Part shown: positions 1 to 56,137 of the stretch, one piece after another
Layout of the letters: each line of letters opens with the position of its first letter
Position numbering within the stretch: position 1 is the first letter of the stretch
Assembly (NCBI GenBank): GCA_038883135.1
Contig: JAVZMU010000002.1
Coordinates: 1-56,137, forward strand
Direction of reading: 5' to 3'
Length of the DNA stretch: 56,137 bases
DNA from: Nitrososphaerales archaeon
GTDB taxonomy: Archaea > Thermoproteota > Nitrososphaeria > Nitrososphaerales > JACAEJ01
The notes under the pieces: model-generated
The model's input: only the letters and a program-made list of their open reading frames with translations
What the model was told of the DNA's origin: nothing
Databases searched by the model: none
Made by a program: the position numbers and the translations under genes

Positions 1-1941
1 AGCGTCTAAATCTTCAAGACGAAGGTATTTTCCACCCATTTCTTCAGATATCTGTGCTAAAAGACCAAAGGAAAGGAGGCTTTGTTCAGTGTCTATTGTT
101 ATAGAGTTTATTCTTGCAGAACGTATTTCTTCAGCTAGTTTTTTTGCTTCTTCTACCGGATCTCCACCGTTTAAGCTCACGTTTGCTCTTCCATCAGAAA
201 CTAAAACAAGCAGTGGAACCATTTCCTTGTTTAAAGCTAAACAGTTTCTGATAGTTTCTAATCCAAGTTTGAGACCATGAGCTAAGGGTGTTCGACCGCC
301 TGTTGGTAGTTCTGCTAAGCATTTTTGGGCTAGTTCAACACTTCTTGTTGGTGGAAGTACAAGTTCAGCTTTGTCTTTACGAAAGACAATCATTCCAACT
401 CGATCTCTTTTCTGATAAGCATCAACCAAAAGGGAGAGAATTGCACCTTTAGCAGCAGACATACGTTCCTCAGCAGCCATAGAGCCACTTGCATCTACAA
501 CAAAAAGTATTAGGTTACCAATTTTCCTTTTACGCACCTTTTCCCTTAAATCCCACTTCTCAATAAGCAAAGCTGTTTGGCGGTTAGAATCTTTTCTACG
601 CCTAACTTGATAAGGAGCTGCCACCCTTAACGTAGCATCAAAAGCTAAGTCTGTCACTTCCCCTTTTGGCAAGACGCTACCAACATACCGCCCAATCTTG
701 GAGTTACTTTTGCTTTTTGACCTTCTTCCAGCAACGTTACGTGGAAAATCATCTAAAACAGGTAGAGAAAAGGGTTTTACAGGAAAAGGCGGGCTTGCCT
801 CAAAAACCTTTTCTTTTACGGGTTCATCTCTTTCTAAAGATTTTTCGCTATCGCTATCTACGTTTGGATCGTTACTAGAGGGTCTGGATTGATTCATTTT
901 TTTCTGATTCCATCTTTGTACAATCTCTTGTATTTGTTGCTGTTCGAGTTTAGGTTCTTCAAAAGGTTTTCTGCGACGGCGATGAGGAAGTGCAAACTCA
1001 GCTGCTTCCATAATGTCTTCTTCAAAAACTTCCGTTCGCCCTTTAAAAGCTGCTAATGTACATGCAGTTTTATACATAGTTATATCGGCTCTATGACCGT
1101 CAACAGCAAAATCTATGCAAATCTTTGTTATCAAATCTAACATTCCATCGTTTAATTTCACTTCAGGAAGAAGCTTCTGGGCGTCTATGAGCCTCTGGCG
1201 AAGTTTTTCCTGTTCCTCATGGTATTCTGCAATGAAAGATACTGGATCATTTTCAAAGGCAACTCGACGCTTAACTATTTCAGCCCTAGCTTTAGGATCT
1301 TGAATTCCCTTAACTTCAACGGAAAGGGCAAAACGATCCAATAATTGTGGACGAAGCTCTCCTTCTTCAGGGTTCATCGTGCCCACTAAAACGAACCTTG
1401 CAGGATGGCTAAAGGATATACCCTCCCGTTCTACAAAGTTTACACCCATAGCTGCTGCATCAAGTAAAACATCTACAAGATGATCATCTAACAGGTTTAC
1501 CTCATCAATGTAAAGAATGTTACAATTAGCCTCAGCTAAAAGTCCAGGCTCAAAATGTTTTTCACCTGTTTTTATAGCCTTCTCAATGTCTAGAGTACCA
1601 ACAAGACGGTCTTCTGTAGCACCTACAGGCAGTTCAACCACAGAAACACGTCTTTTAACAACTGGAAGATTCTCACCAGCAGCCACCTTGCTACTACATA
1701 TATCACACATTTCCCTCGGATTTGAAGGATCACAATTAAAAGGACAACCAGCCACTACTTCAATTTCAGGAAGGAGATCAGCCAAAGCACGTACTGCGAG
1801 TGATTTCCCAGTTCCCTTTTCACCCCTTAGAAGAACTCCGCCGATTTTCGGGTTTATAACATTTAGAATCAAGGCAGTTTTCATTTTCTCTTGACCTACA
1901 ATAGCAGTAAACGGATAGACTGTTTTAGTTCGCCATCGCAT
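1..1941 (-). CDS. Chelatase-type AAA+ ATPase fused to a von Willebrand A domain (ChlI/BchI-ChlD/BchD-like). The C-terminus runs off the window.
   Basis: Absent from the ORF track because it is open to the window edge. My minus-strand translation from ATG at 1941 reads [47 protein letters not shown] (Walker A), then [16 protein letters not shown] (Walker B), a charged linker, and a vWA domain with the MIDAS-like motif [14 protein letters not shown]. It is 647 codons in frame to base 1. Confidence 0.85.
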
Positions 1942-2388
1942 CACAATCTTCTCCTTTTTCTATTGGATGGTTTATCCAACCTTATAAATTTTCATCAATA
2001 AAAGTTGAATACAGGTTTAATAAATGAGATTAGCTAATTTTTGGAAAATTTTAAATTTAGATTTTAATATTAAAGTTATATACCTATCTGTTATTGTCCA
2101 AAAGATAAAGAAGTTTCATTTTAGTCTTATCTAAGCATATTTAGGAGTACTTGGGACTTTTGCATATCTTTTAATGAATAGTTAGGCTTTACCATTATTA
2201 AGATTTGATAAATGAAGATTCTTACTATTTTATTATCAATAAGAGTTATTAAATCCTTCATAAATGCAACTTGCTCTTTTAATAGTTTATCTTTAATAAT
2301 ATTTAATTTAAATTCACATCATAAATAATGAATAAGAAAAGGGTTTTTAAACCCTTAACAGTAATACTTATTGTAGAAGTGAATAGTT

Positions 2389-3132
2389 ATGTTTGCTCCA
2401 AGTGCTGGATATGATAGAGCGATTACGATATTCTCACCAGACGGTAGGCTTTACCAAGTTGAATATGCTATAGAGACTGTCAGAAGAGGAACATTGGCTT
2501 TAGGTTTAAAGGTAAAAGATGGTGTAATATTGGCTGTTGAAGAAAGAACAAGAAAGCTACAGAATCCAAGTATAAGCCAAAAGATATTCCAAGTCGATGA
2601 CCATATAGGCATTGCTGCTGCTGGTTACGTCCCAGATGCTCGTGTTCAAGTAGACGTCTCAAGAATTTTCGCTCAAACAAACAGGTTGATATACGATGAA
2701 CCTGTCGAAGTAGAAGCAGTTGCTAAACGGATAGGTGATTTAAACCAGCAATACACTCAATATGCAGGGGTAAGACCTTTTGGTGTTTCCTTAATCATAG
2801 CTGGTGTCGATAGGAATGGACCTATGCTTTTCTCTACAGATCCTAGCGGAACTTACTTGGGATATGATGGTGTTGCTATTGGGGCTGGTAGCGATCAAGT
2901 GACAGAATACTTAGAGAAAAGATACGATTCTAATATGAGTTTAGATGAAGCCTGTATATTAGCCATAGAATGTATATATCTAGTAAGTGAGGATAAAGTT
3001 GGTATAAAGCACATAAAGATGGCTTTAATAGATACAAAAACTAAGAAGATGAGACGTCTTTCAGAAGAGGAGATAGCCAAATTTGCAGAGAAGGCAAGAG
3101 AGAGAATTTCTGCCGCAACAGGTAAAGCATAA
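2389..3132 (+). CDS. psmA: Proteasome subunit alpha
   Basis: N-terminus YDRAITIFSPDGRLYQVEYA is the canonical alpha-subunit signature. It is the first gene of the archaeal exosome/proteasome superoperon. Confidence 0.95.
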   Translation: MFAPSAGYDRAITIFSPDGRLYQVEYAIETVRRGTLALGLKVKDGVILAVEERTRKLQNPSISQKIFQVDDHIGIAAAGYVPDARVQVDVSRIFAQTNRLIYDEPVEVEAVAKRIGDLNQQYTQYAGVRPFGVSLIIAGVDRNGPMLFSTDPSGTYLGYDGVAIGAGSDQVTEYLEKRYDSNMSLDEACILAIECIYLVSEDKVGIKHIKMALIDTKTKKMRRLSEEEIAKFAEKARERISAATGKA

Positions 3133-3150
3133 CGCTGGTGCTTTTACAAT

Positions 3151-3840
3151 TTGAGCGGTAAATTTACTGTAGTTAGGTTAGTATTAGATGGAGAGCGGTT
3201 TGAGATATTAGTTGACCCTAAGAATGCTTTAGATTATAAACTAGGTCGTCAAATAGATTCTTCAAAAATTATTGCTATCGATGAGGTTTTTTCTGATGCA
3301 TCAAAAGGACTACGCGTTCCAATTGAAAAATTGAAAAAATTCTTCAATACAACATCTACTACAAAGGTAGCTGAGATAATTCTGAAGAAAGGGGAACTCC
3401 AGCTTACAGCCGAACAGAGACGATCCTTAATAGAAGATAAAAAGAAGCAGATAATATCAATTATTAGTAAAAACTTTGTCGATCCCAAAACAGGTTTGCC
3501 ACATCCTCAAATCAGAATCGAGCAAGCTATTCCCCAAGTACATGTTTCCATAGATCCTTTCAAAAGTGCTGAAGAACAAGCTAAAATTGTTGTAGAACAG
3601 TTAAGGACTATTCTTCCATTAAAGCATGAGAAGATAAAGCTAAGCGTAAAAATTCAAGCTCAGTTTGCTTCTAAAGCCTTAGGAGTATTGAAAAGTTATG
3701 GAGATGTTCAAAAAGAAGAATGGTTAGCAGATGGCTCTTTAAGTGCAATTGTAGAGATCCCTACAGGAGTTCATTCTTCATTACTAGATAGACTAGGTTC
3801 TATCACAAAAGGAACATCACAAGTAACTTTAATAAAGTGA
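3151..3840 (+). CDS. SBDS-family ribosome maturation protein
   Basis: TTG start. The N-terminus VVRLVLDGERFEILVDPKNALDYK is typical of SBDS/Sdo1. It occupies the conserved position between psmA and rrp4. Confidence 0.85.
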   Translation: MSGKFTVVRLVLDGERFEILVDPKNALDYKLGRQIDSSKIIAIDEVFSDASKGLRVPIEKLKKFFNTTSTTKVAEIILKKGELQLTAEQRRSLIEDKKKQIISIISKNFVDPKTGLPHPQIRIEQAIPQVHVSIDPFKSAEEQAKIVVEQLRTILPLKHEKIKLSVKIQAQFASKALGVLKSYGDVQKEEWLADGSLSAIVEIPTGVHSSLLDRLGSITKGTSQVTLIK

Positions 3841-4532
3841 AAAAAATGCCTGATGTTGAGAGAAAATACGTAACCCCTGGTGAACTGATAGCTGAAGGAA
3901 ATTATAAGGCTATAAGTAATGTAATTAGAATAAGAGATAAGTTTTACGCAACGAAAGTAGGCCTTGCTGAGATTAGTCGTGAAGGAATTCGCGTCATACC
4001 ATTGTCTGGACCTTACATTCCTAAGGTCGACGATTTAGTAATAGGTAAGATAATTGATTTTTCAGCTTTTTCATGGGAAGTAGATATAAACTCATGTTTT
4101 TTTGCATATTTATCTGCTCAAAATGTATTTGGTAAAGATTTTTCGCCTGATCGTGAATCTCTTTTAAGGAAATTTGCTATAGGAGACCTGATATATGCTA
4201 AGGTTAGTGCTTATGATAGAACTAGGAATCCTATTTTGAGTGTGTCTGGACCTGGTTTAGGACGTATTCCAAAGGGAGAAGTAGTAAAGATAAGCCCTGC
4301 TAAAGTCCCTAGGCTTATAGGTAAAAAAGGATCTATGATTAAGACTATAGAGTCTGCTACTAATTGTAAACTTATAATAGGTCAAAATGGAATAATTTTA
4401 ATAATGGGTCCGCCTGATGGTGTTTTGCTGGCAACACAAGCTATTAGGATGGTTGAGTCGGAAGCCCATATGGCAGGCTTAACTAAAAATATTCAAAACT
4501 TCCTGTCAAAATATAAGGTGATAGAAAGTTGA
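3837..4532 (+). CDS. rrp4: Exosome complex RNA-binding subunit Rrp4 (S1 + KH)
   Basis: Has S1-like and KH ([12 protein letters not shown]) segments. Overlaps its neighbours by 4 nt in the order rrp4-rrp41-rrp42. Confidence 0.9.
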
Positions 4533-5254
4533 GAGAATTGATTAATGAAAAAGGTTTAAGGATAGATGGTAGAAGAGTAGATGAGTTAAGACCTTTAAGG
4601 ATAGAGGTCGGAGTACTAAAGAATGCTGATGGTTCTTCATATATAGAGATGGGTAAGAATAAGATAGTTGTTGCAGTTTACGGTCCAAAAGAAGTTCATC
4701 CGAAGCATCAAGCCCTACCTGATAGGTCAGTTCTAAGATGTAGATACCACATGGCTCCTTTTTCTGTAGATATTCGTAAACCTCCACAACCATCGAGACG
4801 TGAAATAGAAATATCAAAAGTGATAAGAGAAGCTCTTGAACCAGCCCTAATTCTTGAAGAATATCCAAGAACTGCTATAGATGTTTATTTAGAAGTATTA
4901 CAAGCGGATGGAGGCTCAAGGTGTGCCGGGATTACAGCTTCTGCTGTTGCCTTAGCTGATGCTGGTATATCTATGCGTGATATGGTTGTAGCATGTGCTG
5001 CTGGGAAGGTATCTGGTCAAGTAGTTCTAGATTTAAATGATGTAGAGGATAAAGAAGGAGAAGCTGATATGCCTGTTGCCATAATGCCAAATCTAGACCA
5101 AGTAACTCTACTTCAGTTGGATGGTAAATTAACATCTGAAGAGTTCGAGAAGGCTTTTGAGATGGCTGTAAATGCTTGTCGCGTTATCTATGAAGTTCAG
5201 AGAAAGGCATTGATAGATAAGTACTTTGGTAAAGCCGAGGTTGGTGAGGAATGA
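4529..5254 (+). CDS. rrp41: Exosome complex exonuclease Rrp41 (RNase PH fold)
   Basis: [20 protein letters not shown] and [11 protein letters not shown] motifs of RNase PH/Rrp41. TTG start 6 nt after AAGGTGAT. Confidence 0.93.
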
Positions 5255-6087
5255 TGTCAGCAGTAAAGAAGTCGATGGTTGTTGAGCAGTTAAGAAAAGC
5301 TCAGATGATAGAGCTTTTATCTAAGGAAAAAAGGTTGGATAATAGAGGTTTAATGGACTTTCGTCCTATCACCATAGAGACTGGCGTAATAGAGAGAGCT
5401 AATGGTTCAGCTAGAGTTCAAGTTGGAAACACTCAAGTTATAGCTGGTGTGAAAATAGAACTAGGAGAACCGTTCCCTGATGCACCTGATAAAGGACTTT
5501 TAGTAGTAAACACAGAAGTCTTACCTTTAGCTTCAGCATATGCAGAACCTGGTCCTCCTGATGAAGATGCTATAGAGTTAGCTAGAGTTGTTGATAGAGG
5601 AGTTAGAGAATCCCACATGATCGATCTATCCAAACTCGCGCTAATCCCTGGTAGAAAAGTATACGCTGTGTTTGTTGATGTTAATGTTTTGAATACTGAT
5701 GGAAACTTATTTGATGCTTCGTCATATGCTACAGTTGCTTCTCTTATTACAAGTAAAATGCCAAAATTTTACGTTGATGAAAATGGACAGATAAGACAAT
5801 CTAATGAGATTATTCCATTACCAATAAATGGTATTCCTATATCAATTACTATGGCAAGAATAGGCGATACGCTTATCGTAGATCCAACTTCTGAAGAGGA
5901 AGCTGTCATGGATGCAAGAATAACCTTTGTAGTAGATGAAGATGGAAATCTATGTGCTGGTCAAAAAGGTCAACCTGGAACGCTTAACTTCAATCAAGTT
6001 AAATTAGCAACTAATATAGCCAAAGCTAAAGCGAAAGAGATAAGAGAAATTATAAAAGGAGAGATCATGAAAAATGCCAAAGGCTAA
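5251..6087 (+). CDS. rrp42: Exosome complex subunit Rrp42
   Basis: RNase PH-like second subunit ([19 protein letters not shown]), translationally coupled to rrp41. Confidence 0.9.
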
Positions 6088-6304
6088 TAAGGGATTAAAA
6101 GGACTTGGTGCTAAGTATGGGTCAACTCTAAGAAAGAAGTATAGTAGAATATTTAGTATTTTAAAGATGAAGAGGAATTGTCCTAAATGTGGTTCATGGA
6201 ATTTGAAGAGAAAAAGCAGTGGCATATGGGAGTGTAAATCATGTGGCTTAGTTATTGCAGGAAGGGCTTATGATATTACCCCACCACCAATCTCTCCATC
6301 TTAA
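6074..6304 (+). CDS. rpl37ae: Ribosomal protein eL43 (L37Ae)
   Basis: GAKYGSTLRKKY plus a CPKC...CKSCG zinc ribbon. Conserved position after rrp42. Confidence 0.92.
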   Translation: MPKANKGLKGLGAKYGSTLRKKYSRIFSILKMKRNCPKCGSWNLKRKSSGIWECKSCGLVIAGRAYDITPPPISPS

Positions 6305-6316
6305 GAGAAAGAAAAT

Positions 6317-6568
6317 ATGATTAATGAACTAGACGCTAAGATAGAAGTTAATTTAGAAGAAGATTTAGCTAAAATTGCTTATTTTGCTCTAAAACCCGAT
6401 ATTGATAAAGCTCCAAAATCAAACTTATTAGTTAAAATCTCTTATGATAAAGATAAATTAATCATAAATCTAAAAGGAGACGATATATCTCGATTAAGAG
6501 CTGGGATAAATTCTTATCTAAGGCTGATAAACGTAATAATAAATACAATCAACTCTCTAAGAAAATAA
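6317..6568 (+). CDS. pcc1: KEOPS subunit Pcc1-like protein
   Basis: About 80 aa. The C-terminal LRAGINSYLRLINVIINTI resembles the Pcc1/CTAG helix, and the gene is in the superoperon context. Confidence 0.65.
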   Translation: MINELDAKIEVNLEEDLAKIAYFALKPDIDKAPKSNLLVKISYDKDKLIINLKGDDISRLRAGINSYLRLINVIINTINSLRK

Positions 6569-6572
6569 AAAG

Positions 6573-6920
6573 ATGACAAGTTTGGCTTTAAACTATTTTT
6601 TGAATAAAAAACTAATAGTAAACGGAAGAATATTCAATATTTGCATAATAAAAGCTAAGAATGGTTGCTTTTTGCTTGTTTATGAAGGAGAGGAGATAAA
6701 GTTAGGCTCTACGGCGTTATCAGTAAGGATTGATAACAGAGCGAATTCTAGCATCATCATTCCAAGTAAGTTTGGAGATCTTTACTCAAGAATATTATCT
6801 GAAAGTTTATCTATGATAATTGATGGTATTGTCATAGCATCCTTACATACTTTAAGTCCTATAGATGCTCAAATAGTGAGAAGTTTATTAGAAGAGATAA
6901 AGAAACTTTGTAAAGCTTAA
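6573..6920 (+). CDS. Hypothetical protein, possibly PAC4/Pba4-like
   Basis: 115 aa with tight spacing to pcc1. The pattern GCFLLVYEGEE..LGSTALSV...S..I....GD..S..LSE.LS...DG.VIASL resembles proteasome assembly chaperone 4 profiles. This is recall only, not a search result. Confidence 0.3.
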   Translation: MTSLALNYFLNKKLIVNGRIFNICIIKAKNGCFLLVYEGEEIKLGSTALSVRIDNRANSSIIIPSKFGDLYSRILSESLSMIIDGIVIASLHTLSPIDAQIVRSLLEEIKKLCKA

Positions 6921-8284
6921 GTTATGTACTTCTTAACATCTATTAAATCTTCACCAGGTATTTTCGCTATATCAAACTTCTCTTTCTTCTTAAAGAGACT
7001 TATGGTTGCATCTATCCCAACCTTTGTGGTGAGAAGGTTATCTTGATCACTCGATGGGTCTAAGCTTGAACCTTTCACATTAGGTATTACTATTAAATCT
7101 TTATCACCTTGGAAGCGAGTAGCAATAGCAAATTCTACACTTCTCATGTCAAATGGATTTATATCATCGTCCACAACTATGGCTAATTTTAAGGATGGAT
7201 GGTTAGCGAAGGCTGATATTATAGCGTTTTTTGGTTCTCCTTCATGAGTCTTTTTGATTTGAATTACTGCATGCAACCAATTACAACCTCCATCAGTAAG
7301 ATGAACAACTTTAGTCGATGGTACTGTATTCTTTACTCCTTGAAAAAGCTTAACTTCTACTGGAAGGGACATGAGTAAGCGATGCTCACTACCAGCTGGC
7401 AATAATCCTTGATAGATTGGATTTTTTCTATGAGAAATATTTTTTATTCTAATAACAGGTTGTTTTCTAGGATAATCATACGTGCCAAGCATATCTGCCA
7501 TAAATTCTAACTCTTCTCTTTCCATCATAAATTCACCCTCTAAAACTATCTCAGAATAAGACGGAACAAATAAGTTTACACTATTACACTTTGCTAAAGT
7601 TAAATTATTGTTTAAAAGATAATTTGCAATACCCATCTCATCAACACCATAAGGTACTTGACAAGCAGCTGCTAAGGATATTGCTGGATGAACTCCTATC
7701 GCTATTGCTACTTCTAGAGGTTTTTTTTCTCGCTTTGATAATTGCAAGCATCTCCATAAATGCCTTCCTTCTACTACTCTTATAACTAAATGTTCATCAT
7801 CAAGAAGGAGCAAGCGATGTATTGATGCATTTTGAGTCTTTGTCTCTATATTTTTCGTAAAGACTACACCTGCTGTTATATATCTTCCAGCATCCTTTTC
7901 ATAGTGCTTAATTATTGGTAAATTGCTTAACTTTGGTTTCTCTGAACATTCTTTAAATGGAGCATCTTCAATAATTTTTGGATTTATTGGATTTGTTATC
8001 GCCGATAATATCTTTTCGTTAAACTCATTTGAATTTATCCCGATTGCTGAACAAATTCTTTCCTTTGTACTACATAAACCACTAACTAAAGGATAGTTTG
8101 AGTCCTTTATCTTCTCAAAAAATAAAACCGGGCCTTTATCTAGCTTCTTCATTATAGCTGCTACTTCATATAAATAAGATACTTCTTTCTTTATTCTTAT
8201 CAATTGGTTATTTATTTCCAATATTTCCAATAAATGCCTTAAATCTGGTGAGTTAGTGTTTTTATCCAAGCTATCACCTATCAC
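6917..8284 (-). CDS. UbiD-family decarboxylase, probable trans-anhydromevalonate 5-phosphate decarboxylase
   Basis: UbiD-like length and sequence. Divergent from the two AcnX subunit genes, as in the modified archaeal mevalonate pathway. Confidence 0.75.
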   Translation of the reverse strand: MIGDSLDKNTNSPDLRHLLEILEINNQLIRIKKEVSYLYEVAAIMKKLDKGPVLFFEKIKDSNYPLVSGLCSTKERICSAIGINSNEFNEKILSAITNPINPKIIEDAPFKECSEKPKLSNLPIIKHYEKDAGRYITAGVVFTKNIETKTQNASIHRLLLLDDEHLVIRVVEGRHLWRCLQLSKREKKPLEVAIAIGVHPAISLAAACQVPYGVDEMGIANYLLNNNLTLAKCNSVNLFVPSYSEIVLEGEFMMEREELEFMADMLGTYDYPRKQPVIRIKNISHRKNPIYQGLLPAGSEHRLLMSLPVEVKLFQGVKNTVPSTKVVHLTDGGCNWLHAVIQIKKTHEGEPKNAIISAFANHPSLKLAIVVDDDINPFDMRSVEFAIATRFQGDKDLIVIPNVKGSSLDPSSDQDNLLTTKVGIDATISLFKKKEKFDIAKIPGEDLIDVKKYIT

Positions 8285-8377
8285 ATTGATTAATCAAGTT
8301 TAACTAAAGACCTATATAAAAAAGTAGTAAAAAATTTATGCTTATTAGAAAAAATTATTCAATTTTGGCGATAAGCA

Positions 8378-9541
8378 TTGTACCTTACTAATTATGAGGA
8401 GAGAGCGCTTAAGGGAGAGTATGGAGAAGCCCTTGAGATAGCTTACAGAATACTATCCTCTATAGGACGTTTAACTGGTGCAAGTCATTTAATCGAAATT
8501 TCATCAGCCCATGTGTCAGGAGTCTCGTATTCAACCATTGGAAATTATGGAAAAGAATTCTTAAAGAATATTAGCCTTGAAGCTAAGGTTTCCGTTCCAA
8601 CAACTGTAAACCCTGCTGGACTAGATCCTCAAAATCTATATGATTTTAATTTTGATAGCGATTATATTTCAGAACAGATGGAGATAATTGAAGCCTACAA
8701 AAGATTAGGAGTAATTGATTCTTTTACATGTACTCCATATGAAGGGTTTTATCTACCACCAAAAGGTAGTCATGTAAGCTGGGCTGAGAGTTCAGCATCT
8801 ATTTATGCAAACTCTATTCTGAATTTAATGACGAACCGTGAGAGTGCTTTAAGTGCTCTAGCAAGCGCAATCACTGGTAAAACTCCTTATTCAGAGTTGC
8901 ACATCGATGAGTTGAGAAAGCCAACCCTTTCAATCCAAATTAAAATCGATAGGTTTTCAGGTTCGGTAAATTTTGGTCTTTTAGGTTATTTTGCTGGAAA
9001 GATTACAAGAGGACCTATAGCTTTTCAAAACATAAAAAATCTAAACTCATCTGAGGCTAAGGCTATTTGTGCTGCTATAGGAACATCTGGAGCTTCTGGA
9101 ATGTTTATAATAAATAAGAATATGGATAAAGTTGAGAGAATAGATTTTACTAATTATGAACTGAAAAATGTTTACGATGAGCTTAATGATGCTGAGAAAG
9201 GAGATGTAATAATTTTAGGTTGTCCTCATCTTAATGTTAATGAGATAAATGAAATCTCTGAATTCATTGGAGATAAAAAATTAAATAAAAAATGCTTAAT
9301 ATTCTGCTCAAGAAAGACTTACGAAGAGGCAAAGAAAAAAGGATACACTAATAAAATCGAAAAAGCAGGAGCAAAATTCGTTTGTAATACTTGTGCTGTA
9401 TTTACACCCATAATCTCTAGTCTTGGAGTCGATAGAATTACTACTAATTCATGTAAAGCAGCTCATTACATTAAAAGATTCCATAAAGTTAGTATAAATC
9501 TTAAAGATAGTAATGAAATCTTAAAGGAGAGTTTTAAATGA
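8378..9541 (+). CDS. Aconitase X catalytic (large) subunit, probable phosphomevalonate dehydratase large subunit
   Basis: DUF521/AcnX-type N-terminus MYLTNYEERALKGEYGEA...SSAHVSG. TTG start. Coupled to the swivel-domain gene. Confidence 0.8.
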   Translation: MYLTNYEERALKGEYGEALEIAYRILSSIGRLTGASHLIEISSAHVSGVSYSTIGNYGKEFLKNISLEAKVSVPTTVNPAGLDPQNLYDFNFDSDYISEQMEIIEAYKRLGVIDSFTCTPYEGFYLPPKGSHVSWAESSASIYANSILNLMTNRESALSALASAITGKTPYSELHIDELRKPTLSIQIKIDRFSGSVNFGLLGYFAGKITRGPIAFQNIKNLNSSEAKAICAAIGTSGASGMFIINKNMDKVERIDFTNYELKNVYDELNDAEKGDVIILGCPHLNVNEINEISEFIGDKKLNKKCLIFCSRKTYEEAKKKGYTNKIEKAGAKFVCNTCAVFTPIISSLGVDRITTNSCKAAHYIKRFHKVSINLKDSNEILKESFK

Positions 9542-9936
9542 AGGGAGTATTTAGAGGAAGAGGCCTTGTTGATGGTTTAGGATATGGTGAAGCATTAATC
9601 TCAAACTCTCCTATATCTTTTTTAGAAAATGTAGATCCTAATCAAGGTAAGATTATCGATAGGCATCATGAACTTTTTGGATCGAGTATAGATAAAAAAG
9701 TCCTAATATTCCCTTATAGTGTTGGTAGTAGTGTTGGAGCTTATGTGCTTTATAAGTTGAAGAAGAATTGTAAAGCACCTTCTGCAATTATCAACTTGAG
9801 ATCTGACAGTATCACCGTTTCTGGTTGCGCTATTGCTAAAATACCTCTTGTCGATATGGTAGAGGGATTATCTCTCATCAAAAAGGGAGAATTTCTTATG
9901 GTAAATGGAAGTAATGGTTCTGTGATAATATATTGA
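9538..9936 (+). CDS. Aconitase X swivel-domain (small) subunit, probable phosphomevalonate dehydratase small subunit
   Basis: 132-aa DUF126-like protein overlapping the large subunit gene by 4 nt. Confidence 0.75.
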   Translation: MKGVFRGRGLVDGLGYGEALISNSPISFLENVDPNQGKIIDRHHELFGSSIDKKVLIFPYSVGSSVGAYVLYKLKKNCKAPSAIINLRSDSITVSGCAIAKIPLVDMVEGLSLIKKGEFLMVNGSNGSVIIY

Positions 9937-9972
9937 AAAGTTTTTATTATTAAATACTTATGCTAGAATTTT

Positions 9973-10632
9973 ATGGAGTTAAGAATTTTACCAGATTTAG
10001 AAGAAAGTTTTCCTGGTTTACAAGCTCTTATAGCGAATATAAGGGGGGTAAAGGTTGAAAAAGGAAGTAAGGAGTTAGAAGAGCTCAAGGAGAAGATCGT
10101 TAAAGAAGTCAAAGAAAAATATAATATTGAAAGCTTAAAAGATATGCAAATTTTTAGAGCTTATAGAGATTTCTTCTGGAAAGTTGGAATAGATCCTACT
10201 AAAATTAGGCCTGCTGCTGAAGCGTTAATAAGAAGGATTCTTGGAGGTAAATCTATACCCAATATAAATAATGTTGTGGATGCATACAATCTTGCATCTA
10301 TAAAGACTGGAATAGCATTAGCAGCCTTTGATGAAGATAAGATTCAAGGCAATTTAATTATGAGATTCGCAAGAAAAGGTGAGAGATTCTTAGGTATTGG
10401 TATGGATAAGCCAAAGGAGTTACAAGGTAGAGAGATAGTAGTATCGGATGATGTAAAGTTAATAGCAATTTACCCATATAGAGATGCTGATGAATCAAAG
10501 TTAAATGAAAAAACGAAAAATATTCTATTGATAATATGTGGCGTTCCTGGAATAAGTAAGGAGAAATTGATCGATGCTAAGAATATAGCGATAGAATACA
10601 TAACGAAGTTTTGTGGTGGAGCAGAAGTTTAA
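9973..10632 (+). CDS. B3/B4 tRNA-binding domain protein (PheRS-beta related)
   Basis: FRAYRDFFWKVGIDPTKIRPAAEALIRRIL and NNVVDAYNLASIKTGIALAAFD match stand-alone B3/4 domain proteins. Confidence 0.75.
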   Translation: MELRILPDLEESFPGLQALIANIRGVKVEKGSKELEELKEKIVKEVKEKYNIESLKDMQIFRAYRDFFWKVGIDPTKIRPAAEALIRRILGGKSIPNINNVVDAYNLASIKTGIALAAFDEDKIQGNLIMRFARKGERFLGIGMDKPKELQGREIVVSDDVKLIAIYPYRDADESKLNEKTKNILLIICGVPGISKEKLIDAKNIAIEYITKFCGGAEV

Positions 10633-11122
10633 TTGATTAACAAAACAAATCTGTTATCACTTAAATTGGATTATTTGTCTTTTTCAATTAGGAATCTGGT
10701 TATGAGGGACTGAAAAAGGTTTAACGATCCATCTATTCTATGTATCCATTACTAAATCTTGCTTTAAGCTCTTTCTTTTTAACGAATTTATTATATATAT
10801 TTAGAAGTAATAATGTGAACAGTATAACAAACCTAATTGAAGATAGAAGTTACTAAGCCCATTGAATTTCTATAATAAGCATAAGGCTTCTATACATTAA
10901 CTTTTTAGTTGAATCATTGGAATTAGCTCTCCTTTTCAATTCTAAATTAAACCAAAATAGATCATGCTAAAAATAGAATGCTTAATATTAAAAAATGAAA
11001 TCAGTAGTAAGAAAACTATAACTATAAGATCTTACAATGAGTTTCTGCTTCTTACTATATTCTTTCTTAGCCTACTTAATAAAATCGTTTTTCAAGTTTC
11101 ATCCTATTGCTCCTACGAAAAT

Positions 11123-12412
11123 TTACATAGACACTTTAGTTGCATATCCTTCTTTACCAAAGAAAGAATCTACTGCCTTTTCGACTCTTAATCTATACTC
11201 AGGTTGTGTATATATTCTTATTACGTCCATGTATCCTGTAATGGCTCCTATTAACGCAAGTTTCTTTATGGGAATTATCTCATGACGCTTTCCTTCCATA
11301 GTTTTATAGACTAAGGTTATAGATGATAAAGATTGGCGTGAGGATGTATAAGGGACAGATGGTGTTGTCGGTACATCAAAAAATATTAAATCAGAATCTA
11401 CATTAGCCTCCTTAGCAATTTCTATTGCTATTTTATCCCTTATGCTTTTTTGGTTAAGAATTCTTTCTAGAAATCTATCTTCCCTTTGAACTATCTTCTC
11501 AAATACGCACTTTATCAGCTTTCTATCCCTATAGCCTATAGCAAGCTGCTTAGCTCTACTCAACTCTTTACTCTTAGGCTCTAAATTAATGAGTTTTAAA
11601 AGGGTTAACTCATCTGTGAGTTGAAGATAATTTTTCAAATCCTTAACATCAGTAAGGTTTAATTCATCATCAGCAAAGATTATGGAACGAGCCAACATTG
11701 CTTGAGCTGCTCTTACTGTTTTATGGAAGTATACAGCTTTGAACATTTCATAACGAGCTATTGTAAAGGCTTCAAAAGCGTAAAGAGCAGCTTGATCTAT
11801 AGCCAGTTTTTCATCTATAATTTCAAATGAATCGATAATCCTATGAACATCTACCTTACCATATTCTACACCAGTAAAGTAAGAATCTCGAAGAAGATAA
11901 TCCATTATATCAACACTCAAACCTCCTGCAATTATCTCATTCATGAATTTAGGCTTCTTCGATGACAATCCTAAAGCTAATTCAGATATTTCCTTAGAGT
12001 CAAAGCCATTCTTCTCTATTATATCTTTAATCTCGGTCTCTTTTATGATTCTTTTTGAAATATCCTCATGGGTTATATTCCTCTTTTCTGTTAAAGCTTC
12101 TTCAAAAAGATGAGAAAAAGGACCATGACCAATGTCATGTAGTAGAGCAGATAATCTTAATTCTTGAATATCGTCATCTAAAACATGAATTTTAGATGAA
12201 AGAGAAGAACCAACTAAACCAGCAAGATACATTGCTCCTAAAGAGTGTTCAAAACGAGTGTGCTGAGCGCCAGGATAAGTTAGATTTGCTCCTGCAAGTT
12301 GTTTAATTCTTCTTAATCTTTGAAAGACGTTCGTATCTATTATTTCTCTTTCTACATCTGTTATATGTATATATCCATGCACAGGATCCCTTATTTCAGC
12401 TACAAACTTCAA
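11123..12412 (-). CDS. SAMHD1-like HD-domain dNTP triphosphohydrolase family protein
   Basis: IRDPVHGYIHITDVEREIIDTNVFQRLRRIKQLAG..YPGAQHTRFEHSLGAMYLAG and LLHDIGHGPFSH motifs. Confidence 0.85.
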   Translation of the reverse strand: MKFVAEIRDPVHGYIHITDVEREIIDTNVFQRLRRIKQLAGANLTYPGAQHTRFEHSLGAMYLAGLVGSSLSSKIHVLDDDIQELRLSALLHDIGHGPFSHLFEEALTEKRNITHEDISKRIIKETEIKDIIEKNGFDSKEISELALGLSSKKPKFMNEIIAGGLSVDIMDYLLRDSYFTGVEYGKVDVHRIIDSFEIIDEKLAIDQAALYAFEAFTIARYEMFKAVYFHKTVRAAQAMLARSIIFADDELNLTDVKDLKNYLQLTDELTLLKLINLEPKSKELSRAKQLAIGYRDRKLIKCVFEKIVQREDRFLERILNQKSIRDKIAIEIAKEANVDSDLIFFDVPTTPSVPYTSSRQSLSSITLVYKTMEGKRHEIIPIKKLALIGAITGYMDVIRIYTQPEYRLRVEKAVDSFFGKEGYATKVSM

Positions 12413-12943
12413 TTTAACATTAATATTTATGCTATGGATATATAAATAGTCTAAATTCTAAAGGATATCATGAAGCTAAAAGCAAAAAGACGATAGAATT
12501 CGCATTAAAGAGATCATCATTAATGCTTATGAAAAGTCCATTAAGAAGGTTTAGAAAAATCTTTTTCTCATAACAATGGAAGAAGAGTATGAGGAGTCAA
12601 AAGATATTCTTGGATGTATTATAGATTTAGTATGAAAAGAGAAAAAACAAAATGAATAATGTAATGAGGAATGAATTGGGAGTTTCCCAAAGTATTTTAA
12701 CAGAATACAAGGAGAAGCAGTGTAAATTATTTAATAGGATATTATATTTTGAGGATTCAAACGATACAAGAAGATGTTTAATTAAACCGATGAGGTAAGA
12801 AAAATTATTACATTTGATTAACTTAAGAATTTTCATTCTCTCCGATGAAAAATATGGTTAGAATCATAAAAAATTATTTTAATAATGGTATTATTGGAAA
12901 AGCTAAAATAAAGATTCTGATGGAATGCCTTCTTTATCAAGTG

Positions 12944-13573
12944 TTATAAAATAGGATAAATAGAATCGTCAATCACTGCAGACATCACAGCTTCTTTTGA
13001 CTTCCAAATAGTTGATGCAAAGGCAGATACTAGCAGATCACCTTCTGCAAGTGGGAACTCTTTACTTAATTTCCTAGCCAATGGTGGAAACAAAGTCGAA
13101 AAATCTTTGTAAACTTTAGGAATGACAAGCTTTCCTCTCTCGTAAGAGATTAGTATACATGAAGAAGCACCTGCTCTTACAGCTTTATCCCTTAGCGTCA
13201 AAACGTTAAAGTTTTTCCTCCGAGATAATTGCGCAATTGCACAACATCTATCCAAATTCATGAAGTCAAAATTAAAGTTCCTAATACTTTTAATTCCTGT
13301 TTTTTCAAATATTTCCGATAAAATATTTATGCCTATATCTGTTAATTTTACGCCTTTTTTTGTCACTTGAACAATACCTAAATTTTTGAGATGGGACAAA
13401 GTCCCTCTTGTAATGCCTTCTGGAAGCTCTAGTTCATCCGCTATTTTATAGCGACCCACAGGTCCTTCATCCTTTATCAAGAGAAATAAAGTTGCAATTT
13501 TGGGAAACTTGATCTTATGTCTACGCATAATATTGTAGATAGAATCATTAAGTTTAAAAGAACGATCCCACAT
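12944..13573 (-). CDS. Winged-helix transcriptional regulator with an uncharacterised C-terminal domain
   Basis: The N-terminal GPVGRYKIADELELPEGITRGTLSHLKNLGIVQVTKKGVKLT is wHTH-like. Divergent from the corrinoid protein gene. Confidence 0.55.
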   Translation of the reverse strand: MWDRSFKLNDSIYNIMRRHKIKFPKIATLFLLIKDEGPVGRYKIADELELPEGITRGTLSHLKNLGIVQVTKKGVKLTDIGINILSEIFEKTGIKSIRNFNFDFMNLDRCCAIAQLSRRKNFNVLTLRDKAVRAGASSCILISYERGKLVIPKVYKDFSTLFPPLARKLSKEFPLAEGDLLVSAFASTIWKSKEAVMSAVIDDSIYPIL

Positions 13574-13770
13574 ATTTGACCCTCCATGATTATAGAATCA
13601 CAGGAAAATAAACATAACGTAATTCTATGCTGTTAGAATAATCATCTAAAATGCTTAATAAGACTGATAATGATGTAAAGAATCATAAGAGAAATTGACA
13701 GAATAATTCTCATTAAATATACATAAATTTAATATATTAGTGATTACTCGATAAATTGGAGTGGGTTTAG

Positions 13771-14490
13771 ATGAGCCAAAGAGAAGAGATTTTAAAAAAG
13801 TTAGCTGATGGGGTTATTCTGGGCGATCCAGAAGCTACACAGAAGGCAGCAGAAGAATGGGCAAAATTAGTCAAAGATGGAAAGGAGCAGGCTTATGTAG
13901 GCATAGTAGATGGTTTGGCAGCAGGTATGGAAATAGTTGGTAAGAAATATGAGTGTAAAGAATACTTCTTGCCAGAAGTTCTTTCATCAGCTGATGCTAT
14001 GTATGCTGGTCTCAACGTTCTACTACCGCTTATACCAAAGTCTGAAGCTAAAGCCAAAGGAACGATAGTTATAGGAGTAGTAGAAGGAGATGTACATGAT
14101 ATAGGCAAGAATATAGTCAAGGCGATGCTTACAGCAGCTGGTTATGATGTAGTAGATTTAGGAAGAGATGTACCATCAAAAGAATTTGTTCAAACAGCTC
14201 AGAAAGAAGGCGCACAAGTAATAGCTATGTCAACTTTAATGACACCTACACTTCTATCTATGAAAGAAGTTGAGGATAAGTTAAAGACTGTTGGACTAAA
14301 GGACAGAGTTAAGACTATTATTGGAGGCGGTACAGTAACTGAAGAATGGAGAAGGGAGATAGGATCAGATGCTTATGGAAAAGATGCAATGGAAGCTGTT
14401 GACAAAGTAAAGATGTTGATAGACCAAATAATGGGCGCTGTCAAGGCTATGAAAAAGGAAGAAGAAGAAAGACAGAAAACACAAAGTTAA
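13771..14490 (+). CDS. Cobalamin-binding corrinoid protein (MtmC/MtbC/MttC-like), no cognate substrate methyltransferase adjacent
   Basis: B12-binding cap plus Rossmann domain with the DxHxxG motif (GDVHDIGKNIV) and GYDVVDLGRDVP. Lys/Glu-rich tail. Confidence 0.85.
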   Translation: MSQREEILKKLADGVILGDPEATQKAAEEWAKLVKDGKEQAYVGIVDGLAAGMEIVGKKYECKEYFLPEVLSSADAMYAGLNVLLPLIPKSEAKAKGTIVIGVVEGDVHDIGKNIVKAMLTAAGYDVVDLGRDVPSKEFVQTAQKEGAQVIAMSTLMTPTLLSMKEVEDKLKTVGLKDRVKTIIGGGTVTEEWRREIGSDAYGKDAMEAVDKVKMLIDQIMGAVKAMKKEEEERQKTQS

Positions 14491-14508
14491 CAGTTCAGAC
14501 AAAATATC

Positions 14509-14523
14509 TTTTTTTTAAAAAAA
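14509..14523. terminator. Bidirectional oligo-T terminator between convergent genes
   Basis: A T8 run immediately followed by A7 (T7 on the other strand), exactly between the stop at 14490 (+) and the stop at 14535 (-). Confidence 0.5.
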
Positions 14524-14534
14524 GAATAGGGAGT

Positions 14535-15572
14535 TTACGTTTTTACCCCATACTTCTTAGTAGCTTCTACCATAGCTTTTATGTTTGCTGTTGGAGTTCT
14601 AGGAGCAAAACCACAACCTGGCTCAACGAAATCAACACCACTAGCGATTGCTACCTTCACCTCAGCTTCAACCTCTTCAGGTTTACCGAATAGTAAAGTA
14701 CGCTTTGAATTTATATTACCCAATATCTTCACATTACCTACGAGAGGTTTTATCTTAGCTATATTCACAGATTCTTCAATACTTATTCCATGATAACCAC
14801 ATTCTGCCATATCAGGGACTATAGCTTCAGCTTTTCCACATATATGTAAAAGTTTAAATCCATCGAGACTATCAGCCACTTCGATTAATGCAGGTTTAGC
14901 AAACTGTCTGAAAGCATCTGGACTTATTAGATCAGGAGAGGCGGTTGGATCACCGATTTGAACGATATGGGAACCTGCTTTATATTGTGCTTTAGCATAT
15001 TCTATAATGAACTCAGTTGCAAAATCTACGAAAGCCCTTACATAATTAGGCTTTTTCAATACCCATGTTAAAAATCTAGCTTCTCCAGCTAACATAGCTG
15101 CAAGAGTAAAAGGACCAAGAGCAAGACTCGAAATAGGTAGAAAATCACCAACCCTCTCTTTTAATATTTCTATTGCCTTTAATACAACTGGTATTCTTCC
15201 CAGTTCGAGTATGTTATCAGGCATTTTAAGTTCTTCAGGTGTACTAAAGACATGCTCAACGACTGCAGGAACAGAATCTACTTTTTCACCAAACTTTATC
15301 TTACACCCAAGAGCTTCAGGTTCTTCTACAAAATCAAAGGGAACCCTTACACATTCTAGTCCGGTAATTTCATAGCTTGCTATAGCAAGCTTAGCCATCT
15401 TCTCAGGGTCTTTATGAGCTTCTGGCCAATAAATTCCTGTAGCTTCTTGCATTTCTACATTTACTGTCCCTCCACAGCCTGCAAGGGACGTAGCAGGTAT
15501 TCTATCTACTTTCTCTCCTTTTAGTATTTTAAATGCTCTTTCTTTAGGAGTAAGTTCAACCATTTTTATCAC
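14535..15572 (-). CDS. mtaA: Methylcobamide:CoM methyltransferase family protein (MtaA/MtbA, uroporphyrinogen-decarboxylase fold)
   Basis: N-terminus LTPKERAFKILKGEKVDRIP. Zn-ligand motifs LLHICGK and VEPGCGFAP. Last gene of the mtaB-mtaC-mtaA string. Confidence 0.85.
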   Translation of the reverse strand: MIKMVELTPKERAFKILKGEKVDRIPATSLAGCGGTVNVEMQEATGIYWPEAHKDPEKMAKLAIASYEITGLECVRVPFDFVEEPEALGCKIKFGEKVDSVPAVVEHVFSTPEELKMPDNILELGRIPVVLKAIEILKERVGDFLPISSLALGPFTLAAMLAGEARFLTWVLKKPNYVRAFVDFATEFIIEYAKAQYKAGSHIVQIGDPTASPDLISPDAFRQFAKPALIEVADSLDGFKLLHICGKAEAIVPDMAECGYHGISIEESVNIAKIKPLVGNVKILGNINSKRTLLFGKPEEVEAEVKVAIASGVDFVEPGCGFAPRTPTANIKAMVEATKKYGVKT

Positions 15573-15684
15573 CCATTTTTGTTAAATGTGTTAGAATATT
15601 CAGATACACATAAAGTTTTTGCATTAAATTAAAATAAGGTTTTTAAAATAAAAAATGTGGGCATAGCGAAATTCGCTATGCTTT

Positions 15685-16506
15685 TTACCAACCTTTACCT
15701 GTAGAGTACTCTCCGACTACTTCGTTGTACTTTACTCTGAGATCTTTCCAGCCCATGCCTTTGAGGATAGCATCTGCGAGCTTTGGTGCGTGGTGGGCTT
15801 TAGCTCCGAAGAACCCAAGATCAAAGGATTCTACCCATTCCTTTGATAAGGCTCCTCCACCACAACCGAATGGAATATCTATACCTGCTGCTTTAAGCTT
15901 TTCAGCTATCTTTGGAAAAGCAGACATGGTAGTTGTCATGAGGGCTGTTCCTGTGAGCCATATAGGCTTCTCTTTCTTAACTGTATCTACTACTGTCTCT
16001 ATAGGTACATCTCTTCCTAGATCAACTACATCATAACCAGCTGCTCTTAAGAACATCACGACTAGGTTCTTTCCTATGTCGTGGGGATCGCCCTCAGCAA
16101 CGTGACAAACTACCTTGCCCTTCTTTTCTGTTGACTTTCCTAATGCCTTCTCACACTCAGCAATACCAGCCATCATAGCATCAGCTGATACCATAACGTT
16201 TGGTAGGAAGTATGTACCACTTGAATAAAGTGCACCTACTGCATCCATACCTTTAGCTAATCCCTTCTCTATTATATCAAGTGGCTTTATCGTTCTTAAT
16301 GCATCCTTAACCTTTGATATAACTAAGTCTGTATCTCCTTTTACTACCGCTAATGCAAGTGATTTGTATGGCTCTTCTTTTGGTACAGCACCTTTTACCT
16401 CTGGTGTCTCTTCAACTGGTATCGCAGGACCTTCTAGCTCTACGTTGTAGCGTCTAAATATGAAATCTGTATTTTTTATTTTTGGAAGTACCATTTTCTT
16501 TTTCAC
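15685..16506 (-). CDS. mtaC: Methanol corrinoid protein MtaC
   Basis: DxHxxG motif (GDPHDIGKNLV) and GYDVVDLGRDVP. Lies 3 nt downstream of mtaB. Confidence 0.85.
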   Translation of the reverse strand: MKKKMVLPKIKNTDFIFRRYNVELEGPAIPVEETPEVKGAVPKEEPYKSLALAVVKGDTDLVISKVKDALRTIKPLDIIEKGLAKGMDAVGALYSSGTYFLPNVMVSADAMMAGIAECEKALGKSTEKKGKVVCHVAEGDPHDIGKNLVVMFLRAAGYDVVDLGRDVPIETVVDTVKKEKPIWLTGTALMTTTMSAFPKIAEKLKAAGIDIPFGCGGGALSKEWVESFDLGFFGAKAHHAPKLADAILKGMGWKDLRVKYNEVVGEYSTGKGW

Positions 16507-16509
16507 CTC

Positions 16510-17913
16510 TTATAACCCATAGTTCTCTGGCTTAAAGTTAGGCACCTTTCTCTTGTAGTCTGCTATGCATTTCTCGACCCATCTTGGTGTCTCTGTTGTC
16601 ATAGCTTCGAGCTCAGCCATTGCTCTCTCAAGAGAGTCAAGCTCAAAGCGTGTCAAAACGACTTCTCTCTTCTCATGAGCTTCCTTCATTATCTTACCAG
16701 CTTCTAAGGCAGCTGCCCTAGCCCTCAAATATATATCCTTACCATACTCGACTAAGGCTTTTCCAATCCTCCAAGCATTGTCATATGATAGACAATAACC
16801 TTGTGGGTCTCTATATCTATCTGTAAGAGTGTATAAGTCTCTTAGAACTTTTGCTTGGCCTGTCTGAATAGCAGTATTCATTAAGGCTGCCTCCATAGCT
16901 GTTGCTTGAAGCCAGACTGCAGGAGTAGTTCCTCCAAACTCAGAGTGATACTCCACAGACTCATTGCTCCAAACATCACATACTGCAGCAATAGTGTTGC
17001 CCATTACATCACCATGGGCACATACAGCTTGCTTACCCTCTTGTGCACCAGGTCTACCTGATACAGCCTTCACAATAGGTCCTTCATAAGCACAATCCTT
17101 ATGAGGACCTACAGCACCACACTCATATGCTACTAGTGTTCTTGCAGCAGCTATTGCCCTACCCAGCATGGCTATTGTATGTGGAAAGTCGTGAGCTGTT
17201 AAGCCTCCTGCTACGAACATTAAAGTATTGGCACCACTGCAGTTAGTCTCTCCACCTGGATTTGTTGAATACTTGCTACATATTTTTACATTCCTATCCC
17301 AAACATACTCCATGTCTATGCTACCAAGGTATCCTATACCGAATAGGATTGCACGAATATCCTGCCTCATACATCCATAGTCAACTACTTCCTTGCCACC
17401 CATTGTCTCCATACATATGTCACTTGCACCATTCTTACAACACTCCTCAACAGTCTCAGCTATACGTCTATCATACTCTGAACCTAGAGCTTCGCGAAGA
17501 CCTCCTGGCTTTTCTGCAACTCTAATATCACCAACGGTCTGCCTTAGAGCTGCCTTCATTCCATACTTGCTCACATATTCTTCAATTATAGATGCTTGAA
17601 GGGCTGTTATCTCCCCTGCCCACTTTGGATTGTAAGTTTGCTGGAATACATGCTCTTGTTCAATCATGAAGAAAGGTATACCTATAGCAGCTGCTCTATC
17701 ACATGCATCTCTTGTTATCTTCTCATGTTCTGCCTTTAGTTTTTCCAAAGAATCTCCAGTTCCAGGTCTTGGTGCAACCTTAACCTCAGGGACTACGTAT
17801 CCTGCACCAAATTGTATGTTCCAATTCTTACAAAATACTGGATAAATTGCGTGTCCGAAAACCATGTCGTCAGGATCTGCATACGCCATTTTAGTATATC
17901 TGAATTTAACCAT
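16510..17913 (-). CDS. mtaB: Methanol:corrinoid methyltransferase MtaB
   Basis: Colinear with Methanosarcina MtaB as I recall it (MVKFRYTKMAYADPDDM..., GAGYVVPEV, SIDMEYVWD, VAYECGAVGPHKDCAYEG, FGGTT, KPENYGL). The track start at 17940 is TTG, and ATG at 17913 fits the homologous N-terminus. Confidence 0.92.
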   Translation of the reverse strand: MVKFRYTKMAYADPDDMVFGHAIYPVFCKNWNIQFGAGYVVPEVKVAPRPGTGDSLEKLKAEHEKITRDACDRAAAIGIPFFMIEQEHVFQQTYNPKWAGEITALQASIIEEYVSKYGMKAALRQTVGDIRVAEKPGGLREALGSEYDRRIAETVEECCKNGASDICMETMGGKEVVDYGCMRQDIRAILFGIGYLGSIDMEYVWDRNVKICSKYSTNPGGETNCSGANTLMFVAGGLTAHDFPHTIAMLGRAIAAARTLVAYECGAVGPHKDCAYEGPIVKAVSGRPGAQEGKQAVCAHGDVMGNTIAAVCDVWSNESVEYHSEFGGTTPAVWLQATAMEAALMNTAIQTGQAKVLRDLYTLTDRYRDPQGYCLSYDNAWRIGKALVEYGKDIYLRARAAALEAGKIMKEAHEKREVVLTRFELDSLERAMAELEAMTTETPRWVEKCIADYKRKVPNFKPENYGL

Positions 17914-17961
17914 TTTTGATCGTAATACAATATAGAGCAATAATACTTAAGGTTTATGGGT

Positions 17962-17999
17962 ATTTTTTCCTATATTTTTTAAAAAATATAGGAAAAAAT
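17962..17999. promoter_or_regulatory. Perfect 38-bp palindrome upstream of mtaB
   Basis: ATTTTTTCCTATATTTTTT|AAAAAATATAGGAAAAAAT. I checked it base by base as 19+19 with no mismatch. Its centre is 67 nt upstream of the mtaB ATG. Confidence 0.6.
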
Positions 18000-18073
18000 T
18001 AGAATGTAAAATAGGATTTATCTGATTAGTGATTGGAAAAAGAAATTTTTATGGTCTATTTATCACTCTTAGC

Positions 18074-18523
18074 TTATATTATGTGAGTCATTTTCAACAT
18101 CATTTTTTCTTTAACCTTCTTGTTTATTATGTTAAGGTATCCACTCTTCTTAAGCTTCTTAACTAATTTATATAAAGTATCATAATACATATTAAAGGTT
18201 TTAGTTAATTCTAAGATAGATATATTTAATTGTAGCATAAATGCTACAAAAAACCAAACTTTTAATGGTACTCTAGATCTATAAAATATAGTTCCTGTCT
18301 TATCGTTGAATACGTAGCCACATCCTTTGCATAAATACTTTTGATATAAACCATAGTTTCCATACCTTATTATACCCTTAGATGAACAAGATGGGCATGT
18401 TATGCCATTAGGCCACTTTATTTCCCTTAAAATAGCTATACAATCTTCCTCTGTAAGTATAAAAGATTCAATGGTTAACATTAAGCTGGAAAAGTTATGA
18501 AGAATATTATGAGAATATGTCAA
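18074..18523 (-). CDS. IS1595-type transposase N-terminal zinc-ribbon/HTH module, no DDE domain
   Basis: EEDCIAILREIKWPNGITCPSCSS...YLCKGCGYVFNDKTGTIFYRSRVPLKVWFFV matches the N-terminal module of IS1595/ISXO2-like transposases. The ORF ends after about 149 aa. Confidence 0.65.
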   Translation of the reverse strand: MTYSHNILHNFSSLMLTIESFILTEEDCIAILREIKWPNGITCPSCSSKGIIRYGNYGLYQKYLCKGCGYVFNDKTGTIFYRSRVPLKVWFFVAFMLQLNISILELTKTFNMYYDTLYKLVKKLKKSGYLNIINKKVKEKMMLKMTHII

Positions 18524-18571
18524 TAAAAATTAATTTTATGCTAAATGATAATTAACTAATAGAAAAGATTG

Positions 18572-18988
18572 CTATCCCTTCATTTCTCTCATAAACTCAT
18601 CAAAGACAGATTTTACTCTCTCAGCTGCTAATCCACTCCCCTCTACTCCTTGCTCTGTTACCTTTATCTTATCCATGACGATTATGGATCTAATATCCTC
18701 TCTCAGCTTGACCATGCCTGGAAAGACTTTATTTAGCCTTTCAGCAAGAGCTTTCAGATCGAATGGCTTCTCAACTAATCTTATCTCTTTTATGAAACTA
18801 TTGTTCAAGACTATTTTGTAGAATTTATCTCCAGCTCCTATCACATTGTTTAATATGATGTTAAGCCTCTCATCTATACCAACCAACTCTCCTTCATATA
18901 CTCTACCTTCAACAGTCTCTGCAATAACCCTTCTCCCTATCATAGAAACAAGCTCTTCACTAAACCTCTTGTAAGCTATAGATGACAG
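18572..18988 (-). CDS. Sm-like (LSm) protein with a C-terminal extension domain
   Basis: Sm1/Sm2-like GRRVIAETVEGRVYEGELVGIDERLNIILNNV. The track start is ATG at 18943. I extend to an in-frame CTG at 18988, which lies 5 nt after GGGGGAG. This N-terminus is uncertain. Confidence 0.7.
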   Translation of the reverse strand: MSSIAYKRFSEELVSMIGRRVIAETVEGRVYEGELVGIDERLNIILNNVIGAGDKFYKIVLNNSFIKEIRLVEKPFDLKALAERLNKVFPGMVKLREDIRSIIVMDKIKVTEQGVEGSGLAAERVKSVFDEFMREMKG

Positions 18989-19145
18989 TTTTTCTCCCCC
19001 TTTCTTCTTACTTTATCTATAGATAAAAACTATATGGAAATAAAGGAAGCTTATTTAATCATAAAATTATAGCAAAATAGAGTCTATTGGGAGTAGCTCA
19101 TATTCATCGTTATTAAAAAGTTAGAATTTAGTTTTAATAAAAAAG

Positions 19146-19724
19146 CTATTCAAAAAATCGATTTAATTGCTCAGCTTTTTCAAAAAGACCAAGCCAATCG
19201 ATAAATCCTACTCTCTTCGGAAGTTCTCCATTTATTACTTTTATTATCTCTTCAGCAACATCTTTAGCATCTTTACCAGTAGTATCGAATTCAGCTACTT
19301 TTTCCTTTCCAAATTTTTTTAAAGCATCGTAAGCACATAAACCTAGTATCTCTGATGCAATGTTATCTTTGATTTTCTTATCACTATAATTCCTTAATTT
19401 AATTCTCTTCTCAAGCTCAAAGGGAGAGCATCTTAATACAGCAACAAATCTCATTTCTTTCTTAGAAAATACAAATGGTAGTAAATGACCTACAATAACT
19501 ACTTTTTTCCCTTTTATAGCTTCCTTTGCATATTTTCTTAATAGATGAAGATTTACTATTAAACCATGCTCATCTTCGCCTATTATAGCATTCTTCTTAA
19601 TAGCGATTTGATTTAAATCCAAAAAATCATATTTTAAGAGTTTAGCTAGTAATCGACCAATGGTCTTTTTTCCAGTTCCAGGAGTACCTGTTATACCTAT
19701 AACATCCTGTGAATCTTCTATCAA
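19146..19724 (-). CDS. Fap7/AK6-type adenylate kinase-like NTPase (small-subunit rRNA maturation)
   Basis: P-loop GITGTPGTGKKT, then VIVGHLLPF and AVLRCSPFELEKRIKLRNYSDKKIKDNIASEI, typical of archaeal Fap7. TTG start. Confidence 0.75.
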   Translation of the reverse strand: MIEDSQDVIGITGTPGTGKKTIGRLLAKLLKYDFLDLNQIAIKKNAIIGEDEHGLIVNLHLLRKYAKEAIKGKKVVIVGHLLPFVFSKKEMRFVAVLRCSPFELEKRIKLRNYSDKKIKDNIASEILGLCAYDALKKFGKEKVAEFDTTGKDAKDVAEEIIKVINGELPKRVGFIDWLGLFEKAEQLNRFFE

Positions 19725-19725
19725 A

Positions 19726-19905
19726 TCATTCAGGATATTGAGCTTGAACTTTCGTTGGTGTGAACTCTATAACTAAAGCTTGATTGCATTTATTGCACTT
19801 TGCTTGAAGGTAAACAATATGTGGAGAGGAACCTTTAATTTTCAAATCTTGGTTTAGAGTTATCTTATCGTTTTTGCAAACAGGACAGGCTAACATATTA
19901 ATCAT
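19726..19905 (-). CDS. Small zinc-ribbon protein (59 aa)
   Basis: Below the track cutoff. My translation is MINMLACPVCKNDKITLNQDLKIKGSSPHIVYLQAKCNKCNQALVIEFTPTKVQAQYPE, with CPxC...CxxC. Its stop is 1 nt from the Fap7 TTG start. Confidence 0.5.
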   Translation of the reverse strand: MINMLACPVCKNDKITLNQDLKIKGSSPHIVYLQAKCNKCNQALVIEFTPTKVQAQYPE

Positions 19906-19960
19906 AAACTTATTTATTTTTTAAAATGTAAACTTTTCGCTAAGATAGATACGATATTTC

Positions 19961-21058
19961 TCATCTAATCTCCTCCCCAAGTTCTTTAGCTAATTCCAAA
20001 AGAAGTCTTCTCTGTCTATCTGTCAAATTTGTTGGAGTTTTCACTATAACTCTAACTAATTCATCACCCCTACCAAAACCTCTAACTCTTGGCATTCCCT
20101 TGCCCTTTAGTCTGAATATAGTCCCGCTTTGAGTACCTGGAGGTATCTTAATCCTAGCACTCCCATCTATTGTTGGGACTTCTATTTCTGAACCTAAAGC
20201 TGCTTGAGTAAAGCCTATATAGGCATCGTAGAATATATCGTCACCATCTCTCTTAAATAGCTTGTGAGGTTTAACTTTTATGACTACGTATAAATCTCCA
20301 GGATTTCCTCCTTTAATGTTTGCTTCACCTTCTCCTCTTAATCTTAGACTATAGCCTGTGTCAACACCAGGAGGAACTTCTATTCTTATCTTTCTGTAGC
20401 GTTTGACTATTCCACTACCATGACATTCTTTACATGGATTCTCTATTATTGCTTTTTTGCCATTACATTTATCACAAGTCGTTATCTGAACAAATCTTGT
20501 AAAGCCTGATGTTCGAGTGTATTGTATTTGTCCTGTACCATGGCACTTTGGACATGTTTTAGTTTCTGTCCCTGGTCTTGCTCCTGTTCCTCTACATATG
20601 TTACATTTTTCGTTACGAGGAATTTCTATTTCGGTCTTTAAACCTTTGAAAGCATCTTCTAAACTTATCTCAAGATCATATCTTAAATCATATCCTCTCT
20701 CAGGTTCATGTTCACGCCTTCCAAAGAACCAATTAAATATACTATCGAAACCACCAAAACTAAAGCCAAGATCTCTGAAGATTTCATCAAAATCAACACC
20801 TCTGAATATATCTTCTCTTGTATACCTGCCATCTATACCTGCGTGACCAAACATATCATATTGTCTTCTTTTCTCTTCATCTGATAGAACAGCGTAAGCC
20901 TCTGATATCTCCTTGAACTTCTCCTCAGCATCAGGAGATTTATTCCTATCTGGATGATACTGTAAAGCTAGTTTACGATAAGCATTTTTTATCTCTTCTT
21001 GTGTAGCGTTTCTTGGTACGCCTAAGACTTCATAGTAGTCCTTTTTGTTGCTATACAT
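19961..21058 (-). CDS. dnaJ: Chaperone DnaJ (type I, with Zn-finger CxxCxGxG repeats)
   Basis: J domain with DYYEVLGV...HPD, four CxxCxG repeats and a C-terminal substrate-binding domain. Confidence 0.95.
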
Positions 21059-21084
21059 AAGAGATCAACTTTTAATAAATGAAT

Positions 21085-22941
21085 TTACTTCTTATCGTCT
21101 ACAACTTCATAATCGGCATCTATTACTTTATCCTTCTCATTCTTTTTTTGCTCAGTTCCTTCTTGTTTTTGAGCTTGTTGAGCTACCCTTTGATATACCA
21201 TAGCACCTATCTCTTGTAAAACCTTTGATAATTGTTCATTCTTCACTTTTATTTTTTCTACATCCTTTCCAGCAAGAGCATCCTTCAGCTCATTAATTGC
21301 TTTATCTATTCTTTCGATTTGATCTTGACTAAGCTTCTCCTTAAGATCAGACTTTGTCTTATCTGCTGTATAAATTAAGTTATCTGCAAAGTTGCGAAGC
21401 TCAGCCTCCTCTTTCTTCTTTCTATCTTGCTCAGCAAACTTCTCAGCTTCCTCGATCATACGTTTTATCTCTTCTTGTGATAACTTCTTCGGGTTTGTTA
21501 TAGTAATCTTAGCTTCCTTTCCCGTAGCTAGATCCTTTGCTGTGACATTTAATATTCCATTCACATCTATATCAAATGTAACTTCTATCTGAGGTACTCC
21601 TCTTGGTGCTGGTGGAATTCCTGTCAAATTAAACATACCTAAAGATACATTATCGCTTGCCATAGGTCTCTCTCCTTGCAAGACATGAATGGTAACTGTA
21701 GTCTGAAAGTCTGCAGCAGTTGTGAAGATCTGGCTTCTTCTCGTAGGTATTGTAGTATTTCGCTCAATTATCTTTGTGAATATACCACCGAGAGTTTCAA
21801 CACCTAATGATAAAGGTGTAACATCGAGTAAGAGAATATCCTTAACTTCTCCAGCTATTATAGCACCTTGAATAGCTGCTCCTATAGCAACACACTCCAT
21901 AGGATCTACTCCTACTTCAGGAGGCTTGCCAATAACTTCCTCAATAAATTTTCTAACAAGAGGCATTCTTGTTTGTCCTCCTATAAGTATTACCTTATCT
22001 ATATCCTTTGGTGTAAGCTTTGCATCTTCTAGCACTCTTGTTATAGTATCCTTTGTTTTTCTCACTATAGGTAAAGCTAATTCTTCCAACTTCGCTCTAG
22101 TCAGAGTATAATGAAGATGCTTTGGACCGTCTTTATCCATAGCAATGAAAGGTAAGTCTATATCAGTTGTAAGAAGAGTTGAGAGTTCAATCTTAGCCTT
22201 CTCACTAGCCTCTTTTAATCTAGCCATAGCAGTCTTATCGTTTCTCAAATCTATACCTGTCTGCCTCTTGAACTCCTCTACAAGATGGTTAACTATAGCA
22301 TAATCTATATCAGCTCCTCCAGTTTGAGTATCTCCACTAGTAGCTATTACTTGAAAGACACCTCCACCAAATTCCATAATAGTCACATCGTGAGTCCCTC
22401 CACCAAAGCTAAAGACCATTATTCTCATCTCTTTTTCGAGCTTATCCAGACCGTAAGCTAAACATGCTGCAGTAGGCTCATTTATTATCCTCACAACATC
22501 TAATCCAGCTATTGTTCCAGCATCTTTTGTGGCTTGCCTTTGATTATCGTTAAAATGAGCAGGAACAGTTATGACTGCTTTAGTAATGGGTCTACCAAGA
22601 TAGGTCTCAGCATCTCTCTTTATCTTTTGTAGAATGAAGGCTGATATTTGCTGAGGAGTAAACTCTTTCCCATAAACACGAACCTTGTAGTCAGTTCCCA
22701 TCTTCCTTTTTATCTCAAATATCGTGCCTTCAGGATTCGTTAAGGCTTGCCTCTTAGCTGGCTCACCAACTAAGAGTTGACCATCCTTTGTGAATGCAAC
22801 TACTGAGGGGAACATCTTTCCTGCTACTGTAGGACCTTCAGCACTCGGTATAACCACTGGTCTTCCTGCTTCCATTATAGCTGCTGCTGAGTTCGTAGTT
22901 CCTAAATCTATTCCTATTATCTTTTCCTTATCGCTGCTCAT
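21085..22941 (-). CDS. dnaK: Chaperone DnaK (Hsp70)
   Basis: [19 protein letters not shown]-like FGGGTHDVT and a C-terminal lid. I prefer ATG at 22941, which lies 5 nt after AGGTGA, over the track start at 22959. Confidence 0.95.
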
Positions 22942-23497
22942 GGATCTCACCTTTCTCATTTAAGCTTAAAGCAACCTTAACCATACTCGGTCTTATCAAC
23001 TTCCCATTTAGAAGATAACCTTTCCTTATCTCTTCTATTACTGTATTAACAGGATACTCATTAGTCTGAATATAAGCTACAGCCTCATGTAAATTAGGAT
23101 CAAAATTCTTTCCAATAGCTTCTATTTCCTCTAAGCCTTCTTTCTTAAGAATTTCCTTCAAGCTCTTCAGGACCATCTCAACTCCTTCTATCAATGATTC
23201 TTTATTATCTGATTCTTTACTAAATTTAATACTTCTCTCAAGATCATCAATAATGTTTAACAATTTTACCATTAATCTCTCATTTCCATACTTTACTAAA
23301 TCAAGCATCTCTTTGTTCACTCTTTTTTGATAGTTTTCAAAATCTGCTTGTAAATACTTTAATTTATTCAAATAATCTTCTGCTCTTTCATGTTCCTCTT
23401 TCAATGCTTTTTTTAGTTCATTTAACTCATTTTCTAAAGATTTTTCAATAGACGTAACTTCTTTTACTGATTTACTCTCTGATATGATTTCTTCCAT
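22928..23497 (-). CDS. grpE: Nucleotide exchange factor GrpE
   Basis: Coiled-coil N-terminus, [13 protein letters not shown]-like [16 protein letters not shown], and a C-terminal beta domain. Overlaps dnaK. Confidence 0.9.
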
Positions 23498-23628
23498 ATT
23501 AATAATCCTCCTTAAATTTTAATATTTCAAAATTTAAACGAGATATTAATCTAAAATTAAGATCATAAAAACAAGATATTAACTTTTCGCTCTTCGAATC
23601 TATGAAAGTAAGAAGATTATGACTATGT

Positions 23629-23988
23629 TTACTCGCCTAATGTTTCTAATGTTATCTTTCTTCTTCTTGGTCCATCGAGTTCTAATAGGAAAATGTTCTG
23701 CCATGTTCCTCTAATCAATCTTCCATCCTTAACTGGAAATATTCTTGACGGTCCAATGAATGCAGATGCTAAATGAGCATCTGCATTATCATCTATTCTA
23801 TCATGGAGCCAGCCTGCACCTTTAGGAAAATCCTTTTCTACTTTGTTTATTATATCCTGCATTAAGCCTGCCTCATGTTCATTTATTATTATTGCAACAG
23901 TTGAATGTAAAGCATATATCAAACAAAAGCCATTCTTTATCTTACTTTTTCTTATATGATCTTCAACATAACTACTTATGTCTATCAA
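23629..23988 (-). CDS. YjbQ/UPF0047 family protein. The N-terminus is probably mis-set or damaged.
   Basis: HSTVAIIINEHEAGL, DDNADAHLASAF and GTWQNIFLLELDGPRRR are YjbQ-family motifs. The homologous frame continues upstream of the TTG at 23988. Confidence 0.8.
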   Translation of the reverse strand: MIDISSYVEDHIRKSKIKNGFCLIYALHSTVAIIINEHEAGLMQDIINKVEKDFPKGAGWLHDRIDDNADAHLASAFIGPSRIFPVKDGRLIRGTWQNIFLLELDGPRRRKITLETLGE

Positions 23989-24205
23989 TTCTGTTCTACT
24001 CTTTGTTGTAATTTCGATTTCATCGAAAAATACCTTAAATTAACTCACCTCCCTTGTTAATTCGTTCCTTAAATAAGAAATACTTTATGAAAATCGTTTT
24101 CCAGTAACTTTTTGATTTTTAATGCTAATTCTCATAGAGATGAAATAAACCGATAATACATAAATTTATATTATTTAGAGAAATTTATAAATTGGGTTGT
24201 AAATC

Positions 24206-26593
24206 ATGACAATTGAAAACAAATTAGTCATTGAATTTGAAAAGTTGAGTAAAGATGATGTTCATTTAGTTGGCGGTAAAAACGCCAACCTAGGAGAAAT
24301 GTTAAAGGCAGGTTTTCCTGTACCTCCTGGATTCGCTGTAACTTCTTATGCTTACAAAAGATTTTTAGAAGAGACAGGTTTATCAAATAAAATCTACACC
24401 ATAATTAAAGAGAGCATTAAGGAAAAGAAAAATCCTCAACAGTATGAGGAAGCCTCTAGGAAGATAAGAGAATTAATAGAGGCTGAGCAAGTTCCTAAAG
24501 ACGTATTGAAAGCTGTAAAGGAAGCTTACAAGAAGCTATGCAATAACCTGGGAGTTGTAGAAGCTTATGTAGCTGTACGTTCATCTGCCACAGCTGAAGA
24601 TCTGATAGATGCTTCTTTTGCAGGTCAGCAGGAAACTTACTTGAACGTTAAGGGTTTTGATAATTTGATTTACTACCTTAAGAGATGCTGGTCGAGTCTT
24701 TTCACACCAAGAGCGATATTCTATAGAGATGAAAAGGGCTTTCCTCATGAAAAGGTCTTAATAAGTGTTGGTGTTCAGAAGATGATTAATGCAAAGGCAG
24801 CAGGAGTTATGTTCACAATTCATCCTGTAACAGGAGATAGATCAAAGATTGTTATTGAATCTACATGGGGTTTAGGAGAAAGCTTGGTATCTGGCTCTTT
24901 AATCCCTGATCGTTTCATCGTAGATAAAGATACGATGGAGATAGTTGAAAAAGAAATAACTCATAAAACTATATTCTATACAAGAGATGAGGAAGGAAAG
25001 ACTGTTCATCTAACACTACCTACTGAAAAGCAAGCTGCTCCTTCTCTTACAGATGAGGAAGTTCTTAAGCTAGCAGAGCTTGCTAAAAGGATAGAGGAAC
25101 ATTATGGAAAGGCTCAAGATATAGAATTTGCGATAGATAATGATCTACCATTTCCAAAAAATATTTTCATAGTTCAATCAAGACCTGAGACTGTTTGGAG
25201 TGTTAAAGCACCAATACCTTTAACTTCAGAAGCATTATTAACTCAAACTAAGACTATGGAACGTGTAATTGTTCTTAAAGGATTACCAGCAAGCCCAGGT
25301 TTTCACATAGGTCAAGCAAAGGTAATAATTTCGCCAGAAGAAGCTGCTAAGCTTATGAAGCAAGGAGACATTCTCGTCACAAGAATGACAAATCCAGATT
25401 GGGCGCCTTATATGAGGGTTGCTGGTGCTATAATTACAGATGAAGGAGGTATGACTTGCCATGCAGCAATAGTAAGCAGAGAGCTTGGCATTCCTTGTAT
25501 AGTAGGGACTGGAAATGCCACCAAAGTTCTAGTTAATAATAGTTATTATACAGTAGATGCTAGAGCAGGTGTTGTTTATGAAGGAGTTATAGAAGAGTTT
25601 AAGAGACCTATTGAAAAAACATCTTTAGTAATGCCTACTTCTTCTGAACAAGTTTTGGTTACAGCAACTAAGATCTACATGAATCTAGGAATTCCTGAGA
25701 AGATAGAAGATTATGCTCACCTTCCTTTTGATGGAATAGGTCTTATGAGAATTGAGTTCATAATGGCAACGTATATAGGAGAACATCCTCTTTACTTAAT
25801 TGAAAATAATCAAGAATCGAAGTTCATCGATAAGATGGCAGAGGGAGTAGCAAAGGTAGCTAGAACCATACAACCAAAACCGGTTATAGTTCGATTCTCA
25901 GACTTTAAGACGAATGAATACGCACAGTTAAAAGGAGGAGAAAAGTATGAACCAAAAGAGGACAATCCAATGCTGGGATGGAGAGGAGTCAGTAGATACA
26001 TTAGCCCTCAATATGAAAAGGCTTTCAGGCTTGAATGTAAAGCAATAAAAAAGTGTCGTGACGAGTGGGGTTTAAAGAACGTTTGGGTAATGTTACCTTT
26101 TGTGCGAACGACATGGGAAGTTGAAAAATGCTTATCAATATTGAAAGAAGAAGGATTAATGAGAGGAAGAGACTTTAAAGTCTGGCTTATGGCTGAAGTC
26201 CCATCGATAATATTCATGGCAGATGAGTTCAGTAAGCTTTGTGATGGTTTTAGCATTGGTAGCAACGATTTAACTCAACTTATCCTTGGGACTGATCGTG
26301 ATAGCCAAATCTTACCTGCTATAGATAGTAGATACTTTGATGAGCGTGATCCAGCAGTATTAAGAGCTATAGAGCATTTGATAAAAGTTGCTCATGAATC
26401 CAAGGTGACTGTATCGATTTGTGGGCAGGCACCTTCAGTCTATGAGGACTTCACAGAAGCAATAGTTAGACTTGGGATTGATAGTGTTAGTGTCAATCCA
26501 GATGTTGTTGTTCAAACAAGAAAGCTTATTGCAAGCGTAGAGCAGAAAATATTGTTAGAAGGCTTAAGAAATTTAAAAAAGGTTGAAAAGTGA
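24206..26593 (+). CDS. ppsA: Phosphoenolpyruvate synthase
   Basis: 795 aa with an ATP-grasp N-terminus (VGGKNANLGEM), a phosphohistidine swivel (GGMTCHAAIVSRELGIPCIVG) and a PEP-utilising TIM barrel. Confidence 0.95.
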   Translation: MTIENKLVIEFEKLSKDDVHLVGGKNANLGEMLKAGFPVPPGFAVTSYAYKRFLEETGLSNKIYTIIKESIKEKKNPQQYEEASRKIRELIEAEQVPKDVLKAVKEAYKKLCNNLGVVEAYVAVRSSATAEDLIDASFAGQQETYLNVKGFDNLIYYLKRCWSSLFTPRAIFYRDEKGFPHEKVLISVGVQKMINAKAAGVMFTIHPVTGDRSKIVIESTWGLGESLVSGSLIPDRFIVDKDTMEIVEKEITHKTIFYTRDEEGKTVHLTLPTEKQAAPSLTDEEVLKLAELAKRIEEHYGKAQDIEFAIDNDLPFPKNIFIVQSRPETVWSVKAPIPLTSEALLTQTKTMERVIVLKGLPASPGFHIGQAKVIISPEEAAKLMKQGDILVTRMTNPDWAPYMRVAGAIITDEGGMTCHAAIVSRELGIPCIVGTGNATKVLVNNSYYTVDARAGVVYEGVIEEFKRPIEKTSLVMPTSSEQVLVTATKIYMNLGIPEKIEDYAHLPFDGIGLMRIEFIMATYIGEHPLYLIENNQESKFIDKMAEGVAKVARTIQPKPVIVRFSDFKTNEYAQLKGGEKYEPKEDNPMLGWRGVSRYISPQYEKAFRLECKAIKKCRDEWGLKNVWVMLPFVRTTWEVEKCLSILKEEGLMRGRDFKVWLMAEVPSIIFMADEFSKLCDGFSIGSNDLTQLILGTDRDSQILPAIDSRYFDERDPAVLRAIEHLIKVAHESKVTVSICGQAPSVYEDFTEAIVRLGIDSVSVNPDVVVQTRKLIASVEQKILLEGLRNLKKVEK

Positions 26594-27135
26594 ATAAATC
26601 AGAAAAAACTTCTTTGATTCTCAAGCCAAAAATCTATATTTACCAGATGAGACAAGACGATCAAAAGAAATGTACTGCAGCGAAGCTTTGCCGTTTAGGA
26701 TTGGCACAACCTATCTTTCAAAAGAGTAAAATTCCTAAAAATGGTATAACCCTAAATCCAAAAGCATTGAGTATTTTTTCACCTCAGGATAGACCTCATT
26801 TAAGCTTTGGTCTTGTTTCTATAGATTGTTCATGGAAGAAGATAAATGAGACTTTCTCAAAAAGATTCAGAGGCTTAAATAGAAGACTCCCTTTATTGAT
26901 TGCTACCAATCCTATAAACTATGGTAAAATTTCTATGTTAAGCTCAGCGGAAGCTCTTGCATCTGCACTTTACATTGCTGATTATATTGAAGAAAGTAAA
27001 AAGTTAATATCTGTATTTAAATGGGGACCAAATTTCTTAGAATTAAATAAGAATCTTCTTGAAGAATATAGGCTTTCTAAAAGTCCTGAAGATATTCTTA
27101 ACATAGAAAAAGAATACTTTGGAATTCATGGATAA
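26590..27135 (+). CDS. tsr3: 16S rRNA aminocarboxypropyltransferase Tsr3
   Basis: QDDQKKCTAAKL, IDCSWKK and LLIATNPINYGK..LSSAEALASALYI are motifs of the DUF367/Tsr3 family. Confidence 0.85.
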   Translation: MNKSEKTSLILKPKIYIYQMRQDDQKKCTAAKLCRLGLAQPIFQKSKIPKNGITLNPKALSIFSPQDRPHLSFGLVSIDCSWKKINETFSKRFRGLNRRLPLLIATNPINYGKISMLSSAEALASALYIADYIEESKKLISVFKWGPNFLELNKNLLEEYRLSKSPEDILNIEKEYFGIHG

Positions 27136-27389
27136 ATCGAATATTTTTTCTTTTAAGAATTTTAACCTTATAATTTTTGAAAAACTTAATCGTATAAATA
27201 TTGATAGCATATTCAAATCTTAACATGTCTAATCTAATTACACTTTAGATGCTTGTGATGAGAAGAGATACTATTCAATATCCTACCCTAGATTACATCA
27301 AATGAAATTAAATAATATCTTATGTTATAAGGTAGCATAACATAAAGGTAATCAAAAAATTAATACAGAAAAGATTGCTATATTAAGAA

Positions 27390-27680
27390 GGGTGCGAGTC
27401 GGTGGGTGGGCGACGGGGCTATGCCCTGAGGAAGCTCCTCTCTCCATGCAGAAGCGCGGTGCCGTGAGGCACAACCAGAGATGGTTGGCAACAAAACAGA
27501 AACGATATCCGAGCCAGGGTATACGATGATAGAACTCTTGAGGTTCCTGGGTAGGAATGAAACGGTTGTCCCGCGCGGAGCAAGACCAAAAAAGGTCTAT
27601 GAGTTCTGCACGAGACCTAGGTAGGTCGCTAAGCTGAATCCCACCTAAAACAAAAAGAGGGCTACTGCCGACACGCACCC
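27390..27680 (+). ncRNA. rnpB: RNase P RNA (archaeal type A-like)
   Basis: G+C-rich island in AT-rich DNA. The P1 helix pairs GGGTGCGAGTCGG with CCGACACGCACCC. Conserved blocks are GAGGAAGCTCC (CR-I), GGCAACAAAACAGAAAC, GGGTAGGAATGAAACGG, GGAGCAAGACCAAAAAAGG and CTGAATCCCACCTAA (CR-V-like), colinear with E. coli and archaeal RNase P RNA. Confidence 0.9.
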
Positions 27681-27760
27681 AAAAATAGAAAAATTTTCTT
27701 TTGGGAATCATCTATGAAGTAGTATTAAAATTTATTAAGCAGAGTTTATACTGGACACAT

Positions 27761-27994
27761 ATGCCAACAGCCTTCGTGTTGATAAATGTAGAACTTGGAG
27801 CAGAAGAGGAATTAGTTAAAGAGTTAAAGAAGATTGAAAATGTAAAAGAGGTTTATGTGGTTTATGGTGTTTACGATATAATCGCGAAGATAGAAGCTGA
27901 CACTATGGAAAAACTAAAGGAGACAGTAACGTGGAAGATAAGGCGTTTAGATAAAGTTAGATCAACACTAACAATGATAGTAGTCGAAACATAA
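27761..27994 (+). CDS. Stand-alone Lrp/AsnC-type RAM (ligand-binding) domain protein
   Basis: MPTAFVLINVELGAEEELVKELKKIENVKEVYVVYGVYDIIAKIEA...VRSTLTMIVVE fits the RAM domain pattern. I prefer the start at Met21 of the track ORF, which avoids overlap with rnpB. Confidence 0.7.
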   Translation: MPTAFVLINVELGAEEELVKELKKIENVKEVYVVYGVYDIIAKIEADTMEKLKETVTWKIRRLDKVRSTLTMIVVET

Positions 27995-27995
27995 A

Positions 27996-28033
27996 AAGGA
28001 GTACTAAATTTACTCCTTGCTTTTATTTTTATC
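27996..28033 (+). terminator. Hairpin plus oligo-T terminator
   Basis: AAGGAGTA-ctaaatt-TACTCCTT (8-bp stem) followed by GCTTTTATTTTTATC, directly after the stop at 27994. Confidence 0.5.
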
Positions 28034-28246
28034 AAATTAGAAAGTCTACCTTTATAGATCTTATTGATCAACCTTTCCTATGTGAAGAATCCTTCATATT
28101 TTGTAGGTATGAATAGTATCGCTTATCATCACTAGGAATTTCAATAGTGTTAAATGAGTGAGTATCTTCCTTTTATTGTGAGAGATGCAATATGAACAAT
28201 CTTTTAGAAAAGAATTTTTTAGCGATAATCCATATATTTTCCCAAA

Positions 28247-29533
28247 ATGACAAGACTTCACATAGGATTTGATGATACAGATTCTAAAGATGGAATGTGC
28301 ACAACTTACGTTGGTGCAGTAGTCATAGATAGGCTTATTGGAATGGGTGCGAAGATTATCGACTATCCTCGTTTAATAAGGCTAAATCCAAATTGGATCT
28401 TGAAGACAAGAGGGAACTGTGCTATTGCCATCGAAGTTGAAGCTGAAGATGATTTAATTGATAGAATTAAGAAGATGGTAATTGGAACAGTAGAAGAATT
28501 AGCAGAGTTAGATCATGAGACTACGAATCCAGGTGTAGTCTTCCTTAAGGGTGAGAATATACCTGAAGAATTAAAATTATTTTCAAGAAAGGTAATTCAA
28601 GACATAGTAACTATAGATGAAGCAGAGGAACTGGCAAAGAAAATTGGAGCAGAATTTTACAAATTCAAGATAGGAAGGGGCATAATAGGAGCTTTAGCAG
28701 CTATTGGTGAAAGATTAGAGCAAGATTTCACTTATGAGTTGATAGCCTATAGAGTACCTAGCAATAGAGGAAAAGAAAGAAGAATAGATAAAGAATCAGT
28801 ATTTAAGATGAATGAATTAACCTATCCTGATACATTTGATAATATTGATCCTAATACTGGTGAGATAAGGATAACTCCTCACACTCCTTGCCCAATTCTT
28901 TATGGAATTAGAGCTGAGAATCCTTTCATAGCTGAGAGAGCACATAGAATTGTGAGAGCTCTTGAGCCTATTGAGAGATGGATAATATACAAGACTAATC
29001 AAGCTACTGATGAGCATATAAGATTCGCAAAAATTTCTGAAGTTCAACCTTATCGCTCTTTTGCAATTAAAGGAGAAGTTTGTGAGAAACCAAAAATAAT
29101 ACCAGGAGGGCATGTAATATTCAAAATAAAGGATGATAGCGGTATGATTGATTGCGCTGCCTATGAGCCTACAAGAAAGTTTAGAGAAATTATTAAGAAA
29201 TTAACCATTGGAGATGTTGTTAGAGTTTATGGAGGAATAAAACCAAAACCAAATCTACCATTAACTGTAAACCTTGAGAAGATAGAGATAGTTAAGCTAA
29301 GCCAGGTATTAAAAAAGTTAAATCCCGTATGTCCTTTGTGCAAAAAAAGAATGAAATCAGCAGGAAAAGAAAAGGGATTTATATGTAAAAATTGTAAGCA
29401 AAAGCTTCCAAAGGAAGCAGTAATAATCGAGGAAGTTCCAAGAAGTATAAAATTGGGTATTTATGAAGTCCCTCCTAGAGCTAGAAGGCACTTAGCAAAA
29501 CCTCTTACTCGCCTTTCTCCTCGAATTTGGTAA
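28247..29533 (+). CDS. tiaS: tRNA(Ile2) 2-agmatinylcytidine synthetase TiaS
   Basis: The N-terminus MTRLHIGFDDTDSKDGMCTTYVG is the TiaS signature. It also has an OB fold and a C-terminal Zn ribbon (CPLCKKRM...CKNCK). Confidence 0.9.
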   Translation: MTRLHIGFDDTDSKDGMCTTYVGAVVIDRLIGMGAKIIDYPRLIRLNPNWILKTRGNCAIAIEVEAEDDLIDRIKKMVIGTVEELAELDHETTNPGVVFLKGENIPEELKLFSRKVIQDIVTIDEAEELAKKIGAEFYKFKIGRGIIGALAAIGERLEQDFTYELIAYRVPSNRGKERRIDKESVFKMNELTYPDTFDNIDPNTGEIRITPHTPCPILYGIRAENPFIAERAHRIVRALEPIERWIIYKTNQATDEHIRFAKISEVQPYRSFAIKGEVCEKPKIIPGGHVIFKIKDDSGMIDCAAYEPTRKFREIIKKLTIGDVVRVYGGIKPKPNLPLTVNLEKIEIVKLSQVLKKLNPVCPLCKKRMKSAGKEKGFICKNCKQKLPKEAVIIEEVPRSIKLGIYEVPPRARRHLAKPLTRLSPRIW

Positions 29534-29546
29534 AAAGGATGATTTT

Positions 29547-30584
29547 ATGAAGATTAGTATCAAAATTAGGCATGAAACTTTACCAATAATATTACCATTA
29601 ATCATTTTCATATTATTAAGCTATTTTGTTTATTCATCATTGCTTTATTCTTATGATAAAGATTTACTATATACAATAAACAGTATTTCTGGATCAGAGG
29701 CTTTAGATAATATCATGTTAATATTATCAGAATTTGGTGGGAGTTTATTTTGGCTCTTATTTATAATAGTTTTATGGGTTTATGGTGGATTTAAAGAAAA
29801 GAAATTTGCTATATATCTAACTATAACTATGATTATATCAGGAATATTAGGACTATTTTTGAAGGTTTTATTATATCGTCCAAGACCTTATGAATTATTG
29901 ATAGGCATAAAGCTAATTGAATTAGAAGAGCATGGTTCTTCCTTTCCTTCAGGTCATTCATTTAGGGCTTTTGCTGGTAGCATTTTAGCATTTAGAATTT
30001 ATGGAAGAATAGCATCTCCTTTATTGATCTTATCTTTGATCGTTGCCTTTTCAAGGATATACCTTGGTATTCATTATCCAACCGATACGATTGCAGGAGC
30101 ACTTTTAGGCTTAATTATTGCTAATTTAATATTTATATTCACAAAAAGACCATTTTTAATCGTAGATAAAATCAGCAATAAATGGATGAATTTTTCTAGA
30201 AAACCATGGAGAAAAATAATCTTTATTACATTATTTTGTATATTCTTATCAACCCTTTCTATCAATTTTATCCTTATTAAAGAAACTAGCCTTCTCAATC
30301 ACCAGTATATAATTTCTTATTTACCTATCATCTTAGACTTAAGAAACTTTTTCAATTATGGTTTAATTTTTCTTTGGCCTTTATCTGTATTTATCTACCC
30401 TCTTTTATCGCTATTTTTACAATTTATTAGCGCTATTTTGATGCTATCTTCTAGGAAAATAAAAAATGCTAGTTTATCAAATTTTATTTTAAGAACTGGC
30501 TTGCTCCTTTTCGTATTTAGCATCCTAATAATAGCATTAACCTTATGTACATTCATTTACCTTTTGTTAGATAGTATCTTGTAG
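29547..30584 (+). CDS. PAP2-family membrane phosphatase with an extra C-terminal multi-TM region
   Basis: The three PAP2 motifs are present: KVLLYRPRP, SFPSGHS and SRIYLGIHYPTD. About 145 additional hydrophobic residues follow the core. Confidence 0.8.
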   Translation: MKISIKIRHETLPIILPLIIFILLSYFVYSSLLYSYDKDLLYTINSISGSEALDNIMLILSEFGGSLFWLLFIIVLWVYGGFKEKKFAIYLTITMIISGILGLFLKVLLYRPRPYELLIGIKLIELEEHGSSFPSGHSFRAFAGSILAFRIYGRIASPLLILSLIVAFSRIYLGIHYPTDTIAGALLGLIIANLIFIFTKRPFLIVDKISNKWMNFSRKPWRKIIFITLFCIFLSTLSINFILIKETSLLNHQYIISYLPIILDLRNFFNYGLIFLWPLSVFIYPLLSLFLQFISAILMLSSRKIKNASLSNFILRTGLLLFVFSILIIALTLCTFIYLLLDSIL

Positions 30585-30651
30585 CATTTATGAACCTAAA
30601 TAAGAAGTCTTAAATTGGAGTCGATTTTATTATTAAATTTAAGCTTGACTA

Positions 30652-31326
30652 TTAAGCTGTCTCCGATACTTTTTCACTTATTACTTGAGTAAGAGATTTG
30701 GGAAGTTCAGGGAAGGTTTCCTTTACCCTTTGTTCAGCTACTATCGATGCTTCTGCAATTATCTTCTCAGCATCTTGATTTACAGCCTCAAAGTTTATCT
30801 GCTCTAAATCGGTTTGGCTAGCACTTGTTACAATCTCATTAAGAAGATTACTAATCTCTTCAATATTCTTCTCAGCTTCAGGAGCTACTTTTGAGAGATC
30901 GGATTCGATATTTCTTGCTGCGTAAATTGCAGGTTTTAATGTAATAACTATATCGCCTAAATCCTTTGCAGTATCAAGCCTCATCATTATCTGCTCTAAA
31001 GCAAGTTTAGCTTGAGTAACCATCTTGTCCATCTTTCTAACTTCAGCTAATTCATTTGCAAGTATAGAAGCATGTTGCATATCCTGTTTTTGAATAGCTA
31101 AAACAATTTTATTGAAAATCGTTAGACCCCTCTCCCTAAGCCTACTACAAGAAGAATCAAGCTTAGCAATCTGAATTTGAATTTGCTTTATTGTATGCTC
31201 TATTAAGGGCTTTATGAATTCCTTAGATTTGAAAGTATCCTTTACTTTATCCTTAAAATTTGTAGAGTAATTTCTTACCCACTTTTTCGTAAAGTCGGTC
31301 ATTTCTAGCCTTAGAAAATTAAACAT
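30652..31326 (-). CDS. ESCRT-III (Snf7/CdvB-like) family protein
   Basis: All-helical. IQIQIAKLDSSCSRLRERGLTIFNKIV..., AKLALEQIMMRLDTAKDLGDIVITLKPAIYAARNIESDLSKVAPEAE resembles the alpha1-alpha4 core of CdvB. Acidic tail. Confidence 0.55.
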   Translation of the reverse strand: MFNFLRLEMTDFTKKWVRNYSTNFKDKVKDTFKSKEFIKPLIEHTIKQIQIQIAKLDSSCSRLRERGLTIFNKIVLAIQKQDMQHASILANELAEVRKMDKMVTQAKLALEQIMMRLDTAKDLGDIVITLKPAIYAARNIESDLSKVAPEAEKNIEEISNLLNEIVTSASQTDLEQINFEAVNQDAEKIIAEASIVAEQRVKETFPELPKSLTQVISEKVSETA

Positions 31327-31407
31327 TCATTAACTTTATACATTTAGGATAAAGATAATTTACGAAAGGTAAAAATATTTTAGAGCTAAAACAAGGTTGA
31401 CTTATCA

Positions 31408-32043
31408 TTAGTACATCAATATAAGAACTATGATCCATAATGGTATGGCTACTATAGCCCAGATTACTTTATTCCAAATGAATACTTTATAACCATCCAT
31501 AGGCGGGAAGGGTATCATGTTGAAGGCTGCTAGAAAAAAGTTAATGAAAAATCCTATAAATCCTATCTTATATAAAAGCCCTTCATAAAAAGTAAGAATG
31601 AAGAATATTATGGCAAAAAGAAAGTTTGCAAGAGGACCTGATAAAGATATTATTCCATTCTCTCTATTAGTTATAAAAGAACCTAAACCAAATGAAGATG
31701 GTACAATATAAACTGCTCCCGGAGCTGCAAATACTACTCCTAAAAAAAGTGCGAAGAATAGTGCAAGTATTAATCCTAAGGGCCACATTCTAAACTCTGC
31801 TAAGCATCCATATCTTTGAGCTACGAATTTATGAGTTAACTCGTGCCCAATAAATCCAGCACCTATTGTTAATAAAGAGATCATGAATACTTCTAGGAAA
31901 GGCCATAGGTAATTGATATTGAAAGGTCTAGATATAGCTATGGAAAATGCTAATCCTATTACAAGCCATGAGATTATTAAATGTTTAACCTCTATCAAGC
32001 TAAAAGCTCTTCTTCTCCCGAAAGTCATTTCAATCAAATCCAT
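31408..32043 (-). CDS. M50-family site-2 metalloprotease (membrane-embedded)
   Basis: HELTHKFVAQRYG (HExxH) in a TM helix and NMIPFPPMDGYKV (LDG-type motif). Polytopic membrane protein. Confidence 0.85.
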   Translation of the reverse strand: MDLIEMTFGRRRAFSLIEVKHLIISWLVIGLAFSIAISRPFNINYLWPFLEVFMISLLTIGAGFIGHELTHKFVAQRYGCLAEFRMWPLGLILALFFALFLGVVFAAPGAVYIVPSSFGLGSFITNRENGIISLSGPLANFLFAIIFFILTFYEGLLYKIGFIGFFINFFLAAFNMIPFPPMDGYKVFIWNKVIWAIVAIPLWIIVLILMY

Positions 32044-32066
32044 TCTTATAATGGATTAAGCTCTTT

Positions 32067-33614
32067 TTAGCTTTTAATAGCGAACAGAGGGGTATCAAAC
32101 TTTTTCAACACCTTAGGAATTTTCTTTATAACATCAGTTGCAACTATATGATAACCTTTATCTTTTACTGCTAAATCTCCAGCAAATCCAGATACAAAAG
32201 CAGCAGCACAAGCAGCTCTAAAGGGTTTTACTCCCCAAGCCAATAAAGTTGCAGCTATTCCTGATAATACATCTCCAGTACCACCAACTGTCATTCCAGG
32301 ATTTCCTGTCAAATTTATTTTATAATGATCTCCATCAGATATTATATCTTCATGGGCTTTTAAAAGTATAGTCAAACCCATTCTCTTTGCTTCTCTCTTA
32401 ACTTGATCTATCCTATCCCTAAGCTTTTCTGGAGGTGCTATTTTGCTATGAGTTACGATCTCAAATTCTCCTGCATGAGGTGTTATTATTACTGGATAAT
32501 TTTTTAAGCATGTAGGTTCTTCCGAGAGAGCTTTCAGAGCGTCTGCATCTATTACCATTGGCTTATCCTTTTCTAATTCTTTCATAAAGCTCAGAATAGC
32601 AGTCTTTGTCTCTTCTTCTAACCCAAGCCCCGGACCTATTAGCACGCTTGTGCACCTCTCTGCTAAACTCTTTAATTCTGGAATATCTTCTACTGTTAGA
32701 TAATCATCCTTAAGTCTTCTTACTATAAGGTTTGGAGAGAAAGATCTTATTACATCGGCAACACTCTTTGGTGTTGCTATTATAGCTATATCTACTCCAG
32801 TACGGAGTGCAGCTAAAGCAGCTAATGTTGGTGCTCCAGAGTATTCCCTACTACCCCCTACTATTAATAAGCGTCCAAAGTCCCCTTTCTTCGAGTATTT
32901 ATCCCTTGGCTTCATGGAATAGCGTACATCACCAGGACCTGTTAATATTTCAGCTTCAGGAGGCATTCCTATTGGAGCAATTACGATATTACCAGTTATC
33001 TCCTTTTTATCAATTAGTCCTGATTTCATCTTATGTAAAGTTACTGTAATATCTGCTTTCACAGATTTATCATGGATATCCCCAGTTAGAGGATCTAATC
33101 CCGATGGCACATCAATAGCTATCTTGAATCCTCTCGCTGAATTTATTATATCTATTGCTGATGAAAAAGGCTCTCTTATTTTGCCTTTTATACCTGTGCC
33201 AAATATAGCATCAATTATTATATCTGCATCTTCTATTTCACTTCTCAAGTTCATTAAAGATTGAACATCAGAAGCTTGAGCATATCTAACATTAAGAAAC
33301 ATCTTTTCTATAATTTGCCAATTCTTTGATGCTTCTTCAGTCTTAATTTCTTCAGCTCTTCCTAATAAGATAATCATTACATCTGCTTGACCAGCAAGAT
33401 GTCTTGCACATGCTAAACCATCCCCTCCATTATTCCCAGTTCCAGCTACAATCACAACTTTACTTTTTTGATTTTTCTTCAACCTTTCTTTTACAACATC
33501 TGCTATAGCCCTTCCTGCATTCTCCATTAAGAGCAATCTAGGAACTCCTAGATACTCTGAATTCTCATCTGCTATAGCCATCTCTTCTGGCGTTATAGTA
33601 CTCATACTAACCAA
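32067..33614 (-). CDS. nnr: Bifunctional NAD(P)H-hydrate repair enzyme Nnr (epimerase + ADP-dependent dehydratase)
   Basis: YjeF-N (AGTGNNGGDGL) plus a YjeF-C carbohydrate-kinase-like domain (GGTGDVLSG). Confidence 0.9.
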   Translation of the reverse strand: MVSMSTITPEEMAIADENSEYLGVPRLLLMENAGRAIADVVKERLKKNQKSKVVIVAGTGNNGGDGLACARHLAGQADVMIILLGRAEEIKTEEASKNWQIIEKMFLNVRYAQASDVQSLMNLRSEIEDADIIIDAIFGTGIKGKIREPFSSAIDIINSARGFKIAIDVPSGLDPLTGDIHDKSVKADITVTLHKMKSGLIDKKEITGNIVIAPIGMPPEAEILTGPGDVRYSMKPRDKYSKKGDFGRLLIVGGSREYSGAPTLAALAALRTGVDIAIIATPKSVADVIRSFSPNLIVRRLKDDYLTVEDIPELKSLAERCTSVLIGPGLGLEEETKTAILSFMKELEKDKPMVIDADALKALSEEPTCLKNYPVIITPHAGEFEIVTHSKIAPPEKLRDRIDQVKREAKRMGLTILLKAHEDIISDGDHYKINLTGNPGMTVGGTGDVLSGIAATLLAWGVKPFRAACAAAFVSGFAGDLAVKDKGYHIVATDVIKKIPKVLKKFDTPLFAIKS

Positions 33615-34235
33615 TTAATGGATCAGAACTAAATTAACATTTAGCTTTAGATTTCTTTTAGAGCGTTTTTCTTTGAGAACATTAAGTCCCCTTGTAGTTT
33701 AATTAATACCTTTAAGCGTTAATCTTCCTAAAATAAGCAAATCTTTTATTATGGTATTATGGGATACTCAAATATATTTTTGTCATATAGGATAATGATA
33801 AAGTTCCCATTCATAAACCTTAGAGTAAGTGAATCTTAGACTCATGTTTTCTGCTCCAAAATATAATCTTCTCTACATAGCAACTTTATTAAAGCAATCT
33901 AGTTTGAAAAGAGGACGAGACTTCCTGGTTTTCAATATTATCTAGCTTAGAAAGATTAGCGATTATAGCTGAAAAGGTTAAAGAATTAATCCAAATATTA
34001 AAATTACTTAGAATTATCACCATGCTAAAAGAATCCTAAAGGTTCCTTTAAGCGAGATATACAGCGTGATTAATTACTTCTAAAATTTTGAGAATATTAA
34101 AAGACGAATATAAACTTAGAATTGCGTCTAATTAAGCAATTTTCTAAAGCATGGATTCAGCCTTTCAGAAGAAAGAAAGCCATAGTTTAAAAGAACTTTT
34201 AAATCTATGTTGCTTAAAAATACTGTTAAATCATT

Positions 34236-34832
34236 ATGAACGAATATAAGGCAAGAAACATAATAGAAAATGCATCTCTATGCTTCGATGGGATGGCTAG
34301 AGCTCTAGAGAAAGCTATTATTGAAGAATATTGTTCCAAATGTTTAAGATCTAAAGGAAAAGAAGGCTGTGAACTTCTTCCACGTGAAACTGTTTTTGCA
34401 TTATTTAATGGTATCTGGAATGGATTAGTATCATGGGCTTCTAATAGTTCATTATCTTTAGAACAATGGTGGCCAGCTTTAGTATGTTTTGTCTGTCAGA
34501 TCACAGAAAGAAAGCCTATCATAAGAATGTCGAGTAAAGAGTGCATGAAACCTACTATAGAGGAAGGTGATCTACTGCTTATTAAAAGGTCTTTTGATCC
34601 TCCTACTATAAATGTTGGTGATATAGCTGTATTGAGAGCAGGTCCAGGAGAGTGTCATATAAGAAGGATAGTCGAGACTGTTGAGAAAGAAGGTTTAATC
34701 TACGTTAGAACGAAAGGTGACTTTGAACTAACTCCTGATAAGGAGCTTACATCAGCTGAGAGGATCTGTGGTATAGTTGTTCAAATAATTAAAAAAGATA
34801 CAGAATTATGGAAAAAGTTAATGGATAAGTAA
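34236..34832 (+). CDS. Multi-Cys N-domain fused to a signal-peptidase/LexA-fold (clan SF) domain with Cys at the nucleophile position, paralog 1
   Basis: KECMKPTIEEGDLLLIKR aligns with the SMEPT..GD box of S26/S24 peptidases, with Ser replaced by Cys. VGDIAVL...CHIRRIVE fits the Sec11-type xxVHRV box, and TKGDFELTPD..ERICGIVV fits the KGDNN..D..IxG box. The N-domain has C16-x16-C33-x2-C36-x8-C45 and C84-x2-C87. Confidence 0.55.
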   Translation: MNEYKARNIIENASLCFDGMARALEKAIIEEYCSKCLRSKGKEGCELLPRETVFALFNGIWNGLVSWASNSSLSLEQWWPALVCFVCQITERKPIIRMSSKECMKPTIEEGDLLLIKRSFDPPTINVGDIAVLRAGPGECHIRRIVETVEKEGLIYVRTKGDFELTPDKELTSAERICGIVVQIIKKDTELWKKLMDK

Positions 34833-34838
34833 TTCAAA

Positions 34839-35453
34839 ATGTCCCAAGAGAATAATATACAAAACATAATCATGAGATACTTAGCAATATGCCAAAGAGC
34901 ACTTAAAGATTTATTAAGTTCCATTCTAGAAATTATTAAAGAAAACTGCTCTGATTGTGATATGAGAAAGGATTGTCCACCATTTTTTATTTATGCTGAA
35001 GCATATAGAATCATGCTTATGTTCCTCTTAGAGTTTATTACTCATGCTGTTGATAACAAATCAGCAAAAGATGAAAAGATCTTTGCATTAATTAAATGTG
35101 AGATGTGCAGACAAGTAACTGAAACGAATTCTTTCCTATTCGCTATGGAAAAGTGTATGGAACCTTTAATTAATGAAGGAGACTTACTGATAGTAAAACG
35201 TAAGTTACCAATGGATGAATTAAAAGAAGGGGATTTAATAGTTTATCCAAGCTTCAGATGGTTACAAAGCGGAAAAATTCCTGTTTGTGTTGTTCACAAA
35301 ATAATGAGAATAGAAGGTAATCGCTTCGTTTTAACAGATACTAGCGGGCATGTGGAGAGTGTTGAGAAACATCTTGTTTGTGGAAAGGTTGTTAAAACAA
35401 TAAAAAAAGGTAGTAATCTTTGGAAAGAATTTTCACAAGTAATTTTAATGTGA
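34839..35453 (+). CDS. Multi-Cys N-domain fused to a signal-peptidase/LexA-fold domain with Cys at the nucleophile position, paralog 2 (more diverged)
   Basis: Same architecture 6 nt downstream: C18-x18-C37-x2-C40-x5-C46, C87-x2-C90, EKCMEPLINEGDLLIVKR, GDLIVY and CVVHKIMRIEG. The KGD box has degenerated to LTDTSGH. Confidence 0.55.
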   Translation: MSQENNIQNIIMRYLAICQRALKDLLSSILEIIKENCSDCDMRKDCPPFFIYAEAYRIMLMFLLEFITHAVDNKSAKDEKIFALIKCEMCRQVTETNSFLFAMEKCMEPLINEGDLLIVKRKLPMDELKEGDLIVYPSFRWLQSGKIPVCVVHKIMRIEGNRFVLTDTSGHVESVEKHLVCGKVVKTIKKGSNLWKEFSQVILM

Positions 35454-35456
35454 TTT

Positions 35457-36221
35457 TTATATTGTGAACCATATGTAGATTGATAAATAAAGCACTATAA
35501 GGCTGAAGATAAATGAATAAGTTAACTTAACTCCTTTAGATATATTCAAGCCTCCTGCAAGAAGTATAGCACTCCAAATTTGCATAGGGACAAGAATCAC
35601 ATTTGAGAATTGAAAATTAGAAATATAAGAGTAAATGTGAAGAGGTATAAAACTTAAAGCTATAGCAGTAAAAAGCTCTAACTCTCCTCCAATCTTTACT
35701 TCTGTTGTAATGAATGAGAATAACTCAGTAAGAATGGAAGTTAATAACCATCCAGTTACAATGGTTGATAACACAGGATCGATTATCTCTTTACTTGGTA
35801 CTGATAGTAGAAACTGATTTGAACTCGAGTATAGGTTTGCGATTGAACCAAAAGTTAAGGCTAATATTATTGTGATAATGCAACTCTGCTTTGATTGTGT
35901 TACAAGCTTAAAGATAGGTGCAAGAGTTATGATAGAAAGAGATTTTGCAGCAAGGTTTATCTCCTCTTTTACCAAAGTTTTCATACCCATCTTTTCTAAT
36001 AAGCGCCTACCTTTTTCAGTCAGACTATATTTCCTATTAGAATCTCTAGCTACATAATCCTTCAAGTAGTAAAGATGATAATAAATCGAGCCTGTGCTTA
36101 ATCCTGTCTCACGTTTTATTTCTGTGAAGCTTACGCTCCCCTTCTCCCCAATTATTTCAAGAATTCTAACCCTTGCGGGACTATTTGTTATGTCGGAGAG
36201 CTTATCATCCTTCAATGGCAC
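35457..36221 (-). CDS. Membrane-tethered ArsR-like winged-helix regulator (N-terminal wHTH plus about 5 TM helices)
   Basis: ARVRILEIIGEKGSVSFTEIKRETGLSTGSIYYHLYYLKDYVARD..KYSLTEKGRRLL, followed by hydrophobic helices to the C-terminus. GTG start. Confidence 0.7.
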   Translation of the reverse strand: MPLKDDKLSDITNSPARVRILEIIGEKGSVSFTEIKRETGLSTGSIYYHLYYLKDYVARDSNRKYSLTEKGRRLLEKMGMKTLVKEEINLAAKSLSIITLAPIFKLVTQSKQSCIITIILALTFGSIANLYSSSNQFLLSVPSKEIIDPVLSTIVTGWLLTSILTELFSFITTEVKIGGELELFTAIALSFIPLHIYSYISNFQFSNVILVPMQIWSAILLAGGLNISKGVKLTYSFIFSLIVLYLSIYIWFTI

Positions 36222-36300
36222 TCTTTCTTTAAAACCTTTTTAAAGTAAAAGTATTTATTTTATACGATATACGACTTTGTTCATAATAGGTTAAAGTCCC

Positions 36301-36765
36301 TTGCCTGAATTCAAATATAGCTTCATAGGCTACGACCCGCTCACACAAGTTAGAGCTAGCGGGAGAGAGGTAGATGTATCCCCAAAAAAGGCTAGAGAAA
36401 TCTGTGCTCTAATAAAAGGCATGAGCTTATCTAAAGCTAAAAAGTTCTTAGAAGATGTTATAAACAAGAAGCAAGTAGTACCTTTTAGAAGGTACAAGAA
36501 AGAAGTACCACATAAAAGTTCTCAATTTAAATTTTATGCAGGAGGCTATCCTGTAAAGGCTGCAGAAGAAATACTTAAAGTCGTTAAGAATCTTGAGGCT
36601 AATGCAGAATTTAAGGGGTTAGATACTGAAAAGCTGATTATAATTCATGCTGCAGTTATGAAGGGAGTGAAAATTAAAAGGTACATACCTAGAGCTTATG
36701 GTCGTTCTTCACCAAAATTCAATACTTTAGTGCATATAGAACTAGTAGGAAAGGAGGCTTTATGA
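36301..36765 (+). CDS. rpl22: Ribosomal protein uL22
   Basis: VRASGREVDVSPKKAREICALIKGMSLSKAKKFLEDV. TTG start. Confidence 0.92.
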   Translation: MPEFKYSFIGYDPLTQVRASGREVDVSPKKAREICALIKGMSLSKAKKFLEDVINKKQVVPFRRYKKEVPHKSSQFKFYAGGYPVKAAEEILKVVKNLEANAEFKGLDTEKLIIIHAAVMKGVKIKRYIPRAYGRSSPKFNTLVHIELVGKEAL

Positions 36766-37412
36766 TGTCAGCAATAAAAAATATTATGAAGAATTATGCC
36801 AAAAATGCTGAGCTAGATGAATTTCTACAAAAAGAATTGGCTAATGCAGGATATGGAGGAGTAGATGTTTTTAAAACGCCTATAGGGACAAGGATAACAA
36901 TTTTTGTTACAAGACCTGGTCTAGTTATAGGGAGGCGTGGCATGGGAATTAAAGACCTTTCCTCTTTAATAGAGAAAAAATTTGGCTTCCCTAATCCTCA
37001 AATCTCAGTTTTAGAAGTAGAGGTTCCAGAGCTCAACCCTATGGTCATGGCTAATAGAATAGCTCAAAACATTGTTAGAGGAGGAGCCTTCAGAAAGTCG
37101 GCTCTTTGGGCTTTAAACTCCATAATGAGTGCTGGTGCAATGGGTGCGGAGATAATTATTTCTGGAAAGATAAGGAGTGAGAGAGCGCATTATGAAAAGT
37201 ATAGAGCTGGAGTTGTCCCTAAGAGCGGGGATCCTGCATTAAAGGTTGTTAGAGAGGCTACAACTCATGTACTACTCAAAATGGGACTTTATGGGATAAA
37301 GGTAAGAATTGCTTTAAAAGATGTTTTACCTCCTGAAGTTGAAATAATAGAAAAGAAGCTTGAAGAAAGTACTCAAAAGGAGGAAAAAGTTAATGCCGAA
37401 ACTAAAGATTGA
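36762..37412 (+). CDS. rps3: Ribosomal protein uS3
   Basis: KH domain TPIGTRITIFVTRPGLVIGRRGMGIKDL. Follows rpl22 with a 4-nt overlap. Confidence 0.93.
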   Translation: MMSAIKNIMKNYAKNAELDEFLQKELANAGYGGVDVFKTPIGTRITIFVTRPGLVIGRRGMGIKDLSSLIEKKFGFPNPQISVLEVEVPELNPMVMANRIAQNIVRGGAFRKSALWALNSIMSAGAMGAEIIISGKIRSERAHYEKYRAGVVPKSGDPALKVVREATTHVLLKMGLYGIKVRIALKDVLPPEVEIIEKKLEESTQKEEKVNAETKD

Positions 37413-37590
37413 TGAGTTAAGAAAACTAAAGGATGAAGAGCTTAAAGAAAAGCTTTTTGAATTAAAAGCTGAATTGATAAAGTTAAAGAATGCAGCAAAA
37501 AGAGGTACTTTAGGAAAAGAGACAGGAAAGATTCGAGCTATAAGAAAAAACATAGCAAGAATTCTTACTATAATTAATGAGAGAAAGTAA
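37393..37590 (+). CDS. rpl29: Ribosomal protein uL29
   Basis: MPKLKIDELRKLKDEELKEKLFELKAELIKLK. I prefer ATG at 37393 (Met12 of the track ORF). Confidence 0.9.
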   Translation: MPKLKIDELRKLKDEELKEKLFELKAELIKLKNAAKRGTLGKETGKIRAIRKNIARILTIINERK

Positions 37591-37617
37591 GATTTTGAAA
37601 AGAATACTAAGTTTATT

Positions 37618-38214
37618 TTATCTTGATGCCATAGCTATTCTCTCTTGTTCATTCTTCTTCTTTATAGCGTAACTATTCACATCCTTATTTGCAGCCATTA
37701 TTATCTCATCTGCTAAAGCCTCTTCTATTGTTTTTGGATTAGAGAAACTAGCTTCTCTCGCTCCTTCTGTTATGAACCTTAAAGCAAGATCTAACCTTCT
37801 CAATGGAGATATATCTACTGAGATATGATATACTACACCACCATAGCTTATTCTCGTTGTATCTTCGTTTGGAGAAGCGTTCTCTACAGCACGAACAAGA
37901 TACTCTATAGGGTTACCGCCGGTCTTTAAGTGAATTATATCAAAGGCAGTCTTTACTATGTTTATGGCTCTTGCCTTTTTCCCTCCCATCCTACCTGTAT
38001 TTTTAGCATATTTTCTACCGAAGTGCATAAGATTGTTAACTAAGCGTTCTACTATGTTCACTTCAGCCTTTGCAAACTTACGATGCTCATGTCTTCCCAT
38101 TGATGTAGGCACAATTATAGGTTTAAGAGAGATTACTCTCTCTAAGCCCTTATCCTTAACCTTAACTTCACTAAAATCCCATTTTCTAAATAGTAATAGC
38201 TTCTCCATAGCCAT
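37618..38214 (-). CDS. rps7: Ribosomal protein uS7
   Basis: Archaeal S7 sequence ([13 protein letters not shown]...[17 protein letters not shown]), downstream of rps12. Confidence 0.93.
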
Positions 38215-38220
38215 TTTTTC

Positions 38221-38673
38221 TCACCTTTTAGGCTTCTCTTTTTTACCTAAAACGAGCATATTTAAAGAGACTCCATTCACCATAGACACTTTCCATCTCA
38301 CTCCAGGTATATCTCCCATAGACCTTCCCATAGAACCTCCTATACCCTCAACTATAACTTCATCATGCTCATCCACATAGTTTAGTGCACCATCTCCAGG
38401 AAGGAAAGCTGTTATCTGCTTACCATTCTTTACCAATTGAACACGAACACACTTTCTTATAGCAGAGTTAGGTTGTTTAGATTCAATTCCAACCTTCTCT
38501 AAGACTATTGCTCTAGCTTGTGGAGCTCCTTCAAGAGGGTCTGCCTTCTTATCAAGCATTAATAGCCTACGCTTATAATATTTATCAGACCATCTTAACT
38601 TCTGCCTTTTCTTCCTCAGTTTTCTTCCAGCGTTCTCCCCTCTAGGAGATTTTGATTTAGACAATATAACCAC
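38221..38673 (-). CDS. rps12: Ribosomal protein uS12
   Basis: [30 protein letters not shown] is the hallmark S12 block. Confidence 0.95.
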
Positions 38674-38952
38674 CAGACTTTACTATCCTATATAAAAGAT
38701 TTTAAGACATTCTTTTCAACTTTACGCTTTATGTTTAATTGATTGAAAAGGAATTTATGGAATGAAGGAGGAAAGTTTAACAATGCTATCTCATTAAAGG
38801 GATATGTTGAGATTGAATGTACTAAGATAAGCAAAACGTCTATAATTAATTAGAATTGAGGCTTACAAACAATATCAGCATGCGAATTGAAAATTAAAGA
38901 TAAAGCAAAGAGCTAACTCGTAATAATAAAGTTAAGATATTTTGCAAAGGAT

Positions 38953-39228
38953 TTAATACAGGCGGCGCTCGTCTTTCGCTCTTACCTTTACGAGACCGAA
39001 GTGAACAGCGCATGAGACACAATAATACTTTACAGTTTTTGGTGAGGCTATATAGGTTCCAGCAGCTCTTAACTCCTTTGCTAACGAGGGTTCTACTAGG
39101 CTAACTCTTGAAGTAAACTTTTTAGCTTTATCTCTAGGTATCAATGTACCGCAGTTACTACAATGGATATAATCTGATCTTCCTTTACCACCCTTTGCTC
39201 TTCCTCTACTCTTTCTTTTCTTAGCCAA
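38953..39228 (-). CDS. rps26e: Ribosomal protein eS26
   Basis: MAKKRKSRGRAKGGKGRSDYIHCSNCGTLIPRDKAKKF...YCVSCAVH. Confidence 0.9.
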   Translation of the reverse strand: MAKKRKSRGRAKGGKGRSDYIHCSNCGTLIPRDKAKKFTSRVSLVEPSLAKELRAAGTYIASPKTVKYYCVSCAVHFGLVKVRAKDERRLY

Positions 39229-39286
39229 CTTTTCCTCAAAATTATTATTCCTTATTACTTTTAAAATTTGTGATTCTTAATCTATT

Positions 39287-39985
39287 TTATATCTTCAATT
39301 GCTTTTCAAACTCATAAACAATTCTAGCTATTACTAAATGAGCTTCAAGAGATAATTCATGACAGGAATAGAGCTTATCAAATTCCAATGCTATACTTTT
39401 AGAGAAATGCCCTCTTGGAAAACCTCCAACAACAAAAGCAGGTCTATCATATTTTACTAATTCTTTTGCAACTCCTTCAAAATCATTCTTTTCTCCTAAC
39501 CTTGATAGACCTATAATAATAGATGGCTTAATATCAGAGATAAGTTCTTTAAAGGATTGATTTTTTATCTCAAGTAAGGTTTTATTATTTGGCGATACAA
39601 TCTTCCTTTCTTTGAATAACTTTTCCATTAATCCTTCGAATCTAAAGTAAGACTTTGGTAATCTAACTGACTCTTTTATTTCTATTATCTCATCATTTAT
39701 ATTATGAACATAAATTTTCATAAAGCCTTTTAAATAAAGTGGAGAAGAAGTTGCCTCAAGAAGGGAAAAATGAACAATATCGGGTCTTCCTCTTTTATCA
39801 GCATTCTTTAGCTTCAGTATAGCTGAATGATGGTAACTTCTATCAAGTAGTATTTCACTAACTTTCTTTCCTTTTAAAGATGCATACTTTATAACTGATG
39901 GATGCTTCCAAATTTCATGTGGAACCAACTCTAAAGCAGATTCAGCAAGAATCATTATTAATGATTTTTTAATTTGCAAAGTCAT
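39287..39985 (-). CDS. nep1: rRNA pseudouridine N1-methyltransferase Nep1/Emg1
   Basis: LILAESALELVP and RGRPDIVHFSLLEATSSPL motifs of the SPOUT-class Nep1 family. Confidence 0.88.
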   Translation of the reverse strand: MTLQIKKSLIMILAESALELVPHEIWKHPSVIKYASLKGKKVSEILLDRSYHHSAILKLKNADKRGRPDIVHFSLLEATSSPLYLKGFMKIYVHNINDEIIEIKESVRLPKSYFRFEGLMEKLFKERKIVSPNNKTLLEIKNQSFKELISDIKPSIIIGLSRLGEKNDFEGVAKELVKYDRPAFVVGGFPRGHFSKSIALEFDKLYSCHELSLEAHLVIARIVYEFEKQLKI

Positions 39986-40013
39986 TTTTTTATCGAAGCC
40001 CTTTTTTAATATT

Positions 40014-40346
40014 TTGATTGATTTGCCCTCACGTGTAAAAGACCTTGCTATGCAAAGAATAGATATTTTATTGGAGAATGCTATTAGAAGTGCTAGAGAT
40101 AATATGAAATTAGCTCAAAGGCAAGCGTATATAGCTAAAAGGATATGCATGAAGTTCAACTTAAGGTTACCATATGAAAAAAGACAACTCTTCTGCAAAA
40201 GGTGTAAAAAGTTTATAGTCCCAGGTATAAACTCTCTTGTAAGATTTGGGAATAAGCCAAAATCAATAAGAATAAGATGCTTAGAATGTGGTCATGTTTA
40301 TAGAAAAATAATTGAACCTACGAAAAGAAATTCGATTAAAACCTAA
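40014..40346 (+). CDS. rnp4: RNase P protein component 4 (Rpp21/Rpr2)
   Basis: Helical N-terminus plus a Zn ribbon (FCKRCKKFIVPG....IRCLECGHVYR). TTG start. Confidence 0.88.
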   Translation: MIDLPSRVKDLAMQRIDILLENAIRSARDNMKLAQRQAYIAKRICMKFNLRLPYEKRQLFCKRCKKFIVPGINSLVRFGNKPKSIRIRCLECGHVYRKIIEPTKRNSIKT

Positions 40347-40417
40347 ATATATCTAATAAACAAGAATAAACTGCAAAAGGCTTAAAACTGATTGGAATAT
40401 TTGGTGTTGAGATAAAA

Positions 40418-40876
40418 ATGGTAACTGTTTATGATGTCCCTCAAGACTTGCTGATAAAGAGGTTAGCTGAAGAGCTGAGAAAAAAGTATCCTCAAGTATT
40501 ACCTCCAGCTTGGGCTATTTATGTAAAGACTGGTTCTCATGCAGAAAGACCTCCACAAGATAAGGATTGGTGGTATACTCGTTGCGCTTCATTACTGAGA
40601 AAGATTTATCTTCATGGTCCAATAGGGATTAGCGATTTGAGGTCAATGTATGGAGGAAGAAAGAGGGTTGGATATTCATTAGCCCATCATAGAGATTCAG
40701 GAGGTTCAGCTATAAGAAAGGCTATACAGCAATTAGAAGCATCAGGTCTTGTTACAAAACTTGATAAAAAGGGTCGAATTTTAACGAGTCAAGGTAGAGC
40801 ATTACTGGATAGATTAAGCACAGAAATCTTTGAAGAGCTTGTCAAGACAAATCCTTCTTTAGCTAAATACTCATAA
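40418..40876 (+). CDS. rps19e: Ribosomal protein eS19
   Basis: VTVYDVPQDLLIKRLAEELRK...PPAWAIYVKTGSHAERPP..DWWYTRCASLLRKIY. Confidence 0.93.
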   Translation: MVTVYDVPQDLLIKRLAEELRKKYPQVLPPAWAIYVKTGSHAERPPQDKDWWYTRCASLLRKIYLHGPIGISDLRSMYGGRKRVGYSLAHHRDSGGSAIRKAIQQLEASGLVTKLDKKGRILTSQGRALLDRLSTEIFEELVKTNPSLAKYS

Positions 40877-40885
40877 GGTGATAAG

Positions 40886-41167
40886 ATGGCTGAAGGTATT
40901 AGAAACCAAGATGAAGCTCGTATTGAAGAGACTAGGAAACAAATCATAAAGAATAGATTAATAAAAGTTCTGCTTACATCAGAAGCTCGTCAAAGGTTGA
41001 GCAATATTAAAATTGTAAAGCCAGAGCTAGCAGATATGGTAGAGGAGTATGTTATTCAACTTGCTTACTCTGGAAAGATTAAAGAACCCCTTACAGATGA
41101 AGAATTTAAGCAGCTATTAATAGCTATTCAAAAACCAAAGAAAGAGTTTAAGATAAGATGGGCTTAG
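40886..41167 (+). CDS. PDCD5/TFAR19-like double-stranded DNA-binding protein
   Basis: ARQRLSNIKIVKPELADMVEEYVIQLAYSGKI. Conserved position between eS19 and eL39. Confidence 0.8.
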   Translation: MAEGIRNQDEARIEETRKQIIKNRLIKVLLTSEARQRLSNIKIVKPELADMVEEYVIQLAYSGKIKEPLTDEEFKQLLIAIQKPKKEFKIRWA

Positions 41168-41175
41168 TGATATAA

Positions 41176-41331
41176 TTGGGTGCAATAAAACCTTCTGCTC
41201 TTAAGAAAAGATTGATTAAGAAGATGAAACAAAATTCTCCTGCTCCCGCTTGGGTAATCATAAAAACGAAGAGAAGGGTTAGAACGAATCCAAAAAGAAG
41301 GATGTGGAGAAGAAAGAAGCTTAAGGTGTGA
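41176..41331 (+). CDS. rpl39e: Ribosomal protein eL39
   Basis: Below the track cutoff. My translation from TTG at 41176 is [51 protein letters not shown]. Confidence 0.88.
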
Positions 41332-41339
41332 TTATTTAA

Positions 41340-41612
41340 TTGAGCGAAAAGAAAGAAACTTTAGAAAGAATATACACGATTCCTTTAGGAAGAGCGATAT
41401 TAGCTCCTAAACAAAGAAGGGCTAAAAGAACGATAAACATTATAAAAGAATTTGCTATGAAGCACATGAAATCTTCTGAAATAAAACTATCATCAAAATT
41501 GAACGAAAAGATATGGGAAAAAGGAATAAGAAATTTTCCGAGAAGGATAATAGTAAAGATGGTAAAGAATGAAGAGGGAGTAGTTACGATCTCTCTTCCA
41601 ACAGAAGAGTAA
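41340..41612 (+). CDS. rpl31e: Ribosomal protein eL31
   Basis: ERIYTIPLGRA...RRAKRTINIIKEFAMKHMK...KLNEKIWEKGIRNFPRRI. TTG start. Confidence 0.92.
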   Translation: MSEKKETLERIYTIPLGRAILAPKQRRAKRTINIIKEFAMKHMKSSEIKLSSKLNEKIWEKGIRNFPRRIIVKMVKNEEGVVTISLPTEE

Positions 41613-41616
41613 AATT

Positions 41617-41853
41617 CTACTTTTGAAGTTTTACAATCGTCTTATACTCATCTTGTGTAAGCACTTGAACAACGTTTGTAGAATGGAATATATAAACTGG
41701 TAATCCCATTGCATCGAATTGTTCTGTCTTTATGACCTTTGATACTACAACTTTCACTCCCAGTATATTACCATCGTCAAGAGAGTAATAACTCCACTCT
41801 TCTATCAAGGGTTTGAACCCTATTGCCTTTCCTTTTGGGATCGTAGGTTGCAA
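41617..41853 (-). CDS. Hypothetical small protein (78 aa)
   Basis: TTG start 4 nt after GGTGG. I recognise no family. First gene of the inserted islet. Confidence 0.4.
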   Translation of the reverse strand: MQPTIPKGKAIGFKPLIEEWSYYSLDDGNILGVKVVVSKVIKTEQFDAMGLPVYIFHSTNVVQVLTQDEYKTIVKLQK

Positions 41854-41945
41854 ATAACCACCTAAAATCTTAAATCAAAAGTTATGTTTAAACTTTAATC
41901 TAGCTAAAAGCAGAGTTTATATTGGAATAAAGAGTAAATCAAATA

Positions 41946-42293
41946 GTGGTTAGCACAGGTATATACATTGAGGAAGCCATAAAATATAATAAGATCACAG
42001 GTCCAAAGAAGGATTGTAAATACTATCCTTGCCATTTTGATGGTCAAGACTGTACTTGGTGCTTCTGCCCCTTCTATCCCTGCCAAGATGGAATAACTGG
42101 TGGAAGCCTAAAAATTGGAGGGATAAGTGGCAAGCTTGTATGGGGTTGTGTAAAATGTCATTGGATACATAGACCTGAAGTCGCTTCATTTATTTTGAAG
42201 AATTTACAAAGAATTATGAAAAAAGGAAGATCGTTAACGAAAAGTCAGCTTCTCAAATTGAGAGAAGAAGCTTTGAAGATTTTTCCTCCTTAA
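41946..42293 (+). CDS. Cysteine-rich small domain (zf-like) protein
   Basis: CKYYPCHFDGQDCTWCFCPFYPCQDGITGG matches the archaeal cysteine-rich small domain pattern, followed by CVKCHWIH. Confidence 0.65.
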   Translation: MVSTGIYIEEAIKYNKITGPKKDCKYYPCHFDGQDCTWCFCPFYPCQDGITGGSLKIGGISGKLVWGCVKCHWIHRPEVASFILKNLQRIMKKGRSLTKSQLLKLREEALKIFPP

Positions 42294-42315
42294 ATTTATC
42301 ATTTTAACTAAATTC

Positions 42316-43758
42316 TTACCTTGTATACAATGACCAAATTGTTATTATTGAGAATGCTAAAAGATTGAGTCCTAAAAAGTATGATGAATCAAGAAATGCT
42401 ATTATGCTTAAAGCTCCCAATATTAAAGCGATTAAGAGCTCTAAGAAAGAGATTTTACTAATGAAAATTCTATACCTTCCTTTCCATTGTCCTTCTTTAC
42501 CTTTTAAACCATATTTTGGAGTTCTGAAAAATTCATGTTTAAGTCCAAATATCCCCTTTATGCAACCTATCGAAATCGATATAGCCATGCTAAGTTGATA
42601 GTAATACATTAAAACTATTGTTAAAAGATTCTTTTTAATATTTTGATTATATAATTTTAGCACATATAACGGTATAAAAAATATTATCATTGCTGGAACC
42701 ATGACTAAAACGATATATGTAGGATTTTGAAATAAACTAGACATAACTTGGAATTTAAATAATAAACCCAATGCTCCAAACAATGTAGTCATAATCCATC
42801 CCATACTAGCAAAAGGCCAAATTAATAGGAGAATAAACTCTATCTTTGATATAATGCTAATTCTGCTACACAAAATTCTTAAGAAATATTTCCTTAGGCA
42901 TTGACTAATACCCTCAGCATTACGAGCAGTCTGTCTTTTCCATGATTCAAGAATTGGTGGATCTTCACCTGGAACGATTATATCTTTAATGAAAAGACCA
43001 TTTTTACCTTTTAAAAAGAATTTACATGATATATCCATATCATCGGTTAAAACATCTAGTGACCATCCTCCTATTTGCTCTAAGTAATCCTTACGAATTA
43101 AAGAACACGCACCACTAAGGCAAAAAGGTAAGTTCAAAACGTTCCTTGCAGCCCTTTCTAGTGTTTCATACATATCTACTAATAATGCACAAGCCTTAGA
43201 TACCCAGCTATAATCTCTATCAACATGACCTATTTTAAATGATATGAATGCATACCCTCCTTCCATAAGGGGAATAGATTTTCTCAAAATATCTTTTGGA
43301 GGGATAGAATCAGCATCCATTATAAGAATGTAATCACCTTTAGCAAAATTTAGTGCATTGTTTAAGGCACCTGCTTTGAAACCATCTCTTCTCTCTCTAT
43401 GGATGATTTGAATATCGTATCCTTCGGTTAATAACTTGCTCACTTTATTCTTAGCAATCTGGAAAGTTCCATCTGTTGAATCATCAGCTACTATTATTTG
43501 CAATTTATCCTTTGGGTAATCTATCGATTTTACAGAATCTATTCCACGCTCTATTACATAAAGCTCATTGAAAGAAGATATGATTACTGTAACCTTTGGT
43601 GGATTTATTAATCCTTTTGAACTCTCCATTATTTTCTTGATCTTTTCATTGTACTTTATTGATGCTGTTATAAGAATGAGGTAATTGTAAGAAATAGCTA
43701 AAAGAGGTAAACTTGCAAAGATAAGAATGAATAGAAACAATGTGTCAAGGTTTATCAT
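42316..43758 (-). CDS. Membrane-integrated family 2 glycosyltransferase (processive synthase-like topology)
   Basis: N-terminal TM helix, GT-A core (VIISSFNE, IIVADDSTDGT, ILIMDADSIPP, TDDMDIS), a degenerate QxxRW region (KRQTARNAEG) and C-terminal TM bundles. Confidence 0.8.
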   Translation of the reverse strand: MINLDTLFLFILIFASLPLLAISYNYLILITASIKYNEKIKKIMESSKGLINPPKVTVIISSFNELYVIERGIDSVKSIDYPKDKLQIIVADDSTDGTFQIAKNKVSKLLTEGYDIQIIHRERRDGFKAGALNNALNFAKGDYILIMDADSIPPKDILRKSIPLMEGGYAFISFKIGHVDRDYSWVSKACALLVDMYETLERAARNVLNLPFCLSGACSLIRKDYLEQIGGWSLDVLTDDMDISCKFFLKGKNGLFIKDIIVPGEDPPILESWKRQTARNAEGISQCLRKYFLRILCSRISIISKIEFILLLIWPFASMGWIMTTLFGALGLLFKFQVMSSLFQNPTYIVLVMVPAMIIFFIPLYVLKLYNQNIKKNLLTIVLMYYYQLSMAISISIGCIKGIFGLKHEFFRTPKYGLKGKEGQWKGRYRIFISKISFLELLIALILGALSIIAFLDSSYFLGLNLLAFSIITIWSLYTR

Positions 43759-43797
43759 TTAGTCCTCATTACGTTGAAGGTAATAATGCTAATTAAA

Positions 43798-44665
43798 TTA
43801 TTGGTCAATAATTTTGTGTAATTCTTTACAACGTTTCTCTACAAGATCGTAAAGTTCTTTCCTAAGGTCTTCACCTTTAAACTTCTTCTCTTCAACTTTC
43901 TTTATAGAGTTTGCTAACTCTATATCCCTAAGGAATTTTATCCAATTTTCAAAATCTTTTCTATTTATATTATATGGAATAGATTTAATACTTATTACAT
44001 TGAGTAACATTGAGTAAATTACAGAATTCATCAAGAGAAAAAGCTACTTGACCTATAAAATCTCCTATTCCCTTAAAGAAGTAGAAAGCTTTGTCTGATG
44101 GTAATCTCTCAAGAATTCTTTTAGCAATTTCCTTATCGATAATTTTCGGTTCACTAACAATCTGATGGGTTTCTTCAAGATGCTTAATAAACCCTTTTAC
44201 AACTGATTTAGGTTCAACTTTAATTTTTGACCAAACCCTTGATTCATTAAAAACATTAGCAAAGTCACCTATCTCACATCTAGCACCTATATTGAATTGC
44301 TACCGATTCTTACATTATTTACAATATTAGATCAATATCTGTTATATTATCGCCTTGGATTAAAGCAAAGATATCATCTAAATAATTTGCCACATTTTTA
44401 CTGAACCAGCAGTACCCAAAGGTGAATATTCATCGGAATAGATCAATTTTAAATCAAGCTCTGGATAACTCTTAAAATAATCTATGATCTTATTCTTCAA
44501 GTAATTTGTAGTGATGATTATTTCATCATAGCCATAACTTAACAAATACTCTACTATATGATGAATGGCAGGTTTATCACCTAAAAATAACATAGGCTTT
44601 GGTCTTGTGAGAGTTAGCGGCCAAAGTCTTGTTCCATATCCTCCAGCAAGTATTACTGCTTTCAC
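43798..44665 (-). pseudogene. Decayed sugar-phosphate nucleotidyltransferase gene (frameshift, internal deletion and 10-bp tandem duplication)
   Basis: The N-terminus MKAVILAGGYGTRLWPLT...PLGTAGSV stops after an A5 run. The next frame continues VANYLDDIFALIQGDNITDIDL, then jumps to the hexapeptide-repeat tail IGARCEIGDFANV... The C-terminal domain frame is broken by a duplicated 10-mer. Confidence 0.8.
43997..44017. repeat. 10-bp tandem duplication (ACATTGAGTA x2) that frameshifts the pseudogene
   Basis: acattgagta|acattgagta|a on the + strand. Removing one copy fuses ...AFSLDEFCNLLN to VISIKSIPYNINRKDF... in one frame. Confidence 0.85.
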
Positions 44666-44780
44666 GTAAAGATAATTATTGCTTTTTTACATAATAAATT
44701 TTGTGAGAAAATTTTTAGTTTTAAGAAAACATATAAATGCTAATTTACGCATGAGTAAAATGAGCGGGGGCTGTTAACGA

Positions 44781-45446
44781 CTGGCGATTCATCTTTTAGA
44801 TGTTTACAGAAGTCCAAATATTGGTATGTTCATGAAGTGTAATGATAAGTTTCTTTTAATACCAAAGGGATTAGCAAGCACTAAAGCTTCTAAGCTATCC
44901 TCTTTTCTAGGTGTAGAACCTATTAGAGTATCTATAAGTGGCTTAAGGTTGATAGGACCTCTCGTTGCCATGAATAATAAAGGGATAATCGTCTCCAGAC
45001 TTACAGAGGATGAAGAGATAAGAGAGATAAAAAAAGAGACAGGCTTACCTGTAGAGAGATTACCAACTAAATACACATCTGTAGGGAATTTAATTGTTGT
45101 AAACGATTATGGAGCTATAGCCTCAGAAATTTTACCACATCAAGTGATTAAAATTTTTACTGATGTTTTTGATGTTCAAGTTGAAACTATGAGTATAGCA
45201 TCTTATTATCAAATAGGTGCTATGGCTGTAGCAACAAACTCAGGTGCAGTAGTTCATCCAAGAGCTTCAGAAGATGAAGTTAAAAAAATTCGTGAGATCT
45301 TTAAAGTTGATGTAGAACCATCAACAGTTAACAGTGGTGTGCCATATGTTGCCTCAGGTCTAATAGCAAATTCTAAGAATGCTGTTGTAGGAAGCCTTAC
45401 TAATGGCTCAGAACTTTTGATACTTAGTAGAGCTCTTAAAGTCTAA
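44781..45446 (+). CDS. eif6: Translation initiation factor 6 (aIF6)
   Basis: The track ORF starts at ATG 44826. The conserved aIF6 N-terminus (AIHLLDVYRSPNIG) is encoded in frame upstream, beginning at CTG 44781 with no canonical start. The 5' end is therefore uncertain. Confidence 0.85.
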   Translation: MAIHLLDVYRSPNIGMFMKCNDKFLLIPKGLASTKASKLSSFLGVEPIRVSISGLRLIGPLVAMNNKGIIVSRLTEDEEIREIKKETGLPVERLPTKYTSVGNLIVVNDYGAIASEILPHQVIKIFTDVFDVQVETMSIASYYQIGAMAVATNSGAVVHPRASEDEVKKIREIFKVDVEPSTVNSGVPYVASGLIANSKNAVVGSLTNGSELLILSRALKV

Positions 45447-45491
45447 TCTATATTCTTAAATTACAGCTAATATTTAATTTGTTAGATATAA

Positions 45492-45914
45492 TTGAGCGAG
45501 CAAGAAAGACTCCAATCATTGGTAGCAGAGTTAAGAATACTAGAAGCTTACTTTAATGAAATAAATGCTCGTGAATCCCTCTTAGCAAGAGCTATAATGG
45601 AAAGTAGAGCAGCTTTAGAAGCAATAAAAAGTTTCCCAAGTAATGAAATTTCTGATCTTTTAGTACCAATAGGAGGAGGTATTTTTATGGAAGCATCTGC
45701 GAAACCTCCTGAGAAACTCTTAGTTAGCATTGGAGCTAATGTTGTTGTAGAGAAGACAAAAGATAGTACCATAAGTTTCTTAGAGGATAGGATAAAAGAG
45801 CTTGAGAATGCTATATCGAAGCTTGAAGCACAAAAGGAAGAGCTTGCAAGAAGGATAGATTATAATAGAGTAGCTATAAGCACCATATTAGAAAAGCAAA
45901 GAAAGGCTCAATAA
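45492..45914 (+). CDS. pfdA: Prefoldin alpha subunit
   Basis: Coiled coil, beta hairpins (LVPIGGGIFMEA), coiled coil. TTG start. Conserved position before ftsY. Confidence 0.88.
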   Translation: MSEQERLQSLVAELRILEAYFNEINARESLLARAIMESRAALEAIKSFPSNEISDLLVPIGGGIFMEASAKPPEKLLVSIGANVVVEKTKDSTISFLEDRIKELENAISKLEAQKEELARRIDYNRVAISTILEKQRKAQ

Positions 45915-45955
45915 TCTTATACATAATATTTTTGTTAAACTTAAAGTGAAGAGAT

Positions 45956-46867
45956 ATGTTCGATAAACTTCGCTTAGCTATTAAGAATTTGAGCAAAGCT
46001 ATCACAGAAAGAACTTTAGATGAGAAAGAAGTTAGTAAATTAATTTGGGATTTCAAGATAGCCTTGATAGAGAGTGATGTAGCCTACGAGGTAGTTGAAG
46101 AGTTGACATCAAAACTGAAGAGTGAAATAATAGGTACTAAGATTCAACGCTCTATGAGTTCCTCAGATTATATTAAAGAGCGTTTGATAAATATGATCAA
46201 ATGTATCTTTTCAGGAGTTAAGCAGTTGAATGTTATTGAGATGATAAAAGAAAAGAGAGTCAAAGGTGAACCATTTATTATTCTATTTCTAGGTGTAAAT
46301 GGAACTGGAAAGACTACTACTATAGCAAAATTTGCCAATTTATTGAAAAAATCAGGATTTTCAGTAATTTTAGCATGTTCGGATACACATCGTGCTGGAG
46401 CTATAGAGCAACTTACAGAGCATGCAGATAGATTATCAGTAAAAGTTATATCTCAAAAGTATGGTGCAGATCCAGCAGCAGTTGCTCGTGATGCTGTATT
46501 ACATGCGAAATCAAAAAGGGTCGATGTTGTCCTTATAGATACTGCAGGTAGAATGCAGACAAGTAAAAATTTAATGGAAGAAATGGCTAAGATAACAAGA
46601 GTTGTCAATCCTGACTTAAAGATATTTGTTGGTGATGCGCTAGCCGGTAATGATGCTGTATCTCAAGCAAAAGAATTTCAGGAATTTACTAATTTCGATG
46701 CTGCGATATTAACTAAGGTTGATGCTGATGTGAAAGGAGGAGCTGCTTTATCTATTGTCTATGCAACAGGAAAGCCGATAATTTATCTTGGTACTGGTCA
46801 AAGTTATGACGATCTAACTCAATTCAATGTTGATTCTTTCATATCATCCTTATTTGAAGAGAAGTGA
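45956..46867 (+). CDS. ftsY: Signal recognition particle receptor FtsY
   Basis: NG domain with ILFLGVNGTGKTTTIAKFA, DTAGR and TKVDAD..GGAALS. Confidence 0.93.
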   Translation: MFDKLRLAIKNLSKAITERTLDEKEVSKLIWDFKIALIESDVAYEVVEELTSKLKSEIIGTKIQRSMSSSDYIKERLINMIKCIFSGVKQLNVIEMIKEKRVKGEPFIILFLGVNGTGKTTTIAKFANLLKKSGFSVILACSDTHRAGAIEQLTEHADRLSVKVISQKYGADPAAVARDAVLHAKSKRVDVVLIDTAGRMQTSKNLMEEMAKITRVVNPDLKIFVGDALAGNDAVSQAKEFQEFTNFDAAILTKVDADVKGGAALSIVYATGKPIIYLGTGQSYDDLTQFNVDSFISSLFEEK

Positions 46868-47841
46868 TATTCATCTTGATAAAGGGTAAATCCATCCTCT
46901 CATTGATGGAATTAAGTTCGAAGGAAATCGAGAAAATTCTTGATTTAGCTATGATTTTGAAGAAAGAAGCAAAGCAAGGTTTATTCAGAAAATTACTCAA
47001 GGATAAAGTTCTTGCAATGATCTTCCAAAAACCTAGCACAAGAACAAGAGTTAGCTTTGAAACTGCAATGCTCCAACTTGGAGGACATGCCATTAATCTC
47101 AGTACTAATGAATTGCAATTAAGTCGTGGAGAGAGTATAGAAGATACAGCTAGAACGTTATCAAGATATGTTGATGTAATTATGGCTAGAGTTTATAACC
47201 ATGACGATTTGGTAAGATTGGCAAAAGCATCATCTGTACCTGTAATAAATGGTTTAAGTAATAATTACCATCCTGCTCAGATTTTAGCTGATTTACAAAC
47301 TCTTCTTGAATCAAAAGGCAGATTGAGAGGATTAAAGGTTGCATGGGTAGGAGATGGTAACAACGTTTGTAATACTTGGTTAATAGGAGCTGCATTAATG
47401 GGTATTAACATATCTATTGCAACACCAAAAGATTATCGTCCTTTAAAAGAAGCTATTAATAACGCTGAAAGAATAGCCAAAGATACATTAGCGAGAATAG
47501 AAATTTTAGAAGATCCTATGATGGCTGTAAAGGATGCTGATTGTGTTATAACAGATTCTATAGTATCAATGGGCTTTGAGCAAGAAAGAGATAAAAGATT
47601 AAAGACATTCATACCGAAGTATCAAGTTAATAATGAACTTATGAAAAGAGCAAAATCTGATGCTATATTTATGCATTGTTTACCTGCAAAGAGGGGAGAA
47701 GAGGTTACTGATGATGTTATAGACGGTCCTAAGTCTTTGGTTTGGGATGAAGCTGAGAATAGGCTTCACTCACAAAAGGCTTTGCTTTGCTATCTTCTCC
47801 TTGATGAAGACGAGATCATAAGAGATCTTTCTCATTCTTAA
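46864..47841 (+). CDS. argF: Ornithine carbamoyltransferase
   Basis: FQKPSTRTRVSFE, HPAQILADL, GDGNNV and FMHCLPAKRGEEV are OTCase-type motifs. The GTG start overlaps the ftsY stop. Confidence 0.82.
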   Translation: MIFILIKGKSILSLMELSSKEIEKILDLAMILKKEAKQGLFRKLLKDKVLAMIFQKPSTRTRVSFETAMLQLGGHAINLSTNELQLSRGESIEDTARTLSRYVDVIMARVYNHDDLVRLAKASSVPVINGLSNNYHPAQILADLQTLLESKGRLRGLKVAWVGDGNNVCNTWLIGAALMGINISIATPKDYRPLKEAINNAERIAKDTLARIEILEDPMMAVKDADCVITDSIVSMGFEQERDKRLKTFIPKYQVNNELMKRAKSDAIFMHCLPAKRGEEVTDDVIDGPKSLVWDEAENRLHSQKALLCYLLLDEDEIIRDLSHS

Positions 47842-47950
47842 AATTCGTATTGCTCTCTTCTTAGCACTAATAAAATTTTTTATGCACTAAATAATTATGC
47901 TTGCTATATAGAGCTACTATAGCTAAACTCTTTATTAATTTAAATCCATC

Positions 47951-47981
47951 TTATATTTTAAACTAAAAGTTTAAAATATAA
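47951..47981. promoter_or_regulatory. 31-bp AT palindrome (14-bp arms, 3-nt spacer) upstream of secE
   Basis: TTATATTTTAAACT-aaa-AGTTTAAAATATAA, checked base by base. It lies 27-57 nt upstream of the secE ATG. Confidence 0.5.
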
Positions 47982-48007
47982 AGCATAATCTCATACTATG
48001 AGGATAT

Positions 48008-48181
48008 ATGGCTTTATCAGATTTAATAAAATCGATCATACAGATGCTTAAACTTTCTAGAAAGTCAAGTAAGGAAGAATATCTTTTATACCTTAAGCTG
48101 ACTCTTTTAGGCATAACTGTAGTCGGGATACTAGGCTTCATTATTAAGATCATAAGTTCTGTACTACAGCTCATGGGTTAA
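48008..48181 (+). CDS. secE: Protein translocase subunit SecE (Sec61 gamma)
   Basis: Below the track cutoff. My translation is MALSDLIKSIIQMLKLSRKSSKEEYLLYLKLTLLGITVVGILGFIIKIISSVLQLMG, with a single C-terminal TM helix. Conserved position before spt5. Confidence 0.85.
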   Translation: MALSDLIKSIIQMLKLSRKSSKEEYLLYLKLTLLGITVVGILGFIIKIISSVLQLMG

Positions 48182-48200
48182 TCATAGAGATGAAAAGAAA

Positions 48201-48683
48201 ATGTCAAAGAATCCATCCAATAAGCTATTTGCAGTAAAAACTACAGGAGGGCAAGAAAAGATCGTTGCAAGGTTAATTTATAACAAAGTATCCACTAGAA
48301 AATTACCAATTTCTTCTATACTAGTAGTAGATGAGATGAAAGGATATGTTCTCATAGAGGCAAGTAACGCACAAGTTATAAGTGAAGTTACATCAGGGTT
48401 AAAACATGTAAAAGGTCTCGTTCCTGGTATGCTAAATTATGAAGACATTGAGAGATTCCTTATAGCAAAACCTATCATCTCTGAGTTAAAGGTAGATGAT
48501 ATAGTTGAGATAGTAGCAGGTCCCTTTAAAGGTATGAGGGCAAAGATAAATAGGATAGAGTCGGCTCGTTCAGAAGTTACCGTTGTACTTTTAGATGCAC
48601 CATATCAACTTCCTGTAACTGTAGATGCAAGCTATTTAAAAATAATTCCACAAACAAAAAGTCCATCTTCCTCTGAGATATAA
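48201..48683 (+). CDS. spt5: Transcription elongation factor Spt5 (NusG)
   Basis: NGN domain (LFAVKTTGGQEKIVA...KGYVLIEA) plus KOW (VDDIVEIVAGPFKGMRAKI). Confidence 0.92.
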   Translation: MSKNPSNKLFAVKTTGGQEKIVARLIYNKVSTRKLPISSILVVDEMKGYVLIEASNAQVISEVTSGLKHVKGLVPGMLNYEDIERFLIAKPIISELKVDDIVEIVAGPFKGMRAKINRIESARSEVTVVLLDAPYQLPVTVDASYLKIIPQTKSPSSSEI

Positions 48684-48732
48684 TTAACATATAATTTTTA
48701 TACAAGATGGTTAGAAAATTCAACGGAAAGTT

Positions 48733-48966
48733 ATGAGAGCATATATTTTGGTAAAAGCCAAACCAGGTACTAGTGAAGATATTCTTAAAGTTATTAAAGG
48801 CTTAAAAGGAATAAATGTTATTTTAGCTGATTCTGTTTATGGAAGGTTTGATGCTGTAGTAGTAATAGAAGCTCAAGATCTAAAAGCCCTTAGCGAGATG
48901 GTCTATAAGATGATTGGTGGACATCCAGATATACTTCATACTGAAACTCTAATAACTCTTTCCTAA
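48733..48966 (+). CDS. Stand-alone Lrp/AsnC-type RAM domain protein (tandem copy 1)
   Basis: MRAYILVKAKPGTSEDILKVIKGLKGI...VYGRFDAVVVIEAQDLKALSEMV...HTETLITL. Confidence 0.65.
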   Translation: MRAYILVKAKPGTSEDILKVIKGLKGINVILADSVYGRFDAVVVIEAQDLKALSEMVYKMIGGHPDILHTETLITLS

Positions 48967-48970
48967 TTTA

Positions 48971-49222
48971 GTGATAAAATTGCCTATAAGAGCCTTCGTA
49001 TTAGTTACAACAAAGCCTGGTACTTCTGAAGAGATAGTTAGAGCAAGAACGATAAGAGGAGTAAAAATAGCAAATTCTGTCTTTGGTAGGTTTGATGCTG
49101 TGATAATGGTCGAGGCTAAGGATATGAGAGAATTATCAAGAATAGTTTATGAAATGATAGAGAAGATGCCAAATATAATAAGCACTGAGACTCTTATCTC
49201 TCTATTTTATCCACCAGAGTAA
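48971..49222 (+). CDS. Stand-alone Lrp/AsnC-type RAM domain protein (tandem copy 2)
   Basis: Clear paralog of the preceding gene: IRAFVLVTTKPGTSEEIV...VFGRFDAVIMVEAKDMRELSRIV...STETLISL. Confidence 0.65.
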   Translation: MIKLPIRAFVLVTTKPGTSEEIVRARTIRGVKIANSVFGRFDAVIMVEAKDMRELSRIVYEMIEKMPNIISTETLISLFYPPE

Positions 49223-49299
49223 TCAAAATTCTCTAAATAGTTAAAGCGATTCCTTTAAAAACATGATATTTATGCTAATCTAAAAGAGAGCGATATATA

Positions 49300-49785
49300 T
49301 TGGGAGAGAAAAAAGTTATCAATGCTTTAATAGTTGGTGGAGAGGCTACAGCAGGTCCTCCATTAGGACCAGCTCTTGGTCCCCTTGGAGTAAACGTAGT
49401 TGCAATAGTGAATAAGATTAATGAATTAACGAAAGAGTATTCAGGTATGAGGGTTCCTGTAAAGATAGCTGTTGATGTAGAAACAAAAGGATTTGATGTT
49501 GAAGTCGGTACTCCTACGACTTCTGCTTTGATCGTAAAAGAGGCAGGAATTCAGAAGGGATCAGGAACGCCAAAAACGAATTATGCTGGTAATTTAAGTT
49601 TTCAACAACTGTTAAAGATTGCTAAAATGAAGAAACAAAACTCTTATGGTAAGAGTTTGAAGTCTGTGATAAGAGAGATAGTTGGATCGTGTGTAAGCAT
49701 GGGCATATCGATAGAAGGAAAAGATCCTAGGGAAATACAGAAAGAAATTTATGAGGGAAAGTGGGACAAAAGTATAGGAGAATGA
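49300..49785 (+). CDS. rpl11: Ribosomal protein uL11
   Basis: GGEATAGPPLGPALGPLGVNV. TTG start. Confidence 0.93.
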   Translation: MGEKKVINALIVGGEATAGPPLGPALGPLGVNVVAIVNKINELTKEYSGMRVPVKIAVDVETKGFDVEVGTPTTSALIVKEAGIQKGSGTPKTNYAGNLSFQQLLKIAKMKKQNSYGKSLKSVIREIVGSCVSMGISIEGKDPREIQKEIYEGKWDKSIGE

Positions 49786-49819
49786 GTTAAAAATTTTTAA
49801 ATATTATTTTTTATTCAAA

Positions 49820-50476
49820 GTGAATCAAATGTCTAATTCAATAGAGATAATAAGGAAAGCAAGAGAGAGTACAAAAAAAAGAAATTTTCTTCAATCTTTT
49901 GAGCTTATATTATCACTTCAAAATATAGATCTTAAGAAAAAAGAGTTCAATTTAAATGAAATAGTATTCTTACCTCATATTTTTACTAATCCTCCCTTAA
50001 TTTGTGTTTTTGCATCTGGTGATATGGCATTAAAGGCTAAGAACATTAATGTGGATAGAGTTATAGAACCTGAAGAACTCGATAAACTAATGCTTTCAAA
50101 AAGAGATGTAAGAAAGATAGCTCAGAATTATGATTTCTTTCTTGCTGAAGCACCTTTAATGCCTAAAATAGGAAAGATTTTTGGTCCATACCTTGGTCCT
50201 AAGGGTAAAATGCCATCTCCTTTACCTCCTAATGCTCCTATAGAGAATATCGTAACAAGATATCGTTCAGCAACAAGAGTAAGAACAAAAAATCAACTCA
50301 CTATTTCGTGTAAAATAGGTGATGAGAGCATGGATGATGATAAAATTGCTGAAAATTTATCGACTGTTATAAGCTTTATTGAGAAGAAGCTACCATCTGG
50401 CTCAAAAAATATAAAGAATATAATGATAAAGCTCAGTATGGGTCCTGTAGTAAAACTCCCTAAGATAGAGGCGTAA
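49820..50476 (+). CDS. rpl1: Ribosomal protein uL1
   Basis: Archaeal L1 sequence (FLAEAPLMPKIGKIFGPYLGPKGKMP). Confidence 0.92.
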   Translation: MNQMSNSIEIIRKARESTKKRNFLQSFELILSLQNIDLKKKEFNLNEIVFLPHIFTNPPLICVFASGDMALKAKNINVDRVIEPEELDKLMLSKRDVRKIAQNYDFFLAEAPLMPKIGKIFGPYLGPKGKMPSPLPPNAPIENIVTRYRSATRVRTKNQLTISCKIGDESMDDDKIAENLSTVISFIEKKLPSGSKNIKNIMIKLSMGPVVKLPKIEA

Positions 50477-50479
50477 GAA

Positions 50480-51346
50480 TTGCAAGTAGCTTTAAAAAGA
50501 CCTAGATTAAAGAAGGAAAGAATTGTTCAGAGGATTATATCTCTTACAAAGAATTACAGAACAATAGCTATGTCAAAGCTTTACAAAGTTAGAGCAGCTC
50601 AGTTAATGGAGTTAAGAAAAAAATTCAGAAAAGATATGGAGATAATAGTAATTAAGAATAAAGTAGCATCCATAGCATTTAAGCAAACCAATCTTAGCAA
50701 TGTTGAAGATTTCATAAAAGAAATTAAGGGTCAAACTGCTCTAATTTTCACCAATATGGATCCCTTCAAACTCTATATGCTCCTTGAAAAGAATAAGGTC
50801 AACTTACCTGCAAGACCAGGAGACATAGCCACTGAAGATATAGTTATACCAGCAGGAAATACTGGAATAGCTCCTGGTCCGATCTTAAGTGAGTTTAAGG
50901 AAGCTAAGATTCCAACTAGAATAGACTCTGGAAGCATTTGGATATCGAAAGATACTGTAGTAGCCAATAAGGGTGATTCAATCTCTCCAAAACTTGCTAG
51001 CTTGCTTTCTAAATTGGGTATAAAGCCTGTGAGAGCAGGATTATCTGTATTTACTGCATGGTATGATGGTTTAATCTTTCACGAAAACGATATGAAGATT
51101 GACTTAGAAGAGTATAAACATTCAATACAAGATGCTTATGCTAACGCAAAAGCTTTAGCAATAAAAGCTTCTTACCCAACAAAAGAGACTTTACCTCCAA
51201 TAATAATCAAATGTGAGAATGAAGCAAGATCTTTAGCTATTTCATCAAGCTATATTAGTAAGGATACAATAGCTGATATTCTAGTGAAGTGTAATAATGA
51301 GGCTATGATATTATATAGCAAAATAAGAGATAAAGGATACATATAA
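50480..51346 (+). CDS. rpl10: Ribosomal stalk protein uL10 (P0)
   Basis: P0 N-domain and archaeal insertion domain. TTG start 3 nt after the rpl1 stop. Confidence 0.9.
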   Translation: MQVALKRPRLKKERIVQRIISLTKNYRTIAMSKLYKVRAAQLMELRKKFRKDMEIIVIKNKVASIAFKQTNLSNVEDFIKEIKGQTALIFTNMDPFKLYMLLEKNKVNLPARPGDIATEDIVIPAGNTGIAPGPILSEFKEAKIPTRIDSGSIWISKDTVVANKGDSISPKLASLLSKLGIKPVRAGLSVFTAWYDGLIFHENDMKIDLEEYKHSIQDAYANAKALAIKASYPTKETLPPIIIKCENEARSLAISSSYISKDTIADILVKCNNEAMILYSKIRDKGYI

Positions 51347-51376
51347 TTGACTTATTGAATGGAAGTAAAGCTACGA

Positions 51377-51691
51377 TTATCCAAAGAGGGCAGATAAACC
51401 TTCTAGGCTCTCTTCCTCTCTTTTCTCCTCTTTCTTCTCCTCTTTCTTCTCTACATGCTTTTCTTTTTCAGGAACTACGGTTGGAGTAGGAGCTACTGTT
51501 GGAGCTATTGTAGGAGTAAAAGCACTTTTTAATACTTCATCTATGTTTATCTCACTTAAAGCTGAGACTAAAGCCTTCACCTTTACTTCATCAGGTTCAG
51601 CACCTGCTGCCTTTATTACTCTCTTTATGTTCTCCTCATCTACCTTCTTATCAAGTTTATGAAGTAATAGAGCAGCATATACATATTCCAT
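51377..51691 (-). CDS. rpl12: Ribosomal stalk protein P1 (aL12), encoded on the opposite strand to rpl10
   Basis: [32 protein letters not shown]..., a Pro/Thr/Ala hinge, a charged stretch and the canonical tail [12 protein letters not shown]. Confidence 0.92.
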
Positions 51692-51778
51692 GATGCTACA
51701 CCACTTATATTATAGAAGCTGATTTTTATAGTATTTAAAAATAGCGTTGTATTTAATAGGTTAAAGTTAAGATTCTTG

Positions 51779-53185
51779 TTATAAAACTGGTATCAATTTT
51801 ACCTCTTCACTAGTAACTGAGATGTTGTATAATCGTGTTTCTGGTCTAACCCCATAGATAAAGATAGCCCCATCAATATTCTTCAAAACAAAATGTTTAT
51901 CACACATTTGTGATACTTGATCAGCAACCTTTTGCCCCCTCTTAGTTATAGCAATATAAACATCTCCCCACTCATTTATTGATGATAAATTCGTTGCAAC
52001 GTTAAGTAATGTCGCATTATATCCCAATGAATATTCTATAAAATCTGTAGACATTATGTGGCAAATAGGTTGTTTTTCTCTTCCCACTATTTTAGATCTT
52101 ACTGCAAACCAAGATTCAAGGGTCTTATCTAAGTTTTTTAAATGAACAAAAAATCTATTTTCTGGAACAGGTCGCTCAAAAATTGCCTTTTGAGCAATCA
52201 TCATATTGTTCACTTTATCACCAACAATTTCCTTTAAACTTTTAATCTGTTCCTCAACACTTAATCCTTCTAACGGGGTTATTATCAATCCTCTTTCAAG
52301 TAATAATGTGTTAACCATTAAAGGAAAGATCAAATAGTGAAGATGTTCGCTACCTACTCCATATTCTAAAGTAAATATTATTGATGTACCTAACTTATAG
52401 CCTCCGCCTAAAATCTTATCAAAATCTGGTATACCACTTGATATTTTATCCTTTTCAGGATCAGGAATTATCTTAAAATTCTTAAGGTATATTAGCTTAA
52501 TAGGTGGGAAGTATCTAAAATGCCCTTCATGTAAAGTAAAAGCGTAATTCTTCCTTTTCCTTACAGTACCTTGAAGCTTGTTAATCTTAATTTCCCTTAC
52601 TGATCGTTTCTCTAATAAGTTTCTCCAAACCCTTCCATATTTTGCTTCACTAAATACATTTATATCAGAGAGAGTTACCACTCCATCTGCTAAATAGTCG
52701 AGAGTGGATAGATTAGGATTCTCGCTAACAAGGATAATATTAGCACCCTTTTCGCTAATCAAACTCTCTAAAAGTCCTAACATTTTCTCTGCCTCTTCAG
52801 ATCCTACTTCTCTCACAATACCTTCCCAACTATCTATTATTACCAAAGGGTTGTTTAATTTCGTGATAAGGTCATATACACGCTCAAATGGTAATGAATA
52901 CATTTTCATCTTTGCATCTATTATTGTAATGCCCTTTTTATTCGCCAATAAAACACTCTCCGGTTTGATTACATCCTTTAACCAAGTAAAAGAAGCAAAC
53001 AACCTCTTTGGCGTTACTCTTGTAGTCACATAGACTCCATTCCTACTTTCTCTAAAGTGATTTAACAACTCGAGACTTAATATCGTCTTCCCAGTACCAG
53101 GTTTACCCTTAATTAAAAGAATATTACTTTCTTGAGATAAGAAATTTATTAGCTCTTTCGGAATATTACTTTCAGACAATTCCAT
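51779..53185 (-). CDS. GvpD/KaiC-like two-domain RecA-superfamily ATPase. The second domain lacks a P-loop.
   Basis: N-domain: IPKELINFLSQESNILLIKGKPGTGKT (Walker A) and LVIIDSWEG (Walker B). C-domain: ISSGIPDFDKILGGGYKLGTSIIFTLEYGVGSE, which has the KaiC-type entry motif with the GxxGxGK[ST] eroded. Confidence 0.65.
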   Translation of the reverse strand: MELSESNIPKELINFLSQESNILLIKGKPGTGKTILSLELLNHFRESRNGVYVTTRVTPKRLFASFTWLKDVIKPESVLLANKKGITIIDAKMKMYSLPFERVYDLITKLNNPLVIIDSWEGIVREVGSEEAEKMLGLLESLISEKGANIILVSENPNLSTLDYLADGVVTLSDINVFSEAKYGRVWRNLLEKRSVREIKINKLQGTVRKRKNYAFTLHEGHFRYFPPIKLIYLKNFKIIPDPEKDKISSGIPDFDKILGGGYKLGTSIIFTLEYGVGSEHLHYLIFPLMVNTLLLERGLIITPLEGLSVEEQIKSLKEIVGDKVNNMMIAQKAIFERPVPENRFFVHLKNLDKTLESWFAVRSKIVGREKQPICHIMSTDFIEYSLGYNATLLNVATNLSSINEWGDVYIAITKRGQKVADQVSQMCDKHFVLKNIDGAIFIYGVRPETRLYNISVTSEEVKLIPVL

Positions 53186-53395
53186 ATACGGAAGAACGAA
53201 AAATCATAAAAGGTTTATGGTGGTGTAGAGTTCTTAATTATTAATAATTTTTCTTTACATAAACTATAAGCTCGATCGTATTGAGCCTTAAACAGACTTT
53301 TATGTTCCTTTTAAAATTAATGCTTTAAGATTGATTACTTTTCATCTAATTACACTAAATTCTTTAAATAATCGTTATTTATCTCTCATAATGTC

Positions 53396-56137
53396 ATGCA
53401 AATAAAAGATAATGAGTTCAATATTGATTTTATGAGAGAGAATGATTTTATTAGAAAGAAGTGTAAAATTTGTGGTTCTTTCTTTTGGACTCAAAAACAT
53501 GATCTTGATGTTTGCATGGAATCTCCTTGTGTAGAGTATGAATTCATAAATAACTCTCCAGCAAAAATAAAAGCTGATTTAGATGAAATGAGAAGAATAT
53601 TTCTTAGATTCTTTGAAGATAATGGACATACGGTAATAAACCCTTATCCTGTCGTGGCAAGATGGAGAGATGATTTACTTGTAACTATAGCAAGCATAGT
53701 TGATTTTCAACCTTATGTTACGAATGGAGAGATACCACCGCCTGCAAATCCATTAGTAATTAGCCAGCCATGCTTAAGGTTTGAAGATATTGATAACGTT
53801 GGTCCAACATTTGGGAGGCATTTAACTATATTCGAAATGGGAGGAGCTCATGCCTTTAATTATCCTGAAAAATTCGTTTATTGGAAGGATGATACAATAA
53901 GGTATCATCATGAGTTGTTAACAAAAAGGCTTGGAGTCCCTAGTGATTTAGTAACTTATAAAGAGCATTTTTGGTCTGGAGGAGGAAATGCTGGACCAGA
54001 TGTTGAGGCTAACGTTATGGGATTAGAAATTTCAACTTTAGTCTTTATGAGCTATAGATTAGAGAATGGAAAACTCATCCCAACTCCTGTAAAGACTGTA
54101 GATACTGGGTATGGTATAGAGAGATGGGCTTGGTTAAGCATGGGAAGCCCTACAGCATTCCATGCTGTTTTTGGTAGAATCTTCGATAAAACTTTAGACT
54201 TACTTGGTATAAAGATAGATGAGAAAGTTCTATTAGAGGCTGGAAGGATTTCAGGTTCCTTCTCTGTTACTAGTGATAGATCGAGAATAGCAAGAGAGAT
54301 TGCAGCTAAAAGGCTAGGAATGAAATTTAATGAATTTGAAGAGTGTATAAAGCCCTTTGAAAATGTAGCAGCAATTCTCGATCACACAAAAGCTCTTACA
54401 TTTATGCTAGCAGAAGGTGTTGTTCCTTCTAATGTAAAGGCTGGATACTTAGCAAGAATGTTAGCTAGACGTTCTTATAGATTACTATCATTATACGGTG
54501 CTCAAAGTAAACTTATAGAAATTTTAGAGATGCAAATTGAAAAATGGTCTCATCAATTCCATCATATAAAGGATATGAGAGATGAAATAATAAAACTAGC
54601 AGATGTAGAAATAGAGAAGTATGAAAAAACGCTTGAGAGAGAATATAGTGAAGCAAGAAAGAAGATCGAGGTATTAAAAGCAAAAGGAAGATCATCAATT
54701 CCAATCGATCTTTTACAAGAATTCTATGAGTCTCATGGTCTTCATCCACAGCAAGTATATGAGATATCACAAAAAATAGGAATAAGTGTAGAGATACCTC
54801 CAGATTTCTTCTCTAACCTTGTTAAGAAGAGATCGGAAATTGGAATGCAAAAACCTCAAGAAGAGCAAGTTCTTATGAGTAAACTTATCAATCTTCCAGC
54901 TACTGAACCAATATATTATATTGATCCAAATCAAATTGAATTTAACGCTAAGGTTTTAATGGTTGTTGATGATTTTTTAGTCCTTGATAAGACTGCATTT
55001 TATCCAGAAGGAGGAGGACAACTATCAGATCATGGTATAATTTTATGGGATGGAGAAGAATCCCAAGTCGTGAATACAATTAAAGTTGGTCCCATAATTC
55101 TTCATAAGATAAAAGGAAAACTTCCACCAAAGGATACTATGATTAAAGGAATAGTAGATATCAAGAGGAGAAAAGCATTAATGATTCATCATACATCAAC
55201 TCATATTCTAAATGGTGCTGCACGCCATGTTTTAGGAGAGCATGTTTGGCAGGCAGGTGCTTTGAAGGATGTGGAGAGGAGTAGACTCGACATAACTCAT
55301 TATGCTCATTTAACAAGAGAGGAGATTATTGAGATAGAAAATAAAGCTAATAATGTTGTTCTTATGAATATTCCTGTTGATATTTTAAAACTTCAAAGAA
55401 ATGATGCTGAGAAGAAGTATGGCTTCCGATTATACCAAGGAGGAGTTGTACCAGGAAAGGAGATTAGAGTGGTAAAGATAGGCGATTGGGATGTTGAAGC
55501 TTGTGGTGGGCTTCATTGCTCAAGAACTGGAGATGTTGGTCTGATAAAGATAATAAAAGTTGAGAGAGTACAAGATGGTGTTGAAAGATTTGAGTTCGTT
55601 GCAGGAGAACCTGCTTTAAAATTATTCCAGCTTCAAGAGGACATATTATCAAAAATATCTCAAACAATAGGTGCTCAACAAGAAAAGCTTATAGATGCAA
55701 TAAACAGATTGATTTCGGATCGTAGTGATCTTATCAAGAAGCAAAAGATCATACTTAAAAGGCTATCAGATATATTAAAAGATATAATCATAGAGAAATC
55801 AATTAAAATTTTTGATGTTAATGTATATTTTGAAGTCGATAGTGAGTTAAGCGAAGATTTTCACATAATGCTTGGCGAGAAGGTTATAGATCAAAATCCA
55901 TCTTTGATATATTGTACAATAGCCTTAGAGAATAAAGTTGCAAAGGTTATAGTATTCTGTGGGAAAGATGCTAGAGAAAAGGGTTTAAAAGCTAAAGAGA
56001 TAGTTAGAAAAATCTCTCAGATTATTGGAGGTTCTGGAGGAGGAGATGAAAGGTTTGGAAGAGGTGGTGGTTTCCTTACCAATAAGGTTGATGAGATTAA
56101 ACCAATTTTATACTCTTATATAGAAAATGTGATAAAG
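53396..56137 (+). CDS. alaS: Alanine--tRNA ligase (archaeal type). The extreme C-terminus runs off the window.
   Basis: Absent from the track because it is open to the window end. My translation from ATG 53396 is MQIKDNEFNIDFMRENDFIRKKCKICGSFFWT..., PVVARWRDDLLVTIASIVDFQPY, FEMGGAHAFN, DTGYGIERWAW, the editing-domain HxxxH (HHTSTHIL) and a C-terminal GGSGGG. It is 914 codons in frame. Confidence 0.93.
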   Translation, partial: MQIKDNEFNIDFMRENDFIRKKCKICGSFFWTQKHDLDVCMESPCVEYEFINNSPAKIKADLDEMRRIFLRFFEDNGHTVINPYPVVARWRDDLLVTIASIVDFQPYVTNGEIPPPANPLVISQPCLRFEDIDNVGPTFGRHLTIFEMGGAHAFNYPEKFVYWKDDTIRYHHELLTKRLGVPSDLVTYKEHFWSGGGNAGPDVEANVMGLEISTLVFMSYRLENGKLIPTPVKTVDTGYGIERWAWLSMGSPTAFHAVFGRIFDKTLDLLGIKIDEKVLLEAGRISGSFSVTSDRSRIAREIAAKRLGMKFNEFEECIKPFENVAAILDHTKALTFMLAEGVVPSNVKAGYLARMLARRSYRLLSLYGAQSKLIEILEMQIEKWSHQFHHIKDMRDEIIKLADVEIEKYEKTLEREYSEARKKIEVLKAKGRSSIPIDLLQEFYESHGLHPQQVYEISQKIGISVEIPPDFFSNLVKKRSEIGMQKPQEEQVLMSKLINLPATEPIYYIDPNQIEFNAKVLMVVDDFLVLDKTAFYPEGGGQLSDHGIILWDGEESQVVNTIKVGPIILHKIKGKLPPKDTMIKGIVDIKRRKALMIHHTSTHILNGAARHVLGEHVWQAGALKDVERSRLDITHYAHLTREEIIEIENKANNVVLMNIPVDILKLQRNDAEKKYGFRLYQGGVVPGKEIRVVKIGDWDVEACGGLHCSRTGDVGLIKIIKVERVQDGVERFEFVAGEPALKLFQLQEDILSKISQTIGAQQEKLIDAINRLISDRSDLIKKQKIILKRLSDILKDIIIEKSIKIFDVNVYFEVDSELSEDFHIMLGEKVIDQNPSLIYCTIALENKVAKVIVFCGKDAREKGLKAKEIVRKISQIIGGSGGGDERFGRGGGFLTNKVDEIKPILYSYIENVIK

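Follow-up and report, generated by a model that had tools for sequence, protein, structure and literature searches.

Tandem paralogs with a soluble signal-peptidase-like architecture and cysteine at the nucleophile position in a Nitrososphaerales archaeon

Two adjacent genes of a Nitrososphaerales archaeon encode proteins that combine the catalytic fold of Sec11/archaeal-type (S26B) signal peptidases with a cysteine at the position of the serine nucleophile and, ahead of this fold, with a helical, Cys-bearing N-domain of ~92 aa. Both genes lie in a 56,137-nt stretch of contig JAVZMU010000002.1 (hereafter, the window), and we conclude that this Cys-substituted, soluble signal-peptidase-like variant is real, rare and undescribed. 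We tentatively favor an explanation in which the pair would form a cytoplasmic, metal-binding, thiol-peptidase-like heteromer descended from an S26B signal peptidase; here, the presence of a metal, the association of the two proteins and their activity are all presumptive.

A conserved tandem pair with an S26B-type fold

Genes par1 (198 aa; positions 34236..34832) and par2 (204 aa; 34839..35453) are co-oriented on the forward strand and separated by a spacer of 6 nt, TTCAAA, in agreement with an earlier annotation made from the letters alone (the sequence-only reading), which had reported two neighboring genes of these sizes and spacing. The par1 product consists of the N-domain (aa 1-92) followed by the S26B-like domain (aa 93-198), and that of par2 has the same architecture. 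The two proteins are paralogous, with 27% identity over 187 aa (BLASTP, E 2e-14), as had been proposed from their shared layout, and both are subject to purifying selection, with dN/dS values of 0.12-0.14 for par1 and 0.07-0.10 for par2. The tandem arrangement was found in 7/7 loci seen, with variable flanks on both sides. A BRE/TATA-like block, AAAGAACTTTTAAAT (34190..34204, forward strand), is located 32 nt 5′ of the par1 start codon; the block is identical in the window and in the orthologous loci L007, L008 and L011, and the intergenic DNA around it has diverged. We infer that this block is the putative promoter of the pair, and par1 and par2 may constitute a single transcription unit under its control.

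The C-terminal halves aligned by hhalign with 18 canonical S26B peptidases at 99.3% (E 1.6e-20). The model for archaeal signal peptidases, TIGR02228 (sigpep_I_arch), matched the pair with E values of 4e-10 and 1e-7, yet under its 51.85-bit cutoff, and the pair scored under every other curated family cutoff as well. Pfam S24 was matched at E 0.0017 and 0.025, and phmmer retrieved SEC11A among PDB sequences at E 1e-3. In AF2 models, the pLDDT of the C-domain was ~85 for par1 and 85-90 for par2 (whose mean was 72), whereas the N-domain models were of low confidence (40-69), as was the linker. The best Foldseek matches were UmuD′, lambda CI, SEC11C and SipA, and SEC11A was also matched. The proposal of a clan-SF C-terminal half with the ordered Sec11/archaeal boxes is therefore upheld, with hhalign, TIGR02228 and Foldseek assigning it to the S26B type. 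The groove motifs CM[K/E]P..EGDL, GD..V and CG.VV are invariant between the paralogs, despite their low overall identity. Since NCBI labels orthologs as 'S24/S26 family peptidase', the fold relationship as such is not new.

Hydropathy indicates that the membrane anchor is absent from both proteins, at either end, extending the earlier observation that they have no signal-anchor helix. The maximum KD19 was 0.93 for par1 and 1.55 for par2, as compared with 2.1 in a neighboring membrane protein and 3.18 in L009, a Promethearchaeota match that proved to be a canonical signal peptidase and served as a positive control (L009 carries an N-terminal TM, SGSMKP, VVHRV, TKGDNN..D and a C-terminal TM). 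With both anchors missing, the two proteins would be cytoplasmic.

Catalytic positions and conserved cysteines

The codon for par1 Cys103 (TGC, 34542..34544, forward strand) maps to the S26B Ser-nucleophile position both by phmmer against SEC11A and by hhalign, and the codon for par2 Cys106 (TGT, 35154..35156, forward strand) occupies the nucleophile position in its own gene. Column 179 of our alignment A2 contains C in every Cys-type member and S in every Ser-type relative, and both paralogs, every ortholog and the homolog P0016 have the Cys. The replacement of the nucleophilic Ser by Cys in both copies, first noticed in the sequence-only reading, thus holds in profile comparisons and in the family alignment alike.

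The accompanying statement that the Sec11-type His is retained stands for par2 and fails for par1. In par2, His153 (codon 35295..35297, forward strand) is part of a VVHKI box that corresponds to the Sec11 VHRV box, at the general-base position, and it is kept in 6/6 par2 orthologs. In par1, hhalign column mapping and ortholog sequences place Arg143 (codon 34662..34664, forward strand) at the catalytic His/Lys position, which is also occupied by Arg in P0016; H141 of par1 is two residues off this position and is replaced by Arg in P0002, P0003, P0006, P0007, P0008 and L024. The triad-equivalent residues are Cys103/Arg143/Asp168 in par1, where the KGD box is present (D162), and Cys106/His153/His171 in par2, where this box is deleted. 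A Lys base is absent, leaving the pairs Cys/Arg (par1) and Cys/His (par2). From this residue mapping, degeneration appears complementary, in that par1 keeps both Asp, par2 keeps the His, and a complete triad is found in neither. The loss of the KGD box from par2 had been recognized correctly, but not the direction of the catalytic/non-catalytic pair deduced from it: par2 alone keeps the His, and par1 has Arg together with both Asp.

The N-domain of par1 contains five Cys, C33, C36, C45, C84 and C87 (34332..34496, forward strand), delimited from alignment A2 and its columns, that make up a putative metal site. Column analysis showed that C33, C36 and C45 are ancestral, being common to the Ser-type relatives, and that C84 and C87 are found in the Cys-type clade alone. 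The peptidase domain contributes two further invariant Cys that the sequence-only reading had missed (in par1/par2, C140/C150 and C178/C181). Across the three lineages, 8/9 Cys are invariant, as compared with 35/179 identical columns (20%; P=8e-6), and the Cys content is 4.5% against a background of 1.2%. The N-terminal Cys spacings quoted from the sequence were correct on inspection, but the invariant Cys number eight, in place of the four plus two of the earlier pattern. The first Cys of the quoted pattern (C16 in par1) is not among them: some orthologs have Y or R instead, and it is missing in P0016. The x5 spacing occurs in par2 only, with x8 elsewhere. As C16 is not conserved, the family as a whole does not keep the Wbl-like C-xn-C-x2-C-x5-C pattern, and the pair had no Wbl/WhiB match in Pfam at E<=10; the suggested likeness to a Wbl-type Fe-S motif was consequently abandoned. 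Searches of PDB sequences with a profile of 8 N-domains, and of Pfam with each member, gave no significant match, in line with the view that the N-domain belongs to no described family; the best matches, IL-4 and a Pol IV/V subunit (both E ~0.3), were rejected as noise.

Distribution of the family and origin of the cysteines

Cys-type proteins form only three 50%-identity clusters among 1.84 billion representatives, which makes the combination very rare, and they are confined to Ca. Methylarchaeum-like methanogenic Nitrososphaeria and one other lineage, represented by one contig. P0016, whose lineage is represented in SRR26701722, is the sole family member on its 3.5-kb contig. A metagenome scan with P0016 as query found nothing, and a rescan with the Cys-type alignment produced only three additional, close orthologous loci. 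None of the PADLOC defense models matched par1, par2, P0016, P0125 or P0036, and neither natural Cys variants of clan SF nor the variants S90C of leader peptidase and S119C of LexA were found in the literature library that was searched.

The Ser-type relatives P0020, P0077, P0125 and P0036 contain Ser and VHRV and are rare, distant and soluble metagenomic proteins; they are singletons on short contigs, one of them in an MGE-like context with Cas4. Their architecture, consisting of a helix, CxxC-x5-8-C, a helix, the S26B domain and a C-terminal IKKG..LWK helix, is the same as in the Cys-type. They keep TKGD..D and are devoid of C84, C87, C140 and C178. Because these relatives combine the shared architecture with an ordinary Ser/His/Asp triad, Ser is the ancestral state and Cys the derived one, and the alignment indicates that C84, C87, C103, C140 and C178 were acquired together in the Cys-type clade.

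As a hot-spring archaeon of the anaerobic methanogen type, with mtaABC inside the window (PMC9478090), the host makes metal ligation likelier than disulfides. For the same reason, we judged it unlikely that these are disulfide-stabilized thermophile proteins.

Possible functions and comparison with known systems

In the explanation that we tentatively favor, the pair would be soluble cytoplasmic, probably heteromeric proteins of Sec11/archaeal-type descent that have lost both anchors. Their ancestor, a Ser/His/Asp peptidase, would already have had the N-domain, predicted to be a three-helix, Cys-bearing unit; its nucleophile would then have changed to Cys with the gain of four more Cys. The N-domain Cys and the newly gained Cys may hold one or two metal centers (Zn or Fe-S), which could staple the former anchor helix to the peptidase fold, or else sense redox or metal, and the conserved groove might still bind a specific cytoplasmic peptide or protein. 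With its Cys106-His153 dyad, par2 would be the likely catalytic thiol-peptidase subunit; we propose that it could lose the KGD/Asp box because a thiolate-imidazolium dyad needs no Asp. The degenerate partner, par1 (Cys/Arg/Asp), may act in regulation or substrate presentation. In 3/3 Cys-type lineages, the nucleophile position is fixed for a nucleophilic residue and the base position for a basic one, either His (par2) or Arg (par1 and P0016). Among PA-clan cysteine proteases there are Cys/His dyads that work without Asp, and E. coli leader peptidase reportedly stays active when engineered to S90C. Nevertheless, par1-type proteins, including P0016, have the Cys and not the His, so that Cys-His catalysis alone cannot explain the conservation of the Cys; in addition, the five Cys arose together, and Cys103 could thus be a metal ligand, which counts against the explanation. 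The stronger proposal of a first natural thiol (Cys-His) clan-SF peptidase, cytoplasmic and two-subunit, with proteolysis, be it of the enzyme itself or of a target, gated by a redox/metal-sensitive N-domain Cys cluster, appears rather doubtful to us.

Nearly as likely as the thiol-peptidase-like heteromer is that both proteins are non-catalytic, SipA-like pseudo-peptidases, whose fold would serve for peptide binding or as a scaffold and whose eight Cys would form two four-Cys metal centers (Zn or [4Fe-4S]) that serve structure, redox function or electron transfer. Complementary catalytic decay (the His replaced by Arg in both par1 and P0016, Asp/KGD lost in par2) is the pattern expected once selection on catalysis ends, and the joint gain of C84, C87, C103, C140 and C178 in one clade, a Cys number equal to 2 x 4 ligands and the abundance of Fe-S proteins in an anaerobic methanogen host all point in the same direction; moreover, SipA, which is also a structural match, shows that an S26 fold can persist as a pseudo-peptidase with its cleft intact (PMC4049620). 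However, Ser to Cys is the single substitution that preserves nucleophilicity, the par2 His stands precisely where catalysis would need it, a basic residue and the Asp persist in par1-type proteins across 41% identity, and the pair contains no canonical Fe-S motif CX2CX2CX3C and matched no Fe-S or Zn family. The S26 fold and groove motifs are retained, and the replacing residues (Cys; His or Arg) would be chemically competent. A different role was suggested by the sequence-only reading, which likened the pair to LexA/CI-like self-cleaving transcriptional regulators, where the N-domain binds DNA or senses a signal and the clan-SF domain cleaves the linker. The order of the domains, the presence of UmuD′ and lambda CI among the best structural matches and the weak matches in PHROGs, only to S24 repressor C-domains (phrog_4, 1.5e-5), would fit this analogy. 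Against it, affinity is to S26B and not to S24 (E 4e-10 with TIGR02228 vs 0.12 with the LexA model), the TKGD and VHR boxes being S26B features; the Ser-Lys dyad is missing along with the Lys base, and the linkers QITERKPIIRMSSKEC and QVTETNSFLFAMEKC are free of AG and CG dipeptides, the Ala-Gly/Cys-Gly type of cleavage site. With a pI of 5.4, the N-domain is acidic, and no HTH or wHTH family was matched at E<=10 (Pfam, full proteins) or E<=1 (N-domains), making a LexA-like repressor unlikely. The sole match among viral contigs, L021, was set aside as an ordinary phage wHTH-S24 repressor with GDSMEP, quite unlike the pair. All in all, we consider self-cleaving regulators highly improbable and did not maintain the analogy.

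Genomic context raises the question of biological role, and an answer here could combine with either a thiol-peptidase or a pseudo-peptidase mechanism. The pair might be accessory factors of corrinoid/radical-SAM chemistry (maturation, metal/cofactor handling or substrate-peptide presentation) for adjacent B12-rSAM or MtaA-type methyltransferases, given that a B12-binding radical SAM (rSAM) gene adjoins the pair directly upstream in 6/7 Nitrososphaeria loci, that the P0016 gene follows a URO-D-like gene at a distance of 4 bp, with a true MtaA next to it, and that the window genome has mtaB, mtaC, mtaA and an additional corrinoid protein. However, in the window the rSAM gene has been lost, leaving a decayed remnant (33798-34041), and the pair is intact; in L024, the gene for an unrelated 533-aa secreted protein is inserted between rSAM and par1; and the pair has its own conserved putative promoter. 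We therefore downgraded the rSAM linkage as a functional clue. Furthermore, the rSAM loci are all close relatives (~80-89% identity), so that synteny weighs little. Only two independent contexts exist, and we regard an accessory role of this kind as unlikely. Finally, some orthologs are named 'S26 family signal peptidase' by NCBI, and the best profile is sigpep_I_arch, but the possibility that the pair are ordinary type I signal peptidases, mis-read, is refuted at the sequence level and has virtually no chance of being correct: they have neither a TM anchor at either end nor a Ser nucleophile, score under curated cutoffs, and are missing the canonical features of L009.

To our knowledge, clan SF (LexA, signal peptidases) is regarded as a purely serine clan. 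A fixed natural Cys with a correct His in one paralog would, if active, extend clan SF to thiol chemistry; if inactive, the pair would represent a new case in which a protease fold has become a metal-binding scaffold. If the stronger proposal of a gated thiol peptidase is true, it would in effect provide an archaeal, S26B-derived functional analog of signal-triggered clan-SF cleavage switches. Archaeal-type signal peptidases have yielded soluble cytoplasmic descendants, Ser-type as well as Cys-type, which are not described in the reviews consulted (PMC4343526). What limits the impact is the range of the Cys-type, restricted as it is to one very narrow lineage of uncultured, Ca. Methylarchaeum-like methanogens plus one other contig.

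Among known systems, the catalytic domain of the pair is homologous in fold to that of Sec11/archaeal signal peptidases (S26B; TIGR02228; SEC11A PDB 7p2p, 9rjb). The order of the boxes is kept (xSMxP as xCMxP, GD..V, VHR(V), TKGD..D, GKVV), and the par2 His and par1 Asp residues stand at triad positions, archaeal SPI having a Ser/His/Asp triad (PMC4343526). Unlike these enzymes, in which an N-terminal and often also a C-terminal anchor puts the domain outside the membrane, the pair is without anchors, has Cys for Ser and incomplete triads, and contains the extra ~92-aa N-domain and four extra invariant Cys. SipA/LepA of Streptococcus pyogenes (PDB 4n31), which matches the par2 model, has an S26 fold with the cleft kept and the catalytic residues altered, and is an earlier example of a peptide-binding role without proteolysis (PMC4049620). 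Unlike the pair, SipA is membrane-anchored, extracellular, of the bacterial S26A type and not a tandem pair; Asp and Gly, neither nucleophilic nor basic, occupy its catalytic positions, and it has no Cys-rich domain. LexA, UmuD and lambda CI (MEROPS S24) resemble the pair in being soluble, cytoplasmic clan-SF proteins with an N-domain followed by a peptidase domain, but differ in their Ser-Lys dyad, basic (w)HTH N-domain and self-cleavage at an Ala-Gly/Cys-Gly linker site. The mitochondrial inner-membrane peptidase Imp1/Imp2 is a heterodimer of two paralogous S26 subunits that act together, although both, unlike par1 and par2, are bound to the membrane and use Ser/Lys in active sites that are complete.

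A tandem gene pair with a signal-peptidase-like domain

The genes par1 (34236-34832, + strand, 198 aa) and par2 (34839-35453, + strand, 204 aa) are separated by only 6 nt (TAA-TTCAAA-ATG), and their products show 27% identity across 187 residues (BLASTP, E 2e-14). Judged by sequence they are paralogs, as a sequence-only reading of this DNA had claimed. Comparisons with orthologs from three other genomes yielded dN/dS values of 0.12-0.14 for par1 and 0.07-0.10 for par2, so both are genuine genes evolving under purifying selection. A BRE/TATA-like block of 15 nt, AAAGAACTTTTAAAT (34190-34204), precedes the par1 ATG by 32 nt and is invariant across four genomes while the remaining spacer diverges; the two genes appear to be transcribed as a unit of their own.

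Single-sequence scans with Pfam Peptidase_S24 (E 0.0017 for par1 and 0.025 for par2) and the LexA model (E 0.12) gave sub-threshold matches, as did NCBIfam sigpep_I_arch (TIGR02228, cutoff 51.85 bits; E 4.4e-10 and 1.1e-7), and phmmer against PDB matched human SEC11A (9rjb, 7p2p) at E about 1e-3. Decisive was a profile-profile comparison of a 12-sequence family alignment with 18 canonical S26B peptidases, where residues 93-198 matched with 99.3% probability (E 1.6e-20), identifying the C-terminal half as an S26B (Sec11/archaeal) signal-peptidase domain. This domain was modelled by AF2 with pLDDT about 85-90 in both proteins; the best PDB neighbours were SEC11A/C and SpsB for par1, and UmuD' (E 7.5e-4, TM 0.57), lambda CI CTD, SEC11C and SipA for par2. 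All belong to clan SF, so that profiles and models agree on the fold initially proposed. The N-domain, comprising the first ~92-95 residues, is acidic (pI 5.4), was modelled with low to moderate confidence as three long helices, and has no relatives among Pfam families or PDB sequences.

Maximum hydropathy (Kyte-Doolittle, 19 residues) reached 0.93 in par1 and 1.55 in par2, the latter within an amphipathic helix containing E, R and E, as compared with 2.1 for a neighbouring membrane protein and 3.18 for a canonical archaeal signal peptidase found by genome scan (L009; SGSMKP, VVHRV and TKGDNN..D boxes). Unlike L009, with N- and C-terminal transmembrane segments, par1 and par2 have lost their anchors, in line with the earlier observation that a signal-anchor helix is missing.

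Catalytic positions, cysteines and ancestry

The triad of archaeal signal peptidase I is Ser/His/Asp (PMC4343526). In every alignment, the nucleophilic Ser corresponds to Cys103 in par1 and Cys106 in par2, the replacement already noticed in both copies. Retention of the Sec11-type His, also proposed, holds for par2, with a proper VVH153KI box, but not for par1, where Arg143 occupies this position; the residue previously taken for it, H141, lies two residues upstream and is replaced by Arg in the majority of orthologs (P0002, P0003, P0006, P0007, P0008 and the copy on metagenome contig L024). Conversely, par1 retains KGD162 and the triad Asp168, whereas a 4-residue deletion removes KGD from par2, its loss having been correctly recognized, and His171 occupies the Asp position. 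The paralogs, Cys/Arg/Asp versus Cys/His/His, are therefore degenerate in complementary ways, and par1-type proteins keep the Arg and Asp across 41% identity. An ordinary signal peptidase is excluded as the identity of either protein by the Cys for Ser and the lost anchors.

With nine Cys each, at corresponding positions, par1 and par2 exceed all other long ORFs of the window in Cys content (4.5% versus 1.2% background). Eight (C33, C36, C45, C84, C87, C103, C140 and C178, par1 numbering) are invariant in par1, par2 and P0016, a 41%-identical homolog, although these three lineages agree in just 35 of 179 aligned columns (P=8e-6). The expected conservation thus applies to these eight but not to C16, the first Cys of the pattern originally described, which gives way to Y or R in some orthologs and is absent from P0016. 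The suggested Wbl-type Fe-S motif depends on C16 and is therefore not a conserved feature; WhiB homology was likewise absent.

Searched exhaustively with a profile, 1.84 billion representatives yielded only three 50%-identity clusters with the nucleophile-position Cys: par1-type, par2-type and P0016. Four distant full-length relatives (P0020, P0077, P0125 and P0036) share a helix-CxxC-x5-8-C-helix N-domain and a C-terminal IKKG..LWK helix, with an ordinary Ser nucleophile (boxes GESMRP, GSMSP, SSMSP and KSMEP). A VHRV-type His box occurs in three of them (P0020, P0125 and P0036), and P0020 and P0125 alone carry TKGD..D. Two of the four, P0125 and P0077, are soluble (hydropathy maxima 1.08 and 0.85), and P0020 may keep a weak hydrophobic helix at the site of the second CxxC of the Cys-type proteins. 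The remaining roughly 300 matches, to ordinary anchored signal peptidases, cover the catalytic domain only. From these architectures we infer that the family branched off from S26B as a soluble form, that C33, C36 and C45 are ancestral, and that the Ser-to-Cys change and four new Cys (C84, C87, C140 and C178) arose together in one clade. Among the Ser-type relatives, P0036 has a longer Cys-bearing N-region and closes a tightly overlapping operon with a Cas4/PDDEXK nuclease (L020 2052-4516), with a Rad51-like gene nearby on the opposite strand of a contig that resembles an archaeal virus or a mobile element.

Distribution and genomic context

Orthologs were present in only 3 of 185,579 species-representative genomes, all Nitrososphaeria or Nitrososphaerales MAGs. 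By its name, one of them, isolate JZ2_bin.220247, matches JZ-2-bin_220 ('Ca. Methylarchaeum tengchongensis'), which is a methyl-reducing, thermophilic methanogen in the order Ca. Methylarchaeales (PMC9478090). With a full-length archaeal RNase P RNA (27394-27676, + strand; RF00373, 232 bits), mtaB-mtaC-mtaA and a second corrinoid protein, the window is consistent with a Ca. Methylarchaeales-type placement. A mechanical 119-aa ORF (27352-27711) overlapping this RNA on the opposite strand is probably spurious. The methanol methyltransferase cluster is complete (13771-17940), with mtaA (14535-15572), mtaC (15685-16506) and mtaB (16510-17940; NF040651, E 4e-208) on the - strand and the second corrinoid protein gene (13771-14490, + strand) divergent from them. 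The cluster lies in a stretch of elevated GC (0.38-0.41 versus about 0.32) beside an IS1-like transposase fragment (18074-18523, - strand), which points to a methyl-reducing methanogen as host and perhaps to horizontal transfer. The window also encodes a KaiC/GvpD-like P-loop ATPase (51779-53185, - strand; GvpD_P-loop, E 5e-18).

Six other loci show the order g179, Toprim, B12-binding radical SAM, par1, par2, and the only constant unit across loci is par1-par2. The radical SAM gene is intact in the six (484-489 aa), whereas in the window the 620-bp 'intergenic' gap 5' of par1 (33615-34235) holds its decayed N-terminus (33798-34041, + strand; aa 1-17 at 65% and aa 23-113 at 35% identity, tblastn E 2.7e-4). 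In L024, radical SAM and par1 are separated by a gene (4867-6468) for a 533-aa secreted protein, which has beta-helix repeats resembling NosD/PbH1 (NNTAN.N..GI.L) and a TM anchor at its C-terminus. Downstream, par2 is convergent with a gene (35457-36221, - strand) whose product joins a DUF7347 winged-HTH to a polytopic membrane domain of weak Yip1-like similarity; this protein is kept (84% identity) in a related genome, away from the pair. Compared with a Ca. Methylarchaeum-like genome (L011 8964-12216), the block DUF7347, L22, S3, L29, S7, S12 (35457-38673) is inverted, and the VIT1-like gene following par2 in other genomes is absent. The decay, the insertion and the differing downstream flank weaken the radical SAM link.

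P0016, the only par1-type homolog beyond the close clade, is the sole family member on its 3.5-kb contig (52% GC; locus at L004 619-2223), a par2-type gene being absent there. A divergent URO-D/MtaA-like gene (Pfam URO-D, E 4e-7) precedes it by 4 bp, and a true MtaA, 64% identical to that of the window, is convergent with it. A corrinoid theme thus recurs, in only two independent contexts.

Possible functions and relation to known peptidases

Our tentative preference is for a putative thiol-peptidase-like heteromer, in which par2 would be catalytic through a Cys-His dyad, without need for the Asp, and par1 a degenerate partner. Both proteins would be cytoplasmic, bind metal through their Cys set, act together and retain the peptide-binding groove, whose CM[K/E]P..EGDL, GD..V and CG.VV motifs are invariant. 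Nearly as likely, both are pseudo-peptidases similar to SipA (PMC4049620), with the former nucleophile Cys serving as a ligand in two four-Cys metal centres. What speaks most for this alternative is that par1-type proteins keep this Cys without the His and that five Cys appeared together; what speaks most against it is that precisely the catalytic positions have become fixed for chemically competent residues (Cys; His or Arg). The earlier analogy to LexA-like regulators fares poorly, and such a role is very improbable, because the N-domain is acidic and has no HTH, the sequences are akin to S26B and not to S24, and there is neither a Lys base nor a cleavage motif in the linker.

Whether heteromer or pseudo-peptidases, the pair is real and unusual and offers a clear experimental path, but belongs to a very narrow uncultured lineage. 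The soluble N-domain architecture, fixed nucleophile-position Cys, complementary triad degeneration and eight-Cys signature are undescribed, as a combination, in profile libraries and the searchable literature; the initial reading likewise knew of no family with the combination that it described. The fold relationship itself is no novelty, as NCBI generically tags the orthologs as 'S24/S26 family peptidase'.
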